From Bacteroidales bacterium UBA1184 (GTDB taxonomy: Bacteria > Bacteroidota > Bacteroidia > Bacteroidales > ML635J-15): DNA of 64,000 bases. Location: NCBI GenBank assembly GCA_002310235.1, contig DBYO01000049.1, positions 31,215 to 95,214 of the forward strand. Direction: 5' to 3'. Shown here piece by piece: positions 1-64,000 of this stretch (position 1 is the stretch's first letter; each line of letters starts with the position of its first letter). A model generated the notes under the pieces. It saw only the letters and a list, made by a program, of their open reading frames with translations. It was not told the origin of the DNA and searched no databases. The translations under genes were made by a program, and so were the position numbers.

Positions 1-389
1 GTTGCTCCGAAAACGAGAATTATGTCGGGATTACCGATGTTTGGTGCACGAGTGATAAAAGAGCGGTCCTTGTAGTCGCGACCGTAATATCCGCTGTAGC
101 TGATTGTTGAACCACTGTACGAGTTGTTGATGTCGAGTTGCAGTCCGTATTCGTCGCAGAGAATCCACCACCATGTTTGTTCTACTTTTTCCACATCGGT
201 GCGGTCGCGCTTGTTTTTAAAGTACCATTGCTCGTTTTCCATCGGCGTCGTGTAGCCTTCGAAGGTGCTGTACGAGTCACCGAGGATTGAGACTGTGGGG
301 AGTTGGGAAAAGGACTCTCCCAGAAATCCCATCAAAAATATAACTATGAATACTATATTTTTGATTAAATTTAATTTCGAATATTTCAT
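1..389 (-). CDS. SGNH/GDSL-family hydrolase, N-terminal part (gene runs off the left edge)
   Basis: Absent from the ORF track because it is truncated. My translation of the minus strand from the ATG at 389-387 gives MKYSKLNLIKNIVFIVIFLMGFLGESFSQLPTVSILGDSYSTFEGY..., a signal peptide followed by the GDS block I motif of SGNH hydrolases. Confidence 0.7.
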   Translation of the reverse strand, partial: MKYSKLNLIKNIVFIVIFLMGFLGESFSQLPTVSILGDSYSTFEGYTTPMENEQWYFKNKRDRTDVEKVEQTWWWILCDEYGLQLDINNSYSGSTISYSGYYGRDYKDRSFITRAPNIGNPDIILVFGA

Positions 390-420
390 TTCACTATTTC
401 TTTTTCGAATCTTTATTAGT

Positions 421-455
421 CCGTGATTACCTTATTACGTATAAGGTAATTACGG
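421..455. repeat. 35-bp near-perfect inverted repeat (15-bp stem, 5-nt loop)
   Basis: CCGTGATTACCTTAT-TACGT-ATAAGGTAATTACGG; 14 of 15 positions are complementary. It lies between the stop of the 467..1204 gene and the start of the SGNH gene. There is no clear U-tract on the minus strand. Confidence 0.8.
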
Positions 456-466
456 TGCTAGACCTA

Positions 467-1204
467 TTATAAACTCCTCGTTCCATTACATTCTGGATAA
501 TCGCTGCAATTCCAAAACTCTTTTCCTGAATTGACACCTTTCTTTGCTACTCGTTTTATCATTGGTTTACCACATTTGGGGCAGGTCGGTGCTCCTGTTT
601 GAACACTTTGTTCAGTCCGATATGCAAGTCGTTCTGCAGTTAGTCCTTCGGTAAAGCCACCTTCTTGCTTGAATTTGTTAATCTGGTTTTCTATTTGCTT
701 GCCAAGCATCATTATCAGACGATTGCACAAAACAATCAAGCAATTTGCTTCGATAATAGAATCTTTTGAGCATAGCCATTTGTCAAATTTGTGTTTTTGT
801 GCCAGTATGTGAATGCCACTCTGATGTTGCACATCGTCTTTGTATGTTGGACGTTCTAAAGAAATGTACGATACTGCATGATGTTCATCGGATTTTACAG
901 ACCATGGTATTTGTTCTTGTAGCAATAGCCAATTTATATAATCGTTAGCCAATTCAGAAAGACTTGCGCGAACCACATCGGTAAGTCGCATTTCTGTTTC
1001 CTTGGAAGTGGAGTGTCGAGAATTTCCTTCGGCAATATTTGCTGACACCGAGCGTGCGGCCTGTGTCATCTGGTCGTATTGGCGACCGCAAGGATCGTTG
1101 ATTTTATTAAGGTTGCGTAGGCAGAAATCTTGCGTAGCAAGTTGTATGATATTTGCCAGCACCCACGAGTCCAACCAGTAATATCCGAAATTATTTAATT
1201 GCAT
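467..1204 (-). CDS. Four-helix-bundle (23S rRNA intervening-sequence / Avd-like family) protein with a C-terminal extension and a topoisomerase-type C4 zinc ribbon
   Basis: The N-terminus (WVLANIIQLATQDF...QMTQAARSVSANIAEGNSRHS..ETEMRLTDVVRASLSEL) matches the four-helix-bundle family pattern. The C-terminus CPKCGKPMIKRVAKKGVNSGKEFWNCSDYPECNGT is the CxxC...CxxxxxC zinc ribbon seen in topoisomerase I C-termini. Confidence 0.7.
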   Translation of the reverse strand: MQLNNFGYYWLDSWVLANIIQLATQDFCLRNLNKINDPCGRQYDQMTQAARSVSANIAEGNSRHSTSKETEMRLTDVVRASLSELANDYINWLLLQEQIPWSVKSDEHHAVSYISLERPTYKDDVQHQSGIHILAQKHKFDKWLCSKDSIIEANCLIVLCNRLIMMLGKQIENQINKFKQEGGFTEGLTAERLAYRTEQSVQTGAPTCPKCGKPMIKRVAKKGVNSGKEFWNCSDYPECNGTRSL

Positions 1205-1226
1205 ATTCTATAACTTTTTATCAAGA

Positions 1227-1703
1227 TTATTTCACCCACTCCTTATACGGCTTTTTGCAAAGCTGCGAGTTGTTGTATTTTTTGTCGCCTGTGACTTCCT
1301 TGTCAATCCATTCTGGAAGAGAGAACTTCGTATCTTCGGTCGGGACTTCGATTTCGGCAACGACAAGTCCTGCATTTTCGCCCAGGAACTCATCGACTTC
1401 CCATTTCAAACCTTGTTCGGTGGCAGGAACAACATAGCGGTACTTTTCGATTTGTGGTTTGTCGCACATGGTGTCGAGCATCTGGCGGGCTTCGGAGACT
1501 GGAATTTCGTACTCAAATTCGTTGCGACTCATACCTACGGTTTTGTCCTTGAGTGTTACGAATCCCTTTTCACCTGCAATGCGCACTCTTACCGTCATTC
1601 CGTTTTGTGTGGGAATGTAGCCCTGCCTGTATAGTGTAGGAGTGGCTAGCGTCTTGTATTTGTCGCTTTTGACGGTAAATTTATGTTCTATTTCCTTCGC
1701 CAT
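1227..1703 (-). CDS. CYTH-domain protein (triphosphate tunnel metalloenzyme family)
   Basis: The N-terminal EIEHKFTV matches the ExExK signature. It is 158 aa, with alternating charged beta-strand motifs (RVRIAGEKGFVTLK, KWEVDEFLGENAGLVVAEIEV). Confidence 0.8.
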   Translation of the reverse strand: MAKEIEHKFTVKSDKYKTLATPTLYRQGYIPTQNGMTVRVRIAGEKGFVTLKDKTVGMSRNEFEYEIPVSEARQMLDTMCDKPQIEKYRYVVPATEQGLKWEVDEFLGENAGLVVAEIEVPTEDTKFSLPEWIDKEVTGDKKYNNSQLCKKPYKEWVK

Positions 1704-1706
1704 ATC

Positions 1707-1734
1707 ATAAAAATACCCGCCATTTAGACGGGTA
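1707..1734 (-). terminator. Possible weak intrinsic terminator after ffh
   Basis: Minus-strand hairpin TACCCG-N9-CGGGTA followed by TTTTTA. The stem is short (6 bp) and it abuts the CYTH start codon. Confidence 0.4.
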
Positions 1735-1754
1735 CATATTGTTATTTAATCCTA

Positions 1755-3068
1755 TTATCTTCTTCCGAAACGTTTTCCCTTGTTGGTGTACATTGTGTGC
1801 ATAACCTTCTTTGTATCTTCGAATTGCTTCAGTATTCTGTTAACTTCGGCAACGCTTGTTCCGCTACCATCGGCTATTCTCTTGCGGCGGCTTCCGTTTA
1901 TGATTTCAGGATTCTCTCGCTCTGCAGGTGTCATTGAGTGGATTATAGCCTCTATGCTCTTGAATGCGTTGTCATCGATGTCGATGTCCTTGATTGCCTT
2001 GCCAAGTCCAGGAATCATGCTTGCAAGTTCTTTGATGTTACCCATCTTCTTGATTTGTTGAATCTGAGCAAGGAAATCGTTGAAGTTGAAGGTGTTCTTT
2101 GCAATTTTCTTCTGCAATTTGCGTGATTCCTCCTCGTCGAACTGCTCTTGTGCGCGTTCAACGAGTGAGCGGATATCACCCATGCCGAGTATTCTGTCGG
2201 CCATACGCTGCGGGTGGAAAACATCAATAGCATCCATCTTTTCGCCTGTACCAACGAACTTAATCGGCTTGTTTACCACGCTACGTATGGAAATTGCCGC
2301 ACCACCACGTGTGTCACCATCAAGTTTGGTTAAAATTACACCATCGAAGTCGAGACGGTCGTTGAATTCCTTTGCAGTATTTACGGCGTCCTGACCTGTC
2401 ATTGAGTCAACGACGAACAATATTTCCTGCGGGTTGATTGCCTTCTTGATGTTTTCGATTTCGTTCATCATTTCTTCGTCAACAGCCAAACGACCAGCGG
2501 TATCGACGATTACAACATCGTATCCGTAAGTCTTGGCGTGCTTGATACCATTCTGGGCAATCTGCACGGGATTCTTGTTGCCGTCTTCGCTGTAAACGGG
2601 AACATTTATCTGTTCGCCAAGCACCTTTATCTGCTCGATAGCAGCAGGACGATAAACGTCGCAGGCAACGAGCAATGGCTTCTTGCTGCGCTTGGTCTTA
2701 AGCATATTGGCTAACTTACCGCTGAAGGTTGTCTTACCAGAACCTTGCAGACCAGACATAAGTATTATTGCGGGATTGCCCTTCGTGTTTATATCAACGG
2801 CGGTTTCTCCCATGAGCTTGGCAAGTTCGTCGTGTGCAATCTTAACCATGAGCTGGCTAGGCTTGATAGACTTGATGACATTCTGTCCCATTGCAACTTC
2901 CTTTACAGTCTCTGTGAACTGCTTGGCTGTCTTGTAGTTGACGTCGGCATCAAGCAATGCCTTGCGGACATCCTTCAATGTTTCAGCAACATTTATTTCG
3001 GTAATTTTACCTTCGCCCTTAAGTATTTTGAACGATCTCTCTAATCTTTCCGATAAACTTTCAAACAT
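1755..3068 (-). CDS. ffh: Signal recognition particle protein Ffh
   Basis: 437 aa with GTPase motifs GLQGSGKTT, DTAGR and TKLDGD, plus a Met-rich C-terminal M domain. Confidence 0.97.
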   Translation of the reverse strand: MFESLSERLERSFKILKGEGKITEINVAETLKDVRKALLDADVNYKTAKQFTETVKEVAMGQNVIKSIKPSQLMVKIAHDELAKLMGETAVDINTKGNPAIILMSGLQGSGKTTFSGKLANMLKTKRSKKPLLVACDVYRPAAIEQIKVLGEQINVPVYSEDGNKNPVQIAQNGIKHAKTYGYDVVIVDTAGRLAVDEEMMNEIENIKKAINPQEILFVVDSMTGQDAVNTAKEFNDRLDFDGVILTKLDGDTRGGAAISIRSVVNKPIKFVGTGEKMDAIDVFHPQRMADRILGMGDIRSLVERAQEQFDEEESRKLQKKIAKNTFNFNDFLAQIQQIKKMGNIKELASMIPGLGKAIKDIDIDDNAFKSIEAIIHSMTPAERENPEIINGSRRKRIADGSGTSVAEVNRILKQFEDTKKVMHTMYTNKGKRFGRR

Positions 3069-3105
3069 ACTGTTATTTCGTTAATTCAGATAATCAAAAA
3101 AAAAG

Positions 3106-3178
<73 letters not shown>

Positions 3179-3197
3179 ACTTAATAATTAAGTGGTA

Positions 3198-3205
3198 CAA
3201 AAGTA
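3198..3205 (-). promoter_or_regulatory. Candidate Bacteroidota -7 promoter box (TACTTTTG) for tRNA-Thr
   Basis: Matches the TAnnTTTG consensus about 20 nt upstream of the tRNA 5' end. Confidence 0.35.
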
Positions 3206-3264
3206 TATCTTTTTTTCGGAACGCAAAAAAAAAATTTGACTTTGCCGTAAAATCAGCAACACGA

Positions 3265-3879
3265 TTAATTAACCGCAGGTGTTGGCACGTTTGCAATAAT
3301 TACATATATGTTATTTACAAACATATTTATGGCGATTGCTAAGAGTATCACACCGAAGAATTTGCGGATGATGAAAATAAGGTTCGCACCTAGCCAGTCT
3401 TTTACTTTATCGAGTAGTCGGATAACAAAGTAGTCGAGTATAAGGTTGAGTAACAGACCAATAAGTATGTTGAGTACTGCATATTCGGCACGTAGCGACA
3501 ACAAGGCAGTAAGTGCACCCGGACCTGCAATAAGGGGGAAAGCCACAGGTACTATACTTGCTCCACTTCCAATATTTTCGTTTTTGATGATTTCACGACC
3601 GAGTATCATCTCCACTGCCAGTACAAATAGTACCAGCGAACCAGCTACTGCAAACGATGCAGTGTCGATGCCAAAAAGTTTGAACAAAGCGTCGCCGGCA
3701 AAAAAGAATAGCAAAAACAACCCCAGAGCCATAAGGCACGCAGGTAAAGCTTTTATTGGCTGGTTCTTTTCTTTTAAGCTCAGAAAAATAGGAATAGAGC
3801 CTAAAATGTCGATGATTGCGAACATCACAATGAACGAACTGAGTACCTCGATGATGTTAAATTGTCCGAAAAATTCCAT
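3265..3879 (-). CDS. MarC-family (UPF0056) integral membrane protein
   Basis: 204 aa, multi-pass. The N-terminus FIVMFAIIDILGSIPIFLSL and the PLIAGPGA motif are typical of the MarC family. Confidence 0.85.
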   Translation of the reverse strand: MEFFGQFNIIEVLSSFIVMFAIIDILGSIPIFLSLKEKNQPIKALPACLMALGLFLLFFFAGDALFKLFGIDTASFAVAGSLVLFVLAVEMILGREIIKNENIGSGASIVPVAFPLIAGPGALTALLSLRAEYAVLNILIGLLLNLILDYFVIRLLDKVKDWLGANLIFIIRKFFGVILLAIAINMFVNNIYVIIANVPTPAVN

Positions 3880-3900
3880 ATTTGCTATATTTTTATTGTT

Positions 3901-4182
3901 TTACCGCTTCAATTCACGGCGATTCTTGCCGATATACATAAAATATAATGCCAAATCGAATGACACCAAAACTGCGTTAAAGACATAGAGCCATATTACG
4001 ACATCGTTGCTGTACAACGACTTATGAATAATTCCAAAAATGTATCCTAATATAATAAGGGACATAAAAAGCGGACTTTTTCCAATTACTACTTTAGTGC
4101 GTAATGATTTTGCGATTGAAACTGGCCAGCTCACCGCAAAGCAGAGCAGAAAAAGTACTTCCCAAATGCTAAAATTTGCCAT
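3901..4182 (-). CDS. Small 3-TM membrane protein, PQ-loop/SemiSWEET-like (tentative)
   Basis: 93 aa with three hydrophobic helices. TM1 ends in SWPVSIAKSLRTK, which resembles the PQ-loop motif followed by basic residues. Confidence 0.5.
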   Translation of the reverse strand: MANFSIWEVLFLLCFAVSWPVSIAKSLRTKVVIGKSPLFMSLIILGYIFGIIHKSLYSNDVVIWLYVFNAVLVSFDLALYFMYIGKNRRELKR

Positions 4183-4198
4183 AACTTTATTCTTTTAC

Positions 4199-5521
4199 TT
4201 AAATTACATTGTTTCTACATATATAATGATAATGAGGACCGAAACGCTTGAATGCTGCTTCTTCGAGTTCCTCTTGATATTTAGGATTGGCGATTGAAAT
4301 TATTAGTTTCGCCCTTTCCTGCAGCGACTTTCCATATAGGTTTACAGCTCCGTATTCGGTTATGAACCAATGAATATGGTTTCTTGTCGTTACTGCTCCC
4401 GATCCAAGGTCAAGAGCAGGTACAATTTTGTTGATTCCCCGTTTTGTTGTCGATGGCATGGCGATGATTGCTTTGCCGCCTTTGGCACGTGTAGAACCGT
4501 AAACGAAATCGATTTGTCCGCCTACGCCTGAATAAATCTTGTCGCCAAGCGAGTCTGCGCATACCTGACCCGACAAGTCAACCTGAATGGCCGAGTTTAT
4601 CGAAGTCATTTTGGGTTGCTGCGCTATTATGAACGGGTCGTTGGTGTATTCCACATCTTTCATCAGAACCATTGGGTTGCTGTCGATGAAATTGTATATT
4701 TTCTGTGAGCCCATTACGAATGTAGAAACAATCTTGCCCTTGTCAAGACGCTTTTTTGCTCCTGTAATTATGCCTTTTTTTATCAAAGGCAGTATTCCAT
4801 CAGAAAACATTTCTGTATGAATACCAATGTCCTTGTGGTTGCCAAGGCACGAAAGTATTGCGTTCGGAATGGAACCTATACCCATTTGCAGGCAGGCGCC
4901 GTCTTCGATAAGTTCGGCACAATAGCGGCCGATGGTACGTTCAATTTCCGTTGGTTTCGCAAAATCGACGGTTAGCAACGGGCTATCGTCCTCTACTATA
5001 TAGTCGATATTGCTTATGTGTATCAGCGAATCGCCAAGCGAGCGGGGAACATTCTTGTTTACAACTGCTATGGTAAATTCGGCGCATTCCATGGCAGCAA
5101 GAGTCGCATCGACAGAAGTGCCAAGCGATACGTATCCGAACTTGTCTGGTGGACAAACCTGAATCATTGCCACGTTGCACTTTATGTAGCGTTCGCGATA
5201 AAGTTTAGATGTTTCGCCGAGGAATACTGGAATGTAGTCGGCAAGTCCTTTTTGCACGCTTTCCCTTACGTTTGCTCCCACAAAAAATGCATTGTGCTGG
5301 AAAATCCCTTCAAATTCTGGATTTACATATGGTGCTGCACCTTCGGTATGTAGATGGTGGATATATACGTTTTTCAGTTCTCCGTTGCGACCTCTGTCGC
5401 ACATTGCCTTTATCAAGCATTGTGGAACATTTGATACTGAACTAATGTGAACGTGGTCCCCCGATTTTATTACCTTTACGGCTTCTTCCGCTGTCACTGC
5501 ACTATAACTTTTCTTCTTCAT
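4199..5521 (-). CDS. Acetyl-CoA hydrolase/transferase-family CoA-transferase (4-hydroxybutyrate / butyryl-CoA:acetate CoA-transferase-like)
   Basis: 440 aa. Its length and motifs (SGDHVHISSVSNVPQ, GGQIDFVYG, GKAIIAMPSTT) are typical of the family. Confidence 0.85.
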   Translation of the reverse strand: MKKKSYSAVTAEEAVKVIKSGDHVHISSVSNVPQCLIKAMCDRGRNGELKNVYIHHLHTEGAAPYVNPEFEGIFQHNAFFVGANVRESVQKGLADYIPVFLGETSKLYRERYIKCNVAMIQVCPPDKFGYVSLGTSVDATLAAMECAEFTIAVVNKNVPRSLGDSLIHISNIDYIVEDDSPLLTVDFAKPTEIERTIGRYCAELIEDGACLQMGIGSIPNAILSCLGNHKDIGIHTEMFSDGILPLIKKGIITGAKKRLDKGKIVSTFVMGSQKIYNFIDSNPMVLMKDVEYTNDPFIIAQQPKMTSINSAIQVDLSGQVCADSLGDKIYSGVGGQIDFVYGSTRAKGGKAIIAMPSTTKRGINKIVPALDLGSGAVTTRNHIHWFITEYGAVNLYGKSLQERAKLIISIANPKYQEELEEAAFKRFGPHYHYICRNNVI

Positions 5522-5624
5522 TAGAACATAAATTTAATCATACATAATATTTGCAGCGGCCGGAATACAGCACATTAATGGTTTCTATACTTTTATCACC
5601 ACGCCCTTAATCCCGAAGGCTGCG

Positions 5625-5790
5625 ATTATGGAAAACAGGCAGGTCTTCTGGCTCGTTCAAGCTTAACGCGTCTTCCCGGACAATGCCAGTGACTTGGTGC
5701 GAAAAGCCGTTTCCTGAACTTACAGCTACGGGTATAGCTCTTGATTTTCACAAGATTCCCTATTAATTCCTTGGAAACCTGAATCCGTCG
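5625..5790 (-). promoter_or_regulatory. Cobalamin (B12) riboswitch in the 5' leader of the CoA-transferase gene
   Basis: The minus strand carries AATAGGGAATCTTGTGAAAATCAAGAGCTATACCCGTAGCTGTAAG, then GTCACTGG..CCGGGAAGAC, then the B12 box AGCCAGAAGACCTGCC (plus-strand 5638-5653). These match the conserved core of the Rfam cobalamin family (RF00174). Confidence 0.85.
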
Positions 5791-5798
5791 CAAAAGTA
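5791..5798 (-). promoter_or_regulatory. Candidate -7 promoter box (TACTTTTG) driving the riboswitch leader
   Basis: TAnnTTTG match immediately upstream of the riboswitch 5' end. Confidence 0.4.
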
Positions 5799-5858
5799 GT
5801 GTATATTTTTTGTTTTTTATGCAAAAAAATGCTGTTTTGTTTTTGTTTTGGTTTTTGC

Positions 5859-5866
5859 TAACTTTG
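5859..5866 (+). promoter_or_regulatory. Candidate -7 promoter box (TAACTTTG) for dapB
   Basis: TAnnTTTG match 28 nt upstream of the dapB ATG. Confidence 0.4.
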
Positions 5867-5893
5867 CAACTTTTTACAGCAAAGATTTATATA

Positions 5894-6607
5894 ATGAATA
5901 TTGTTCTAATTGGATACGGAAAGATGGGTAAGGAGATTGAGCGCGTGGTGCTTGAACGCGGACACCGTATCTCCGAAATTTTTGACATCGATCGCGACAT
6001 TCGTTCCTGCGGCGATATAGCTTCGCTCGGTGATGTGGCTGTAGAGTTTTCGACGCCTAAGACGGCAGAGCAAAATGTTATGGCCTGTGTGAAAGGCGGT
6101 CTGCGCGTGGTGTCGGGTACTACCGGCTGGACTTTCGATGCCGCAGCTATGGACAAGTTGTGCCGCGAAAATTCGTCTGCATTTTTCTATTCGTCAAACT
6201 ATAGCATCGGAATGAACATCTTTATGGCGGTCAACCGTATGCTGGCACAGAAACTTGCTGTTTATCCGCAGTATTCGGCTCGAATCGAAGAAACTCATCA
6301 CATCCACAAACTTGACAAACCTAGCGGTACCGCCATAACGCTTGCCAAAGGCATTATTGAAAACAATTCGCGTTATTCGGATTGGAAACTTGAAGAGGGT
6401 GCGGACAATATTCTCGAAATAAAATCGTTTAGGGAAGGTGAGGTTTTTGGCGACCATAGTGTGCTGTGGTCTAGCGATTTCGACGATATCACAATCACGC
6501 ATTCTGCAAAAAGCCGTCGCGGATTGGCAAATGGCGCAGTTCTTGCTGCAGAATTCCTTGCGGGAAAATGTGGTATGTTTACAATGAATGATTTACTTGG
6601 ATTATAA
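5894..6607 (+). CDS. dapB: 4-hydroxy-tetrahydrodipicolinate reductase
   Basis: The track ORF starts at TTG 5810. I re-anchored to ATG 5894 ([16 protein letters not shown], a Rossmann GxGxxG). It also has the [16 protein letters not shown] signature. Confidence 0.9.
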
Positions 6608-6611
6608 GAAT

Positions 6612-8315
6612 ATGTTCGGAAATAAAAAAAATACAGAAAATGTGGCTGTCAATAAGCCAAACAATGAGCTGAAAAAGGGTTGGACTATAAAAATCGGCAA
6701 ATGTGAAAAGTTCATTGAGATGCCTTCGCGTCGCAACTGGATATGGTTTGCAGCGTGGACAATCTTCTACATCGGCTGGGTAATTTGGCTCGGAAACTAT
6801 TGGTTCTTGCTCGGCGAACTGCTGATAATCGATATTTACATCACAAAGTTTGTACGTTGGGCCTTCTGGAAACCGAGGAATCCCGAAAACTGCTCGAAGG
6901 CAAAACGCAAGACTCTAGAATGGGTTGATGCCCTCATATTTGCTGTGATTGCAGCATCGTTTATTAGGATTTTCTTCTTCGAGGCGTTTACTATTCCGAC
7001 ATCGTCGATGGAAAAAACCTTGCAAGTGGGTGATTATCTTTTTGTCAGCAAGACAGCGTATGGTCCACGTGTACCTATGACTCCGATTTCGTTCCCATTT
7101 GTTCACCATACGCTTCCGTTCACGCAGAATACGCCATCGTATGTTACTTGGATACAAAACGAATACCGTCGATTGGTGGGGTGGGGCGATATTAAGCGTG
7201 ACGATATGGTGGTTTTTAACTATCCTACAGGCGATACTGTGGTTTTACAGATTCCTGCCCAGGATTACTACGACATTGTTAGGATAACGCAGTTCCGCAT
7301 GGCAGATTTCGATTTGCAGTATTCGACGATGATGAACAAAAAAATCCTAGTTGGAAACGTATCGCAGAAAACAAACGACTATTATGTGAATCTGGCATAT
7401 TCACTGTTCAATCCTATGGTAAATCCTGCACATACCAACTCTTTTATTAACGAGGCATCGACTAAGTTGCGCGAGAACGAGACTAAGCTTGCAAAGGAGA
7501 ATCCTGCAATTTCCGATATGGACAAATATTTCCGTCTTGCCCGCCAGATAGTGTGGGATATGTACGATATTACCGTACGTCCTGTGGATAAGCGCGAAAA
7601 CTATATCAAACGTTGTGTGGCTATCGCTGGTGATACGTTGGAAGTGCGTGATGGCGAAGTTTTTGTAAACGGAAAACCGCAGAAAGAAATTCCTACAAAG
7701 CAGTTCAACTATCGTCTTGTAATAAATACGGCAAGTATTTCCGAGAAAGTATTACGTCAGAATGAGATAAACGGTTCCGATGTTTACGATTTACGCACAG
7801 ATAGCATAACATATAAAGTGCTTCCACTTACTGCCGAGAATTACGAGAAATTCAAAAATATGTCGTTTGTGCAGTCTATTACCAAGAATACAGTTGCAAA
7901 AGGCTTTACTGGAGATGATAGTTTCCGTATTTTCCCACATAACGATAAATTTCCATGGAATGTCGATTGGTTTGGTCCTCTGTACATACCGAAGGCTGGC
8001 GACAAGATTAAACTTACCGAGGAAAACCTTATCCTTTATGGTCGCGTAATAGGTTACTATGAGGGGAATACGCTTGAAGTTAAGGATGGCAAGGCTTATA
8101 TAAACGGTCAGCCTGCTACCGAATACACTTTTAAAATGAACTATTATTGGATGATGGGAGACAATCGCCACAATTCAGCCGACTCTCGCTATTGGGGTTT
8201 TGTGCCCGAAGACCACATAGTGGGCAAGGCATGGCTCATTTGGCTGTCTATGGATAAGGAATATGGCGGAATACGTTGGAGCAGAATAGGAAAGATTGTT
8301 CATAATGAAGACTAA
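6612..8315 (+). CDS. lepB: Signal peptidase I (long Bacteroidota type)
   Basis: S26 boxes are present: TSSMEKTL (nucleophile Ser), [11 protein letters not shown] (general-base Lys) and [17 protein letters not shown]. An alternative in-frame ATG at 6588 overlaps the dapB end. Confidence 0.9.
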
Positions 8316-9144
8316 AAAGATATTGATTGTGGTTTTGCTGCTCGCCATTATTGGTGGCGGCGTGGGCTTTTATATGATGTTCGGATTCAACAGCGTGAAA
8401 GCTTCTGACGGAACTGAGAATGTTGTTTTTGTCCGTAAGACAAGTTCTGTAGAAATTGGCGATGAGGTGGCATATTGGTATCCGCTTGAATTTGATACCA
8501 AATTGTCGTCGCGCGATGTGTATGTGGCGAGAGTTGTCGGCGTTCCTGGAGATATAATTCTTATTGACGATGGAGTTTTGCATAGGAACAACAAACCAGT
8601 TGCAGAAGATTATACAACTTATAGCAGATACCGTGCTTCGGTCGATTCGGTAAAAGTGGACTTTGATGCAATACTATCCAAGTACGATGTACGTATTGGC
8701 GAGGTGCTTAACGGAGGTAAGGCATGCGAGTTCGTATGTTCCGAAACTGAATTTGAAAAGATTAAGTCGTCTGAGAAAGTATTCTCGTCATGTCGTAAAA
8801 TAATCGACCGCGACGATTGGAAAGATGTTGATATCTTTCCATCAAGCGCATTTTTTGCATGGAATAAGGACAATTTTGGACCAATGTACCTGCCCAAACA
8901 AGGTGACACATTGAATCTTCATCCGCGAATTGCACCGATATACAAAAATATAATAACTCTTTTCGAGGGCAACGATTTTCAATCGGATACTTATCATGTT
9001 AGAATAAACCAGCAGGATGTCAACGAGTTTGTGCCTCAGAAAAATTACTATTTCATTCTCAACGATGACCGTACTGATAAGCGCGACTCGCGTATGTATG
9101 GTCCGATTCCGGAAGAATATATTATAGGAAAGGTTGTTTGGTAG
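8305..9144 (+). CDS. S26 signal-peptidase-like paralog lacking the catalytic Lys
   Basis: It has an N-terminal TM helix and aligns by eye to lepB. It reads [11 protein letters not shown] where lepB has [11 protein letters not shown], and [17 protein letters not shown] where lepB has [17 protein letters not shown]. The Ser box is degenerate (KASDGTEN). Confidence 0.75.
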
Positions 9145-9765
9145 ATGATTGCATTGCTTTCAACGGCTTTCTTTCCAAATGTACAATACATGAGCAAGTT
9201 TCTTGCCCATGAGGTGCTTATTGAAAAGTACGAGACCTATCCTAAGCAGACTTATCGTAATCGTTGCAATATATTGAGTGCAAACGGCGTTTTACCGTTG
9301 TCGGTGCCTGTGCAGAAGAATTATCACATCTTGACAAAGGATATTCGCATCGACTATTCAGAAATGTGGCAGCGCAATCATCTTACATCCTTGAAATCGG
9401 CATACAAGAATTCTGCCTTCTACGATTACTATTTTTACAAATTTGAACGTTTTTTCGAGAAAAAGGAGAAATTTCTTATAGACTTGAATGAAAAAGTGCT
9501 TCAAGCGCTATTCTCGGTACTTAAGATAGATGCGGATTATTCATACACAACTGATTATATTTTCGATTCTGCAAGTTATGCCGATTTTCGCGAAAGTATA
9601 AGTCCAAAACCTTCAAAAAATCGTCCGGATGAGGCTTTTGCAGCAAAGCCATACACACAAGTTTTCTGTGATCGTTTCGAATTTGTGCCCAACCTTAGCA
9701 TTCTCGACTTAATTTTTAATCTAGGCCCTGAAAGCAGAGAATATCTGATAAATTGTATAGGATAG
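9145..9765 (+). CDS. WbqC-family protein
   Basis: The N-terminus LLSTAFFPNVQYMSKFLAHEVLIEKYETYPKQTYRNRCNILSANGVLPLSVPV is the typical Bacteroidota WbqC-like pattern. The position downstream of the lepB pair is conserved. Confidence 0.8.
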   Translation: MIALLSTAFFPNVQYMSKFLAHEVLIEKYETYPKQTYRNRCNILSANGVLPLSVPVQKNYHILTKDIRIDYSEMWQRNHLTSLKSAYKNSAFYDYYFYKFERFFEKKEKFLIDLNEKVLQALFSVLKIDADYSYTTDYIFDSASYADFRESISPKPSKNRPDEAFAAKPYTQVFCDRFEFVPNLSILDLIFNLGPESREYLINCIG

Positions 9766-9767
9766 CC

Positions 9768-10835
9768 TTATTTCTTCAGCATTTCCTTTGCAAAGTGGTA
9801 GGCACCGATATTTATCATCATGCTGGTGTCGAATGAAGAGAACACATAACCGCACTTAGGCATATACGAATATTCCACGGTTTTGTCTGATAGTGGTACT
9901 TTCAATGTTTTACTTTCTGGTTTCACAAATTCGGCCAGTTGCTCGGGTTTGTTGAGGCAATATACGTTCTGTGTTACTCGTGATAGTGAAAGGAAATTGT
10001 GTTGCAGTTCCTTTTCTACACCAGGAATGATAAGCTCTTTTGCTTTCGACAGTCCGCCACCAATTACAACAATTCCATCGAATATTGTAATCAAGTTTGC
10101 TATGGCATCGCCCATACATTCTCCCATGTGGAAGAAAGCTTTTTTCGCTGCGGTCTTGTTGCCTTTTTCTTTGCCAACGCCTATGTAGTATATTTCGCGT
10201 GGCATTGGAGTGTCGTCGAACGGAATCTTTGCATATTCGGAGTAAAATCTTCGTAGCGAACGTATTGCTATCAGTTCCTCACAGTTGCGGTCGGTATCGA
10301 GTCGGTTCGACATTTTCCATATTTCACAAGCGGTGACATTGTCGCCTGTAATGAGCATCTTGTCGTGTACAAATCCTCCGCCGAAGCCCGAACCAATTGT
10401 AATACCAACGACGTTTCGGTACTGCATCTTATTGCCTGCCTTGTGTAGTTGGGCGTTTATTAGAGGAAGCGAGCCAGCAAGCGACTCTCCGTAGGTGTAT
10501 AAATCTCCATCATTGTTGATGAATACTGGCACCTTGAAGATATTTTCGAGCATGGCCTTCAGTGGCACGCCGCCACGGAAACCTTTGAGGTTCTCGGTGT
10601 TGCCGATAATACCTTCTCGGTAGTTTGCAGGACCAGGGAATGCAAAACTTATTGCATCAATTGGTTCGCCTATAGCATTTTGCTGTTGCTTGAAACCGTC
10701 AATCATTCCTAACAGACATTTGTCAAGATCGTGTCCGTTTGATGGTATTTGTTTCGATTCTCCTATGAATCTTCCATCTTTTATTGCCGAAAAAACAAAT
10801 TTGCTTCCGCCTGCGTCGAGTGTCAGTACTATCAT
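9768..10835 (-). CDS. ROK-family sugar kinase/regulator-like protein
   Basis: Re-anchored to ATG 10835 (MIVLTLDAGGSKF). ROK-like blocks are VFINNDGDLYTYGE and GITIGSGFGGGFV. No CxCGxxGC zinc motif was seen. Confidence 0.75.
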   Translation of the reverse strand: MIVLTLDAGGSKFVFSAIKDGRFIGESKQIPSNGHDLDKCLLGMIDGFKQQQNAIGEPIDAISFAFPGPANYREGIIGNTENLKGFRGGVPLKAMLENIFKVPVFINNDGDLYTYGESLAGSLPLINAQLHKAGNKMQYRNVVGITIGSGFGGGFVHDKMLITGDNVTACEIWKMSNRLDTDRNCEELIAIRSLRRFYSEYAKIPFDDTPMPREIYYIGVGKEKGNKTAAKKAFFHMGECMGDAIANLITIFDGIVVIGGGLSKAKELIIPGVEKELQHNFLSLSRVTQNVYCLNKPEQLAEFVKPESKTLKVPLSDKTVEYSYMPKCGYVFSSFDTSMMINIGAYHFAKEMLKK

Positions 10836-10861
10836 TTGTGTAATTTTTAAAATCAGTCGGA

Positions 10862-10869
10862 CAAAGATA
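10862..10869 (-). promoter_or_regulatory. Candidate -7 promoter box (TATCTTTG) for the ROK gene
   Basis: TAnnTTTG match on the minus strand 27 nt upstream of ATG 10835. Confidence 0.35.
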
Positions 10870-10900
10870 GTTGCTTGGAGAATTTTATGCAATAGTTTTT

Positions 10901-12127
10901 TTATTCTTCTCCTAAATCAATAGGCTTTTCACCGACAAGTATATCGGTTTCTATTCTTATTCCAAAACCTTCTTTGGGAATGTATATGGCTGGCTCGCAA
11001 CTCAATACCATGCCGTTTTTTAATGTCGTATGCCTGTTGCCTACATCGTGGACGTCGAGTCCGATAAAATGTGAGCAAAGGTGTGGCGAGTTGCGTTTTA
11101 CTGTAGCGTGTACCGATTCCTGATGTGCAATTTCGTTCTTTGTGACGAGTTCGAGTCTTTGTTGTGCTTCGAGCATCAGATTTTCAAATTCGGAGTGTAT
11201 GCGGTCAATTGATGAGCCAGGGATATAATATTGCTTTATTTGACGCTGAATGGACATTATTTCGTCGTAAACCTGTTTCTGTCGTGGCGAAAAATTTCCG
11301 TTTACGGGAATTGTGCGTGTGATGTCGGCGGCATAGCCCTTGTATTCGGCCCCAACATCCATAATCAGCAGGTCGCCATCGTGGCAAATACCTTGATTGT
11401 TTATGCTTTGAAGAATGCAGTTGTTGCTTCCCGATGAAATTACAGGCTGATATGCAAAGCCATCGCAGCCGCTTTGGCGGATTTGTTTGTAAAATTCGGC
11501 TTCGATTTCATATTCGTGGATGTCGGGTCGGATAATCTTGTTAACTTCGGCAAATGCGTGTTTTGTAATCCTTATAGCTTCACGTATGCAACCTATTTCG
11601 TAGTCGGATTTTTGCAGTCGCAAAGTTGTGGTTATGGGGTCAATATCGTTGAATTCCAGATTGCTGTGCAACTTTTTCCATGTTTCCTGACGGAAATTTA
11701 TGTATTCGGTCTTGCGTATGTTGTTGCCAAAGGAAAGATATATTCTGCCTTTGTTCGAATTAATGATTTCATCGGCAATGCAGTCGAAGCGGTTTAGGTA
11801 TTCCACGTTGGCTATGCCCGAAATGTCGCTGACTTCTGCTTTAGTAAGTTTTATGCCTGTCCATACGTTTATATGTTCGGTTGGTTCTATGACGAAAGCA
11901 TATTCCTCAGCTTCGGTCGTGCTTTTCTTGTGTAGAAGAAGTATTGTTTCTTCCTGCCGTATTCCGCTGTAGTACAGGACATCGGAATTTTGGCGATAGT
12001 GGAAAAACTGATTGGCATTGCGCGAAGGCATGTTTGCCGAGAATAGTATCACGGTATCGCCGTTGTCGATTTGGTCGAGCAATTTATGGCGGTTTTGTGT
12101 GTGAAATTCGCGTTCCAATGAGTTCAT
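10901..12127 (-). CDS. Xaa-Pro aminopeptidase (M24B family)
   Basis: Re-anchored to ATG 12127 (MNSLEREF). It has the AMP_N-like block FHYRQNSDVLYYSGIRQEE and the M24 metal-site blocks DVGAEYKGYAADITRT, HFIGLDVHD and EPAIYIP..GIRIETDILV. Confidence 0.85.
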   Translation of the reverse strand: MNSLEREFHTQNRHKLLDQIDNGDTVILFSANMPSRNANQFFHYRQNSDVLYYSGIRQEETILLLHKKSTTEAEEYAFVIEPTEHINVWTGIKLTKAEVSDISGIANVEYLNRFDCIADEIINSNKGRIYLSFGNNIRKTEYINFRQETWKKLHSNLEFNDIDPITTTLRLQKSDYEIGCIREAIRITKHAFAEVNKIIRPDIHEYEIEAEFYKQIRQSGCDGFAYQPVISSGSNNCILQSINNQGICHDGDLLIMDVGAEYKGYAADITRTIPVNGNFSPRQKQVYDEIMSIQRQIKQYYIPGSSIDRIHSEFENLMLEAQQRLELVTKNEIAHQESVHATVKRNSPHLCSHFIGLDVHDVGNRHTTLKNGMVLSCEPAIYIPKEGFGIRIETDILVGEKPIDLGEE

Positions 12128-12128
12128 C

Positions 12129-13511
12129 TTACTTTTCCTTCCAGTCGCCATTGTCGGCAATAACTTTCTTAAGCATTTCCACGGCATTGTCTTGTGGAAC
12201 GTCGCGAATTATAGGTATTTGTCCCTTGTATATTATCACATGGTCTTTGGTGCTGCCAACGCATCCGTAGTCGGCATCGGCCATTTCGCCGGGACCATTC
12301 ACAACGCAGCCCATAGTGGCGATTTTTAGACCTTTCAAGTGTGAAAATTCACGTTTCACAGCTTCCGAAATGCGTTCCAAATCGTAGTTGGTGCGACCAC
12401 AGCCTGGGCATGAGATGAATTCTGCTTTGCTGATGCATATTCCTGCTGCCTGCATGAGGTCGGCTGCAAAGTCGTTGTTTGCATATCCGTTAATGTCGCC
12501 GTTTATTTGTAAATTGTTTATCTTTCTGTCGATTAGGCTATTGGCAAGCGAAATGCAAGTTTCAGAAATGGCTGTTTCGGGATTGTCTGACTTTGGCGTG
12601 AAGTTTACTGAACCAGAAAAGTCTGGGGTGGCAATATTTTCCGAGTATGCCTTCTTTTCCCCGAATTCTGCCATGAATTTCTTGGCAAATGTTATCTCGT
12701 TTACAGGGGGTTCTGTCAGTGAGACTCTTATTGTGTCGCCAATGCCTTTGTTGAGCAGGTAGGCAATTCCGAGACATGACTTTATTCTAGCGTCTGTGCC
12801 AGCACCGGCTTCGGTAACACCCAGATGTTGAGGATAAACATTTCCTGTTTCAATCATTCGTTGTGTAAGAAGGCTACATGATTCGGTCATAACCTTTACG
12901 TTGCTTGCCTTCATCGAAATGACAAGATTGTGGAAGTTTTCAGCATTGAAAATACTAATGAATTCCATGGCGGCCTCGACCATTCCCTTGGCGGTGTTGC
13001 CGTAGCGCGACAAAATCCTATCGGACAGCGACCCGTGGTTAGACCCGATTCGGATGGCAGTGCCGTATTCGTTGCAGACTTTTATCAATGGTAGTAATCT
13101 GTCGTGTATTTTTTCGAGTTCCAGGTTGTATTCGTAATCGCTCAGGTTAAGTTCCTTGAAGTTTGCTCGCTTGTCGATATAGTTGCCAGGGTTTATTCTT
13201 ACTTTTTCCACAATTTTTGCACATTCTTCTGCAATTATCGAGCTGAAATGTACATCGGCGACGAGCGGTTTAGTGTATCCATCGGCGACGAGTTTCTTTT
13301 TGACTTGTTGCAGACTATCAATGTCGGGCGTACGTGGAACAGACAGTCTTACGAGGTCGGCTCCAGCACCAAAAAGTTGTTTGCATTGGCTAACTGATGC
13401 TAATATATCGCCAACTGGCACATTTGTCATGCTTTGGATAGCAATCTTATTTTTGCCTCCAATGGTAATGTCTCCGATTTTAACTTTCTGTGCAAATACG
13501 TTTTTTGTCAT
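12129..13511 (-). CDS. ispG: 4-hydroxy-3-methylbut-2-en-1-yl diphosphate synthase (flavodoxin)
   Basis: Re-anchored to ATG 13511 (MTKNVFAQKVKIGDITIGG). The Fe-S ligand motifs SCPGCGRT and GCVVNGPGE are present. Confidence 0.9.
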   Translation of the reverse strand: MTKNVFAQKVKIGDITIGGKNKIAIQSMTNVPVGDILASVSQCKQLFGAGADLVRLSVPRTPDIDSLQQVKKKLVADGYTKPLVADVHFSSIIAEECAKIVEKVRINPGNYIDKRANFKELNLSDYEYNLELEKIHDRLLPLIKVCNEYGTAIRIGSNHGSLSDRILSRYGNTAKGMVEAAMEFISIFNAENFHNLVISMKASNVKVMTESCSLLTQRMIETGNVYPQHLGVTEAGAGTDARIKSCLGIAYLLNKGIGDTIRVSLTEPPVNEITFAKKFMAEFGEKKAYSENIATPDFSGSVNFTPKSDNPETAISETCISLANSLIDRKINNLQINGDINGYANNDFAADLMQAAGICISKAEFISCPGCGRTNYDLERISEAVKREFSHLKGLKIATMGCVVNGPGEMADADYGCVGSTKDHVIIYKGQIPIIRDVPQDNAVEMLKKVIADNGDWKEK

Positions 13512-13513
13512 TA

Positions 13514-14377
13514 TTATGCCATTTTTAATGCTTTTAGCAAGGGTATGATTATTTCTTCGTTGTCGGTTGGTATATTGTTGTTGCCATAACCTAGGGTTAT
13601 TTCTTTTTTTATTTCGAGGCCATGAAAATCGCTTCCGCATGAAATCATAAGGCCTAGTTCGTTAGCTATTTTTGTATATTTTTCGCATTGCTTTTGAGTG
13701 TGACTGCTATGGAAAACCTCGATTCCGTCAAGACCAAAAGTTTTAAGTTGTTTTATTTTTGCGAAAGTATTTTCTAGTGAAAGTTTTAGCGATTTGGGGT
13801 GAGCCAGAAAAGCAAGTCCACCAGCCTTGTGTATCAGTTCTATGCAGGTCTTGGGAGGAAGTTTTTTTCTTTCTATGTTTTCAAGTTTTTTAGACCCTAA
13901 AACTTTCTTAAATGCAATTTCAATGTTATCGCAGAAGCCCGTTTCTACAATTGCAGCGGCGATATGAGGTTTCCCAATCGAATCACCCTTAGCATGTTTT
14001 TTTACATTCTCCATGCTAATTTCGATATTGAAAATGCATTTTATGGCCTCTATTATATTTTTGTTCCTTTCTTCGCGGGCATCACGCAACATTTTCATTA
14101 CCATGTTGAATTCTGTGTTGTCGGGGTCGATTCCAAATCCTAGTATGTGCATTTTGCCAGTGTCGGTTGAGGCACTAAGTTCTATTCCAGAGATTACGCG
14201 TATCCCGTTTTTTTTGCCTTCTTCAATGCATTCTTTGACATTGCCTATAGTGTCGTGGTCGGTTATTGCAATAGTTGTTAGTCCTATACGTTTTGCTTCT
14301 GCGATAATTTGCTTTGCATTTAAACTTCCGTCAGAAGCTGTAGTGTGTACGTGTAAATCAAATTTTGCTGTTTCCAT
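13514..14377 (-). CDS. PHP-domain metal-dependent phosphoesterase (TrpH/YciV-like)
   Basis: Has DLHVHTTASDG at the N-terminus, ITDHDT, and the later His motifs (FLAHP, SDFHG). Confidence 0.8.
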   Translation of the reverse strand: METAKFDLHVHTTASDGSLNAKQIIAEAKRIGLTTIAITDHDTIGNVKECIEEGKKNGIRVISGIELSASTDTGKMHILGFGIDPDNTEFNMVMKMLRDAREERNKNIIEAIKCIFNIEISMENVKKHAKGDSIGKPHIAAAIVETGFCDNIEIAFKKVLGSKKLENIERKKLPPKTCIELIHKAGGLAFLAHPKSLKLSLENTFAKIKQLKTFGLDGIEVFHSSHTQKQCEKYTKIANELGLMISCGSDFHGLEIKKEITLGYGNNNIPTDNEEIIIPLLKALKMA

Positions 14378-14397
14378 TGGTTTATATTTGCTTTTTT

Positions 14398-15186
14398 TTA
14401 TCGGGTTATTGAAATTGTTTTGTCTGTTTCTCCTTCAAATATTTTTATGGCTGGACCTTCGAGCCAAATGTTAGTATATCCGTTATTGTTTTTTTCGAAG
14501 AAAACCTTGAGCCGGCTGGCTTTTGTTTTCAAAGTTATGGGGGAGGCGTTGCTATATTTTGTGTTGATACACAATGCAGAAGCTACGTTTCCTGTTCCGC
14601 AAGCCAATGTTTCGCCTTCTACTCCACGTTCGTATGTTCTTATTCTGAATCCGTTCTTATTGTCTATAAAGTTTACATTTGTTCTTTCTGGTGCAAAGCG
14701 TTTGTCGTCGGCTAGTTTTCGACCTTCGGTATTGATGTCGATCTGGTCGGTGTCGTCAACGAATTTGACAAAGTGAGGAACGCCGGTGTTAGTCCACATT
14801 CCATCGTCAAAAATAGTTATGCCATTAACGTCAATCATTTTTATTCTCACATTCTCATCATCGATTATGCAGGCTTCGTGTACTCCGTCGTCAGCAGAGA
14901 ATTTCATGTTTTTACCTGCAATATTGTGGTCGAAGGCGTATTTTGCTATACATCTGCCACCGTTTCCGCACATATTTGCACCATATCCATCGGGATTGTA
15001 GAATACCATGGAAAAGTCGGATTTGTCGCTTTTAGTCAGTTCTATCAGACCGTCGGCACCTATGCCAAAGTGCCTGTCGCATAGTTTCTGTATCTGTTCT
15101 GGCGTCAGATTTATCGACTTGTCGGTGTTGTTAATGATAATGAAGTCATTCCCAGCGCCTTGGTATTTTTCGAATTTCAGTTTCAT
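14398..15186 (-). CDS. dapF: Diaminopimelate epimerase
   Basis: Re-anchored to ATG 15186 (MKLKFEKYQGAGNDFIII). The two active-site Cys motifs MCGNGGRC and LACGTGNVA are present. It shares a 4-nt ATGA overlap with the upstream gene. Confidence 0.9.
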   Translation of the reverse strand: MKLKFEKYQGAGNDFIIINNTDKSINLTPEQIQKLCDRHFGIGADGLIELTKSDKSDFSMVFYNPDGYGANMCGNGGRCIAKYAFDHNIAGKNMKFSADDGVHEACIIDDENVRIKMIDVNGITIFDDGMWTNTGVPHFVKFVDDTDQIDINTEGRKLADDKRFAPERTNVNFIDNKNGFRIRTYERGVEGETLACGTGNVASALCINTKYSNASPITLKTKASRLKVFFEKNNNGYTNIWLEGPAIKIFEGETDKTISITR

Positions 15187-17669
15187 GCGGTTGCGTGTTT
15201 TTGTCTTGTTCTTTTTATTATTCCGATAACGCAAATAATTGCGATAATAGCTAACAATGTTGCGTTGCAGGTGGTTGATGTAATTCGTCCTGCTACAGCC
15301 GACTTGGGTTCGTAACGGAATTCTATTTCATGATCACCCTGTGGTACAATCATTCCGCGCAGGATATAGTTACATCTGAAAAATGATACTTTTTGTCCGT
15401 CAACGTAAGCTTTCCAACCTTTAGGGTAAAATATTTCGGAGAATATTGCCATACGGTTGCCTTTGCACGAAGATTTGTATTTTAACGTGTCGCCATTGTG
15501 TGTGGTAAGTCTAATAAAGTCGGTGCTGTCGATGGCAAATTCAATATCGGCAAATTCTGGCTTGTATTTCTCGTTTACAATGGCGGTGTTTCTTGTGTCG
15601 ATATGCTGTAGCTTTGCTATTTCCAAAATTTCAGAATCTGCCCACTGTATGCTATCGGCAAACCAAGCATTACTCGAAGCGTGCGTGTTTTCGAGAGGTT
15701 TTGCTCTTTCAGAAAGTATTATGTACTTTACGTTTAGCATGTCGAGTGTTGGTGTTTTGTATTTATTGGAAAAAACTTCTTGAATTTCGTCCTGTGTCAT
15801 TCCGTCTCTCTGTGCCCACGATAGGATGCTGTATCTAGTGAGTGCCAATTCTTTGTTGAGGATTGAATCACAAAACGTGCTGTACCTTTTTATGCAATAG
15901 CCGTTGCCTCCTAACGAATTGTAGTTTTTGTAAGTGCTATTGTCGTTGTGTACTATGTCGTAGCTAATATCAACGACTCTGAATTCGGAAGTGTCGGTTT
16001 TTATTATGTCGTTTGAAATATTCGAGTGAATAGTTTCGTCGTCGTTTGTAAATGTTCCGATAAGTCCAAAGTTTGTAAGAGAAATGTCAACTATTGTAAG
16101 GATGATAAGTGTTGCTACAACAATTTTTACGCTTTTCTCCTTTCTAATAGAAACCAACGCTATCATTGCACCGAGTAAAATGAAAATGAGAGATTTTGCT
16201 GCATCGCGTCTTACAAGCGACATCCTGTCGCTGCGTATGGCGTTAATGTAGTCGTTTTTGAATTCGGCAGTGGCTTCTGCATATTCTATACCTTGTGGCA
16301 TATACGATGCAAGGTTTTCTGCGACTTCAATTTCGGCTGCGTTTTGTTGAGAGCTGCTGCAATTGCCTGCGATACCAGGGAATATGACGAAGATAAGAAG
16401 TATAATTGCTGGGATTCCTGCCGAAATGTATATCGATATTCGTCTTTTGTTTTCTTTTGTTTCTGTGTCGGGATTAATAAGTTCCTCTGTGCCTAAAGCC
16501 GCCAAAATCGAGATTCCTAGAGCTGCAATTGTCAGTATATTCGAGAATGTACTGAAATTGTAAAACAAAGGTATGTTTTTTGTGATAAAATATTCTATGT
16601 TACCACAGGATATGATTATTGAAATTGCGACGATTGCAATTGTCCACCATTTGTTTTTATTTCGGCTGCAGAAGCATCCTAACAATGCAAGAAATATTGT
16701 AAGTGCTCCTATGTATGAAGGACCGTTGTTGAAGATTTTTTTGCCGAAGTAAACAGGCGACTTGTCGGCTATTTTTTCAGCATTGGCTTGTCCGAAAAAT
16801 GGTGCGAGAAGATTATATGTTTCTGAGTTTGTTGTCAGATGTCTGTTCGATTTTCCGCCTTTGATGTTGCCAACAAGCAGCGAAATGCATTCTCCTTCAT
16901 CATCGAAATATGGTTCACTGATGTTGTAGTTAGGAACAGGCTTTTCTGCGTATTTCTGGTATTCGTATTCCTGAAACATAGTCTCGCTATTTGTGAATAT
17001 GGCAATTCCCAATGCGATAACAGTAAATACAACTCCACTAGTTTTTTCTTTAGCGGTCTTATGTTTTGAAATTATTTCGTAGATTATGTAGGTAAGTGCT
17101 ATGAAAAAAGTGTAGTAAATGATTTGATAATGGCAGGTTGCGGCTTGCAATGCTCCGGCTATCAGTACGATAGGCGTACCAATAAATTTGTGTTGGTTGA
17201 AATTAAGAACAATTCCCGCCATTATGTATGGCATCATGCAGACGGCAAGCATTTCGGCATATTCACCCGCTTGTAGTTCTGCTATTACGTATGTAAAAAT
17301 TCCGAATGGAATTGAGCCGATGAGAGCGCTCGCTGGTTTTATCTTTAGAGTGTTGAGCAATATGTATATTCCGATTAGCGATGCTAGCAAAGTGCAGAAA
17401 ATGGCAATTGGATATTTTGAGCCTTGAATTGTCTCTATTATTGGGGAGAACAGGTTATGTCCTATTACACTATGGTGCGATACAGCAGGGCATCCCGACA
17501 ACGATGTGTTGTCCCACAGAGAGTTGTTTTCTATAATGCAGTTTTCTGTGGCGTTTTGTTCTGTCTCGACAAAATATGCTTTTGTGCAAAAGCCTGAGAT
17601 TCCAATGAAAATCAGAATGGCTATCGCGTGATATAGTACTTTGCTTCGGTCTATTATGTTGTAAGACAT
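15183..17669 (-). CDS. YfhO-family polytopic membrane protein (putative glycosyltransferase)
   Basis: About 828 aa with many TM helices. The C-terminus FYPKGWKAYVDGQKV...GDHEIEFRYEP is typical of YfhO. The track start at 17681 is GTG; the first ATG is at 17669. Confidence 0.8.
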   Translation of the reverse strand: MSYNIIDRSKVLYHAIAILIFIGISGFCTKAYFVETEQNATENCIIENNSLWDNTSLSGCPAVSHHSVIGHNLFSPIIETIQGSKYPIAIFCTLLASLIGIYILLNTLKIKPASALIGSIPFGIFTYVIAELQAGEYAEMLAVCMMPYIMAGIVLNFNQHKFIGTPIVLIAGALQAATCHYQIIYYTFFIALTYIIYEIISKHKTAKEKTSGVVFTVIALGIAIFTNSETMFQEYEYQKYAEKPVPNYNISEPYFDDEGECISLLVGNIKGGKSNRHLTTNSETYNLLAPFFGQANAEKIADKSPVYFGKKIFNNGPSYIGALTIFLALLGCFCSRNKNKWWTIAIVAISIIISCGNIEYFITKNIPLFYNFSTFSNILTIAALGISILAALGTEELINPDTETKENKRRISIYISAGIPAIILLIFVIFPGIAGNCSSSQQNAAEIEVAENLASYMPQGIEYAEATAEFKNDYINAIRSDRMSLVRRDAAKSLIFILLGAMIALVSIRKEKSVKIVVATLIILTIVDISLTNFGLIGTFTNDDETIHSNISNDIIKTDTSEFRVVDISYDIVHNDNSTYKNYNSLGGNGYCIKRYSTFCDSILNKELALTRYSILSWAQRDGMTQDEIQEVFSNKYKTPTLDMLNVKYIILSERAKPLENTHASSNAWFADSIQWADSEILEIAKLQHIDTRNTAIVNEKYKPEFADIEFAIDSTDFIRLTTHNGDTLKYKSSCKGNRMAIFSEIFYPKGWKAYVDGQKVSFFRCNYILRGMIVPQGDHEIEFRYEPKSAVAGRITSTTCNATLLAIIAIICVIGIIKRTRQKHATA

Positions 17670-17962
17670 GTTGTCAGACACTGAAAATATTTATTTGGGG
17701 TGCGAAATTAATAAAAAAAGCTAATAAAATCTGCTATTATTATGTTAAATGATGTTAATGAAATCTTGAGGCTTTTTGTGCTTCTTTTTAGATAAAAGTT
17801 TCCGTGTGGTAATGTGCTGACCTTTAGGGTTTTATAAAATTATTTGAAAAAAAGTTTTGTTCGGAGGCATCCTTTTGAAAAAAAAACGTTTAATAGGTGT
17901 AATTGTTTAAAATAAAAAACGTATCTTTACGCGGTTTTTAAATTAAGGAAAAAAGTATTTTT

Positions 17963-18535
17963 ATGAATAGGATTGTTATCGGTGTGCTCTTTGTTCTGTT
18001 GGCGTTGTGCCCGTTGGGTATGAGTGCTCAGCAAACAGGCGGTCAGTCTTCGTTATCGACAGGTGTCAATTCTGCATTAGGTGATATTACGTCGATTAGC
18101 GGTGATTTTGTTTTCGACGAGAACAAGATGGTGGCGATTCCAAATACGAATATTAAGATTCAGCCACCCGAGTATTTCAAATATTCTGAATCAGTGCCAG
18201 GTTTTGTTCATGTGGGTACTATGAGTAGCATTCAGGTTGAAGAGGTTGTCGGCACATCCTATTTGCTTATTGCAATGGCAATGGATTCGGCTTATTTTGC
18301 AACGCAGGGTATGACGCTGATTTCTACCGAACCAGTTGTTCTTCGCGATGGAAGCGAAGGAATACTTTATACTGCCGAAATGAAACTTAAGGGTTTCGTT
18401 TTCGAGCGCTTGGTGCTTATGTCGGGTGACTATCATTACACTATATGGATAAATGCTGGATATATTAAGATGTTGAGCTCGAAGCTGAAACCTATAGTCC
18501 TGCAAAGTATTTTGACTTCTAAAATTTATGAATAA
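17963..18535 (+). CDS. Hypothetical secreted protein (signal peptide), first gene of adhesin locus A
   Basis: MNRIVIGVLFVLLALCPLGMSAQ is a signal peptide. I recognise no domain. The stop codon is 6 nt before the ATG of the giant gene. Confidence 0.6.
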   Translation: MNRIVIGVLFVLLALCPLGMSAQQTGGQSSLSTGVNSALGDITSISGDFVFDENKMVAIPNTNIKIQPPEYFKYSESVPGFVHVGTMSSIQVEEVVGTSYLLIAMAMDSAYFATQGMTLISTEPVVLRDGSEGILYTAEMKLKGFVFERLVLMSGDYHYTIWINAGYIKMLSSKLKPIVLQSILTSKIYE

Positions 18536-18541
18536 TTGTTT

Positions 18542-21500
18542 ATGATGAAAAAACTATATATAATAGCATTTGCAGTTTTGGTTGCCTTGTTTGCCACATG
18601 GGATGTTTCGGCGCAAGACAATACCAATGTTCTGCGTCATAATATAAATTATCATGTCGATTCGGTGGATATGTGGAACGGTAGTGCGGCTACGTTCTTA
18701 GATTTCGACTACAACTTGATTGATTTGTGTTTGGGTCCCGGATGTGAAACCGACCCGAGTGTGCATGAGGTAATCGGTACCGATTTGCTTGGAATACATT
18801 TCGATTTCAATATGTTTATGTATCTTAATTCGACATTCAGTATGCATGGATTCTCGAGTGGATATATAGGCGTGGATTATCCAGTTCAGATTACCCTCGA
18901 TTTTCCAGATCATAACGGATTCGATCACGGACAGACAGTCCCGATACATTCATCATATACTGTGCAGGATGGTTGGGCTCTCAATACACATTTCCCAACA
19001 GCAGGAACAATTGCTCTTGATCTCGAGTATGGTTTTGGCGCTGATCTATCTGTTTCTATAGAGGCTTTAGGTGGAGAGATTGGTGATCCGATTCAAATCA
19101 TTCCGAGTTTTTCTTTCCCACCCAATCCTCCATATACAACACCTGTTCCGCACGACTCAATTGCTGTTCTCTATCTTGATGCAGGTACGGGACAATACGC
19201 GTATCCGTGGATTGACGATAATGGAATGCCGGAAATCCATACTGGATTTTTAGGAAACGGAGATTCTTTAGTGATACAGATACCGGATGCCTTCGGTATA
19301 GGTATTACTGCAGATATAACAATCCCGTATGTTGAGACCGAAGATCGTCTGCAGGGGCAATGCTTGTATGCCGAAGGTCAGGACGACTGGTTTTACTTGC
19401 ATTGGAACTTGTTACAGTTTGTACGTTTCATCGGTAATTCCTTAGGTCATCCCGAAGTTGGCGAGATTGTTGACATCCTTGAGGGCGATGAATTGACATT
19501 CCCTATATATGATGACTATGTGATTACGGTTGAATATTATATATTGCATGCAACCCTGCAAATGACAATGGCTCTGGTGCAGGAATTTTCTTTTTGCCCG
19601 GAAATATCGGCTACAATGCGATTTGCAACACCATTGCCGTTCTTTGAGCGTGCTCAAAACGGCTCAATTGTTCAGCGTGGCCAGTCCGATGAAGTTACAT
19701 TTACAGTAAACAACGACCTTTATATAACGTATCCATGTTATGGATGGGATTCGCTACAAGTATATAATGTGGTATATAATATACATAGTGGATTTGTAAA
19801 TCATACCTATAATAATTTGCGCGTAGGACTCGACTTGCAGGTACTGCATTTGAGTGTTCACATTCCTGGCCTGAGTAGTTTGTTTAGTTTCGTTACTATC
19901 CCTGATTTTCAATTGCCAGATATCGAAGGCGGTTACGAGAATCCGTCCGATGCGTATGCTCAAGCATTCGAATTACCGGGCATTGATGTTGAAAGATATT
20001 CGGAGCAAACTCGTTCACGTGAGCCTGTGAGAGATATAGATTTCTGTATTCCTACTGATTGCGGAGCACTTATTGATGAATCTTTCAATCTGTTTGATGT
20101 CGATCTCGATTTCCTCGGGTTGGAGCGTGAATGGGATCTTCAATTCCCTGCCAATCAATACAACGTAACTTTCCTAGGTACATGGCTGCGTCCGCGTCCA
20201 CAACTTGGACTCAATGTGCAGACCTCAAATGTTATCTGTTACGGCGACGATTCGGGTGAGATTGCTGTTACAGCATTGAATGGAGCTCCAAATTATAGTT
20301 GGACGTATTCAGATGGTGTTAATGGTATTACTAACATAACCAATGTCCCTACTGATAATATAAATGTTCCTGCTGGATATTATTATATAACTCTTACAGA
20401 TGTTTACGGTTGTACTGCTGCTGGTGAGGCTAATATCCTCGAAGCCAATACTCCAATAGATAGTAGAACACGTGCCGAAAATGTGCTTTGCCACGGAGAT
20501 TCTACAGGTAATCTTTATGTAACTGTTTATGGCGGTGTGCCTCCGTATTCATATGTGTGGTCAAATAATGCTACTACCCAGAATGTATTTGGTGTTCCTG
20601 CTGGCACATATACTGTTACAATAACAGATTTTGTGGGTTGTGAGCATGAAGACCAGGTGGTTGTTACAGAGCCAGATGCAGTTCTTGAGATAACGGATGT
20701 GGACATTCAGCAAATATCATGTAATGGTATGCGTGATGGTTCTATCAATATATCAGTGTCGGGAGGAACTCCTTCGTACACGTACTATTGGTCTAATGGC
20801 GCTACCGTTCAGGATTTGCACAATGTGGCAGCAGGTTCATATACAGTTACAATAACCGATGCAAATGGTTGCTTCTTGATATCTACTTATGATATAGAGC
20901 AGCCAGAACAACTGGTGCTCTCTATTGAATCACGTGATGTTAGGTGTTATGCTGGTAATTCGGGAAGTATAGACCTTACAATAGAAGGAGGAACTGAACC
21001 TTATACTATTGAGTGGAGCAATCACGCGACATCAGAGGATTTGTCTGAACTTTATGCTGGTTTCTACATTGTAACCGTAACCGATGCCCATGGTTGCGTT
21101 GAGTATGCGATGGCAGAGATACGTCAGCCAGCACTTCCGCTTCATGCCGAAATTACACCTACTAATATAAGATGTTACGGCGAAGGAAATGGAGTTTGTG
21201 ATTTGAATGTGTTTGGTGGAACACCTCCTTATTATTATACATGGAATACTGGGGCAATTTCAGAAGATATATCGAATCTTGTTCCCGGATTCTATTCGGT
21301 TACTGTCGTTGATGAAAACGGATGTTCTTCTACTGATACCGCAAGCATTTATCAGTCGCCATCTCCACTTTCTGGTTATATATCTGGAACAGATGCTTCG
21401 TGTAACGGCTATTCCGATGGTAATGTGACGTTCATGGCTGATGGAGGCTACGAACCATATCATTACGAATGGTCTAATGGTTTATGGCAGCAGAATCTTG

Positions 21501-22840
21501 TTAACGTGCCAGCTGGAACTTACACCGTAACTGTTACCGATGCGAACTTCTGCCATGCTGAATTTACTTACGAAGTCAATGAGCCTGAGCCTTTCTTCTT
21601 GCAAATTATGGACGACTTTACAATATGTTATGGAATGACTACTCAGGTTGGACTGGGTATAGTTTCGGGCGGTGTGCCTCCATATACAATATTGTGGAGC
21701 AACGGTGAAAGCGGAATGTCAACAACGGTTACTCCATTGCAGACGACTACTTACTATGCTTCGGTAGTGGATGCTGCCAATTGCTCGAGTGCAGAAGCAG
21801 GTGTTACAGTTACTGTTAACCCACCATTGTCGGTTAATATAGAACTTATGTCGGATTCTGTCGTATGCCCTGGAAGCAGAGTGATGTTTAATGCCGAAAT
21901 ATCGGGTGGAGGCTTAAAGGAGAATGTCGTATATGTAAATGGTGATACTGTAACGATGCCGTATTCGCCAGTAGTCGAAGGCGATACATTGTTCAACTTT
22001 GTTGTGTACGATAATTGTCGCTACGATAGTATTGTAATACCTATTAATATTCGTACATACGAGGAATTGCCGCTCAATGTATCGAATGATATAGTAGAGG
22101 GATGTGCTCCTCTAACAGTTTCATTCTCAGAGAATACTCCGAATGTTGGACAGACTTATTTGTGGAATTTCGATGACGGTGATTTCGAGAATATGTCGTT
22201 TGCAAAGAGTCCAACACACACGTTCTACAATTCAGGAGTTTACAATGTTACCCTCGAGGTGTCCTCCGCTCACGGATGTAAGCGTGATACCACAGTTACT
22301 GTTACTGTATTCTCAATACCAGAAGCCGATTTCCGGGTTGATAGGGCAAATATATCTATGTCGAGCCCGATAGTCAACTTTACAAACTATTCGCATGGTG
22401 GCTTCTGGAACTCGTGGGATTTCGGAGATAACACCACATCAACTTCGTCGAGTCCTGTTCATGCATATACATTGCCTGGCGATTACCATGTTGTACTTAC
22501 GACAACTTCGTTGTATGGTTGCTCCGATACGGCTGGAGTAGATATTCAGGTAAGCAACGAGCATAATATTTTTGCTCCTACAGCATTTACTCCTAATGGC
22601 GATGAAATTAACGATACGTTCCGTATTTTCGGAAGTTCTATTGACCCATATACTTTCACCATTATTATTTACGACCGCTGGGGCGCTGTTCAGTTCAAGT
22701 CGTCGAATATGGAGGATGAGTGGGATGGAACCGATGGAACAAGGCCTTGTCCCGAAGGCTTATATACATGGCGAATATATTTCCGTGATATGTTTGGAAT
22801 AGACTATGAGAAAACAGGAACGGTGATGTTAATCCGATAA
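18542..22840 (+). CDS. Giant cell-surface protein with SprB repeats, PKD domains and a T9SS type-B C-terminal sorting domain
   Basis: Signal peptide MMKKLYIIAFAVLVALFATWDVSAQ. About 560 aa of unassigned N-terminal region precede six SprB-type repeats and two PKD-like units (EGCAPLTVSF.., WDFGDN..). The C-terminus FAPTAFTPNGDEINDTF...IYDRWG...GTVMLIR is the gliding-motility-associated C-terminal domain (TIGR04131 type). Confidence 0.85.
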   Translation: MMKKLYIIAFAVLVALFATWDVSAQDNTNVLRHNINYHVDSVDMWNGSAATFLDFDYNLIDLCLGPGCETDPSVHEVIGTDLLGIHFDFNMFMYLNSTFSMHGFSSGYIGVDYPVQITLDFPDHNGFDHGQTVPIHSSYTVQDGWALNTHFPTAGTIALDLEYGFGADLSVSIEALGGEIGDPIQIIPSFSFPPNPPYTTPVPHDSIAVLYLDAGTGQYAYPWIDDNGMPEIHTGFLGNGDSLVIQIPDAFGIGITADITIPYVETEDRLQGQCLYAEGQDDWFYLHWNLLQFVRFIGNSLGHPEVGEIVDILEGDELTFPIYDDYVITVEYYILHATLQMTMALVQEFSFCPEISATMRFATPLPFFERAQNGSIVQRGQSDEVTFTVNNDLYITYPCYGWDSLQVYNVVYNIHSGFVNHTYNNLRVGLDLQVLHLSVHIPGLSSLFSFVTIPDFQLPDIEGGYENPSDAYAQAFELPGIDVERYSEQTRSREPVRDIDFCIPTDCGALIDESFNLFDVDLDFLGLEREWDLQFPANQYNVTFLGTWLRPRPQLGLNVQTSNVICYGDDSGEIAVTALNGAPNYSWTYSDGVNGITNITNVPTDNINVPAGYYYITLTDVYGCTAAGEANILEANTPIDSRTRAENVLCHGDSTGNLYVTVYGGVPPYSYVWSNNATTQNVFGVPAGTYTVTITDFVGCEHEDQVVVTEPDAVLEITDVDIQQISCNGMRDGSINISVSGGTPSYTYYWSNGATVQDLHNVAAGSYTVTITDANGCFLISTYDIEQPEQLVLSIESRDVRCYAGNSGSIDLTIEGGTEPYTIEWSNHATSEDLSELYAGFYIVTVTDAHGCVEYAMAEIRQPALPLHAEITPTNIRCYGEGNGVCDLNVFGGTPPYYYTWNTGAISEDISNLVPGFYSVTVVDENGCSSTDTASIYQSPSPLSGYISGTDASCNGYSDGNVTFMADGGYEPYHYEWSNGLWQQNLVNVPAGTYTVTVTDANFCHAEFTYEVNEPEPFFLQIMDDFTICYGMTTQVGLGIVSGGVPPYTILWSNGESGMSTTVTPLQTTTYYASVVDAANCSSAEAGVTVTVNPPLSVNIELMSDSVVCPGSRVMFNAEISGGGLKENVVYVNGDTVTMPYSPVVEGDTLFNFVVYDNCRYDSIVIPINIRTYEELPLNVSNDIVEGCAPLTVSFSENTPNVGQTYLWNFDDGDFENMSFAKSPTHTFYNSGVYNVTLEVSSAHGCKRDTTVTVTVFSIPEADFRVDRANISMSSPIVNFTNYSHGGFWNSWDFGDNTTSTSSSPVHAYTLPGDYHVVLTTTSLYGCSDTAGVDIQVSNEHNIFAPTAFTPNGDEINDTFRIFGSSIDPYTFTIIIYDRWGAVQFKSSNMEDEWDGTDGTRPCPEGLYTWRIYFRDMFGIDYEKTGTVMLIR
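20228..21590 (+). repeat. Coding tandem array of six SprB-type repeats (about 225-250 bp each)
   Basis: Units begin NVICYGDDSG, NVLCHGDSTG, QISCNGMRDG, DVRCYAGNSG, NIRCYGEGNG and DASCNGYSDG. Each contains GG.PPY.Y.W and G.Y.VTV.D..GC. Confidence 0.75.
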
Positions 22841-22850
22841 AATGAAAAAA

Positions 22851-22884
22851 AGCGATGCAAGATAATTTTTGTATCGCTTTTTTG
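22851..22884 (+). terminator. Intrinsic terminator after adhesin A
   Basis: Stem AGCGAT..ATCGCT with a large loop, followed by TTTTTTG. Confidence 0.55.
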
Positions 22885-22925
22885 TTTATATTTATGCCAT
22901 CAAACTTTTAAAATAAATTTATAAT

Positions 22926-24227
22926 ATGGATAACAGACTCCCTTTGATTCAAGAAGCCGACCTTAAAGGCAAAATCGTACTCGTAAGAGTTGACCATAAC
23001 GTAGTTAAGTCGGGTGTTATACACGACCCATACAGAATAGATGCAACTTTTGGCACTTTGTTCTACATACTTTCAAAAGGTGGAAAGATAATACTTATGA
23101 CCCACGTCGGTCGTCCAAAGGACAAGAAGACTGGCAAGATTACGATTGATGCAAAGACATCTGTACAGCCAATAGTCGATTATTTAGAGGACAAGTTGCA
23201 CATTAAGATAGAAGTTCCAGATTTCTATTCTCATGAAGATAATGGTTATCTCAGCATTGAGACCAATGTAAACCATAGCATACGCCGTTTGCGCAACCAC
23301 GATGTCGATATGATATATTTGCCGAATACCCGTTGGTTTACTGGCGAGGAGGCAAAAGGTGAGGAGCAGGACCGTTTTGCAAACCAGCTTGCAGGTTTGG
23401 CCGACATTTATGTAAACGACGCATTCGGTAGCTGGCAGGCACATGCTTCAACAGTTGGTGTTACAAAGTACTTGCCGTCGTATGCAGGTTTCTTGATGCA
23501 GCGCGAAATCGAGAACTTGAACCGTATTTTCGAGGCTGAAAGCCCCTTTGTCGCTGTCGTTGCCGGTAGTAAGTTCGATACAAAGATCGATTCCTTGTAT
23601 GCACTGCTGAAGAAGGCTGACAAGTTGGTGCTTGGTGGTGTAATTTACAATGCATACCTATGTGCAAAATATGGTTTCAAGATCAAGGGCGTGGAGGAAG
23701 ACGATGTAAAACTAGCAAAGGAATTTGTGGATTTTGCACAGCAGTATCCAGGTAAGGTCGTTGAAATGCCTATTATCTGCGAATCGGATGTGTTTGGCGA
23801 AAGAATTGAAGGTAAATATAGAATCCACGATATACGCAAAGTTGCTCCTGGAACGGAATTCAATTGGGTTATGGACGTTGATCCGCGTTGCTACGATGAG
23901 CCAGAAATCATAGATGTTTTTCACTCGGCAAAGACTATCTTCGTAAATGCAGTTATGGGCTTTGTTCCTCATTTCAACGAAGGTACAATTGCTCTTGATA
24001 CCATTATCGACCAGAATCCACAGGCTGTAAAGCTTTATGGCGGTGGTGATACTATGCAGGAACTCAAGCGCTTGTTGCCTGGTCTGTACATCATGGCTCT
24101 TGATAGTAAGGACTACTACATATTTACTGGTGGTGGGGCCGTATTGAAGGCTATCGAGCAGAACTCGCACTTGGGTATTGCTCCTATAAAGGCACTTATA
24201 GAGAGCCGTAAGAAAGAAAACGAATAG
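22926..24227 (+). CDS. Phosphoglycerate kinase-family protein (divergent)
   Basis: PGK blocks are recognisable but altered: RVDHNVV, THVGRP, LPNTRWFTGEE, NDAFGSWQAHAST, GGGDT and FTGGGAVL. It is monocistronic, lying between two terminators. Confidence 0.75.
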   Translation: MDNRLPLIQEADLKGKIVLVRVDHNVVKSGVIHDPYRIDATFGTLFYILSKGGKIILMTHVGRPKDKKTGKITIDAKTSVQPIVDYLEDKLHIKIEVPDFYSHEDNGYLSIETNVNHSIRRLRNHDVDMIYLPNTRWFTGEEAKGEEQDRFANQLAGLADIYVNDAFGSWQAHASTVGVTKYLPSYAGFLMQREIENLNRIFEAESPFVAVVAGSKFDTKIDSLYALLKKADKLVLGGVIYNAYLCAKYGFKIKGVEEDDVKLAKEFVDFAQQYPGKVVEMPIICESDVFGERIEGKYRIHDIRKVAPGTEFNWVMDVDPRCYDEPEIIDVFHSAKTIFVNAVMGFVPHFNEGTIALDTIIDQNPQAVKLYGGGDTMQELKRLLPGLYIMALDSKDYYIFTGGGAVLKAIEQNSHLGIAPIKALIESRKKENE

Positions 24228-24246
24228 TTGTGAGTTAAATATTCAA

Positions 24247-24282
24247 GAAATGCCCGATTGAAAAGTCGGGCATTTCTTTTTT
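24247..24282 (+). terminator. Intrinsic terminator
   Basis: GAAATGCCCGA-TTGAAAAG-TCGGGCATTTC followed by TTTTTT. Confidence 0.85.
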
Positions 24283-24325
24283 GCAAACTTTTTTAAGTCA
24301 TATAATCAATTCTAAAAATAATTTT

Positions 24326-24333
24326 TATATTTG
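24326..24333 (+). promoter_or_regulatory. Candidate -7 promoter box (TATATTTG)
   Basis: This is the only TAnnTTTG match in the 350-bp gap before the 24577 gene. It implies a leader of roughly 235 nt. Confidence 0.35.
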
Positions 24334-24576
24334 CAGAAAATATTTGCTTTGATAATGAGGGGGATATGCATAGATAGGTTCGCATGTGTTTTTGTTTGTC
24401 CGCAATTAACTTGTGGTAAGGTTTGTAACTTGTTGGTAACCAATCGTTATTTCGGTACGGTTTTTAATTTTAAACCTTTCCCAGATAGCTGCATATACCA
24501 GCTTGTCGCGAAATCTTTTATTGCCTTCAAGATAGTAATTATTAATCTCATAAGTAAAATTTAAACCTTTTTAACA

Positions 24577-25869
24577 ATGAAAAGAACGTTATTCTTATTT
24601 TTAGCCATAGCTTCCTTGGTGGGAATGCTGGCTATTAGTGGTTGCAAGAAGAAGGAAACATTTACGGTTACCTTCAATTCTAATGGCGGCAGTGGTACAA
24701 TGGCTTCACAGACTTTTACCGAAGGCGAAGCACAAGCCCTTACTCGCAATGCCTTTATCTACGAAGGATTTACATTTAATGGTTGGAATACTGTACAAGA
24801 CGGCAGTGGAGTCTTATATTCCGACGGGCAGACCATAACCGCTACTGCCGATATGACCTTGTATGCGCAGTGGACAAGCAATGGCACAAATCCAACACCG
24901 CAGCCTGGCAATACCGTAACGGTAACCTTCGATGCCAACGGTGGCACCGGTGAAATGTCACCGCAAACATTTACAATAGGTACTCCGCAGGCATTGTCGT
25001 CTAATATGTTTACACGCGAAGGTTACAACTATGTGAATTGGAATACTGCCGCCGATGGAACTGGCACAGCATATTCGGATTCACAGGTGGTGAGTCCGAC
25101 TGCCAGTATGACCCTTTATGCGCAATGGAATGTCATGTGCGGTTTTGATTCTAACGGGGCATCCAATGCTATGTTTTCTGTTGCAACAACCAAAGTTGTC
25201 AGGTTCTCTCGTGGCAACCTTCAGTATCAGGCAAGCACCAGTACTTGGCGCTTTGCAGAGAACCAATACGACATTGTCGGTGATGACAACTCCAGTATTT
25301 CAGCAACCAACACGGGCTGGATAGACCTATTCGGATGGGGTACTGGCAGCGATCCAACGAATGTAAGCATCAATAATGCTGACTATTCTAGTTTTACCGA
25401 CTGGGGAAGAAATGCAATTAGCAACGGTGGTGACCAGGCCGACTATTGGAGTACGCTTTCGATTGATGAATGGACCTACCTGATTGACAGCCGTCCAAAT
25501 GCCTCCTCGTTGGTTGGCAAGGCTACTGTAAATGGTGTTACTGGTCTTATCATACTGCCCGACAACTGGACCTTGCCTTCTGGATGCGCTTTTATTTCGG
25601 GGAAAGAAAATCCTTTCGGCACCAACACTTACACAATCGAGCAGTGGGCTAAAATGGAATTATCTAGTGCTGTTTTTCTCCCCTCCACTGGTGTACGAAT
25701 GGGGGCGGACGTGTTTAGTGTAGGTATCAGTGGCGGTTATTGGTCTTCGTCGGCTCCAAGTGCTACAATTGCATTTTTCCTCGCCATCATGGACAGCGAT
25801 TCAAGCCTTGGCAGCGACTCCAAATACTACGGACAATCTGTACGTCTGGTGCATGTAGTGCAGAATTAA
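24577..25869 (+). CDS. Lipoprotein with two Listeria/Bacteroides (InlB B-type) repeats and an unassigned C-terminal domain
   Basis: Lipobox LAISGC. There are two units of about 80 aa (FTVTFNSNGGSGTM..FTFNGWNT..DGSG..Y....MTLYAQW, and a second unit VTVTFDANGGTGEM..). The C-terminal half has GNLQYQAS..WRFAENQYD, GWIDLFGWGTG and GGYWSSS motifs. Confidence 0.75.
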   Translation: MKRTLFLFLAIASLVGMLAISGCKKKETFTVTFNSNGGSGTMASQTFTEGEAQALTRNAFIYEGFTFNGWNTVQDGSGVLYSDGQTITATADMTLYAQWTSNGTNPTPQPGNTVTVTFDANGGTGEMSPQTFTIGTPQALSSNMFTREGYNYVNWNTAADGTGTAYSDSQVVSPTASMTLYAQWNVMCGFDSNGASNAMFSVATTKVVRFSRGNLQYQASTSTWRFAENQYDIVGDDNSSISATNTGWIDLFGWGTGSDPTNVSINNADYSSFTDWGRNAISNGGDQADYWSTLSIDEWTYLIDSRPNASSLVGKATVNGVTGLIILPDNWTLPSGCAFISGKENPFGTNTYTIEQWAKMELSSAVFLPSTGVRMGADVFSVGISGGYWSSSAPSATIAFFLAIMDSDSSLGSDSKYYGQSVRLVHVVQN

Positions 25870-25900
25870 CAGTTTTCTGGTCTTCTAAATGATATCATAC

Positions 25901-25930
25901 AAAAAAAGCCCGAATGTTCGGGCTTTTTTT
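25901..25930. terminator. Bidirectional intrinsic terminator between convergent genes
   Basis: AAAAAAAGCCCGAA-TGT-TCGGGCTTTTTTT; A and T tracts flank a GC-rich stem. Confidence 0.85.
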
Positions 25931-25948
25931 GTATGCATTGTTGTTTCC

Positions 25949-28069
25949 TTATTTCAAACCTCTGTTCTTCAGCAGCGGTTCGATTGACGGTTCCTGTCCA
26001 CGGAAACGCTTGTAGAGAACCATTGCATCTTCGGTGTTACCGTTCTGCAGGACATTGTAGCGGAATGCATCAGCGGTCTTCTTGTCGAAAACACCGTTTT
26101 CCTTGAAGGCCTCGAAGGCATCGTTGTCGAGGACTGCTGCCCAAGTGTAGCCGTAGTAGCCTGCGCTGTATCCGCCAGAGAATACGTGCTGGAAGTAGGT
26201 GCTTCTGTAGCGCGAAATAATTTCAGGAATCAAGCCAATTTTCTGCATTTCTGCATCTTCGAAATCGGGAAGCTTGATTTCGGTTGGCTCGCTGATGTTG
26301 GCGTAAGCCATATCGAGCAACGAAGCGGCAATGAGTTCGGTGTTGATGAAGCCCTGACCGTAGGTCGAAGCTGCTTCAATCTTGTTGATGAGCGAGTCGG
26401 GAATAACTTCGCCAGTCTTGTAGTGCTTAGCGTACATCTTCATGACTTCTGGATAGCCAGCCCACTGTTCCATAACCTGTGATGGCAGTTCAACAAAGTC
26501 GCGCGATACGTTTGTTCCCGACAGCGACTCGTAGCGGCAATCGGTAAGAATGCTGTGAAGTGCGTGTCCGAACTCGTGGAATAGGGTAGAGGTCTCGTCG
26601 AAGTTGAGTAGCGATGGTTTGTCGCCCGACGGCTTTGTGAAATTCAGTACCAATGATACTAAAGGTATGATTTTCTTGCCGTCCTTTGTGTACGACTGTT
26701 CGCGGAAGTTGGTCATCCATGCGCCGCTACGCTTGCTTTCGCGTGGGAAGAAGTCCATGTAAAGTATTGCGATAACATTTTCATTTTCGGTAACTTCGTA
26801 AACAACAGCATCTGGATGATAAACTGGAATATCCTTGTTTTCGCGGAATTCGATTCCATAAAGCTTGTTGGCAACCATGAACATTCCGTCGCGAACATTT
26901 TCGAGTGAGAAATAGGGACGAATGACATCGTCATCGAGGTCGTATTTCTGCTTGCGGAGAGTTTCGCAGTAGTAGCGCCAGTCGTAAGGTTCGAGCTTGA
27001 AGTTTCCGCCTTCAGCGTCAATCATCTTCTGGTATTCTGCAGCTTCTTCCTTTGCCTTTGCAAGAGCCGGAGTCCATACCTGCATCAGCAGTTCGTCAAC
27101 AGCTTCTGGTGTTTTTGCCATGTTGTCGTCGAGGACGTATGCAGCGTGCGACTTGTAACCGAGAATGTTAGCCTTTTCCAAGCGAAGGTTTACAATTTCG
27201 TTGATGATTGCCCTGTTGTCGGTTTCGCCCGATGTGCAACGGGTTGAGTATGCAGTCCAGAGTTCCTTGCGGAGTTCACGGTCCTTGCAGTTCATCAGGA
27301 ACGGCTCCATGCTCGGCAGGTGGATTGTGAAGACGTATTTTCCTTTGGTTTCGTCCGATTCGTTGCCGAGTTCAAGAGCTGCGGCAAGCTGACCTTCGGT
27401 GCAACCTTCAAGACGAGCAACATCGTCAACTACAAGTTTGTAGTCGTTGGTAGCCTTAAGCACATTATTGCCGAACTTCATTGTGAGAAGCGACAGTTTT
27501 TCGTTGATTTCGCGGAAACGAGCCTGCTTTTCGGCTGGAACATTTGCACCGCCACGAACAAAACCCTTGTAGGTTTCTTCGAGCAGACGCATCTGTACTG
27601 GCTCGAGGTTGAGCGACTCGCGCTGGTCGTAAACAGCCTTAATGCGCTCGAACAATTTGGCATTGAGGCTTATGTCGTCGCCATGTTGCGAAAGTTTCGG
27701 AAGAATTTCCTCGGAAATTTGTTCCATCTCGGGCGAATTTATGCATTCGGCAAGGTTGAAGAAGAGGTTTTCGACTCTTCTCAGCAGAGCGCCGCTTTCC
27801 TCAAGAGCCTCTATTGTATTCTCGAAGGTCGGAGCATCTGGATTGTTGACAATAGCATCTATTTCTTCCTTGTTAACTTTCATTGCTTCCTCGAAAGCGG
27901 GAATGTAGTGTTCGGTCTTGATTTTGTCAAACGGCGGAACGCCATATTCGGTTGTCCATTCTTGCAAGAGCGGATTGTCCTGCATCTCTTCTGTTTCTGT
28001 CTTCTTGTTGCACGAACTTACCATAATTAATAGTGTTAATGCTGTTAAAATTAAAGTGTTCTTTTTCAT
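25949..28069 (-). CDS. dcp: M3-family peptidyl-dipeptidase (Dcp-like), lipoprotein
   Basis: Re-anchored to ATG 28069 (MKKNTLILTALTLLIMVSSC lipobox). The HEFGH zinc motif (LFHEFGHALH) is present, and length and overall pattern fit M3A. Confidence 0.9.
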   Translation of the reverse strand: MKKNTLILTALTLLIMVSSCNKKTETEEMQDNPLLQEWTTEYGVPPFDKIKTEHYIPAFEEAMKVNKEEIDAIVNNPDAPTFENTIEALEESGALLRRVENLFFNLAECINSPEMEQISEEILPKLSQHGDDISLNAKLFERIKAVYDQRESLNLEPVQMRLLEETYKGFVRGGANVPAEKQARFREINEKLSLLTMKFGNNVLKATNDYKLVVDDVARLEGCTEGQLAAALELGNESDETKGKYVFTIHLPSMEPFLMNCKDRELRKELWTAYSTRCTSGETDNRAIINEIVNLRLEKANILGYKSHAAYVLDDNMAKTPEAVDELLMQVWTPALAKAKEEAAEYQKMIDAEGGNFKLEPYDWRYYCETLRKQKYDLDDDVIRPYFSLENVRDGMFMVANKLYGIEFRENKDIPVYHPDAVVYEVTENENVIAILYMDFFPRESKRSGAWMTNFREQSYTKDGKKIIPLVSLVLNFTKPSGDKPSLLNFDETSTLFHEFGHALHSILTDCRYESLSGTNVSRDFVELPSQVMEQWAGYPEVMKMYAKHYKTGEVIPDSLINKIEAASTYGQGFINTELIAASLLDMAYANISEPTEIKLPDFEDAEMQKIGLIPEIISRYRSTYFQHVFSGGYSAGYYGYTWAAVLDNDAFEAFKENGVFDKKTADAFRYNVLQNGNTEDAMVLYKRFRGQEPSIEPLLKNRGLK

Positions 28070-28178
28070 TTGTGTAAATTTTTGTGTGAGCAAATATAAT
28101 TGATAAATGGCAATTGACAATGATTGTTTTGTGATTTGATTTTTTGTAGCGAAGCAAAAAATTACGTCTGTTCAAACT

Positions 28179-28190
28179 GCAATGCATTGC
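28179..28190. repeat. Perfect 12-bp palindrome GCAATGCATTGC
   Basis: Read directly. It lies in the divergent intergenic region between dcp and adhesin locus B. Confidence 0.9.
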
Positions 28191-28215
28191 GTTGTGATTG
28201 AAAGATTAACTGCGT

Positions 28216-28248
28216 TGAGCTAAAGGTTGCATGTGTGAGCTAAAGGTT
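28216..28248. repeat. Two copies of a 13-bp direct repeat TGAGCTAAAGGTT, 20 bp apart (start to start)
   Basis: Copies at 28216-28228 and 28236-28248, read directly. Confidence 0.9.
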
Positions 28249-28349
28249 ATCTGCACTGATTTTAAAAATAAAGGAGGTGTTGTGTTTTGCCCTCTAAAAA
28301 TAATTCTAAAAAATCATGGCAAATCCTTGTGTGTCTGTAATAAAATTTT

Positions 28350-28357
28350 TATTTTTG
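28350..28357 (+). promoter_or_regulatory. Candidate -7 promoter box (TATTTTTG) for adhesin locus B
   Basis: TAnnTTTG match about 95 nt upstream of ATG 28452. Confidence 0.35.
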
Positions 28358-28451
28358 CCAGTTGTTGCATAGTGTGAAAATTTTTCTGTTTGCTATAGGC
28401 AACTATTGAAAAGTTTTTGCGTTGTGTATTTAGAAATATAAACGAAAAGTT

Positions 28452-28898
28452 ATGTTTATGAAAAAAATAATATTGCTTTTGTCGTTGATTTTCATAGCGA
28501 TGGGCGTGTTCTCTCAAAGCGTGACAATTGACAGCCGTTTGTATGCAAAGTACTCGGAAGAGAGTTTGCAAGAAATACTGCAAACAAATCCTGCCGACAT
28601 CGAATATATGAACTGGTTTGTGGAAAATGCATTTATTGTAAAGGGAATTAGAAATCCAGAATCGTCTGCATTACCAAAGCTTAGGTATATCGACAAGGAT
28701 ACCAAGATGGCTGGTGCTGAAGTTACAGAATACAATCCTGCTACTTTTAATGTGATGGAATGTGCCTTCGTAATAGATTCGAATGAATCTACCGCCTACC
28801 TTATCGGAAATACTGGAAAGGTTTTGGTTTTCTCGTCCAACAAGGATTTGGCAAAGCGTTTTAACGAATATAGGAGGAAGCATCATGAAAACGAATAA
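28452..28898 (+). CDS. Hypothetical secreted protein (signal peptide), first gene of adhesin locus B
   Basis: MFMKKIILLLSLIFIAMGVFSQ is a signal peptide. I recognise no domain. The 3' end overlaps the giant gene's ATG by 14 nt. Confidence 0.55.
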   Translation: MFMKKIILLLSLIFIAMGVFSQSVTIDSRLYAKYSEESLQEILQTNPADIEYMNWFVENAFIVKGIRNPESSALPKLRYIDKDTKMAGAEVTEYNPATFNVMECAFVIDSNESTAYLIGNTGKVLVFSSNKDLAKRFNEYRRKHHENE

Positions 28899-31800
28899 TA
28901 TAAGACTCCTTTTGATTGCTTTGTTCTCTATGTTTGCTGCAAGTGTTTTTGCTCAGCAGACACAGACAATAACGATGAATAGTTCGACCAACAATTCTAC
29001 CGTAAATATGACTGGCTGTTCGGCTATTCTTTACGACTCGGGTGGACCCAATGGAAATTATAGCAATAGTGAAAATTATAGGATTACGGTATGCGTTCCA
29101 AACGGTTATCCTATGGAACTTAGTGTTACCATGAATACCGAAGGTTCATATACCGTTTACGACTATCTAACTATTTACGAAGGAACGGGAACTACAGGAA
29201 CGACAATAGCTAATCATCTTGGTGGACCTTCTGTTTCGGAAACATATTCGTTGCATTCGTCATGTGCAACCTTTGTATGGCATAGCGATGGTATTGTATG
29301 CGATTATTCTGGTTTTGCTGTGCAGATAAGTTGCGGTACGCCATGTCAGGATTTTACTATTGTTCCTGATATAACCGCTCACTGGAATGAAGCAGAGGGT
29401 CGTTACGAGGCATGTTCCAATGGAAATATGGGGATTGCTGCTCATGGCGTTTTCCCAAACAACGATGCAGGTTATCATCAGTCGGATGAAAACCTTACAT
29501 GGTCTTGGAGTTGGGTGGATGCTTCAGGAACTCATAGTGTGGGTGGTGTTGGCGCAAATACTCTTGATTCTAATATAGAACCAGGCGCTTATTATATAAA
29601 CGTCTCGGCAACAGATATTAACGGATGTTCGTATTTTTATCCCGAATCCTTCCTTGTGGTAATTTCTTTGCCGCCGACATTTACTGGTACAACGGCAACT
29701 CCTCTCATCTGTCCTGGTGATGCCGCCTTGCTCAACGGGCAAGTGCATCAGCCTCGCGAATGGACTATGCAGATTCCCGAACAAATTATAGAGGAACATT
29801 GTTTCGTCGATGAAACAGGATATGTGCAGCACATGTGCTTTAATCATACAGCATTCGCTGCTGGTCAGACAATTCAGAACGTAAACGACATAGAGTCAAT
29901 CGCACTTGACATGGAGCATTCGTTTTTGGGTGATTTGGAAGTGTGGATTACTTGTCCGTCGGGAAACAGACTTACACTTTTTAATGGATATGAAGATAGT
30001 TATTATAGTGGAGCGTTTTTAGGCGAGCCTATCGACGATGAGTCGGACGAATGTAACGCGGGAACGCCTTATCATTATGTTTGGGATCACAATGCGACGG
30101 TGTCTATTACAGATATGGCAGATGATGCGCCTACATATAGTTATACCGACAACGCAGGTAATACTTATTATAGTGAAGAGTACATACCTGGTGGTAACTA
30201 TCGTCCAACAGGAAACTGGTCGAGTCTTGAAGGCTGTCCTGTAAATGGTGAATGGTGTATAAATATTGAGGATCATAGGCAGTATGATGACGGAATTGTG
30301 TTCTCTGTGGAACTTCACTTTTCCGATAACATGATTCCTTCTGATGAAAATATAATTTCGTATCAGACTGTATATGATGTTTCGCCTACATCTAGCGATT
30401 TGACTTGGGGTGGCGATGCTATTTTCATGCAGAATGTTTCCAATACAACGGCAACGCCAGAAGATCCGGGTGGTCATGAATATACATTCTTCGCTACCGA
30501 TAATTTTGGTTGTACTTACGATACTACTCTTGTTGTTACAGTTCGTGACTATGATGATCCTGGCTGTTGTGTAAGACCAGTACCATATGCAGGTGATGAT
30601 GCTCGCGTATGTAGCAATCAGTATATGCTTTCTGCTACTCTTACACCAGGAAACCAGGGTACATGGTCGGTTGTTTCTTCTCCTGCAGGAGGAAGCGCGG
30701 CAATAGCTGCTATTAACTCGCCAACTACCAATGTCATAGTTGATACTTACGGCATGTATAAGTTCAGGTGGACAGAGGCATATCTGGGCGATTACGACAA
30801 TTGCTTTGCAACTTCCGATGTTATAGTTGAATTCTATCCACAGCCTACAAATACATTTACATATATCCCAATTAATTGTTTTGGTGAGAACACTACGATA
30901 AACTACTTGGGTAATATGACTTCGGTAGGTGATATCGCAAACAGCGCTAACTATGTATGGGATTTTGATGGGGCTGTAATAGAGTCTGGTTCAGGTCCTG
31001 GTCCATATGCTATCCATTGGCTTACCGAAGATGGTTCGTCGCACCCCGTGTCGTTACATATCGAATTGAACGGCTGTGTGTCGGAGGATACTGTTGTTTA
31101 CATAGCTTATCCGTCTAAGTTGAATGCAACTCTTACCAAGGTTGACAATAGGTGCTTCCGCGATTGCCAGGGTTCGGCTACAATCACAGCTACGGGAGGT
31201 ACTCTTCCGTATTCATATTCGTGGAGTTCTCCATCGAATACCATAGTGAACTTGTGTGTAGGCGAATATCATGTTACAATTAGTGATGCAAACAATTGTA
31301 AGGTGGCTTTAGATTACGAAATCGAAGAACCCGACGAGTTGGTGGTTGATGAAGTTGTTACAAATTCTACAGATCTTACTTGTTACAATGCGTCTGATGG
31401 TACGATAAGAATTCGTGTTAATGGCGGTGCCGGACACTTGTCGTATCTGTGGTCCGATGCAGGAGGTTCATCGGGTATGCGTCGAAACCTTCCTGCTGGC
31501 GAATACAGGGTTACAGTAGTCGATGAGAATGGTTGTTCGATTTCGCGTGATTTTATTGTTAATCAGCCGGAGCCGCTTGTTGTGACAGCCGACGATAACA
31601 GCGCTATATGCGAAGGAAATCCGTCGATAATACAGTCTGCGGCAGCGGGTGGAACGCCTCCATATGTATTCAATTGGACTATAAGTAGTGGCGCTAGTGT
31701 CGGTAATACTTCAACATTTACTACTACGCTGCATGCAACAACGACCTATTCGGTATATGTTTCCGATAGTCATCATTGCCGTTCCAATACAGAGACATTT

Positions 31801-33564
31801 ACCATTACCGTAAGTCCACGTATGGAAATCGATACGGTATTGCTTACTCACAATAGTTGTTTCGGAGCTTACGACGGTAGGGCAGAACTTGTAATGCATG
31901 GTGGTTTGCCTCCGTACCAATATATGTGGGGTTCCGAAAATTACATATACAACGGACTCGGTTCTGGTTTATATACAGTTACTGTGGTCGATGCATTAGG
32001 TTGTAACGTAAATACACATTTTATAATTGAACAGCCAGCGCAGATGATTGCAAACACAATGACTTCGCCTGCGTCGTGTGGCAATATTGCCGATGGAACA
32101 GCTCTGATAAACATACAGGGTGGAGTTCCGCCATATTCGTACTTATGGCCTAGTGGAGATACAACTCACAGCATTAACGCAGTTCCTGGTGAATATGTAG
32201 TAACCGTTACGGACGACCATAATTGCCGTCTCGAAAGAACAATAACAGTTGATGGACCTACACCTATATATATATTACCAATGTCTGACCAGACTATTTG
32301 TAACGGACAGACTGCATCTATAACCACACAGGTGTCTGGAGGTACTCCGTTCTACACATATATATGGGCAAGTCAGGATTCTGTAGTATCGTATTCAAAT
32401 GTGCTGACAGTAACTCCAACGACAAATTCAACATATACGATGACAGTTACCGATGCAAACGGATGTTCTGCTGTGTCGCAGCCAGTGTCGATTACGCTTA
32501 ATCCACCTCTCAACATAAGGGCAGTTACTACAAGTTACGATACGATATGTCCAGGAACTGGTGCTCTTATAAATGTTGAAGTCGAAGGAGGAAACGGCGG
32601 TCCTTATACACTTACAATCGACAATGGAACGGTTGTGCCGTCACCATTTACTGTAACTCTTGATACAACTACTATGGTACACATAACCTTGTCGGATATG
32701 TGCGGCACTTCGCCGGTGTCAGATTCGATACTTATCAACGTAAGACCTAAGCCGGATTCATTGTTCACTGCAAAGGTAATCGAAGGTTGTGCTCCGTTGA
32801 CAACAGTGTTTGTGCCATTCAATACTGCCGAACAGACATTGTGGGAATTCGGTGACTACGCGTTCTCCGATGCAACATCGCCTATGCATGTTTACTCCCA
32901 GCCTGGTGTTTATGATGTATCGCTGGAGATGGTCGATTACTTTGGATGTCGTTTCTACAAGACATATCACGACATGATTACTGTATATCCAAAGCCTAAG
33001 GCTTTGTTCGAAACTGATCCTCTTATTACGGGATTGCTTGATTCGGAAATTAAGTTCATAAACTATTCTACTGGTGCCGAAAGATATTATTGGTTCTTCG
33101 GAGACAACGACAGCTCGCTGTTCGAATCACCACGTCACGTTTATCGCAGGATGGGAGAATTCGAGATTATGCTTGTTGCTGAGTCGGAAGATATGTGCCG
33201 TGATACAACAACTCGCACATTGTTGATTCAAAACGATTTTGCTTTCTATGCTCCGACATCGTTTACGCCTAATGGCGATGGTATAAACGATTGCTTCAGA
33301 ATATGCGGCAACGGTATAACAAGAAATGATTATATGCTTTCTGTTTACGACCGTTGGGGAGCTTTGGTGTTCACTACAACTTGGTTCGATTCTTCTGCGA
33401 CATGCGAATCGTGCGCCGAAGGAGCTTGGGATGGTACCGACTGGGGACACAAGAATAAAGGCGATGCCGTTTGTCCTCCAGGAATTTATCAGTGGTTCTG
33501 CACATTCCAGGATTGGAACGGTGTAGTTCACAACCGACAGGGAACAGTAATGCTTATAAGATAA
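28885..33564 (+). CDS. Giant cell-surface protein with a CUB-like domain, proprotein-convertase P-domain, SprB repeats, PKD domains and a T9SS type-B C-terminal sorting domain
   Basis: Re-anchored to ATG 28885 (MKTNNIRLLLIALFSMFAASVFAQ). A CUB-like block (CSAILYDSGGPNGNYSNSENY..LTIYEG) and a P-domain block (LDMEHSFLGDLEVWITCPSGNRLTLF) are present. SprB units include DNRCFRDCQG, DLTCYNASDG, HNSCFGAYDG and PASCGNIADG. It also has PKD units, and the C-terminus is FYAPTSFTPNGDGINDCF..VYDRWG..GTVMLIR. Confidence 0.85.
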   Translation: MKTNNIRLLLIALFSMFAASVFAQQTQTITMNSSTNNSTVNMTGCSAILYDSGGPNGNYSNSENYRITVCVPNGYPMELSVTMNTEGSYTVYDYLTIYEGTGTTGTTIANHLGGPSVSETYSLHSSCATFVWHSDGIVCDYSGFAVQISCGTPCQDFTIVPDITAHWNEAEGRYEACSNGNMGIAAHGVFPNNDAGYHQSDENLTWSWSWVDASGTHSVGGVGANTLDSNIEPGAYYINVSATDINGCSYFYPESFLVVISLPPTFTGTTATPLICPGDAALLNGQVHQPREWTMQIPEQIIEEHCFVDETGYVQHMCFNHTAFAAGQTIQNVNDIESIALDMEHSFLGDLEVWITCPSGNRLTLFNGYEDSYYSGAFLGEPIDDESDECNAGTPYHYVWDHNATVSITDMADDAPTYSYTDNAGNTYYSEEYIPGGNYRPTGNWSSLEGCPVNGEWCINIEDHRQYDDGIVFSVELHFSDNMIPSDENIISYQTVYDVSPTSSDLTWGGDAIFMQNVSNTTATPEDPGGHEYTFFATDNFGCTYDTTLVVTVRDYDDPGCCVRPVPYAGDDARVCSNQYMLSATLTPGNQGTWSVVSSPAGGSAAIAAINSPTTNVIVDTYGMYKFRWTEAYLGDYDNCFATSDVIVEFYPQPTNTFTYIPINCFGENTTINYLGNMTSVGDIANSANYVWDFDGAVIESGSGPGPYAIHWLTEDGSSHPVSLHIELNGCVSEDTVVYIAYPSKLNATLTKVDNRCFRDCQGSATITATGGTLPYSYSWSSPSNTIVNLCVGEYHVTISDANNCKVALDYEIEEPDELVVDEVVTNSTDLTCYNASDGTIRIRVNGGAGHLSYLWSDAGGSSGMRRNLPAGEYRVTVVDENGCSISRDFIVNQPEPLVVTADDNSAICEGNPSIIQSAAAGGTPPYVFNWTISSGASVGNTSTFTTTLHATTTYSVYVSDSHHCRSNTETFTITVSPRMEIDTVLLTHNSCFGAYDGRAELVMHGGLPPYQYMWGSENYIYNGLGSGLYTVTVVDALGCNVNTHFIIEQPAQMIANTMTSPASCGNIADGTALINIQGGVPPYSYLWPSGDTTHSINAVPGEYVVTVTDDHNCRLERTITVDGPTPIYILPMSDQTICNGQTASITTQVSGGTPFYTYIWASQDSVVSYSNVLTVTPTTNSTYTMTVTDANGCSAVSQPVSITLNPPLNIRAVTTSYDTICPGTGALINVEVEGGNGGPYTLTIDNGTVVPSPFTVTLDTTTMVHITLSDMCGTSPVSDSILINVRPKPDSLFTAKVIEGCAPLTTVFVPFNTAEQTLWEFGDYAFSDATSPMHVYSQPGVYDVSLEMVDYFGCRFYKTYHDMITVYPKPKALFETDPLITGLLDSEIKFINYSTGAERYYWFFGDNDSSLFESPRHVYRRMGEFEIMLVAESEDMCRDTTTRTLLIQNDFAFYAPTSFTPNGDGINDCFRICGNGITRNDYMLSVYDRWGALVFTTTWFDSSATCESCAEGAWDGTDWGHKNKGDAVCPPGIYQWFCTFQDWNGVVHNRQGTVMLIR
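31141..32260 (+). repeat. Coding SprB-type repeat region of adhesin B (four units interrupted by an Ig-like unit)
   Basis: Each unit shows the same C.G..DG ... GG.PPY.Y.W ... G.Y.VTV.D..GC pattern as in adhesin A. Confidence 0.65.
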
Positions 33565-33567
33565 CAA

Positions 33568-33596
33568 TAAAGGCTGTCGAACAGACAGCCTTTATT
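33568..33596. terminator. Hairpin terminator between convergent genes
   Basis: TAAAGGCTGTC-GAACA-GACAGCCTTTAT, with only short T/A tracts on either side. Confidence 0.6.
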
Positions 33597-33603
33597 ATGT
33601 TTG

Positions 33604-34059
33604 TTAACTCTTAACTTTTAACTGTTTCTTGTATTGCTTTATCCTATAATATTTCTTTCTGATGCAAAATTCGTATATCAGCCAGATGGCAAGGAAGGTG
33701 TTGGTGGATATTTCATAAACCATATCCCAAGGTGCTGGCAAAGTAACAAAGAATCCGGCAATCCATAGCACTAGGTCGATTGTGAAAAGAATGTCCCAGA
33801 TGCGTTCCCTATTCTTGAAGATTACAATATTTTCCACCTCTTTCTCAATTTCGACTTGGTCTGTGGAGTAAAGGAACGGAATAGAACTCTGTATCATAAT
33901 GCTGTATATGCCTTCGGGAATCATTATTGAAACTTTCTTTTGCTGCATGATGCCGACAAACCGTCCGTTTATGAAAATACGATTCGGTAACTTAGCCATA
34001 AATTTGGAGCAATCCTTTTCAATGGTCAGTTTCTGATATTCTATCTGTAATTCTTCCAC
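33604..34059 (-). CDS. Hypothetical membrane protein (soluble N-domain plus two C-terminal TM helices)
   Basis: The ORF starts at GTG 34059; the first ATG is at 33999. I recognise no domain. The hydrophobic segments are ILFTIDLVLWIAGFFVTL and TNTFLAIWLIYEF. Confidence 0.5.
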   Translation of the reverse strand: MEELQIEYQKLTIEKDCSKFMAKLPNRIFINGRFVGIMQQKKVSIMIPEGIYSIMIQSSIPFLYSTDQVEIEKEVENIVIFKNRERIWDILFTIDLVLWIAGFFVTLPAPWDMVYEISTNTFLAIWLIYEFCIRKKYYRIKQYKKQLKVKS

Positions 34060-34126
34060 GTTGCAAAAATATCAAAGTTTGGGGAATGTGAGATTTGATT
34101 ATTCGATGATTTGAAGAACTTGCTAG

Positions 34127-34238
34127 CTAACAGTCTTGCTGGCTAATAGTCTTACAGTCTCACGGGCTGACAGCCAGACTGCTGAACAGGTCTTCTGTTG
34201 GACAGGTCTTCTGTTGGGAGGATCTTCTGTCAGACAGG
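34127..34238. repeat. Degenerate 16-bp tandem repeat array (about 7 units; the last three are nearly identical)
   Basis: 34186-34238 reads ACAGGTCTTCTGTTGG ACAGGTCTTCTGTTGG GAGGATCTTCTGTCAG ACAGG. Upstream units such as CTAACAGTCTTGCTGG and CTAATAGTCTTACAGT are related. Each good unit contains ACAG-N5-CTGT dyad symmetry. Confidence 0.85.
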
Positions 34239-34311
34239 TATTATGCTCGTCAATTAGACTTTTAGCCTTCTCTTCTTTTTGCCAATTATAACGCAATCGT
34301 AAATAATATTG

Positions 34312-34319
34312 TATCTTTG
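34312..34319 (+). promoter_or_regulatory. Candidate -7 promoter box (TATCTTTG) for ribF
   Basis: The TAnnTTTG match lies inside the track's TTG-started N-terminal extension, which argues for a downstream translation start. Confidence 0.4.
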
Positions 34320-34335
34320 CAAAAATTTTTTTCAA

Positions 34336-35256
34336 TTGAGAATATTTCGTGAAATATCATCCGAAATTCCAAAGGGATGCGTTGCCACGGTTGGTGTGTT
34401 CGACGGTGTGCATCGTGGACATCAATATATTATAAGTCAGATAAAGGATATGTCCGACAAGTCGAATTGTGAAGAACTTGTCATAACGATGAATCCTCAT
34501 CCTGCAGCTTTCTTTGGTCGGAATATTAATCTTCTGTCCACTATGGACGAAAAGATTGCTCTATTTGAACGTTTCGGTGTAAGAAATTTGTTGATTCTTA
34601 ATTTCAGCTCGGAGATTGCAGCATTGTCGGGAACTCAATTTATCGACGATATACTTGTCTCAAGGCTTTCGATTTCACGTTTGCTATTGGGCTACAACAA
34701 TTCGATAGGGCATAAGGAGAATGGTGTTTCCGAAATTTCGTCGGCACAGATCCCCGTTTCCCGTCTCGATAGGTTTCACCTCGACTATTCCGACGACATA
34801 AGTTCGTCGTCGATACGTAACTTGCTGGCTCAAGGTGATATTGAGACAGCAAATAGATATCTGGGATACAAATATTGCATTTCTGGAAATGTGGTGCATG
34901 GCCTTGGGGTTGGTCATACTATAGGATTTCCTACTGCCAATATCGAACTTTCCAACAATAGCAAGGTGCTGCCGCAAAATGGAGCCTATGTGGTTGTCGC
35001 CAGTGTAAATGGGCAAATATATAAGGCTATGTTGAACATTGGTTACCGTCCGACTTTTGGCGGAGAATACCGAACAATAGAGTTGCATGTATTGGATTGC
35101 AACGATGACCTATACGGAGCCGATGTAAAGGTTTGCTTCGAAGCCCGTCTGCGTGGAGAACATAAGTTTTCCAGTGTTGAATACCTTGTCGCTCAGCTTG
35201 AGAAGGACCGAAGGGCAGTGGATGAGTATTTTCTAAAAAATGCATTATCTTTGTGA
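34336..35256 (+). CDS. ribF: Bifunctional riboflavin kinase / FMN adenylyltransferase
   Basis: Has GVFDGVHRGHQ (the nucleotidyltransferase HxGH motif) and the C-terminal kinase block GFPTANI. There is no ATG before the motif; I chose TTG 34336 (the track uses TTG 34309), so the start is uncertain. Confidence 0.85.
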   Translation: MRIFREISSEIPKGCVATVGVFDGVHRGHQYIISQIKDMSDKSNCEELVITMNPHPAAFFGRNINLLSTMDEKIALFERFGVRNLLILNFSSEIAALSGTQFIDDILVSRLSISRLLLGYNNSIGHKENGVSEISSAQIPVSRLDRFHLDYSDDISSSSIRNLLAQGDIETANRYLGYKYCISGNVVHGLGVGHTIGFPTANIELSNNSKVLPQNGAYVVVASVNGQIYKAMLNIGYRPTFGGEYRTIELHVLDCNDDLYGADVKVCFEARLRGEHKFSSVEYLVAQLEKDRRAVDEYFLKNALSL

Positions 35257-35271
35257 AAATTATAAGTCTGA

Positions 35272-36756
35272 ATGAAGAGGTTGCATAGGTACATATTAAG
35301 GGCGTTTGTGGGTCCGTGGCTCATAACGTTTTTGTTATGTGTATTTATACTTCTTATGCAATTCCTTTGGAGATACATCGACGATTTGGTTGGCAAAGGT
35401 CTCGATCTTACGATAATCTTGGAACTTATGTTCTATGCATCGTTTTCTCTGGTTCCTCTGGCATTACCGCTATCTGGTCTTTTGGCATCGATTATGGCTA
35501 TGGGAAAGTTTGGTGAGACCAACGAACTTTTCGCAATGAAGTCGGGAGGAGTCTCGCTATATAGAATTATGCAGCCCTTGGTGGTGTTCAATTTAGTTAT
35601 TAGCGTGGTGGCGTTTTTGTTTTCGAACAATCTTATGCCATATACTAACCTGAAAATGAGGTCGTTGCTTTTTGGAATACAACAACAACGTCCCGAGGTA
35701 ATAATCCAGAACGGAATATTTGTTGAGCCAGCCGACGACATCTGCATAAAAGTTGATAGTAAGAACCATACAAACAACGAACTTAATGGAGTTTTGATAT
35801 ACGATCACCGCAGTTCTTCTACTCCAAACAACGTTACGATGGCGGCAAATGGCAACTTGCTGATAACGGAGGACAACTCGATGATGATACTGGAACTTCG
35901 AAATGGAACACGTCACGAGGATGTGAAGGGAGGTAAGTATCAGCATCAAAGCTCAAAGTTTGAGCGTCAAGTTACGTATCTGGAACTGGATGCTACTGGT
36001 ATCGACAAAAACAACGAGGAGTTTTTTAAGGGTGGATACGAAATGCTTGATAATAATCAGCTTAATTTTACAATTGATTCGCTAAACGATGCATTATCGA
36101 TGAGGGAGCAGGAAATCTGCGGTAATTTTAAGCGTTTCCAGATATTTAAGGGAATAAATGGTGTTTACGATGGTAGCGGTACATATTCTGCATACAAAAC
36201 ACATCCCATATCTATAGAAGTTTCCGACGACAAGTCGGTGGCAGACAAGGTGCGAGTCGATTCGCTTTGTGCTAAAATGAGCAGCTCGCAGCGTAGCACT
36301 ATGCTCGAATATGCAGTCAATTATTCGCGTTCGGCGATGACTTATATAGAGATTGTTACTGATGAATTGAGCGGTACAAGACGTTGGATTGTAAGGCACG
36401 AAATGGAATGGTATCGAAAGTATGCGCTATCAGCAGCATGTCTGCTGTTCTGTCTGATTGGAATTCCGCTGGGATCCATAATCAGAAAAGGTGGATTCGG
36501 TCTTTCGGTTGTGGTTTCAGTATTCATTTTCCTTATGTATTACATTATTTCAACTACAGTAGAAAGTACTGTAAAGGAACTTGTCGTTCCTGCAGGATGG
36601 GGAATGTGGTTGAGTACTTTGCTGTTGCTACCATTAGGTCTGTACCTTGTAGTTGCTGTATCAAGTGATAATTTGAGGATTAACCCACGGGTAATGAATA
36701 AGATATTGAACATATTCAAACGGAAGAAGCACAAAGATTCCAATGACGAAGAATAG
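35272..36756 (+). CDS. LptF/LptG-family LPS export permease
   Basis: The N-terminus MKRLHRYILRAFVGPWLITFLLCVFILLMQFLWRYIDDLVGKGL is the classic YjgP/YjgQ pattern, followed by a periplasmic insert and then C-terminal TM helices. Confidence 0.85.
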   Translation: MKRLHRYILRAFVGPWLITFLLCVFILLMQFLWRYIDDLVGKGLDLTIILELMFYASFSLVPLALPLSGLLASIMAMGKFGETNELFAMKSGGVSLYRIMQPLVVFNLVISVVAFLFSNNLMPYTNLKMRSLLFGIQQQRPEVIIQNGIFVEPADDICIKVDSKNHTNNELNGVLIYDHRSSSTPNNVTMAANGNLLITEDNSMMILELRNGTRHEDVKGGKYQHQSSKFERQVTYLELDATGIDKNNEEFFKGGYEMLDNNQLNFTIDSLNDALSMREQEICGNFKRFQIFKGINGVYDGSGTYSAYKTHPISIEVSDDKSVADKVRVDSLCAKMSSSQRSTMLEYAVNYSRSAMTYIEIVTDELSGTRRWIVRHEMEWYRKYALSAACLLFCLIGIPLGSIIRKGGFGLSVVVSVFIFLMYYIISTTVESTVKELVVPAGWGMWLSTLLLLPLGLYLVVAVSSDNLRINPRVMNKILNIFKRKKHKDSNDEE

Positions 36757-36805
36757 GCGATTAAAGTTTTTGTATTTATAAAGAATCTCGAACAATTTTT
36801 TTGTG

Positions 36806-36813
36806 TAAATTTG
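36806..36813 (+). promoter_or_regulatory. Candidate -7 promoter box (TAAATTTG) for ribBA
   Basis: TAnnTTTG match 67 nt upstream of the ATG. Confidence 0.4.
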
Positions 36814-36879
36814 CGACCTTAAAAAAATAAGGATAGTCTATGCCTTTGGGTGTGACTATATGTTAGAAAGGAAAAGGAA

Positions 36880-38088
36880 ATGATTGAAGATAAACGCAAG
36901 TTGAATACGGTTGAGGAAGCCATTGAAGATTTCAGACAAGGTAAAATCGTTATAGTTGTTGACGATGAGGACAGGGAGAATGAAGGCGATTTCATAGTAG
37001 CTGCCGAAAAAATAACCCCAGAGATCGTTAATTTTATGTTGCATAATGGTCGTGGCGTGTTGTGTGCGCCTATTACCGAGGAGCGTTGTGAGGAGCTTGA
37101 GCTTCAGCATCAGGTTTCGAACAATACTTCGATGCTCGGCACTCCGTTTACAATTACTGTAGATAAACTAGAAGGTTGTACTACAGGCGTTTCGGCTCAC
37201 GATAGGGCTGCCACCATTCGTGCTCTCGCCGACCCAAAATCAAAACCTGAAACCTTTGGTCGTCCTGGACATATAAATCCACTTTATGCAAAGAGCAAGG
37301 GCGTGCTTCGTCGTGCCGGACATACCGAGGCGTCAATTGATTTGGCACGTTTGGCAGGTCTTTATCCAGCTGCTGCATTAATCGAAATCATGAACGAAGA
37401 CGGTACTATGGCTCGTTTGCCTCAGTTGTTTGAGGTGGCCGACAAGTACGGACTTAAGATTATCTGCATTGCCGACATTATAAAGTACCGCCTGCAGACC
37501 GAGAGCCTTGTTGATATGGGCGACCGCGTGTTCCTGCCTACCGAATACGGCAATTTCGATGTAATTCCTTTCCGCCAGCATTGCAACGGACTCGAGCATG
37601 TTGCACTGATAAAGGGTGAATGGAAGCCCGATGAGCCTGTGCTTGTGCGTGTACATTCGAGTTGTGCCACTGGTGATATCTTTGGTTCGAAGAAATGCGA
37701 CTGCGGAACCCAGTTGCACGAATCAATGAAGATGATTGAAAAAGAAGGCAAGGGCGTTTTGCTTTACCTCAATCAGGAAGGACGCGGAATAGGTCTCATG
37801 AACAAGATTGCTGCCTACAAACTGCAGGAGCAGGGTTATGATACCGTTGAGGCAAATCTGCACCTAGGATTTAAGGATGATGAAAGAGACTATGGCGTTG
37901 GCGCTCAGATATTAAGGCATATTGGCGTAACAAAGATGCGACTAATAACCAACAACCCACGCAAACTTGCTGGAATTAAGGGTTACGGACTCGAAGTGGT
38001 GGAAACTATTCCAATAAAGGTTGAGCCCAACCAGTACAATAGGTTCTATCTCGAGACCAAGGCAAAAAAGATGCAACATAAATTATAA
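36880..38088 (+). CDS. ribBA: Bifunctional 3,4-dihydroxy-2-butanone-4-phosphate synthase / GTP cyclohydrolase II
   Basis: The RibB half has [16 protein letters not shown] and GHTEASIDL. The RibA half has the zinc ligands [20 protein letters not shown] and NQEGRGIGL. Confidence 0.95.
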
Positions 38089-38127
38089 ATTTCTTACGGA
38101 GAAAACTATCCCGTATTGAGAATAATA

Positions 38128-38135
38128 TATATTTG
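38128..38135 (+). promoter_or_regulatory. Candidate -7 promoter box (TATATTTG)
   Basis: TAnnTTTG match 45 nt upstream of ATG 38180. Confidence 0.4.
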
Positions 38136-38179
38136 CATCCCTATTGAAATAGAATTACTAACTTTAAATTAAATAAACA

Positions 38180-39109
38180 ATGAAAAGGAATTTACTAATC
38201 GCAGCAATTGCATTGTTGGCAGTTGCATTTGTTTCATGTCAGAAAGATGGCGTTTACAAGCCAAAGAAAAAAATCGCTAAGATTTACAACGAGTGGACAA
38301 CAACAACCGTTACCACCGATTCAGACGGTTCAAAAACTGTTACTTATGTTCAGAATCCTTTCGTAGCAGAAGAATGGACTTGGGGAGACAAGACCTTGAC
38401 CAGTTTAATGCACAAGGATAAGGACGGTAAGGTTACTTCAACTGTAAACTATACATATGATGACAAGAATAGGATTGCTGGCTGCACCTGCGGTAACGAT
38501 AAGGCTGAATATGTTTACAACGACGACAAGAAGTTGCAGAGCATAAAGATTACTGATACCAATGACCCAGACTATTCTATAGTTATCGAAATCACTTATG
38601 CAGATAAGCTTCCTGCTTCAGTTAAGACTGTTAGATCATATACCTTGAAGAAGCTCTCTGCTTTCGAAAAGAGCGTTATTCCTAGCTGCATTAGCGACGC
38701 TATCGATGCTGATCAGATGCATAGCAAGGCTACTGTTTCTTCGACCTACAATACAACAATCGAATGGGACGGCAAGAATATTTCTCAGGTTGTAACAACA
38801 GGTGAAAAAGACTACAAGTACACTGCTACTTTCGAATATGATGCTAAGCTCAATCCTTATAAGGGAATGTATGTAGATTTTGAGGATAATAATTTCGAAG
38901 ATGCATACTCAAAGAACAATGTTTTAAAGAAAACTGTAGTTATTGCTAATGGTATTGGAACTTCAACAGATGTAACTGAATACGCTTACGAATATGATGG
39001 TAAGATGCCTTCGAAGATTACTTATACTTATGAGGAAGAAGAAACTGTTCTTGGCGTAAACTACAAGAGAACTTATGTTAACGTAACAACTTTCGAATAC
39101 ACTAAGTAA
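38180..39109 (+). CDS. Hypothetical lipoprotein with degenerate YD-like repeats
   Basis: Lipobox VAFVSC. Recurrent Y.YD/N..(K/N)(R/K)(I/L) motifs: NYTYDDKNRI, EYVYNDDKKL, TFEYDAKLNPY and YAYEYDGKMPSKI. Confidence 0.6.
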   Translation: MKRNLLIAAIALLAVAFVSCQKDGVYKPKKKIAKIYNEWTTTTVTTDSDGSKTVTYVQNPFVAEEWTWGDKTLTSLMHKDKDGKVTSTVNYTYDDKNRIAGCTCGNDKAEYVYNDDKKLQSIKITDTNDPDYSIVIEITYADKLPASVKTVRSYTLKKLSAFEKSVIPSCISDAIDADQMHSKATVSSTYNTTIEWDGKNISQVVTTGEKDYKYTATFEYDAKLNPYKGMYVDFEDNNFEDAYSKNNVLKKTVVIANGIGTSTDVTEYAYEYDGKMPSKITYTYEEEETVLGVNYKRTYVNVTTFEYTK

Positions 39110-39130
39110 TTGAAATTTATTACAATACAG

Positions 39131-39162
39131 GAGGCTGTCTCATTCGGGCAGCCTCTTTTTTT
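39131..39162 (+). terminator. Intrinsic terminator
   Basis: GAGGCTG-N11-CAGCCTC followed by TTTTTTT. Confidence 0.75.
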
Positions 39163-39194
39163 GCTTGTTTCTTGCGAGTAATGTTTTTTTGTTG

Positions 39195-39202
39195 TACCTT
39201 TG
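39195..39202 (+). promoter_or_regulatory. Candidate -7 promoter box (TACCTTTG)
   Basis: TAnnTTTG match 24 nt upstream of ATG 39226, inside the track's N-terminal extension. Confidence 0.4.
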
Positions 39203-39225
39203 CTTTTTGGATTAGAGTTTTTAAA

Positions 39226-40302
39226 ATGAACGGGAAAATATTGATATTAAGTACGATATGCTTCATGCTGCTTTTTTCTGCATGCAAATCAGACTTTGAA
39301 GTTAACGATAAATGGAGCGATTCGCCTGTTGTGTTTTGCGTTATCGACAAGTCGCAGGACATGCAGTATGTAAAGGTTAACAAAAGTTTTCTCGGAAAGC
39401 TGCCAGCATCTGATATGGCTTCGGTGTCAGATTCTCTGTTTTACAATTGCGATGTACAGGTGAAGTTGAATAGAAAACAGGGAAATAGTGTTCTTAAAAC
39501 ATGGAATTTCCGGAAGGTTGATAGTATTCCCAAAGAATCTGGGTATTTCGCAAGCGATAAAAATTCAATATGGGTTGGAACTCCTGATATTTCAAGCGAT
39601 TATGTGTATGAGTTGGAGGTCAATATCGACAATGGAAGGATAATTGCCAAGGGTGAGACTGGTGTCGTTGATGGTGTGAAAATAAAGACTCCGGATGAGA
39701 GAGCTCCTAAGATTGAGTTGGCAAGGTATAACAACGATTTTACTGTAGTGTATTCTATGGGTAAAAACTCTAATCTTGTGCAGACATGTGTTTATTTCAA
39801 CTATTTAGAGGTTAAGAATACTGGAGATACCGTGTCCAAGACGATAGAAATATACAACAATACCGAATACAAGGTTAGTGCAAGTACGTTTACCACTGTT
39901 GAACAAGCATTTACAGTCGCATCATTCTATAGTTCTCTCGCAGCACAGATTAATGCAAATGATGAAACTGTCGTGAAACGTTTGGTGAGAATGCCGGATT
40001 GCATAACTTTTGCAGTTTCATCGGCTGATGAAAATTTATACACGTACATGCAGGTTACAAAACCATCGGGAGGAATAGCTCAAGATCGACCGATATTTAC
40101 AAATATATACGTTGATCCGGAATCAAAACTCAGTAATACAACAGCATACGGACTTGTTGCTTCGCGTTATACTGTGAGTTTGTCGAAGGCGGTTGGTTCA
40201 GAGACACTAGATTCTATCGCAAGGGGAATTCATACCAAAAATTTGAAGTTCCAGCCGTGGACAGATAATTACTATATTACGCATAAACCTTATATTAACT
40301 AG
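39226..40302 (+). CDS. Hypothetical lipoprotein
   Basis: Re-anchored to ATG 39226 (MNGKILILSTICFMLLFSAC lipobox). I recognise no domain with confidence. Confidence 0.6.
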   Translation: MNGKILILSTICFMLLFSACKSDFEVNDKWSDSPVVFCVIDKSQDMQYVKVNKSFLGKLPASDMASVSDSLFYNCDVQVKLNRKQGNSVLKTWNFRKVDSIPKESGYFASDKNSIWVGTPDISSDYVYELEVNIDNGRIIAKGETGVVDGVKIKTPDERAPKIELARYNNDFTVVYSMGKNSNLVQTCVYFNYLEVKNTGDTVSKTIEIYNNTEYKVSASTFTTVEQAFTVASFYSSLAAQINANDETVVKRLVRMPDCITFAVSSADENLYTYMQVTKPSGGIAQDRPIFTNIYVDPESKLSNTTAYGLVASRYTVSLSKAVGSETLDSIARGIHTKNLKFQPWTDNYYITHKPYIN

Positions 40303-40343
40303 TTCGCTTTTAGAATAAATAAGTTTATCGTAAAAATATTATT

Positions 40344-40381
40344 GCTGGCGTAGTGGTTCAACTCTACGCCAGCCTTTTTTA
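40344..40381 (+). terminator. Intrinsic terminator
   Basis: GCTGGCGTAG-N10-CTACGCCAGC followed by CTTTTTT. Confidence 0.85.
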
Positions 40382-40453
40382 TGCGTGTTTGAATGTTGAT
40401 TTTTAGGGAATAAATCAATGATAAAACCTATTTTGTGTTTGTAAAAGATTTTG

Positions 40454-40461
40454 TAACTTTG
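40454..40461 (+). promoter_or_regulatory. Candidate -7 promoter box (TAACTTTG) for tmk
   Basis: TAnnTTTG match 25 nt upstream of the ATG. Confidence 0.4.
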
Positions 40462-40485
40462 GCACTTTAATGTCGGAGGATTGAA

Positions 40486-41172
40486 ATGGCATTTATTGTG
40501 ATAGAAGGTCTTGATGGCGCAGGCAAATCCACACAGGTAGAACTGCTTTCAAAGTATTTGCAGACAGAGGGTAAGAGCGTCGAGTACGTGCATTTTCCAA
40601 CTGGCAATTCCGAAATTTTCGGTGATATGGTAAATCGTTTTCTGCGTGGTGAGTTCGGCGGTTTGTCGGATGTTAATCCGTATCTTGTGTCGTTGCTCTT
40701 TGCTGGCGACCGTTACAATATGGCTCCTACCATAAATTCATGGTTGGACAAAGGTAAATTTGTGATAAACGACAGGTATGTGTATTCCAATATCGGTTTT
40801 CAGTGTGCTAAGATCAAAGACGAAGCGGAAAAACGTAGGTTATTCGATTGGATTTTGAATCTCGAATTCAACTATTTCAAGATTCCGCGTCCCGACCTCA
40901 ATATATTTCTCGACGTTCCTTTTTCGTTTACCGAAAAGCGTTTGGCTGAGAATCGTACAGGCAAGGATCGTGAGTACCTTAATGGTAAGACCGATATTCA
41001 TGAGGCTGATCTCGATTTCCAACGCAAGGTGCGGGAGACTTATCTTAGGGCTGCCGAAATAGATGAGCGTTTGGTTCGCATCGATTGCTCGTGTAACGGT
41101 GAAATGCTGCCTGCCGAAAGCATCTCTGCAAAGATTGTAAATGAATTGAAAAAACATAATTTTATAAAATAA
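40486..41172 (+). CDS. tmk: dTMP (thymidylate) kinase
   Basis: P-loop IVIEGLDGAGKST, the DRY motif (NDRYVYSN) and a size of about 228 aa. Confidence 0.85.
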   Translation: MAFIVIEGLDGAGKSTQVELLSKYLQTEGKSVEYVHFPTGNSEIFGDMVNRFLRGEFGGLSDVNPYLVSLLFAGDRYNMAPTINSWLDKGKFVINDRYVYSNIGFQCAKIKDEAEKRRLFDWILNLEFNYFKIPRPDLNIFLDVPFSFTEKRLAENRTGKDREYLNGKTDIHEADLDFQRKVRETYLRAAEIDERLVRIDCSCNGEMLPAESISAKIVNELKKHNFIK

Positions 41173-41178
41173 CCAACT

Positions 41179-42711
41179 ATGAAGATTATACGAAATTTAT
41201 TTAGATGGATTGTAGGAGCAACATTCTTGTTCTCAGGTTTTGTGAAGGTTATCGATCCTCTAGGCTATGGATACAAGATTGCAGACTATCTTGAGGCGAT
41301 GAACCTTTCTGCTATTGATGGTGCAGCTTTGCCATTGGCAATTGCTCTTTCTGTATTGGAATTAGTGATAGGTTTTTCTTTGTTTTTTAACCAACTTCCA
41401 AAACTCGGAGCCTTGGGTGCATTGCTTATGATGGTGTTCTTCACTCCGCTGACATTATGGTTGGCTATTGCTAATCCTGTGTCGGATTGCGGATGTTTTG
41501 GCGATGCACTAGTGATAACCAACTGGCAGACTTTCTTCAAAAATCTTGTTCTGTTAGCTATGGCAATATTGCTTTTCTGGCAGCGTAAGAAGCTGAAAAC
41601 TACATACCATACTGGAATACAATGGGTAATAATGTTTGTTGTTGGTTTCGCTTCTCTCGGACTTGGCTTATATTGCCTTAAGACTCTGCCTATTATCGAT
41701 TTCCGTCCATATCATATTGGAGCTAATATTGCAGAGGGAATGGTTGTCCCTGAAGATGCTCCAAAACCTGTGGTTGAAAGCTATTTTGTTTACGAAAAAG
41801 GTGGTAAGCAGCAGGAGTTCACCATTGACAATCTGCCCGATTCTACATGGAAATTTGTCGATGCAAAGCATAATGTAATCGATCCTGGCTATGTGCCACC
41901 TATTCACGATTTTACAATGACTAAACCTTTTGCTGGCGGTTCGTCGGTACAAGTTGATGTGTATGGTATTGAGCTTGTGTACAAAAATGAAGACGGCGAA
42001 CAGATGTATGCCGATGTTACATCGGTTCCAGATGCGTCGTGGAAATACGACCACTATATGTGCGATGATTGCGAAAGTGATATCGATGTTGCAAAGATTA
42101 GGATAATATACAACGATGCAGAAGGGAAACCTGTTGTCCTAGGTGTTGATGAAGCTCCTGAGGAACTCGAATTCGCCGATGCCGAATATGTGGACGAAAG
42201 TGGTCCCGACGACATCGCTCCATCGGTATTGGCTGACGAAAGATATTCGTTCTTGATGATATCGTTGCGCCTCGAAGATATGGAAACTGAACATCTTGCC
42301 GAATTTGACTCGATAGCTCATTTCGCAGCCGATAATAATATGGGATTCTATTGCATGACATCGTCTAACGAGGCTGAGATTACAAACTTTATTAACGAAT
42401 ACAATCCCAAATACAAATTCTACAATACAGATCCTATAACTTTGAAGACTATAGTTCGTTCAAATCCAGGTCTTTTGCTTATCCGTAAAGGTACAGTGCT
42501 TGGAAAGTGGCACGATGGTAATTTGCCTAAGGTCGAAACTCTCAAAAACGATTTGACAGGCAGCTCAATGACATATCAGCACAATCAGCGCGACAGATTG
42601 CTGTACATTGTATGGATACTCTCGACATTGCTGGTAATGGCATTGATAAGAATTGTCTATAATTGGTTGCTTAAGAATAGATATATTAACGATAAAAATG
42701 ATTTGTTATGA
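41179..42711 (+). CDS. MauE/DoxX-like membrane domain fused to an extracytoplasmic region with a thioredoxin-like C-terminal fold (the family found upstream of tpiA in Bacteroides)
   Basis: The N-terminal TM helices carry the SDCGCFGD motif typical of MauE/DoxX. The C-terminal block [16 protein letters not shown] looks TlpA-like but no CxxC is visible. The final TM helix is [17 protein letters not shown]. Confidence 0.65.
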
Positions 42712-43469
42712 GAAAGAAAATTGTTGCAGGAAACTGGAAAATGAACACTACTGTAAGTCAGGGCAAGGCTTTGGCCGAAGAGTTGAACGCCTTCATGAAG
42801 ACTTATGATATGCCAGCTAACAAGACCGTAATTATTGGAACTCCGTTTACTCATTTGTCCACATGCGTTGCTGCCGTCGATACAAAGAAAATACATGTTT
42901 CGGCACAGAACTGCTCGCAATATGAGAAAGGCGCATATACTGGCGAAGTTGCAGCAAACATGATTAAAGATCTCGGCGTTGAGTTTACTATAATCGGACA
43001 TAGCGAGCGCCGTCAGTATTTTGGCGATACCGATGAGGTTATTGCTACTAAGCTGGATCAGTGCTATGCCAACGGGCTGTCACCAATACTTTGCTGTGGC
43101 GAAAAACTTGAAGAACGCGAGGCAGGAAAGCATTTTGAGGTCATTGAGTCGCAGTTGCGCAATGCTCTTAAGAATGTTTCGGCTGACAACTTCAAGAATA
43201 CTATTGTTGCATACGAACCAGTATGGGCAATAGGTACAGGCAAGACCGCTACTCCAGAGCAAGCCGAAGAAATACATGCTTTTATCCGTGGATTGTTGGC
43301 AAAGTTATACAATGCACAGATTGCTGACGATACAACTATTCTTTACGGAGGTAGTGTAAATGCTGGCAATGCAGCTAATTTGTTCGCTCAGCCCGATATC
43401 GATGGCGGACTTGTTGGCGGAGCTTCGCTCAAGGCTAACGATTTCATTAGCATAATAAAGGCTATTTAG
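42708..43469 (+). CDS. tpiA: Triosephosphate isomerase
   Basis: Has [25 protein letters not shown] and GGASL. It shares a 4-nt ATGA overlap with the upstream gene. Confidence 0.96.
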
Positions 43470-43483
43470 TAGTAACGATACAT

Positions 43484-43520
43484 GGCATGGGAAAGATATA
43501 TCTTGCCCATGCCGTTTTTT
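43484..43520 (+). terminator. Intrinsic terminator after tpiA
   Basis: GGCATGGG-N14-CCCATGCC followed by GTTTTTT. Confidence 0.75.
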
Positions 43521-43558
43521 GATTGTGCAATAAAAGACATAAACGTAAAATAAAGTAT

Positions 43559-44380
43559 ATGAACTATTTGGAACTTTCAATCGAGATACCTCGTAGCAAT
43601 CCGTCCCTTTCCGATATATTGGTGGCGTTCCTCGCAGAACAGAATTTCGACAGTTTTAGTGAGGAGAATGGAAAACTATTGGCTTATGTGGCCGAGGATA
43701 AATATGTTAGGGCTGATGTTGACGAAATATTAGGTCAATTTGGCGTGGAGGCATCCGTAAAAGTCATTCCGCAAGAGAACTGGAACAAGCAGTGGGAAGA
43801 AAACTTTTCGCCAATAGTCGTTGACGATAATCTTGCTATCAAGGCTCCTTTCCATTCCGAAACGTTCAATACTAAACATACGATTGTAATAGAACCCAAA
43901 ATGTCGTTCGGAACAGGTCATCATGCAACTACATCGATGATGTGCCGCCTGATTGCCGAACTTGACCTAAATGGTAAAACAGGTCTTGACATGGGATGTG
44001 GAACAGGAATTTTGGCGATATATGCGTCAATTCTTGGAGCTGCAAAGATATATGCAATAGATATCGATGAGTGGGCTTACGAGAATACAGAAGAAAATGC
44101 GGCTCGAAATGGTGTCGGCAATATTATAGCATCGCAGGGCGATGTGGAGGATATTCCCGAGGTGGATTACGATTTCGTATTTGCAAACATAAATCTCAAT
44201 ATCCTGAAAAAACAAATACCAACATATGCTCGTCTTATGAAAAAGAATGCGGTATTGCTTCTGAGCGGGTTCTTCTTAACCGAAATTGATCAGATAAAGC
44301 AAGTTTGTGCCGATTGTGGCCTTACCTTTGCAAAGTGTATTTCAGAAGAGGAATGGACGGCTTGTGTATTTGAAAAATAG
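43559..44380 (+). CDS. prmA: Ribosomal protein L11 methyltransferase
   Basis: Re-anchored to ATG 43559 (MNYLELSIEI). It has FGTGHHATT and the SAM motif DMGCGTGILAI. Confidence 0.9.
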   Translation: MNYLELSIEIPRSNPSLSDILVAFLAEQNFDSFSEENGKLLAYVAEDKYVRADVDEILGQFGVEASVKVIPQENWNKQWEENFSPIVVDDNLAIKAPFHSETFNTKHTIVIEPKMSFGTGHHATTSMMCRLIAELDLNGKTGLDMGCGTGILAIYASILGAAKIYAIDIDEWAYENTEENAARNGVGNIIASQGDVEDIPEVDYDFVFANINLNILKKQIPTYARLMKKNAVLLLSGFFLTEIDQIKQVCADCGLTFAKCISEEEWTACVFEK

Positions 44381-44389
44381 ACTGATAAT

Positions 44390-47300
44390 ATGAAAAAATT
44401 ATTTGCTATATTGATATTCGGCTTTGTTGCTTTGGGAGCATCGGCTCAGTTTACCATGGAACCCACCAAATTTGGAAAGGAATTTGCGCAACAGCTTACT
44501 TTTACAGGCGATATGCGCAAAGATGGTGCTGGCATGCAAAAGGAATTCCTTGCTTTTTGGCAGTCTGATACGCTTACTTCGCCTCAGCGCGACAACTTTA
44601 TCAGAACTGTGAACCAGTTGTTGTCCAAAGGTTGCAAACCATATCCCGATTTTGTACGTTTTACAAATATCCTTATGACATTTAAGCGTCGTGGGTACGA
44701 TTATAGTCAGTATGAGAAATATGAAAAGACTTTGCAGGACATGGTCGCTGCTGGCCGAAAAACCAGAGTTAACGACCTCTCTGAGTTCTTGATGAATATA
44801 AACTTGCTAGTAACTAAGAATATAATAGCCAACAATCAGCGTACTAACTGGACGGTCAACAAAATGAACTTTTTGTTTTTGCACGAAAATGGAAGTTTTA
44901 AAATAAAGTTCGATGATGTTGATCTAGTTGGTCACCAAGATAGGGATAGCTTGAAATTGTATGCTACTTCGGGAGTGCTTGATCCAATAGCTAAGACTTG
45001 GGTTGGAAAAGGCGGAACTCTGGGTTGGGAGCGTGTTGGCTATCCAATCGACAGTATGAGCGTAATTGTTGATAATTATACGCTTAATATGACAGAAATC
45101 GCATTAAAGGCCGATAGTGTAGTGTTTCACAACAAGTATTACTTCACTCAGGATTTGATGGGAGACTTGCTTGATAAGGCACAGAATGGCGAGAAGCCAT
45201 ACAAGTCGTCGTATCCGCGTTTTACAAGTTATTCTCAAAACTTTGATATAAAAGACATTGTAAAAGATGTTGACTATCGTGGCGGTTTATCAGTAAGAGG
45301 TAGGAATTTTATAGGTAGCGGAACCGACAACAATAAGGCCGAAATACGAATAACCAAGAACGATAGTGTTTCGTTTAGCGCATATGCAAATTCTTTTGTT
45401 TTTGATCCAGAGAAAATTGTTTCCGACGATTGCGAAATAGTGCTTCGGCTAGGAACAGATTCTATATATCATCCTTCGGTTACAATGCGTTATACTTTGG
45501 TGAAACGCAAATTTGAAAAGGAGCAGCAGGAGAAGACTGGTCGTAACCGTAAGGCGGAGAAGCAATACGATTATAAAGAAAATGGATACCTTGAGGTTAT
45601 TAGGACTAAGGAAGGCCGTTCCAACATAAATTTTGTCGATACCTATCATCAGCTTTCTATGGACTTTACATCATTGAAATGGGTGATAGACAAGCCTGTA
45701 ATCGACTTAGCTACTATTAATACACAGGGAACTCCTAGCGAAGTGGTTTTCGAGTCGGCTGATTATTATACATACGACAAGTACCGGGCGTTGAAAAAAC
45801 AGGATGCACGCAATCCTCTCGAAGTAATCGCATCGGTGGTTAGTTATGTGGGAGGATACCCCGAGTTTACACTTACCGACTTGTGCAATTATATGAAAGT
45901 GGGTCGCGATCAGGCTTTGCAGCTTGTGTATGCTATGACCTACAAGGGATATATTTCATACGATCAGTCAAAAGAAATTATCAAAGTTCACGATGAAACT
46001 TGGCGATTCCTAGCCGCTCATAATGGCGATTCCGATTCCGATGTAATATTGTTTTACAGTAAAGTAAAATCGGCCGAAGGCGTAATGGTTGACAAGGATA
46101 CCAAACAGGTGGTACAGAGTGCAATAGGAAACGATACTGTAGCAAATGCAAAATTAAGCCTTGCTAATTTCGACTTGAAGATGTTCGGTGTGCCATATGT
46201 GCATCTATCCGATTCTCAAAATGTTACGGTGTATCCTAAGGGAAATAAATTGGTTATTCAAAAGAATAGAAACTTTATTTTTGACGGGTTGTTGCAGGCA
46301 GGACAATTCTATATGTATGGTTCCGGCTTCCGTTTTGACTATGGTATGTTCAAGATTGATGTGCCAAATTGCGATTCAATGAAAATTGTGGCAATGACTA
46401 CTCCCGAAATGGGTTTTCTCGATCAAAACGGACAGACCAAGGTTGCTATTGTTAGAAATAAACTCGAAAACCTGTCTGGGGATTTCTATATTGATTATCC
46501 TAACAACAAGTCGGGATTTGCCGACTACAAGGAGTATCCTAAATTGGTGTCGAAAAAGGATTCATATGTTTATTATGATAGCCCTCAAGTTTACAATGGA
46601 ATATACGAGAGGGATAAATTCTATTTTAAGATAGATCCGTTTACCCTTGATAGTATCGAAGGATATAACAAGGATAACATACATTTCAGTGGCGTGCTTG
46701 TAAGTGGAGGAATAATTCCTGATCTGAACGAGACACTTGTAGTACGACAGAGCGACTGGTCGCTAGGATTCGAATATAAGACTCCAGCTTCTGGAATGCC
46801 TATATATAACGGCAAGGCAACCTTTAAGAATGTTATCGATTTGAGCAATAAGGGATTGCGCGCAGATGGAACAATCAATTATCTTAGTACTACATTCAGT
46901 GATGCCTACGTTACATTGTTCCCCGACGAGATGGAGGGGCACTCTAAAAACATGGTTATGGAACAGCGTAAATCACCTGTAGAGTTCCCCAAAGTTGTAG
47001 GTGTGGAAAATTCTCTGCGTTGGAAAGTAAGTAAGGATAAGTTCCATGTGGAAAAAGATACATCCAATTTCGTTATGTATGATGGTAAGGCTAAATTAGA
47101 CGGTAATTTGGTAATAACCTCCAAGGGATTGCATGGCGAGGGAACGACCTTTATTGATAAGGCTATGCTTGAGTCGAAAGATTTTGTTTATAACAAGGAT
47201 GTCTTTGATGCCGATACTGCCGATTTTAGTATTTTCGGAGCTAACGTTTCTGACAGAGTGTTTGACGGTTCTGGTCAGAAGGCACATATCGACTTCTTGG

Positions 47301-49027
47301 CAAAGCAGGGTGATTTTACGTCAAACGGCGATATGTCGGAGCAAAATTTTCCATATAACAAGTATAAGTGTAAGGCCGACAAGACGATTTGGTATATGGA
47401 CAAAGAAGAACTTGCATTCACTACAAGAAAAGAGATTCTCGACAATATAAAGAATATAGATCCTGAGCAGGATTGGGATAAGTGGGAGTCTGCATTCTTG
47501 AGTAGTTCTAGGTTTGAGTCGTATATGACGGGACAGGATAATTTGGCGTTTTTTGTACCAGAAGCTGTTTATAGTTATACCAGAAACAAGCATGTGATTA
47601 CAGGAAAGAACATTGGTGTGATTAGAGTTGCTGATGCGGCTATATTCCCGTCCGAAGATGTAATCATTAGGGATAATGCTGCTATGGACACCTTGCGAAA
47701 AGCAAAGATTACAGCCAATGTAACAAACGAGTACTATAAATTCTATGATGCAACGGTAAGTATTAAAGGAAAACGCGACTACACGGCAGATGCTTCCTAC
47801 GATTATATCAACGAAACCAAGCAGCCGCAGAAGATTTATTTCTCAGACATTGGCGTTGTAGAAGGCGAAACACGTGCTCATGGCGAAATATTGGAGCCTG
47901 ACAACTACAATATTACAAGACACTTTGCATATCAGGGTAGTGTCAATGTATATGCTGGAATCGATTCTCTCGAATATGTTGGTGCCGCACGTATAAATTA
48001 CGAGTGCGATACAGCTCCACAATGGTTTAAATTTAAGGCTTTTGTCAATCCAGAAGCTGCGTTTATTCCGATAAACAAAGATTTCAAGAGCATAAACAAC
48101 ATGGTTTTGCGAACCTCGATTATGTATGGTAATAATACTGTGTATCCAGCATTTATAGCTAAGCGTAGAGGAACCGCCGATGAGGCGCTATTCGATGTAA
48201 ATGGATATCTTTACTATAATGCAGATTCAAGCCGATATGAGATTTCTTCATTAGAAAAGCTCAACGAGCATAACCTGCCAGGCAACTATATGTCGATCGA
48301 TGAAAGTACATGTAATATCAAAGGAGAAGGACAGTTTATATTTAGTAAGAACCTTACATATACGTTTAACGTAAATTCATTTGGAACCTTCGATTACAAT
48401 GTGGAAACCGATACGGTAACTTTCAATACTACAATGTTTATAAACATGCCGTTACCATCTGCTGCATATGATTATATGGCTAAGACAATACCGGCCACAA
48501 GTTCCGAATTTGTTGACGAAAACGACGAGTCGTATCACATTGCTTTGAAGCAGTTCCTTGATACTGCCGAGTATAACAAATATATGACCAATGTAAGTTT
48601 CGGTAACTACGATAAGTTGCCAAAGATGCTTATCGAAAACAAGGTGGTATTGACCGACCTTAAGTTCATATACGACCGCAAGTCGCAGACTCGCGGGATG
48701 GTATGCGGAGGACCTATAGGTTTTGTTAGTTTCGGAAAACACAGAGTATCTCGATATGTAAGCGGTTTTGTGAGAATAGTAAAGACCAAGGGCGCTGAGG
48801 CTTTCGAAATGCTTGTCGAACCAGATGATAAGACATGGTTCTATTTTATGTATAAGAACGGTGTATTGAAGACCATCTCAAGCGAGGAGAAGTATAATTC
48901 GATTATTGCAGAATCCAAGGAGAAACCGCTCGATAATTATTCTGTAGTGCTAGAAGGTACTGCCGACAAGAACAAGTTTAAGAAGGATATGGACAAAAAA
49001 TTCCAGAATACCGAAAGTGAATACTAG
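44390..49027 (+). CDS. Very large (1545 aa) secreted protein of unknown function
   Basis: Signal peptide MKKLFAILIFGFVALGASAQ. I see no internal repeats, no recognisable catalytic motif and no T9SS tail. Coding is supported by an uninterrupted 4.6-kb frame. Confidence 0.7.
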   Translation: MKKLFAILIFGFVALGASAQFTMEPTKFGKEFAQQLTFTGDMRKDGAGMQKEFLAFWQSDTLTSPQRDNFIRTVNQLLSKGCKPYPDFVRFTNILMTFKRRGYDYSQYEKYEKTLQDMVAAGRKTRVNDLSEFLMNINLLVTKNIIANNQRTNWTVNKMNFLFLHENGSFKIKFDDVDLVGHQDRDSLKLYATSGVLDPIAKTWVGKGGTLGWERVGYPIDSMSVIVDNYTLNMTEIALKADSVVFHNKYYFTQDLMGDLLDKAQNGEKPYKSSYPRFTSYSQNFDIKDIVKDVDYRGGLSVRGRNFIGSGTDNNKAEIRITKNDSVSFSAYANSFVFDPEKIVSDDCEIVLRLGTDSIYHPSVTMRYTLVKRKFEKEQQEKTGRNRKAEKQYDYKENGYLEVIRTKEGRSNINFVDTYHQLSMDFTSLKWVIDKPVIDLATINTQGTPSEVVFESADYYTYDKYRALKKQDARNPLEVIASVVSYVGGYPEFTLTDLCNYMKVGRDQALQLVYAMTYKGYISYDQSKEIIKVHDETWRFLAAHNGDSDSDVILFYSKVKSAEGVMVDKDTKQVVQSAIGNDTVANAKLSLANFDLKMFGVPYVHLSDSQNVTVYPKGNKLVIQKNRNFIFDGLLQAGQFYMYGSGFRFDYGMFKIDVPNCDSMKIVAMTTPEMGFLDQNGQTKVAIVRNKLENLSGDFYIDYPNNKSGFADYKEYPKLVSKKDSYVYYDSPQVYNGIYERDKFYFKIDPFTLDSIEGYNKDNIHFSGVLVSGGIIPDLNETLVVRQSDWSLGFEYKTPASGMPIYNGKATFKNVIDLSNKGLRADGTINYLSTTFSDAYVTLFPDEMEGHSKNMVMEQRKSPVEFPKVVGVENSLRWKVSKDKFHVEKDTSNFVMYDGKAKLDGNLVITSKGLHGEGTTFIDKAMLESKDFVYNKDVFDADTADFSIFGANVSDRVFDGSGQKAHIDFLAKQGDFTSNGDMSEQNFPYNKYKCKADKTIWYMDKEELAFTTRKEILDNIKNIDPEQDWDKWESAFLSSSRFESYMTGQDNLAFFVPEAVYSYTRNKHVITGKNIGVIRVADAAIFPSEDVIIRDNAAMDTLRKAKITANVTNEYYKFYDATVSIKGKRDYTADASYDYINETKQPQKIYFSDIGVVEGETRAHGEILEPDNYNITRHFAYQGSVNVYAGIDSLEYVGAARINYECDTAPQWFKFKAFVNPEAAFIPINKDFKSINNMVLRTSIMYGNNTVYPAFIAKRRGTADEALFDVNGYLYYNADSSRYEISSLEKLNEHNLPGNYMSIDESTCNIKGEGQFIFSKNLTYTFNVNSFGTFDYNVETDTVTFNTTMFINMPLPSAAYDYMAKTIPATSSEFVDENDESYHIALKQFLDTAEYNKYMTNVSFGNYDKLPKMLIENKVVLTDLKFIYDRKSQTRGMVCGGPIGFVSFGKHRVSRYVSGFVRIVKTKGAEAFEMLVEPDDKTWFYFMYKNGVLKTISSEEKYNSIIAESKEKPLDNYSVVLEGTADKNKFKKDMDKKFQNTESEY

Positions 49028-50300
49028 GTCGTTTGTATATATATTGCTGATAGTTGTGCTCGCATCGTTAGGCGGCTGCTTTACTTTGCCGCAGAATAAT
49101 GCTACATCTAATGCTGTCCAGTCTAAGTCAAATGCTTCCGATTTTTCGGCAATGTACAATCCTAGCAGTTCTGTTGTGAATCCTCAGATCGCGACAGCAG
49201 TTCTGTCCGAAAATGAAGCCGATGTTTTCTTTAGGATTAGGACACAGGAAATAAAAAACGCTCTAGCAAATCCTTTAAATAAAGAATTTGGTCTGTATGT
49301 GAAATATTATCTTCGCCGTGCCGATGATTTCCATATTGTCGATACCGCTTCTATGCGATTTAGCTTTAATGTGTTAGACGGAGAATACGTGTATGGCCAT
49401 TTCAAAATTGGAATTAGAGAAAATATTCGCTATAAGTTGGTTGTTGATTTTGTAAACATGCAATACAATGTCCGCAAGCGGCTTTTATGTGATATAAAGA
49501 ACACACAAGGTTTCCATGATGGCAACTTTATGGTAAAAACTCTTTCTGGAGAGATTCTTTTTTCAAATGTAGTGAGGTCTGGTCAGCCTATCCGCGTGTT
49601 TGGTCCACGTAATAAGGAAACTGTTGATGTGGAGTATTATGCACAGAAACCATATGTTCCTCTATCTCCGTATTGGAGTTCTTCTTTAAAATCCGCGACT
49701 ATTCCTGATTCCGTTTTCAGGTATAGATTTGGCGATACTATAAGTTTTGAGGCTCCTGGCTTATATGCATTGGGTTCTACGCAAAAGAATGATAAATTTG
49801 GCATAGTGGTTACTAAAAATCTTATGTATCCTAATGTAACTACTGTTGCCGATATGCTTGAACCAATGAAACTTATATGTACAGGACGCGAATATGAATT
49901 GATTGATTCTTCTTCAAATACCAAAAAGTCCGTCGATGCTTTTTGGCTTGGACTATCGAAGAACGAAAAGAATGCCAAGGAGCAGATACGTGTTTTTTAT
50001 AGCCGCGTTGCATTGTCAAACATGCTGTTTGCCAGTAGCGATGAGGGGTGGCGTACCGATCGGGGGATGATATATATTATGTTGGGGCCTCCAACAGTCG
50101 TTAATATTACGCCTACTAGTGAGGAGTGGTCGTATGGTAGCGGCCAGCAAAGCATGGTGTTTACTTTTGAAAATTATTCGGGACTTCGTAACGACTTTTC
50201 GTTGCTTAGGTCTAATACATATCAGTCTATCTGGCAGCAGGTACTGGCAACCTGGCGGTCGGGTAAAATATTTACAGTATCAAAATTGAACAATGAGTGA
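49017..50300 (+). CDS. GWxTD-domain lipoprotein
   Basis: The GTG start overlaps the upstream stop by 11 nt. Lipobox LASLGGC. The C-terminal block SSDEGWRTDRGMIYIMLGPP is the GWxTD signature. Confidence 0.8.
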   Translation: MNTRSFVYILLIVVLASLGGCFTLPQNNATSNAVQSKSNASDFSAMYNPSSSVVNPQIATAVLSENEADVFFRIRTQEIKNALANPLNKEFGLYVKYYLRRADDFHIVDTASMRFSFNVLDGEYVYGHFKIGIRENIRYKLVVDFVNMQYNVRKRLLCDIKNTQGFHDGNFMVKTLSGEILFSNVVRSGQPIRVFGPRNKETVDVEYYAQKPYVPLSPYWSSSLKSATIPDSVFRYRFGDTISFEAPGLYALGSTQKNDKFGIVVTKNLMYPNVTTVADMLEPMKLICTGREYELIDSSSNTKKSVDAFWLGLSKNEKNAKEQIRVFYSRVALSNMLFASSDEGWRTDRGMIYIMLGPPTVVNITPTSEEWSYGSGQQSMVFTFENYSGLRNDFSLLRSNTYQSIWQQVLATWRSGKIFTVSKLNNE

Positions 50301-51042
50301 TTTTATTTTTGGAATAAGGCCTGTGCTCGAGGCAATAAATGCTGGGCAGCAGATTGACAAGGTTCTTGTAAGGCAGAACATGACGGGTGACCTTTCGGTG
50401 GAACTTATGGCTACGTTGCGACGCAACAAACTGAATATACAGTATGTGCCAGCCGAAAAACTTGACAAGATTACAAACCGAAATCATCAAGGGGTGGTGG
50501 CATACATTTCTCCAGTTTCGTATCAGAACCTTGAAAATGTTGTGATGTCTGCTTTTGAAGAAGGGCGTAATCCTATTGTTGTAATCCTTGATGGAATTAC
50601 CGATGTACGCAACTTTGGTGCTATCGCCCGTACATGCGAATGTGCTGGAGTGACAGCCATCGTGATTCCTGAAACTAATTCGGCAAGAATTACCGAGGAT
50701 GCAATAAAGACTTCGGCGGGTGCACTATACAATATTCCTGTATGTCGCGAAAAAAATCTGGTTGATTCAGTTCTCTTCCTTCAACAAAGTGGTTTCACGG
50801 TGTATGCTGCTACCGAAAAGACAGAAAATGTGGTTTATAACGAGGATTTTTCACAGCCTACGGCATTGATTATGGGCGCCGAGGATGTCGGTGTTTCGAA
50901 GACTATGCAGAAACGCGCCGATAGGCTTGTTAAGATACCTATGTACGGCAAGACAGAGTCTCTCAATGTTTCAGTGTCAACAGCTGTATTGGTGTACGAG
51001 GTGGTGCGTCAGCAAAGTGCAAATAAAAATGATGTTAAATAG
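50293..51042 (+). CDS. rlmB: 23S rRNA (guanosine-2'-O)-methyltransferase, RlmB-like (SpoU family)
   Basis: N-terminal substrate-binding domain (FGIRPVLEAINAG) plus SpoU motifs (LDGITDVRNFGAIARTCE, LIMGAEDVGVS, ESLNVSVS). Confidence 0.85.
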   Translation: MSDFIFGIRPVLEAINAGQQIDKVLVRQNMTGDLSVELMATLRRNKLNIQYVPAEKLDKITNRNHQGVVAYISPVSYQNLENVVMSAFEEGRNPIVVILDGITDVRNFGAIARTCECAGVTAIVIPETNSARITEDAIKTSAGALYNIPVCREKNLVDSVLFLQQSGFTVYAATEKTENVVYNEDFSQPTALIMGAEDVGVSKTMQKRADRLVKIPMYGKTESLNVSVSTAVLVYEVVRQQSANKNDVK

Positions 51043-51060
51043 TATTAAAAAATAAGATAT

Positions 51061-52578
51061 ATGCAAAAGGTTATTAAATCGGCTTTGATTTCCGTGTTCG
51101 ACAAGCACGATTTGGATTTGGTTGTCAAGAATTTGAGCAACTATGGTGTAAAAATTTATTCTACTGGGGGAACCTATGATTTTATTTCTTCTCTCGACGT
51201 TGAGGTTACAAAGGTTGAGGATGTTACAGGTTATCCATCTATTCTTGACGGCAGGGTAAAGACTTTGCATCCTAAGATTTTTGGCGGTATTCTTGCTGTT
51301 CGTGAAGAAGAAAGCCATATGGAACAGGTTGCTCAGTATGAAATTCCAGAAATTGATCTTGTTATTGTTGACTTGTATCCGTTTGAGCAGACGGTGAAGT
51401 CTAATGCTTCGGAAAGCGATATCATTGAGAAAATTGATATAGGTGGAATTTCGTTGATAAGGGCAGCCGCCAAGAACTATAAGGATGTTTTGATTGTTTC
51501 GCATAAGGGACAATATCAGGAGCTTTGCAATATTATTGAAGAAAACGGATGTTCTACCGATCTCGAAACTCGTCGTAGATTCGCTCGCGAAGCGTTTGGT
51601 ATAAGTTCTAATTACGATTCCGCAATTTTTAATTGGTTCGACGATAATTCAATGTCACAACTAAAACTTTCGCAGCGTGAATATATGCCTTTGCGCTATG
51701 GCGAGAATCCTCATCAGGAAGCAAAATTCTTCGGTAATTTCGACGATATGTTCCATAAACTTCACGGTAAGGAGGTTAGTTACAACAATATTCTCGATAT
51801 TGATGCTGGTATAAACCTCATACGCGAATTCGAAGATACGACAGTTGCAATACTCAAGCACAACAATGCATGCGGTATTGCCACACGCAGTACTTTGCTT
51901 AAGGCATGGAAAGATGCTCTTGCCTGCGACCCAGTGTCGGCATATGGAGGTATAATTGTCACAAACCGTCCTATTGATCGTGAGGTAGCCCAGGAAATCA
52001 ATAAGATTTTCTTTGAGGTTATAATAGCTCCCGATTTTACAAAAGAGGCCCTCGAGGTGCTAGAGCAGAAGAAAAACCGCATAATCCTTGTTCAAAAGCA
52101 TAATAATGTATCGAAACATGTGTTGCGCAGTGCAATAAATGGCGTTTTGGTGCAAGATAGAGATACTCGTATCGAAGGTATGGATGATTTGAAGTATGTT
52201 ACCAACGAGAAACCAACCGGTGCACAAATTCAGGATTTATTCTTTGCCAATAAGATTGTGAAGAGCACCAAGTCGAATGCCATTGTTTTGGTCAAGAATG
52301 CTCAGCTTCTCGCAAGCGGAACAGGCCAGACTTCGCGTGTTGATGCTTTGAAACAGGCTATCGAAAAGGCAAAGAGTTTCGGATTTGAACTCGAAGGCGC
52401 TGTCATGGCTTCTGATGCTTTCTTCCCGTTTGCCGATTCTATCGAAATAGCATACAAGGAAGGAATTTCGGCTGTTATTCAGCCAGGTGGCTCTATCCGC
52501 GACGAGGATACAATAAACTACTGCAATGAGAACAAGATTCCTATGGTTTTCACAGGAATAAGACATTTCAGGCACTAA
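51061..52578 (+). CDS. purH: Bifunctional AICAR formyltransferase / IMP cyclohydrolase
   Basis: Has ALISVFDK..STGGT, TLHPKIFGGIL, LRYGENPHQ and a C-terminus ending FTGIRHFRH. Confidence 0.97.
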   Translation: MQKVIKSALISVFDKHDLDLVVKNLSNYGVKIYSTGGTYDFISSLDVEVTKVEDVTGYPSILDGRVKTLHPKIFGGILAVREEESHMEQVAQYEIPEIDLVIVDLYPFEQTVKSNASESDIIEKIDIGGISLIRAAAKNYKDVLIVSHKGQYQELCNIIEENGCSTDLETRRRFAREAFGISSNYDSAIFNWFDDNSMSQLKLSQREYMPLRYGENPHQEAKFFGNFDDMFHKLHGKEVSYNNILDIDAGINLIREFEDTTVAILKHNNACGIATRSTLLKAWKDALACDPVSAYGGIIVTNRPIDREVAQEINKIFFEVIIAPDFTKEALEVLEQKKNRIILVQKHNNVSKHVLRSAINGVLVQDRDTRIEGMDDLKYVTNEKPTGAQIQDLFFANKIVKSTKSNAIVLVKNAQLLASGTGQTSRVDALKQAIEKAKSFGFELEGAVMASDAFFPFADSIEIAYKEGISAVIQPGGSIRDEDTINYCNENKIPMVFTGIRHFRH

Positions 52579-52602
52579 AAACAGACTATTAAACTTACCA
52601 TT

Positions 52603-53415
52603 ATGTCGGTACATAAGGAAATAAAGAAGGTTACGACTCACATTCTTCAGGAAATGAAGAATCGTGGCGAAAAGATTTCGATGCTCACAGCATACGACTA
52701 TAGTATGGCAAAAATTATCGACAAGGCAGGTATTGACGTAATACTTGTCGGTGATTCTGCTTCGAATGTGATGGCTGGCTACGAAACGACCTTGCCGATA
52801 ACTCTCGACGAGATGATTTACCATGCCAAAAGCGTTGTCCGCGCTGTCGATAGGGCATTGGTGGTTGTGGATTTGCCGTTTGGAACCTATCAGAGCAACT
52901 CCAAAGAGGCTTTGTCGTCGGCAATACGCATAATGAAGGAAACTGGTGCAGGTGCCGTGAAACTAGAAGGCGGAATGGAATCAGAAGAGTCCATCAAGCG
53001 AATTTTGTCGGCAGGTATTCCTATTATGGGACATCTGGGTCTGACCCCACAGAGTATAAACAAGTTTGGAACCTATGCTGTTCGTGCCAAGGATGATGAG
53101 GAGGCTTCTCGCTTGGTTGAAGATGCATATCTGCTTCAGGAATTGGGTTGCTTTGCAATTGTGTTGGAAAAGATTCCAGCTAGCCTTACATCGCGCATTG
53201 TTTCTGAAATCAAGATTCCGATCATTGGTATTGGTGCTGGTGCTGCCGACGGACAGGTGCTTGTAATGCATGATATGCTTGGTATTACTCAGGAGTTCTC
53301 TCCACGCTTCCTGCGTCGCTATGCCGACCTGGACAAGGTTATTACCGATGCGGTATCAAATTACATCAGCGATGTAAAGTCGGAGAATTTTCCGAACGAA
53401 CAGGAACAGTACTGA
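52603..53415 (+). CDS. panB: 3-methyl-2-oxobutanoate hydroxymethyltransferase
   Basis: Has [30 protein letters not shown] and GHLGLTPQS. Confidence 0.95.
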
Positions 53416-53431
53416 CAAACTTTGTTGTATC

Positions 53432-54118
53432 ATGGCTGAAAATCAGAATACAACTATTGATATTCTTTACGAAGACAATCATATAATTGCTGTTAACAAG
53501 CAGGCCGGTCAGATTGTGCAAGGTGACAATACTGGCGACAAGCCATTGTCTGAGATATTGAAATCATATATAAAGGAACGAGATCACAAACCTGGGAATG
53601 TTTTTCTCGGTGTTCCGCATCGTATCGACCGTCCAGTGAGCGGAGTGGTGCTTTTCGCAAAGACGAGCAAGGCATTGACTCGTTTGAGCGAACTTTTCCG
53701 CACAAAGGATGCTCATAAGACATATCTTGCAGTTGTAGGCAACAAGCCACCAAAGGATAGCGATACTCTTGTCGATTACATATATAGAAATGTAAAACAG
53801 AACAAGTCGTATGTAGTTGACGAGAAGCATCCTGAAGCCAAACGCTCCAGTTTGTCATATAAAGTAGTAGGTCATTCGGAGCGTTATTATTTGCTTGAGG
53901 TTGACTTGCATACCGGGCGGCATCATCAGATTCGTTGCCAACTCGCAAACATGGGGTGTCCTATTCGTGGCGATTTGAAGTACGGCTATCCGCGTTCCAA
54001 CAAAAATGGCGGAATCAACCTCCATGCTGCGCGCATTACATTTACGCACCCAGTGAAAAAGGAAGAAATTGTCATTGTGGCTCCGTTCCCCGATGAAAAG
54101 ATATGGAGGATATTTTGA
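53432..54118 (+). CDS. RluA-family RNA pseudouridine synthase
   Basis: Has the catalytic motif HRIDRPVSGVVLFAK and the HQIRCQLA block. Confidence 0.85.
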   Translation: MAENQNTTIDILYEDNHIIAVNKQAGQIVQGDNTGDKPLSEILKSYIKERDHKPGNVFLGVPHRIDRPVSGVVLFAKTSKALTRLSELFRTKDAHKTYLAVVGNKPPKDSDTLVDYIYRNVKQNKSYVVDEKHPEAKRSSLSYKVVGHSERYYLLEVDLHTGRHHQIRCQLANMGCPIRGDLKYGYPRSNKNGGINLHAARITFTHPVKKEEIVIVAPFPDEKIWRIF

Positions 54119-54128
54119 GTAGTAGAAT

Positions 54129-56009
54129 ATGGAAAGTCTTCTTCAGGCAGAAAACATAAGCAAGCGCTACGGTGACAAACTGTTGTTTGAAAACATCAGC
54201 CTTAGCATAGGTGATGGACAGAAAATAGCATTAGTCGCCAAGAACGGGACTGGAAAAACTTCATTGCTTAATATTCTTGCTGGTGTCGATTCTTCAGATA
54301 GCGGAAAATTGAGCCGTCGTCGCGATGTTAGAATAGGATACCTGCCTCAGGAAATAGATATGAATCCTGACCGTACTGTGCTTGATGCAGTGTTTGTGCT
54401 TGAAAATGAGATTACTCAAACTATACGTCAGTACAACGATTGTCTGTATTCCGAATCGCACGAAGTGTTACCATCTTTACTCGATAAGATGGATGCCCTC
54501 AATGCATGGGACTACGAATCGCGTATCAGGCAGATACTTGGTAAACTCGACATTCACGACCTTGACAAAAAAATCGGAACTCTTAGCGGCGGGCAAAAAA
54601 AGCGTGTCGCACTTGCGGGACTACTTATATGTGAACCGCAGCTTCTGATACTAGATGAGCCGACAAATCAATTGGACCTCAATGTGATAGAATGGCTTGA
54701 AGATTTTCTTTCAACAGCCAATATTACTATATTCATGGTAACGCATGACCGCTATTTTCTGGATCGTATTTGCGATACGATAATTGAACTAGATGGCGGT
54801 AAAACATATTCGTATTCAGGTAATTATACATATTATGTTGAGAAACGTGCCGAACGTATAGAGAATTTACAGGCAAATATTGAGCGTGCGCAGAATCTTA
54901 TGCGGACAGAACAGGAGTGGATTCGTCGTATGCCCAAAGCGCGTTCTCACAAGGCAAAATATAGAATCGATGAGTTTGAAAACCTAAAAGCAAAGGCTTC
55001 GCAGCGAATCGACAATAGAAAATTGGAACTTGATGTCGCCAACCAAAGGCTTGGGAAGAAGATAATTGATATATACAATGTGTCTAAATCATTTGGAGAC
55101 CAAAGGATTATCAATGAATTTTCCTACAAGGTTTCGAGAGGTGAAAAAATAGGTATAGTAGGGCGAAATGGAGTAGGAAAGACGACTTTTTTGAACCTTA
55201 TTACAGGAAATCTTGCTCCTGACAGCGGACATATAGAGATTGGTCAGACTGTAAAATTTGCATATTATACGCAAGATGGCATCTCATTTAACGACGATGA
55301 CAAGCCTATAGACATTGTGCGCAAGATTTCCGATGATGTGAAGTTACGTGATGGCAAGAGTTTTTCGGCATCAGGTTTGCTAAATTATTTTATGTTTACC
55401 GGTGACATGCAGCACACGCTTGTGCGCAAGCTTAGTGGAGGCGAGAAGCGTAGGTTATACTTATGTACTGTGCTAATTCAGCAACCCAATGTTCTGATAA
55501 TGGATGAGCCAACAAACGATTTGGACATTACAACCTTGCAGGTCTTGGAAGAATACTTGACCATGATAGATGCTACTGTCATAATTGTGTCGCACGACCG
55601 TTTTTTCATGGACAAGATAGTTGACCATATTTTCGTTTTTGAAGGAGATGGGAGAATCGCTGATTTTCCTGGCAACTATACGCAGTTCCGTGATTCACGG
55701 GAATATGTGCGATATATGGAGTCCGTTATGCCAAAGGAAATAAAGCCTGTTGCAACGGAACCTCGTAAGCCAGTACAGCCGCCAGCACCTAAGAAAAAAC
55801 TTTCGTATAATGAGCAACGTGAATACGAAATGCTTGAAAAGGAGCTAGAAGATTTGAATGCAAAGAGGGTTACAATGGAGGAAGAGATGAACTCAGGAAA
55901 TCTCTCTCCATTTGAGATTGTTGCAAAATCATCGGAATATTCGCAACTTATCGAAAGTATCGATGCAAAGGAAATGCGTTGGCTCGAACTTGCCGAAAAG
56001 TTGGAATAG
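54129..56009 (+). CDS. ABC-F family ATPase (Uup/EttA-like; no TM domain)
   Basis: Two cassettes: Walker A motifs GKNGTGKTS and GRNGVGKTT, signature motifs LSGGQKKR and LSGGEKRR, plus a C-terminal coiled-coil tail. Confidence 0.9.
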   Translation: MESLLQAENISKRYGDKLLFENISLSIGDGQKIALVAKNGTGKTSLLNILAGVDSSDSGKLSRRRDVRIGYLPQEIDMNPDRTVLDAVFVLENEITQTIRQYNDCLYSESHEVLPSLLDKMDALNAWDYESRIRQILGKLDIHDLDKKIGTLSGGQKKRVALAGLLICEPQLLILDEPTNQLDLNVIEWLEDFLSTANITIFMVTHDRYFLDRICDTIIELDGGKTYSYSGNYTYYVEKRAERIENLQANIERAQNLMRTEQEWIRRMPKARSHKAKYRIDEFENLKAKASQRIDNRKLELDVANQRLGKKIIDIYNVSKSFGDQRIINEFSYKVSRGEKIGIVGRNGVGKTTFLNLITGNLAPDSGHIEIGQTVKFAYYTQDGISFNDDDKPIDIVRKISDDVKLRDGKSFSASGLLNYFMFTGDMQHTLVRKLSGGEKRRLYLCTVLIQQPNVLIMDEPTNDLDITTLQVLEEYLTMIDATVIIVSHDRFFMDKIVDHIFVFEGDGRIADFPGNYTQFRDSREYVRYMESVMPKEIKPVATEPRKPVQPPAPKKKLSYNEQREYEMLEKELEDLNAKRVTMEEEMNSGNLSPFEIVAKSSEYSQLIESIDAKEMRWLELAEKLE

Positions 56010-56015
56010 GGGGTG

Positions 56016-57761
56016 CTATTTTTCTTTCAGTTTGCTGTGATATTCAGCATCAAGCATATTCTTGAATTGTGACATTGTTCCTTTGGGGATGTATATGTTC
56101 TTTAATTCGTAGCATTGTCTAAAAGCAGAGCTTGAAATTTTTTGAATAGATTTAGGTAAGGTTATTGATTCTAGTCCTGAATCATAAAATGCTAAGTTGT
56201 TTATTTCTGTTACAGAGTTTGGTATTGTGACTTTTTTTAAGTTATAGCATCCCATAAAAACATTATTATTAATTATTTTTAGTGTGTTAGGAAGTGTAAT
56301 GGATTTCATCTTTGTACAATATGCGAAAGCTCCATATTCCATTATTTCCAAAGAATCAGACATAATAATAGATTCTAATTCAAGGAAATTAAAGAATGCA
56401 TTTTCTTCAATTTTTGTTACACTATTAGGTATTTTAACGGTTTTTAGATTGCCAGCATATTGGAAAGCATATCGTCCTATTGTCTTTATACCTTCTGGAA
56501 TAGAATATTCTGTAGCGTAGTTTGGCGGGAAATATGCAAATAAGAGATCGGAATGCACTGGTTCGGAAATGCCAGATTCATAAAATGATTGGGGTCCGAC
56601 CTTTTCTACGGAATTAGGCAGTTCTATATACGATAGCATTTTACATTCGTAGAAAGCCTTGTCTCCGATTTCTATTATTGAGTTTGATAGTGTGGCATAT
56701 CGAAGTTCTTCGCAAGCCATGAATGCGTATGCTGGTACAATTCTAACATTGTCTCCAAAGTTTACCGAAATGAGCGACATACATTGTGCAAATGCAGGAT
56801 AATCCTTGTTTATCGGATTGCAATCGGTAGCGTTGAAATTTACAACTGCCAGTTTTTTGTTTCTTACGAATGCACTGGCTCCAATTTCCTTTACAGATTC
56901 GGGTATTGTTACTAAAGTGAGTTCGCTGTTGTAAAATGCTGAATCTTCGATACTTGTAACAGTGCTTGGAATGTCAATTTTTTGCAGTGGTGTGTTGGCG
57001 AAGGCTGTTCTTCCAATGCTAGTTATTCCATTTGGAATTGTTGAGTTGCAGCAACCTATTATGATTTTATTTTCGGCTTTTAGAACAATAGCATTGCAGT
57101 CGTTTCGGCTGTCATATTTGACATTTCCTTCGGCAACTGTAATGTTTGTGAGTTTGGTGCAGTTGGCAAATGAGGAGGCATAAATATTATTTACAGAGGC
57201 GGGTATTGTGATAGATGACATTTCCTTGCAGGTTCCAAATGCGTATTCAAGTATGGCTTCTGTACCTTCATTGATTTTGTATTCTGCAGTGTTTGCCGGG
57301 TAATACACAAGGTTTTTGCCTGAGTATATAGGTTTTGCAATTGCTGTGCCTGCAAATGCGTTTTCTCCGCAATGTTCTATTGTTCCGCTTAATTTTATCG
57401 ACTTCAATGCTGAACAGTTCTTGAATGCTTCTGCTTTTATTGTTTTTACTGTCTGTGGTATTGTGACAGATGTCAATGAGCTGATGTTTGAAAATGCGCC
57501 TTTGTTGATTGTCGTTACTGCATAGACGGTATCCTTATAGAGTACGGTAGCTGGGATTTCGATTTTTTTTACATTTTCGGTATCTCCCTTTATGCCGTTG
57601 AGTATTACTGTATATGGACTTTTTTTCGAAGTTATTGTATATTTTAAGTATTGTCCGGTTTTGCATTTCATTGAGAAATTTGGGTCATTGGGCTTGTGTA
57701 CCTGTGCTATTGACATTGTGTACAGAGTCATAAATGCGAGTAATATTGCTATTCTTTTCAT
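56016..57761 (-). CDS. BspA-type leucine-rich-repeat surface protein
   Basis: Re-anchored to ATG 57761 (MKRIAILLAFMTLYTMSIAQ). It contains many units of about 23 aa of the form IP.SV..I...AF..C..L..I. Confidence 0.8.
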   Translation of the reverse strand: MKRIAILLAFMTLYTMSIAQVHKPNDPNFSMKCKTGQYLKYTITSKKSPYTVILNGIKGDTENVKKIEIPATVLYKDTVYAVTTINKGAFSNISSLTSVTIPQTVKTIKAEAFKNCSALKSIKLSGTIEHCGENAFAGTAIAKPIYSGKNLVYYPANTAEYKINEGTEAILEYAFGTCKEMSSITIPASVNNIYASSFANCTKLTNITVAEGNVKYDSRNDCNAIVLKAENKIIIGCCNSTIPNGITSIGRTAFANTPLQKIDIPSTVTSIEDSAFYNSELTLVTIPESVKEIGASAFVRNKKLAVVNFNATDCNPINKDYPAFAQCMSLISVNFGDNVRIVPAYAFMACEELRYATLSNSIIEIGDKAFYECKMLSYIELPNSVEKVGPQSFYESGISEPVHSDLLFAYFPPNYATEYSIPEGIKTIGRYAFQYAGNLKTVKIPNSVTKIEENAFFNFLELESIIMSDSLEIMEYGAFAYCTKMKSITLPNTLKIINNNVFMGCYNLKKVTIPNSVTEINNLAFYDSGLESITLPKSIQKISSSAFRQCYELKNIYIPKGTMSQFKNMLDAEYHSKLKEK

Positions 57762-57802
57762 AATTTTATGAATTTTATAGTGCAAAGTTAATTTTATTTT
57801 TG

Positions 57803-58402
57803 TTATTCGAATAAGGATAATTGAGAATCTGTCAGTTTGTATGACATTCGGTGGTATTTTGTCGGACCATATTTTTCAATAGCAGTGCGATGTGCTTTTG
57901 TCGGGTATCCTTTATTTTGTTCCCAGTGGTATTCTGGAAATTCTTTGGCTATTTTGTACATGAATTCGTCCCTATATGTTTTTGCTAGAATCGAAGCTGC
58001 TGCTATTGACATGTAGGTGGCATCGCCTTTTACAATGCATTTGTGTGGAATTTTTTTGTATGGAATGAATTTGTTGCCGTCTATTAGCAATAGTTCGGGA
58101 ATTATTTTTAGACCGGAAACAGCCTTGTGCATTGATAATATTGATGCTTTAAGAATATTTATGCTGTCGATTTCATTGTTGTCCATTGAGGCGACGCAAA
58201 ACGAGATGGCGTCGCGTTCTATTTCAAGCCTTAGTTCGTCTCGTTTTTTCTCTGTAAGTTGCTTCGAGTCGTTGAGTTTCTCGTTTTTGTAGTCGGGGGG
58301 GAGTATGACCGCTGCGGCATAAACAGGACCAGCAAGGCATCCTCGGCCAGCTTCGTCGCAGCCGGCTTCAATTGTATTTTCTTTGAAATATTGTTTCAGC
58401 AT
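57803..58402 (-). CDS. rnhB: Ribonuclease HII
   Basis: Re-anchored to ATG 58402 (MLKQYF). It has the active-site block GCDEAGRGCLAGPV, and DSK and SIAAASILAK. Confidence 0.9.
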   Translation of the reverse strand: MLKQYFKENTIEAGCDEAGRGCLAGPVYAAAVILPPDYKNEKLNDSKQLTEKKRDELRLEIERDAISFCVASMDNNEIDSINILKASILSMHKAVSGLKIIPELLLIDGNKFIPYKKIPHKCIVKGDATYMSIAAASILAKTYRDEFMYKIAKEFPEYHWEQNKGYPTKAHRTAIEKYGPTKYHRMSYKLTDSQLSLFE

Positions 58403-58410
58403 GCTATAGA

Positions 58411-59535
58411 TTATTTTATGGCGGTTTCGATGCATTTCCAAAGTTGATCTGCTGTATGTTGCCACGAGAATTTTGTTCTTTGTTCTTTAGCTTTGTTTAT
58501 AATGGATTTTCGTAATTCTTTGTTCGAGCATATGCTATACATCTTTTCTGCCACGTCAAAATTGTTGGAACCGTCACATATAAGTGCTGCATCACCTACG
58601 ACTTCAGGAAGCGAACTGGTATTGCTGCATATTATCGCAGTTTCGGCATACATGGCTTCAAGTAATGGAATGCCAAAGCCCTCAAAATGGGGTATGTATG
58701 TGAGACATTCTGAGGCAGCGACAAGTTTGCTAAGTTCGGCAGTTTCTAATCTTCCTGTAAATATTACACTGTCCTTATGTGTCATTTCGTTATAAACCTT
58801 TTCTATTTCTTCGGTCTTGTGTAGCGAACCTCCAACAATAATCAACTTCATGTCGCTGTCGTACTTGTCCTTGAATATTTCAAATGCTCGCATAAGCCCG
58901 TCAACATTCTTGCGTGGGCTGAGAGCTCCTACAAATATGAAATATCGTTTTCCATTGCTGTAATGTTTGCGAACGACTTCCTTTTCCGTTTCGCTAATGG
59001 GCTTGTAGCAGCTATTAGCGCCGTTGTAGCACACTGTTACCTTTTCTTCTGAAATGCCGTATGTATTGCATATGTCCTTTTTCGAAAATTCCGAAACCGT
59101 TCCTAAATGATGCGCTTTGTGGGCAAATTTGACGAAATATTTGTTGTAGTACCAGCTTGTGAGCCAAGGAAGTTGTTTGGGGTTATGTACGAAATTTATA
59201 TCGTGGATTACGTCAATTTGAGGAATGTCGGTTCTAAGAGATATGTATCCATCGGTTGACAGGAAAATGTCTGCACCTATCTTTTTTAGAAGTCTAGGTA
59301 TTTTGTATTCAAACCAGTATATCCACAGAAAAGGGTGACGGGTGGGAGGGTTTAGTACTATTGGGGTAATGTTTTCTGCAAATACGAATTCGTTGTCGTA
59401 CTGTCTGTCAAAAATGAAAAAGAACTTATGTTCGGGGTGCTGTATAACAATGCGCTTGAGAGTTTCGTATGTAAACCATCCGATACCTTCGAGTTTGCCT
59501 TTCAGTAGAAGTCGTGTGTTTACAGCAATTTTCAT
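58411..59535 (-). CDS. Glycosyltransferase, GT4 family (Glycos_transf_1 fold)
   Basis: Re-anchored to ATG 59535 (MKIAVNTR). The EX7E region is EGFGIPLLEAMYAETAIICSNTSSLPEVVGDAA. Confidence 0.85.
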   Translation of the reverse strand: MKIAVNTRLLLKGKLEGIGWFTYETLKRIVIQHPEHKFFFIFDRQYDNEFVFAENITPIVLNPPTRHPFLWIYWFEYKIPRLLKKIGADIFLSTDGYISLRTDIPQIDVIHDINFVHNPKQLPWLTSWYYNKYFVKFAHKAHHLGTVSEFSKKDICNTYGISEEKVTVCYNGANSCYKPISETEKEVVRKHYSNGKRYFIFVGALSPRKNVDGLMRAFEIFKDKYDSDMKLIIVGGSLHKTEEIEKVYNEMTHKDSVIFTGRLETAELSKLVAASECLTYIPHFEGFGIPLLEAMYAETAIICSNTSSLPEVVGDAALICDGSNNFDVAEKMYSICSNKELRKSIINKAKEQRTKFSWQHTADQLWKCIETAIK

Positions 59536-59536
59536 T

Positions 59537-60286
59537 TTATAGTAGTCCAATTTCCTTTATTTTCTCCAGATCTTTTGGAGTGTCGATACTTATGGTTTCG
59601 TGTTCGGTGAAAGCAACCTTTATTTTGTATCCGTTTTCAATCCATCTTAGCTGTTCCAGACTTTCCGCTAGTTCGAGAGGAGTCTGGTTGAGTTTTGTGA
59701 GTTCAAGGAGTATGTCCTTGCGGTAGCCGTATAGACCTATATGTTTGTAATACAAGTGCTTGGTAATCCATGTGGATTCTTTGTGTCCGCGCAGATACGG
59801 TATTGGAGAACGACTGAAATATATTGCTTCATTGTCTGTAGAAATCACTACCTTGGGTTTGTTTGGATTGAAAATGTCGTCCTTGTTGTTTATTGGTTTA
59901 ACCAAAGTTGCAATTTGTGTGCGCTTTTTGTTGAAGCATTTCTTTATTTCTGTCAGTTGTTCTGTTTTTATGAAAGGTTCGTCACCTTGAATGTTTATTA
60001 CAACGTCAAATTCTTTGCCTTCGGCTTCTTCTACTTTTAAGATGGCTTCGGCGCAGCGGTCGGTTCCGCTTTTGTGTTTCTTGGATGTCATTACGTATTT
60101 GCCGTTGAAACTTTCTATTTCCTTTGCAATACGATTGTCATCTGTGGCGACATATACACAATCGAAAACTTTCGATGCTTGTATATATACGTTGTGTATC
60201 ATTGATTTGCCATTAATGTTAACCAATGGCTTTCCCGGAAACCTTGTTGAGGCGTATCTTGCTGGGATTATAGCTGCAATATTCAT
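59537..60286 (-). CDS. kdsB: 3-deoxy-manno-octulosonate cytidylyltransferase (CMP-KDO synthetase)
   Basis: Has IIPARYASTRFPGKPL, NIQGDEP and the C-terminal IDTPKDLE. Confidence 0.93.
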   Translation of the reverse strand: MNIAAIIPARYASTRFPGKPLVNINGKSMIHNVYIQASKVFDCVYVATDDNRIAKEIESFNGKYVMTSKKHKSGTDRCAEAILKVEEAEGKEFDVVINIQGDEPFIKTEQLTEIKKCFNKKRTQIATLVKPINNKDDIFNPNKPKVVISTDNEAIYFSRSPIPYLRGHKESTWITKHLYYKHIGLYGYRKDILLELTKLNQTPLELAESLEQLRWIENGYKIKVAFTEHETISIDTPKDLEKIKEIGLL

Positions 60287-60313
60287 TTATTTGTAATGTA
60301 ATTGTTTTGTTTG

Positions 60314-60321
60314 CAAATTTA
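60314..60321 (-). promoter_or_regulatory. Candidate -7 promoter box (TAAATTTG) for kdsB
   Basis: TAnnTTTG match on the minus strand 28 nt upstream of ATG 60286. Confidence 0.4.
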
Positions 60322-60386
60322 ATTTATATGTTGTAATGCTGTCAACATTTTTTGCTGACTTACCAATAATTAGTTGTGCATAAGTC

Positions 60387-60421
60387 AAAAAAAAACGGCT
60401 TCATTTCGAAGCCGTTTTTTT
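60387..60421 (-). terminator. Intrinsic terminator after the C10 peptidase gene (A/T tracts on both sides)
   Basis: AAAAAAAACGGCTTC-ATTTC-GAAGCCGTTTTTTT. Confidence 0.85.
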
Positions 60422-60435
60422 GATTGCCTTTAAAA

Positions 60436-62469
60436 TTATTCAATTATGATTTTTTGAGTAGCAACTTTATCGTCAGCAATAACTCTCAAGAAGTATGTTC
60501 CAGCAGAAAGATTGATGTCGAAATCATGATAGTTGCTATTGATTGTGTTTTCTTCTATGATGCGTCCGCTCATATCGAAAATCTGGTATGACTGAACATT
60601 CAGTTCTCCAAAGTTAACTGAGAATTTTCCGCTGTTTGGGTTGGGGAAAATTTCGATGTTAGACAAGGTTTCGTCGTTAACTGAAGCTGGGCCAAATTTT
60701 ACTTCGATAGTGTGGTTTTCTTTGATGTTTGTGAATGTGTAGGTTACTGTTTCGCCTGCAGCTGTATTCTTTACGATAACGCTTTCGTCAACGACAAATT
60801 CAGTAACTTTCTGTCCATCGTTTGGAGTCATCTTGATGGTAAGGTTAGAATCTTTCATTACGCGAGTTGGACCTTCTGGTGTTATTGTACCACCCGAACC
60901 GCTAATCGAAGATGTGACAGTAAATGGGTATCTCAATGCTTCGTAGTGCATTTCCCAACCTCTTGCATGATTTTCACCATCGGAAGTGAAATGTAAGTAT
61001 AGAGGTGTTCCGAGATGCCAAATTGTGTCAACAGGTTCGTTGCCCTCGTAGAATGTATAAAGCAATGTTCCAGAAGCATCTTCTCCAGCATAAATTTTCA
61101 GTTCGTCGCCAGATTCGAGTTCGAAGTAGTTGAAGTAGCATATGACAGTATCAGTTGCATAGTTTCTGACCTTGATGAGCCAGTCGCAATCGGTGTTATT
61201 ATTGTATAGGTGAGCGTAGCTACCATCGTTAATTGTCCAATATTCTTCTTCATATACGTTTGTTTCCTGCATGCAGAACGGTGCAGATGGAACTGCTAGA
61301 TTGAAAACAGCACCCTGGTCGTAAATGAAATTATAGCTACCGTCATCACCTGGACCTGAATGTGTGTTAAGGTTGTCGATAGTGAAAAAGCCGTTTCCGC
61401 TACCGCCCCATCCCCAGTTCATGGAGAAGGTTCTAGCACCTTGACTGTCAACTCTGTAGCCATCGCATACCCATGCGTGACCTGCACCTGATGATGGACG
61501 TCCGCTATATATAAGTGGTCTATGCATGTCAAGGTCTTCCATCAGCATTCTTGTCCAAATAGTATCGTTGTCATAGTAGTGCTCGAATTGTTCTTCGTCT
61601 GGATTTCCGTTGTCTCTAGTCTTGTAGTTTACACCGTTTCTATAGCCGAAGTTATATCTTAAAGCATCTACAGTGTATTCGGTCTGAGTTCCCGAACCAT
61701 CCCATCCGTAATCCATGTTGATTGAAACACCGCAGTGAAGCATAAGAGTAGCAACAGCATTCTTCTGTTCGTCTGTCCAGTTGAAGTACTGGTTTGGCAT
61801 GTTGTCCCAGTCGTAGTTTACTTCGGCAAGGTTGATGGTATCCCATTGTCCCCAGAAGTAAGATATTTTTCCTGTACCGTGCTCTGGATAATTCCAATAT
61901 TTCATAACCTGAGCCATTGCAGTGGCAACACATCCTGTATATGTGTGACCGTGGTTGCCTTGGGAATGTTCTGGGCATAGCATATTGTACGGATAGCCCT
62001 GATCCCATTTGGTTGTTAGCAATGGACCTACGCTTCTTGTACGAGAGCGGGTAACTGATGGATTCCATGCTTCAATGTTTTCATTGGACACTTCAATATT
62101 CTTAGCCTCGATAATGTCGAGTTGCTGCATGTATTGTTTAACCCATTCTTGAGTGGCTGGAGCAACTTCGTCGAAAATGAAGCTGTTTTCATCTGAGAAA
62201 CCAAGAATTGGAGTTCCTCTTCTGTCGGCGCATACTATAACAAAACCACCATTTTCAAAGTTGAAAACATGGTAGCAGTCTTTGCCTGTTTCCGATTTTA
62301 GTAATTCGTATGAATTGACCTGAATATTTGCTCTTGTCGGATATTGGGCCTTTACGTAATTCAATCCGTAGGACAAAGCTTCCCTGTTTGATACCGATTT
62401 GGAAGCTTCCTGCGCAAATGAGAAATGTGCAGCTAACAATATGGCTATCACTAAACTAAATCTTTTCAT
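60436..62469 (-). CDS. C10-family cysteine peptidase (streptopain/SpeB-like) with an N-terminal Spi-type prodomain, CUB domain, InlB-B-like Ig domain and T9SS type-A C-terminal domain
   Basis: The catalytic Cys block is TGCVATAMAQVMKYW and the His block is GHAWVCDGY. The CUB-like block is CDWLIKV...GDELKIYAG. The tail IEIFPNPNSGKFSVNF...GTYFLRVIADDKVATQKIIIE is of the Por_Secre_tail (TIGR04183) type. Confidence 0.85.
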   Translation of the reverse strand: MKRFSLVIAILLAAHFSFAQEASKSVSNREALSYGLNYVKAQYPTRANIQVNSYELLKSETGKDCYHVFNFENGGFVIVCADRRGTPILGFSDENSFIFDEVAPATQEWVKQYMQQLDIIEAKNIEVSNENIEAWNPSVTRSRTRSVGPLLTTKWDQGYPYNMLCPEHSQGNHGHTYTGCVATAMAQVMKYWNYPEHGTGKISYFWGQWDTINLAEVNYDWDNMPNQYFNWTDEQKNAVATLMLHCGVSINMDYGWDGSGTQTEYTVDALRYNFGYRNGVNYKTRDNGNPDEEQFEHYYDNDTIWTRMLMEDLDMHRPLIYSGRPSSGAGHAWVCDGYRVDSQGARTFSMNWGWGGSGNGFFTIDNLNTHSGPGDDGSYNFIYDQGAVFNLAVPSAPFCMQETNVYEEEYWTINDGSYAHLYNNNTDCDWLIKVRNYATDTVICYFNYFELESGDELKIYAGEDASGTLLYTFYEGNEPVDTIWHLGTPLYLHFTSDGENHARGWEMHYEALRYPFTVTSSISGSGGTITPEGPTRVMKDSNLTIKMTPNDGQKVTEFVVDESVIVKNTAAGETVTYTFTNIKENHTIEVKFGPASVNDETLSNIEIFPNPNSGKFSVNFGELNVQSYQIFDMSGRIIEENTINSNYHDFDINLSAGTYFLRVIADDKVATQKIIIE

Positions 62470-62501
62470 AAAGAAACAATTTGTGTTTTAAATAATTTAT
62501 G

Positions 62502-62509
62502 CAAAATTA
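62502..62509 (-). promoter_or_regulatory. Candidate -7 promoter box (TAATTTTG) for the C10 peptidase gene
   Basis: TAnnTTTG match on the minus strand 33 nt upstream of ATG 62469. Confidence 0.4.
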
Positions 62510-62629
62510 TTACTTTTTTTTAACCTGCAATTTTTGACATCAATTTTTTTGCATTTTTTTTGCCAATTTTATTAACAATCATGGTTTGGGTAGGTTTACA
62601 TCGTGCGTAATGCTTTGAAAAACATTAAT

Positions 62630-64000
62630 CTATCTGTTCGATTTGCGTCTTCTTTCCATTTCGTTTTTATAGCTGTACATTTCGTCTCTGAACCTTGCTG
62701 CCTCAAGAAAATCTAGCCTTGCCGATGCAGCTTCCATCTGTCGTTCGGCGTTTCTTATTGCTTTGAGAAGAGCGTTGTCGTCCATGTACATTACTACAGG
62801 GTCGGCGGCTATTGGCGTGCTGTATTCGTCGGGTATTTCGTAATTGGTGCTTGTAGCTGACAGCGCGTTTGTGTTGTTCGATTTTATTATCTGTTTGGGG
62901 GTAATGTTGTGTTCGGCGTTGTATTTCAACTGCTTTTCGCGGCGGTAGTTAGTCTGGTCTATTGTCCGCTGCATCGAACCTGTGATTTTGTCGGCGTACA
63001 TTATCACCTTGCCGTTGATGTTACGGGCGGCGCGGCCTGCCGTCTGTGTGAGTGAGCGTTCCGAACGCAGGAAGCCTTCCTTGTCAGCATCGATTATAGC
63101 TACTAGTGATACTTCGGGAAGGTCAAGACCTTCGCGGAGTAGATTTACGCCAATAAGCACGTCGAACAACCCGTTGCGTAAATCCGAAAGTATTCTGACT
63201 CGTTCCAATGTTTCAACATCCGAGTGTATGTATTCGCAACGTATGCCGTACTTGTGGAAATATTTTGTCAGTTCTTCGGCCATGCGCTTTGTAAGTGTAG
63301 TCACTAGAATTCTTTCGTCGCGTTCGGCTCTTACTCTTATTTCCTCCATCAGGTCGTCAATCTGGTTTTCTGTAGGTCTGATTTCGATGACGGGGTCGAG
63401 AAGTCCTGTCGGACGAATAATCTGTTCTACAATTATGCCGTCGCTTTTGTTTAATTCGTAGTCTGCCGGAGTTGCGCTTACATATATAACTCTGTCAACC
63501 ATGGACTCGAATTCGGGCAAGGTGAGCGGCCTGTTGTCCATTGCTGCGGGAAGTCTGAAACCGTAGTTGACTAAGTTTTCCTTGCGCGACCTGTCTCCGC
63601 CAATCATAGCACCAATCTGCGGTATAGTGACGTGGCTTTCGTCTATGACTGTAATGAAGTCTTTTGGAAAATAGTCGATAAGGCAGAATGGCCTTCCTCC
63701 AGGTTTTCTTCCGTCAAAATATCGCGAGTAGTTTTCTATACCGCTACAGTAACCTAGTTCCTTTATCATTTCAATGTCGTAGGTTACTCTTTCTTCCAGT
63801 CTTTTAGCTTCTAAATTTTTGCCTTCTTTGCGGAAGTATTCGGTTTGGATGACAAGATCATCCTGTATTTGCTTTATTGCAGATATTGTTTTCTCCTTAG
63901 TTGTAACGAAAATGTTAGCAGGATATATTGATGCTGTTTCCAGTTCCTCTATTTTGTCTCCCGAATATGGTTCAAATGAGTATATGTCTTCTACTTCGTC
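62630..64000 (-). CDS. uvrB: Excinuclease ABC subunit B, C-terminal about 456 aa (5' end beyond the right edge)
   Basis: Has ELGYCSGIENYSRYF, helicase motifs (VSATP, LVTTLTKRMAE, QTAGRAARN) and the C-terminal UVR domain (LEAARFRDE). The frame stays open upstream of the track's internal Met out to position 64000. Confidence 0.95.
   Translation of the reverse strand, partial: DEVEDIYSFEPYSGDKIEELETASIYPANIFVTTKEKTISAIKQIQDDLVIQTEYFRKEGKNLEAKRLEERVTYDIEMIKELGYCSGIENYSRYFDGRKPGGRPFCLIDYFPKDFITVIDESHVTIPQIGAMIGGDRSRKENLVNYGFRLPAAMDNRPLTLPEFESMVDRVIYVSATPADYELNKSDGIIVEQIIRPTGLLDPVIEIRPTENQIDDLMEEIRVRAERDERILVTTLTKRMAEELTKYFHKYGIRCEYIHSDVETLERVRILSDLRNGLFDVLIGVNLLREGLDLPEVSLVAIIDADKEGFLRSERSLTQTAGRAARNINGKVIMYADKITGSMQRTIDQTNYRREKQLKYNAEHNITPKQIIKSNNTNALSATSTNYEIPDEYSTPIAADPVVMYMDDNALLKAIRNAERQMEAASARLDFLEAARFRDEMYSYKNEMERRRKSNR

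Follow-up and report, generated by a model that had tools for sequence, protein, structure and literature searches.

The locus lies in a 64-kb stretch of DNA from Bacteroidales bacterium UBA1184, called here the window, and comprises three minus-strand genes, encoding a CoA-transferase and two membrane proteins, together with a leader that carries a cobalamin riboswitch aptamer. The source organism is uncultured. The features are the following:

5791..5798, minus strand: putative Bacteroidetes-type promoter -7 box TACTTTTG (TAnnTTTG), from the sequence
5621..5797, minus strand: cobalamin riboswitch aptamer (RF00174), from a covariance-model match
5724..5739, minus strand: L5 hairpin AGCUAUACCCGUAGCU, with the loop CCCG at 5729-5732, from the sequence and the RF00174 match
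5638..5653, minus strand: B12 box AGCCAGAAGACCTGCC, from the sequence and the RF00174 match
5605..5619, minus strand: P13-like hairpin CCUU-CGGGAUU-AAGG, first element of the expression platform, from an alignment of relatives
5553..5623, minus strand: long leader hairpin with the base GCAGCC...GGCCGCUGC, followed by AAAUAUUAUG instead of a U-run, from the minimum-free-energy fold
4199..5521, minus strand: family I CoA-transferase of 440 aa, from Pfam (PF02550 and PF13336)
3901..4182, minus strand: three-helix membrane protein of 93 aa with a SemiSWEET/PQ-loop-like fold, from an AlphaFold model and a fold search
3265..3879, minus strand: MarC/NAAT-family six-helix membrane protein of 204 aa, from PF01914
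3225..3234, minus strand: T10 run after the MarC gene, probable transcript end, from the sequence
3105-3178: tRNA-Thr(CGU) gene, from tRNA calls

The gaps between the three genes measure 16 and 21 nt, the values given in the original prediction, and a terminator scan detects no terminator-like site between them on the minus strand, in agreement with its proposal of a three-gene unit without intervening hairpins. The T10 run precedes a separate promoter box and the tRNA-Thr(CGU) gene. The locus is isolated between dapB and tRNA-Thr/ffh, with no other B12 gene nearby, and no B12-dependent enzyme was noticed in the ORF list of the window, which is annotated over 6.6 kb. As far as can be judged from sequence, the riboswitch very probably regulates these genes.

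The riboswitch leader

The aptamer is almost certainly genuine. In a cmscan of the whole window it matches RF00174 with 97.6 bits (gathering score 31.5, E 4e-23) over model positions 1-189 of 189, and no second riboswitch is found elsewhere in the 64 kb. This bears out the original prediction, which had read the leader as a cobalamin riboswitch from three hallmark blocks, all of them present in the minus-strand read. Homologous aptamers of relatives score between 74 and 112 bits against the same model; in 22 that were aligned, the B12-box core CAGAAGACCT is invariant (22/22), and the blocks AGGGAA, GTG..A.TC, GCCACTG/GTCACTG and GGGAAG vary little or not at all. Folding of the whole 301-nt leader gives no energy signal (z = -0.12), and the identification of the riboswitch rests on the covariance model and not on folding energy.

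A promoter box had been proposed directly upstream, and the TAnnTTTG motif is found there, abutting the 5' side of the aptamer. With 0.7 chance occurrences expected for the pattern TANNTTTGCNNCNG, the motif is not significant by itself; nearly all aligned leaders of relatives that extend that far carry it in the same register, adjoining the aptamer on its 5' side. A sigma-70 promoter scan returned 9 matches against 6.8 expected, with a model that is uninformative for Bacteroidetes. At the other end of the leader, the start codon of the CoA-transferase gene does lie downstream, as had been predicted, at a distance of 99 nt from the aptamer end and not of about 105 nt.

Downstream of the aptamer, every relative retains the P13 hairpin with its CGGGAA loop, and the stem, which is also seen in a second alignment, shows a compensatory change from U-A to C-G in 3 of 12 sequences. 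The CCCG of L5 is complementary to the CGGG of the P13 loop in every lineage, over 4 bp in type A and 6 bp in type B, and both motifs are invariant, so that they carry no covariation signal; the complementarity may reflect a kissing loop. In the RNAalifold structure, the pairing partner of the B12 box is the 5' half of P13. The long hairpin of the window is the counterpart of the terminator stem of its relatives. Terminators are present in the leaders of relatives, and in 12 of 14 aligned sequences the GCAGC/GCUGC base of the hairpin is followed by U4-8; in the window's own leader the U-run is absent, and a terminator scan recognises no intrinsic terminator. The window's long hairpin is situated some 30 nt before the start codon, and in some relatives the P13 hairpin itself lies 10-16 nt from it. 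When the leader was folded with ViennaRNA with the B12 box either blocked or free, the long hairpin formed in both cases, and no switch was revealed.

Compared with the RF00174 leaders of btuB in E. coli and Bacteroides, this leader has the same full-length aptamer, B12 box and L5/L13 loop complementarity, the same 5' position and probably the same OFF logic, but it differs in its cargo and in a long hairpin that lacks the U-run kept by its relatives. This leader and those of its relatives offer a natural set of platform variants (a terminator, a hairpin proximal to the start codon, and a hairpin without U-run) in the Bacteroidetes, a phylum for which little is known of riboswitch mechanisms, one reason being that it does not rely on Shine-Dalgarno sequences.

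The encoded proteins

The CoA-transferase matches AcetylCoA_hydro (PF02550, 97.5 bits) and AcetylCoA_hyd_C (PF13336, 199.4 bits), both above threshold, and by sequence comparison it belongs to the 4-hydroxybutyrate/butyryl-CoA:acetate subfamily. It matches the 4-hydroxybutyrate CoA-transferase structure 2oas with 434 bits at 49% identity, and its best NCBIfam model is the butyryl-CoA:acetate CoA-transferase equivalog TIGR03948, which it matches with 317.6 bits, below the cut-off of 674.8; no curated CoA-transferase in NCBIfam is matched at equivalog level. The original prediction had placed the enzyme in the same family as the CoA-transferase of the succinate-to-propionate route, a placement that the scores contradict at the level of the subfamily: an identity as YgfH/ScpC is rejected by TIGR03458 (108.3 bits against a cut-off of 658.7) and by NF053853 (88.1 against 500), and structures of the succinyl-CoA:acetate transferase AarC reach only 63-66 bits. 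Glu237, within HTEMFSDG, falls in the alignment on the glutamate in AbfT's GIHSEMISDG motif, taken here as the catalytic residue, and a GVGGQIDF motif (GxGGQxDF) occupies positions 332-339; all 14 homologues compared share E237, G334, G335, Q336 and D338. With the AbfT/Cat2 enzymes (2oas, 3eh7, 3gk7) and TIGR03948 the protein has in common both Pfam domains, a length class of about 440 aa, the aligned glutamate and GxGGQxDF; its identity to 3eh7 and 2oas is 47-49%. It differs from them in staying under the equivalog cut-off of TIGR03948 and in that no 4-hydroxybutyrate or butyrate pathway genes adjoin it, and no B12 regulation of characterised AbfT/Cat2-type enzymes is described in the literature found.

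The middle gene was described beforehand as PQ-loop-like, and the structural evidence agrees. An AlphaFold model built from a 64-sequence alignment has a pLDDT of 94.6 (a single-sequence prediction, with 67, is too weak), and its PDB matches at ranks 1-13 are all SemiSWEETs, with rmsd values down to 1.7 A and TM-scores of 0.49-0.74 when normalised to the query and 0.51-0.82 when normalised to the target. PF04193 is weakly matched by 19 of 45 diverse relatives (best E 6.4e-5) and MtN3_slv by 2. Fold, size and three-helix topology are thus those of SemiSWEET/PQ-loop proteins; by contrast, the window's protein itself has no Pfam match (PF04193 and PF03083 included), its identity to the matched SemiSWEETs is 12-21%, and its family lacks the P-Q dipeptide after helix 1, having instead an invariant W19-P20 (SWP). 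That this family is generally linked to B12 was considered and rejected, as the contexts of three remote members (L086-L091) contain no Rfam match.

The third gene, predicted to be MarC-like, matches PF01914 with 102.1 bits (threshold 23.9) over profile positions 4-201 of 203, and TIGR00427, the NAAT subfamily model, with 84.5 bits, below the cut-off of 99.2. It shares the full-length Pfam match with the MarC/NAAT proteins (MarC, YchE and YhgN of E. coli; SnatA), but it stays under the NCBIfam subfamily and equivalog cut-offs, and it is paired here with a CoA-transferase under B12 control.

Conservation across related loci

The related set consists of 47 loci of rumen Bacteroidales, from 46 assemblies taken one per species, with CoA-transferases at least 84% identical. 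The original prediction had proposed asking whether orthologous operons of related Bacteroidales also carry the riboswitch, and RF00174 is found upstream on the same strand in 43 of the 47, separated from the CoA-transferase gene, if at all, by genes of the same direction only; no such riboswitch occurs at 33 more distant orthologue loci (identity up to 75%). Control is kept in four layouts. The riboswitch lies directly upstream of the CoA-transferase gene in 33 loci. In 8 others, that gene follows one for a surface protein with a T9SS tail and a B12-binding DUF4465 domain, with a gap of 5 nt in one case (L016); DUF4465 domains are known to bind B12 (PMC13398666). One locus (L041) has the order riboswitch, btuB-like receptor, CbiK-like protein, CoA-transferase and MarC, and another (L049) the order riboswitch, nrdD, nrdG and CoA-transferase. 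The aptamers in front of these near-identical genes fall into at least four lineages that resemble one another little (mean column identity of 57% in 22 aligned), and the separate recruitment of these lineages argues for selection rather than a single inherited accident. The MarC gene stands directly downstream of the CoA-transferase gene in 44 of the 47 loci. In L054 such a pair occurs without riboswitch.

An explanation without any adaptive link would be that the riboswitch is functional and that the CoA-transferase-MarC pair resides in a mobile 'B12 island', where it is co-regulated by position. In line with such hitch-hiking, a second or third riboswitch is found no more than 4 kb away in L024, L027, L030, L038, L039, L041, L042, L044, L045, L047 and L048, 31 of the 47 loci encode a member of the BLAST cluster to which the DUF4465 and T9SS surface proteins belong, and three distant orthologues (L059, L061 and L072) adjoin a riboswitch that regulates another gene. 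A neutral association, however, should often be lost, and 43 of the 47 loci have kept control through four layouts and at least four aptamer lineages; the window locus, moreover, has neither a nearby B12 gene nor another riboswitch in 64 kb. Hitch-hiking is accordingly considered improbable.

An Asp-Al_Ex (AAEx) transporter gene follows MarC in 7 loci, with gaps of 33-47 nt, and lies near the operon in 3 more, and no locus has both the SemiSWEET-like gene and the AAEx gene as third gene, each of them occurring in 10 loci. A single locus, L048, has the order frdA, frdB, AAEx, riboswitch, CoA-transferase and MarC. The enzyme family, the AAEx transporter, this adjacency to frdAB and the exclusive third genes together suggest a link to carboxylate or succinate metabolism. 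Distant CoA-transferase orthologues in other Bacteroidales have housekeeping-looking neighbours (ruvX-like, def, nusA/infB, named from N-terminal sequence without a Pfam check), which give no pathway clue.

Polarity, role and the B12 regulon

Because the CoA-transferase gene shares transcripts with classic B12-starvation genes (DUF4465, btuB and nrdDG), we infer that the riboswitch is probably an OFF switch and that the operon is expressed when B12 is scarce. The model proposed is that a Bacteroidetes-type promoter would drive a single transcript encoding a short-chain acyl-CoA:carboxylate CoA-transferase, a SemiSWEET-like transporter and a MarC transporter. With adenosylcobalamin or a related cobamide bound, the core of the aptamer would hold the B12 box fast, the L5 loop CCCG would dock on the P13 loop CGGG, and expression would fall; in most relatives, repression would act through a leader terminator or through a P13 hairpin situated 10-16 nt from the start codon. 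Under B12 shortage, the pairing of the B12 box would shift to the 5' side of P13 (GCAG.CCUUCGG), and expression would include the operon along with B12-scavenging genes. For the window itself, the presumed platform mechanism has to accommodate a long hairpin that was kept and a U-run that was lost.

As to the role, it is proposed that, once methylmalonyl-CoA mutase is left without cofactor, the interconversion of succinyl-CoA and propionyl-CoA stops; the CoA-transferase would in that case provide the lacking acyl-CoA, by synthesis or recycling, directly from free acetate, propionate, succinate and butyrate, which are abundant in the rumen, and transport of the matching small acids, or of neutral amino acids, would fall to the membrane proteins. 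Both the substrates of the enzyme and its physiological role are speculative. The explanation as a whole, an OFF riboswitch governing a B12-sparing acyl-CoA and organic-acid module, has about an even chance of being correct, and a bypass related specifically to the mutase is proposed tentatively, as a reading that may somewhat more easily be wrong than right. The rumen species X. ruminicola requires B12 to form propionate, and genes close to its riboswitches belong to those whose expression changes most, the leading operon, with B12 biosynthesis and TonB-transporter genes, lying just downstream of a riboswitch; the riboswitches of this species are not linked to fermentation or propionate-pathway genes (PMC11575231). 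It is conceivable, though rather unlikely, that in a large group of uncultured rumen Bacteroidales (F082/Candidatus Limimorpha-like) a shortage of cobamide switches on the CoA-transferase and carboxylate transporters and thereby reroutes the flux of succinate, propionate and acetate.

Many Bacteroidales lack MetE and need either B12 or methionine, a fact that would favour a role in amino-acid supply, in which MarC imports a neutral amino acid required when B12 enzymes fail and the CoA-transferase processes the resulting acyl-CoA. The candidates would be methionine, when MetH is idle, and threonine, which would yield 2-oxobutyrate and propionyl-CoA without B12. In its support, the MarC protein matches NAAT-family models, although below the cut-off (84.5 bits against 99.2), and multicopy YchE and a mutant MarC of E. 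coli complement a threonine-uptake defect, the latter with measurable threonine uptake; the MarC-family literature found deals with uptake of amino acids (threonine) only, not with carboxylate transport (PMC12003319). Nevertheless, the strictly conserved partner is a CoA-transferase and not an amino-acid enzyme, and the AAEx and SemiSWEET-like third genes, as well as the adjacency to frdAB, point to carboxylates, which leaves amino-acid supply with little probability.

The original prediction had also raised the idea that the membrane proteins are corrinoid-related transporters. They would take up a precursor of corrinoids or a lower ligand, with the enzyme acting in cobamide remodelling in a way not yet recognised; the operon does share a transcript with, or adjoin, genes of B12 capture (btuB, CbiK-like, DUF4465). 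However, this idea fits poorly with the remote members of the 93-aa family and the CoA-transferase-MarC pair of L054, which have no riboswitch, and with a 93-aa gene present in only 10 of the 47 loci, and the pore of a dimeric three-helix SemiSWEET would presumably be too small for a corrinoid. We know of no cobamide-salvage step that uses a CoA-transferase, and corrinoid salvage is quite improbable. The least probable alternative is an ON switch, with a succinate:propionate CoA-transferase induced when B12 permits propionate formation: the B12-dependent route from succinate to propionate does need a CoA-transferase (PMC11575231), and in long-leader relatives P13 shares nucleotides with the long terminator stem, which a P13 stabilised by the kissing loop could in principle oppose, but induction by B12 cannot be reconciled with a transcript that also carries btuB, nrdDG or DUF4465 genes, the enzyme falls outside the ScpC/YgfH subfamily (108 bits against 659), and most characterised cobalamin riboswitches down-regulate genes upon binding (PMC11575231).

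The preferred reading, a B12-sparing module under an OFF riboswitch, adds an unusual cargo to the B12 regulon. A survey of 535 cobalamin riboswitch sites names only biosynthesis, transport of B12 or its precursors, cobalt transport and isozymes, and contains no match to CoA-transferase-related terms. Literature searches, judged by title and abstract, returned only incidental co-mentions for cobalamin or B12 riboswitches with CoA-transferase, and nothing or incidental co-mentions for acetyl-CoA hydrolase or 4-hydroxybutyrate CoA-transferase with the B12 riboswitch. The earlier statement that this cargo is not a standard member of the regulon is upheld to that extent, and in the literature searched by title and abstract the operon is not described as such. 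Rodionov et al. 2003 (JBC) reportedly listed an acetyl-CoA hydrolase-like 'achX' behind a B12 element in some anaerobe, and the general idea would have a precedent if that listing is correct; a literature search for 'achX' with B12 gave no match. Like the B12-independent alternatives metE and nrdDG/nrdAB (the isozyme class, PMC3766115), the CoA-transferase would be expressed only when B12 is scarce, and in L049 it is even part of a riboswitch-headed transcript with nrdDG, but unlike them it is not an isozyme of any B12 enzyme and would at most bypass an idle mutase.

The B12 regulon would in this way be extended beyond uptake, biosynthesis and isozymes, to an enzyme and transporters controlled by B12 in more than 40 uncultured species, and the operon gives testable handles on three families of which little is understood, the 4-hydroxybutyrate-type CoA-transferases, MarC and a new SemiSWEET-like family. 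The output of propionate and succinate by rumen Bacteroidales depends on B12 and affects both the glucose supply of the host and methane formation. If flux is indeed rerouted as proposed, the availability of B12 would set the profile of acid end products at the RNA level in these bacteria, in contrast to X. ruminicola.

Riboswitch and operon layout

The minus-strand leader of the operon carries a cobalamin riboswitch, as the original prediction had read from the sequence: all the blocks quoted there are present in a read of 3000-6300, and the Rfam family RF00174 is matched over its full model. The whole 64 kb gives two matches in all to Rfam 15, this riboswitch and one tRNA, and no second riboswitch or other B12 gene was found within the 64-kb window. 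The locus is composed as follows.

5894-6607, plus strand: dapB (start 5894), divergent from the operon
5791-5798, minus strand: -7 box TACTTTTG, which fits the TAnnTTTG consensus of Bacteroidetes and adjoins the aptamer's first paired bases
5621-5797, minus strand: cobalamin riboswitch RF00174, a full-length match (positions 1-189 of 189 in the model) with 97.6 bits, E 4e-23 and a gathering score of 31.5
5638-5653, minus strand: B12 box AGCCAGAAGACCTGCC, as read on that strand
4199-5521, minus strand: CoA-transferase ORF, first of three same-strand ORFs 3' of the riboswitch
3901-4182, minus strand: 93-aa ORF, the second, after a 16-nt gap
3265-3879, minus strand: MarC-family ORF, the third, after a 21-nt gap
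3105-3178, minus strand: tRNA-Thr(CGU) by ARAGORN (Rfam match 3106-3178), directly downstream of the operon's T10 run

The promoter box expected directly upstream of the riboswitch is in place. The extended -7 pattern is not significant by motif alone, as 0.7 chance occurrences are expected; its TAnnTTTG register is the same in nearly all aligned leaders of relatives that are long enough to include the position. The proposed three-gene unit also held, with both gaps confirmed and no terminator-like site found between the three ORFs on the minus strand. MarC is followed by the T10 run, a separate TAnnTTTG box and the tRNA, in that order, and the operon sits between dapB and tRNA-Thr/ffh. The box belonging to the tRNA is TATACTTTTG, at about 3195-3215. 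The dapB start is ambiguous, since two in-frame ATG codons, at 5819 and 5894, would yield 262 aa and 237 aa, respectively; the 237-aa form opens with a typical N-terminal sequence, gene callers differ (262 vs 227 aa, in L001 and L002), and the longer form would come to about 20 nt from the riboswitch promoter box on the opposite strand.

Linkage to the riboswitch across relatives

An identical CoA-transferase is found on rumen metagenome contigs, in the same gene order. Scanning a single genome for each species gave 80 loci, 47 close and 33 distant. The close loci come from 46 assemblies, all uncultured and almost all from the rumen or other ruminant gut (Bacteroidales, 'bacterium F082', Candidatus Limimorpha), and their CoA-transferases are at least 84% identical to that of the window; the distant ones, at 69-75% identity, belong to Paludibacteraceae, Salinivirgaceae, Onthomorpha, Microbacter and others. 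All 80 were searched with a 22-aptamer profile, and Rfam was run on 42 (9 close and all 33 distant) and on 17 further close loci for which the profile result was unusual or negative.

RF00174 (74-112 bits) precedes the CoA-transferase on its own strand in 43 of the 47 close loci, with nothing or only co-directional genes between them, and in none of the 33 distant loci, so that the comparison of orthologous operons proposed at the outset bears out the association. The riboswitch is directly upstream in 33 close loci. Eight have a gene for a protein of 889-1069 aa in between; in L016 the intervening protein carries a DUF4465 domain and a T9SS tail, 5 nt from the CoA-transferase. One locus (L041) has genes for a TonB-dependent receptor and a CbiK-like protein in this position and another (L049) has nrdD-nrdG. 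Among the four exceptions, the contig ends 1.3 kb upstream in L023, and a T9SS-tailed ORF extends past the 4-kb flank in L033-L035. Two distant loci (L059, L061) have a riboswitch 1.7 kb downstream, in front of a DUF4465 gene, and a third (L072) has one in the opposite direction.

Near-identical CoA-transferase genes are preceded by aptamers of at least four sequence lineages: the window type, one carrying GTCAGAAGACCTGCC, one without the P2 hairpin, and the L041 and L049 types. The 22 aligned aptamers have a mean column identity of 57%. Control of the CoA-transferase therefore appears to have been retained through leader swaps and operon fusions, and the link looks selected. The riboswitch-operon link is real, strongly conserved and clade-specific, and the operon is non-canonical.

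These transcripts also bear on the polarity of the switch. The gene btuB is as a rule repressed by B12, and nrdDG encodes a standard B12-independent isozyme. DUF4465 domains bind B12 with high affinity and are encoded in scavenging loci under riboswitch control (PMC13398666), and in most cobalamin riboswitches characterised so far binding down-regulates the genes (PMC11575231). As the operon shares its transcript, in the loci named above, with DUF4465, btuB and nrdDG genes, the CoA-transferase is probably made when B12 is scarce (an OFF switch), and the same co-transcription makes an ON switch unlikely.

Other riboswitches were seen in these loci. In L045, L047, L024, L038 and L042 a second cobalamin riboswitch lies directly 3' of MarC and heads very large secreted proteins, which are candidates for new B12-regulated surface proteins.

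L045: riboswitch 5925-6106; ORF 6248-9304, with fn3, MAM and purple-acid-phosphatase-N domains
L047: riboswitch 6042-6226; ORF 6374-9295, with fn3 and purple-acid-phosphatase-N domains

Pfam DUF4465 was absent from the scanned stretches of these two ORFs, both of which run off the locus end. L044 has three riboswitches within 3.3 kb (3359-3527, minus; 3608-3804, plus; 6493-6684, plus), and L041 a divergent pair, back to back and 34 nt apart (216-412, minus; 446-638, plus). Two CoA-transferase-MarC operons, with aptamers of type B (L028) and type A (L031), occur in the single MAG CAJOIS01 (Red_deer_4_mag_37); either the operon is truly duplicated or the bin is mixed. A SAM-II (long loop) riboswitch is found in a distant locus of a Salinivirgaceae MAG (L079, 1243-1302, plus), and DUF805b and DUF805 RNA motifs in Paludibacter-like and Bacteroidota MAGs (L055, 409-444, minus; L076, 7137-7202, minus).

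Expression platform

All leaders share a hairpin 3' of the aptamer (AGCUUU-CGGGAAC-AAAAGCU). The leader of the window has the following elements.

5605-5619, minus strand: P13-like hairpin CCUU-CGGGAUU-AAGG, the window version of the shared hairpin
5553-5623, minus strand: long leader stem, retained in the window and in L006, the nearest relative in the long-leader alignment
5521-5541, minus strand: six-codon upstream ORF AUGAUUAAAUUUAUGUUCUAA (MIKFMF), whose stop overlaps the CoA-transferase start (UAAUG)

The CGGG of the hairpin loop is complementary to the CCCG of the aptamer loop L5 (5729-5732 in the window), a candidate for the kissing loop that L5 and L13 form in cobalamin riboswitch structures, and the stem of the hairpin shows a single compensatory change, U-A to C-G, in 3 of 12 sequences. 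In RNAalifold, the B12 box (CC.AGAAG..CUGC) also pairs with the same hairpin, in its 5' half (GCAG.CUUU.CGG), a candidate for the structure that the leader may adopt without ligand; because the B12 box itself is invariant, covariation on this pairing is confined to one G-U to G-C change.

In the short leaders, L015 among them, the hairpin and the start codon are 10-16 nt apart, a spacing that suggests translational occlusion. In 12 of the 14 long leaders the hairpin is extended to a long stem (GCAGC...GCUGC) followed by U4-8, and the type B long leaders have a 12-bp terminator with 8 GC, 33 nt before the start codon. The long stem of the window and L006 is followed by AAAUAUUAUG instead of the U-run, and no terminator was called at it in the window leader. 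The six-codon ORF, which starts 12 nt past the long leader hairpin and is confined to the window and its nearest relatives L006 and L007, might couple ligand binding to CoA-transferase expression in the window leader.

Gene products and proposed function

The CoA-transferase (440 aa) has both acetyl-CoA hydrolase/transferase domains and keeps the HTEMFSDG glutamate and the GVGGQIDF motif. Its top curated model is butyryl-CoA:acetate CoA-transferase TIGR03948 (317.6 bits, under the cut-off of 674.8), and its best solved-structure matches are 4-hydroxybutyrate CoA-transferases (2oas, 434 bits and 49% identity; 3eh7, 410 bits and 47%; AbfT 3gk7, 371 bits), against about 66 bits for succinyl-CoA:acetate transferase structures. 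Judged by sequence, it looks like an active CoA-transferase of family I, in the 4-hydroxybutyrate/butyrate branch, and is distinct from the ScpC-type transferase of the succinate-to-propionate route. The link first suggested, to the family of the succinate-to-propionate enzyme, does not hold at the level of the subfamily, the succinate-type models scoring far below their cut-offs (YgfH, 108 vs 659; ScpC, 88 vs 500).

The 93-aa protein has no Pfam or NCBIfam match. Its family comprises about 700 representatives with invariant W19, P20, F39 and Y47; among 45 diverse members, 19 give weak matches to the PQ-loop family and 2 match the SWEET family. The best 13 PDB matches of its AlphaFold model (64-sequence alignment, pLDDT 94.6) are all SemiSWEETs, in keeping with the 3-TM PQ-loop-like protein anticipated. 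Remote members of the family (L086-L091) have upstream gaps of 120-275 nt without any known Rfam match; GGDEF and two-component system genes lie nearby in L088 and L089. The third product was correctly taken as MarC-like (PF01914, 102 bits), though its score for the NAAT subfamily is under the cut-off. MarC lies 3' of the CoA-transferase in 44 of the 47 close loci and in one of the 33 distant loci, L054, which lacks the riboswitch. The SemiSWEET-like gene occurs in 10 of the 47 close loci and an Asp-Al_Ex (AAEx family) transporter gene in 10 others, 33-47 nt 3' of MarC in seven of these (gap measured in four); as they never share a locus, they seem to be interchangeable third components. The regulated core is CoA-transferase and MarC, with fumarate reductase genes adjacent once (L048: frdA-frdB-AAEx-riboswitch-CoA-transferase-MarC).

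Within RF00174 the riboswitch is ordinary, but its cargo is not. An acetyl-CoA hydrolase-like gene behind a B12 element was reportedly mentioned by Rodionov et al. in 2003. A 2013 survey of 535 cobalamin riboswitch sites lists solely biosynthesis, B12 or precursor transport, cobalt transport and isozymes, with no mention of CoA-transferases (PMC3766115), which agrees with the early view of this cargo as no standard regulon member, and none of the four riboswitches of X. ruminicola KHP1 is near a propionate-pathway gene (PMC11575231). Literature linking cobalamin or B12 riboswitches with CoA-transferases, judged by title and abstract, holds only incidental co-mentions, and nothing was found on achX with B12.

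Rumen Bacteroidales form propionate from succinate by way of succinyl-CoA and methylmalonyl-CoA mutase, a B12-dependent enzyme. X. ruminicola requires added cobalamin for propionate formation (PMC11575231). With the mutase idle, interconversion of succinyl-CoA and propionyl-CoA would stop; in that state the missing thioester could be supplied or recycled by a promiscuous acyl-CoA:carboxylate transferase that draws on free acids, plentiful in the rumen, and the transporters of the operon could move these acids. Amino-acid supply through MarC, corrinoid salvage, neutral hitch-hiking of the operon and an ON switch are the alternatives. A general bypass of the idle mutase is the best-supported reading, put tentatively at somewhat less than an even chance. 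The operon would seem to fit a known class, that of B12-repressed genes compensating for B12 shortage.
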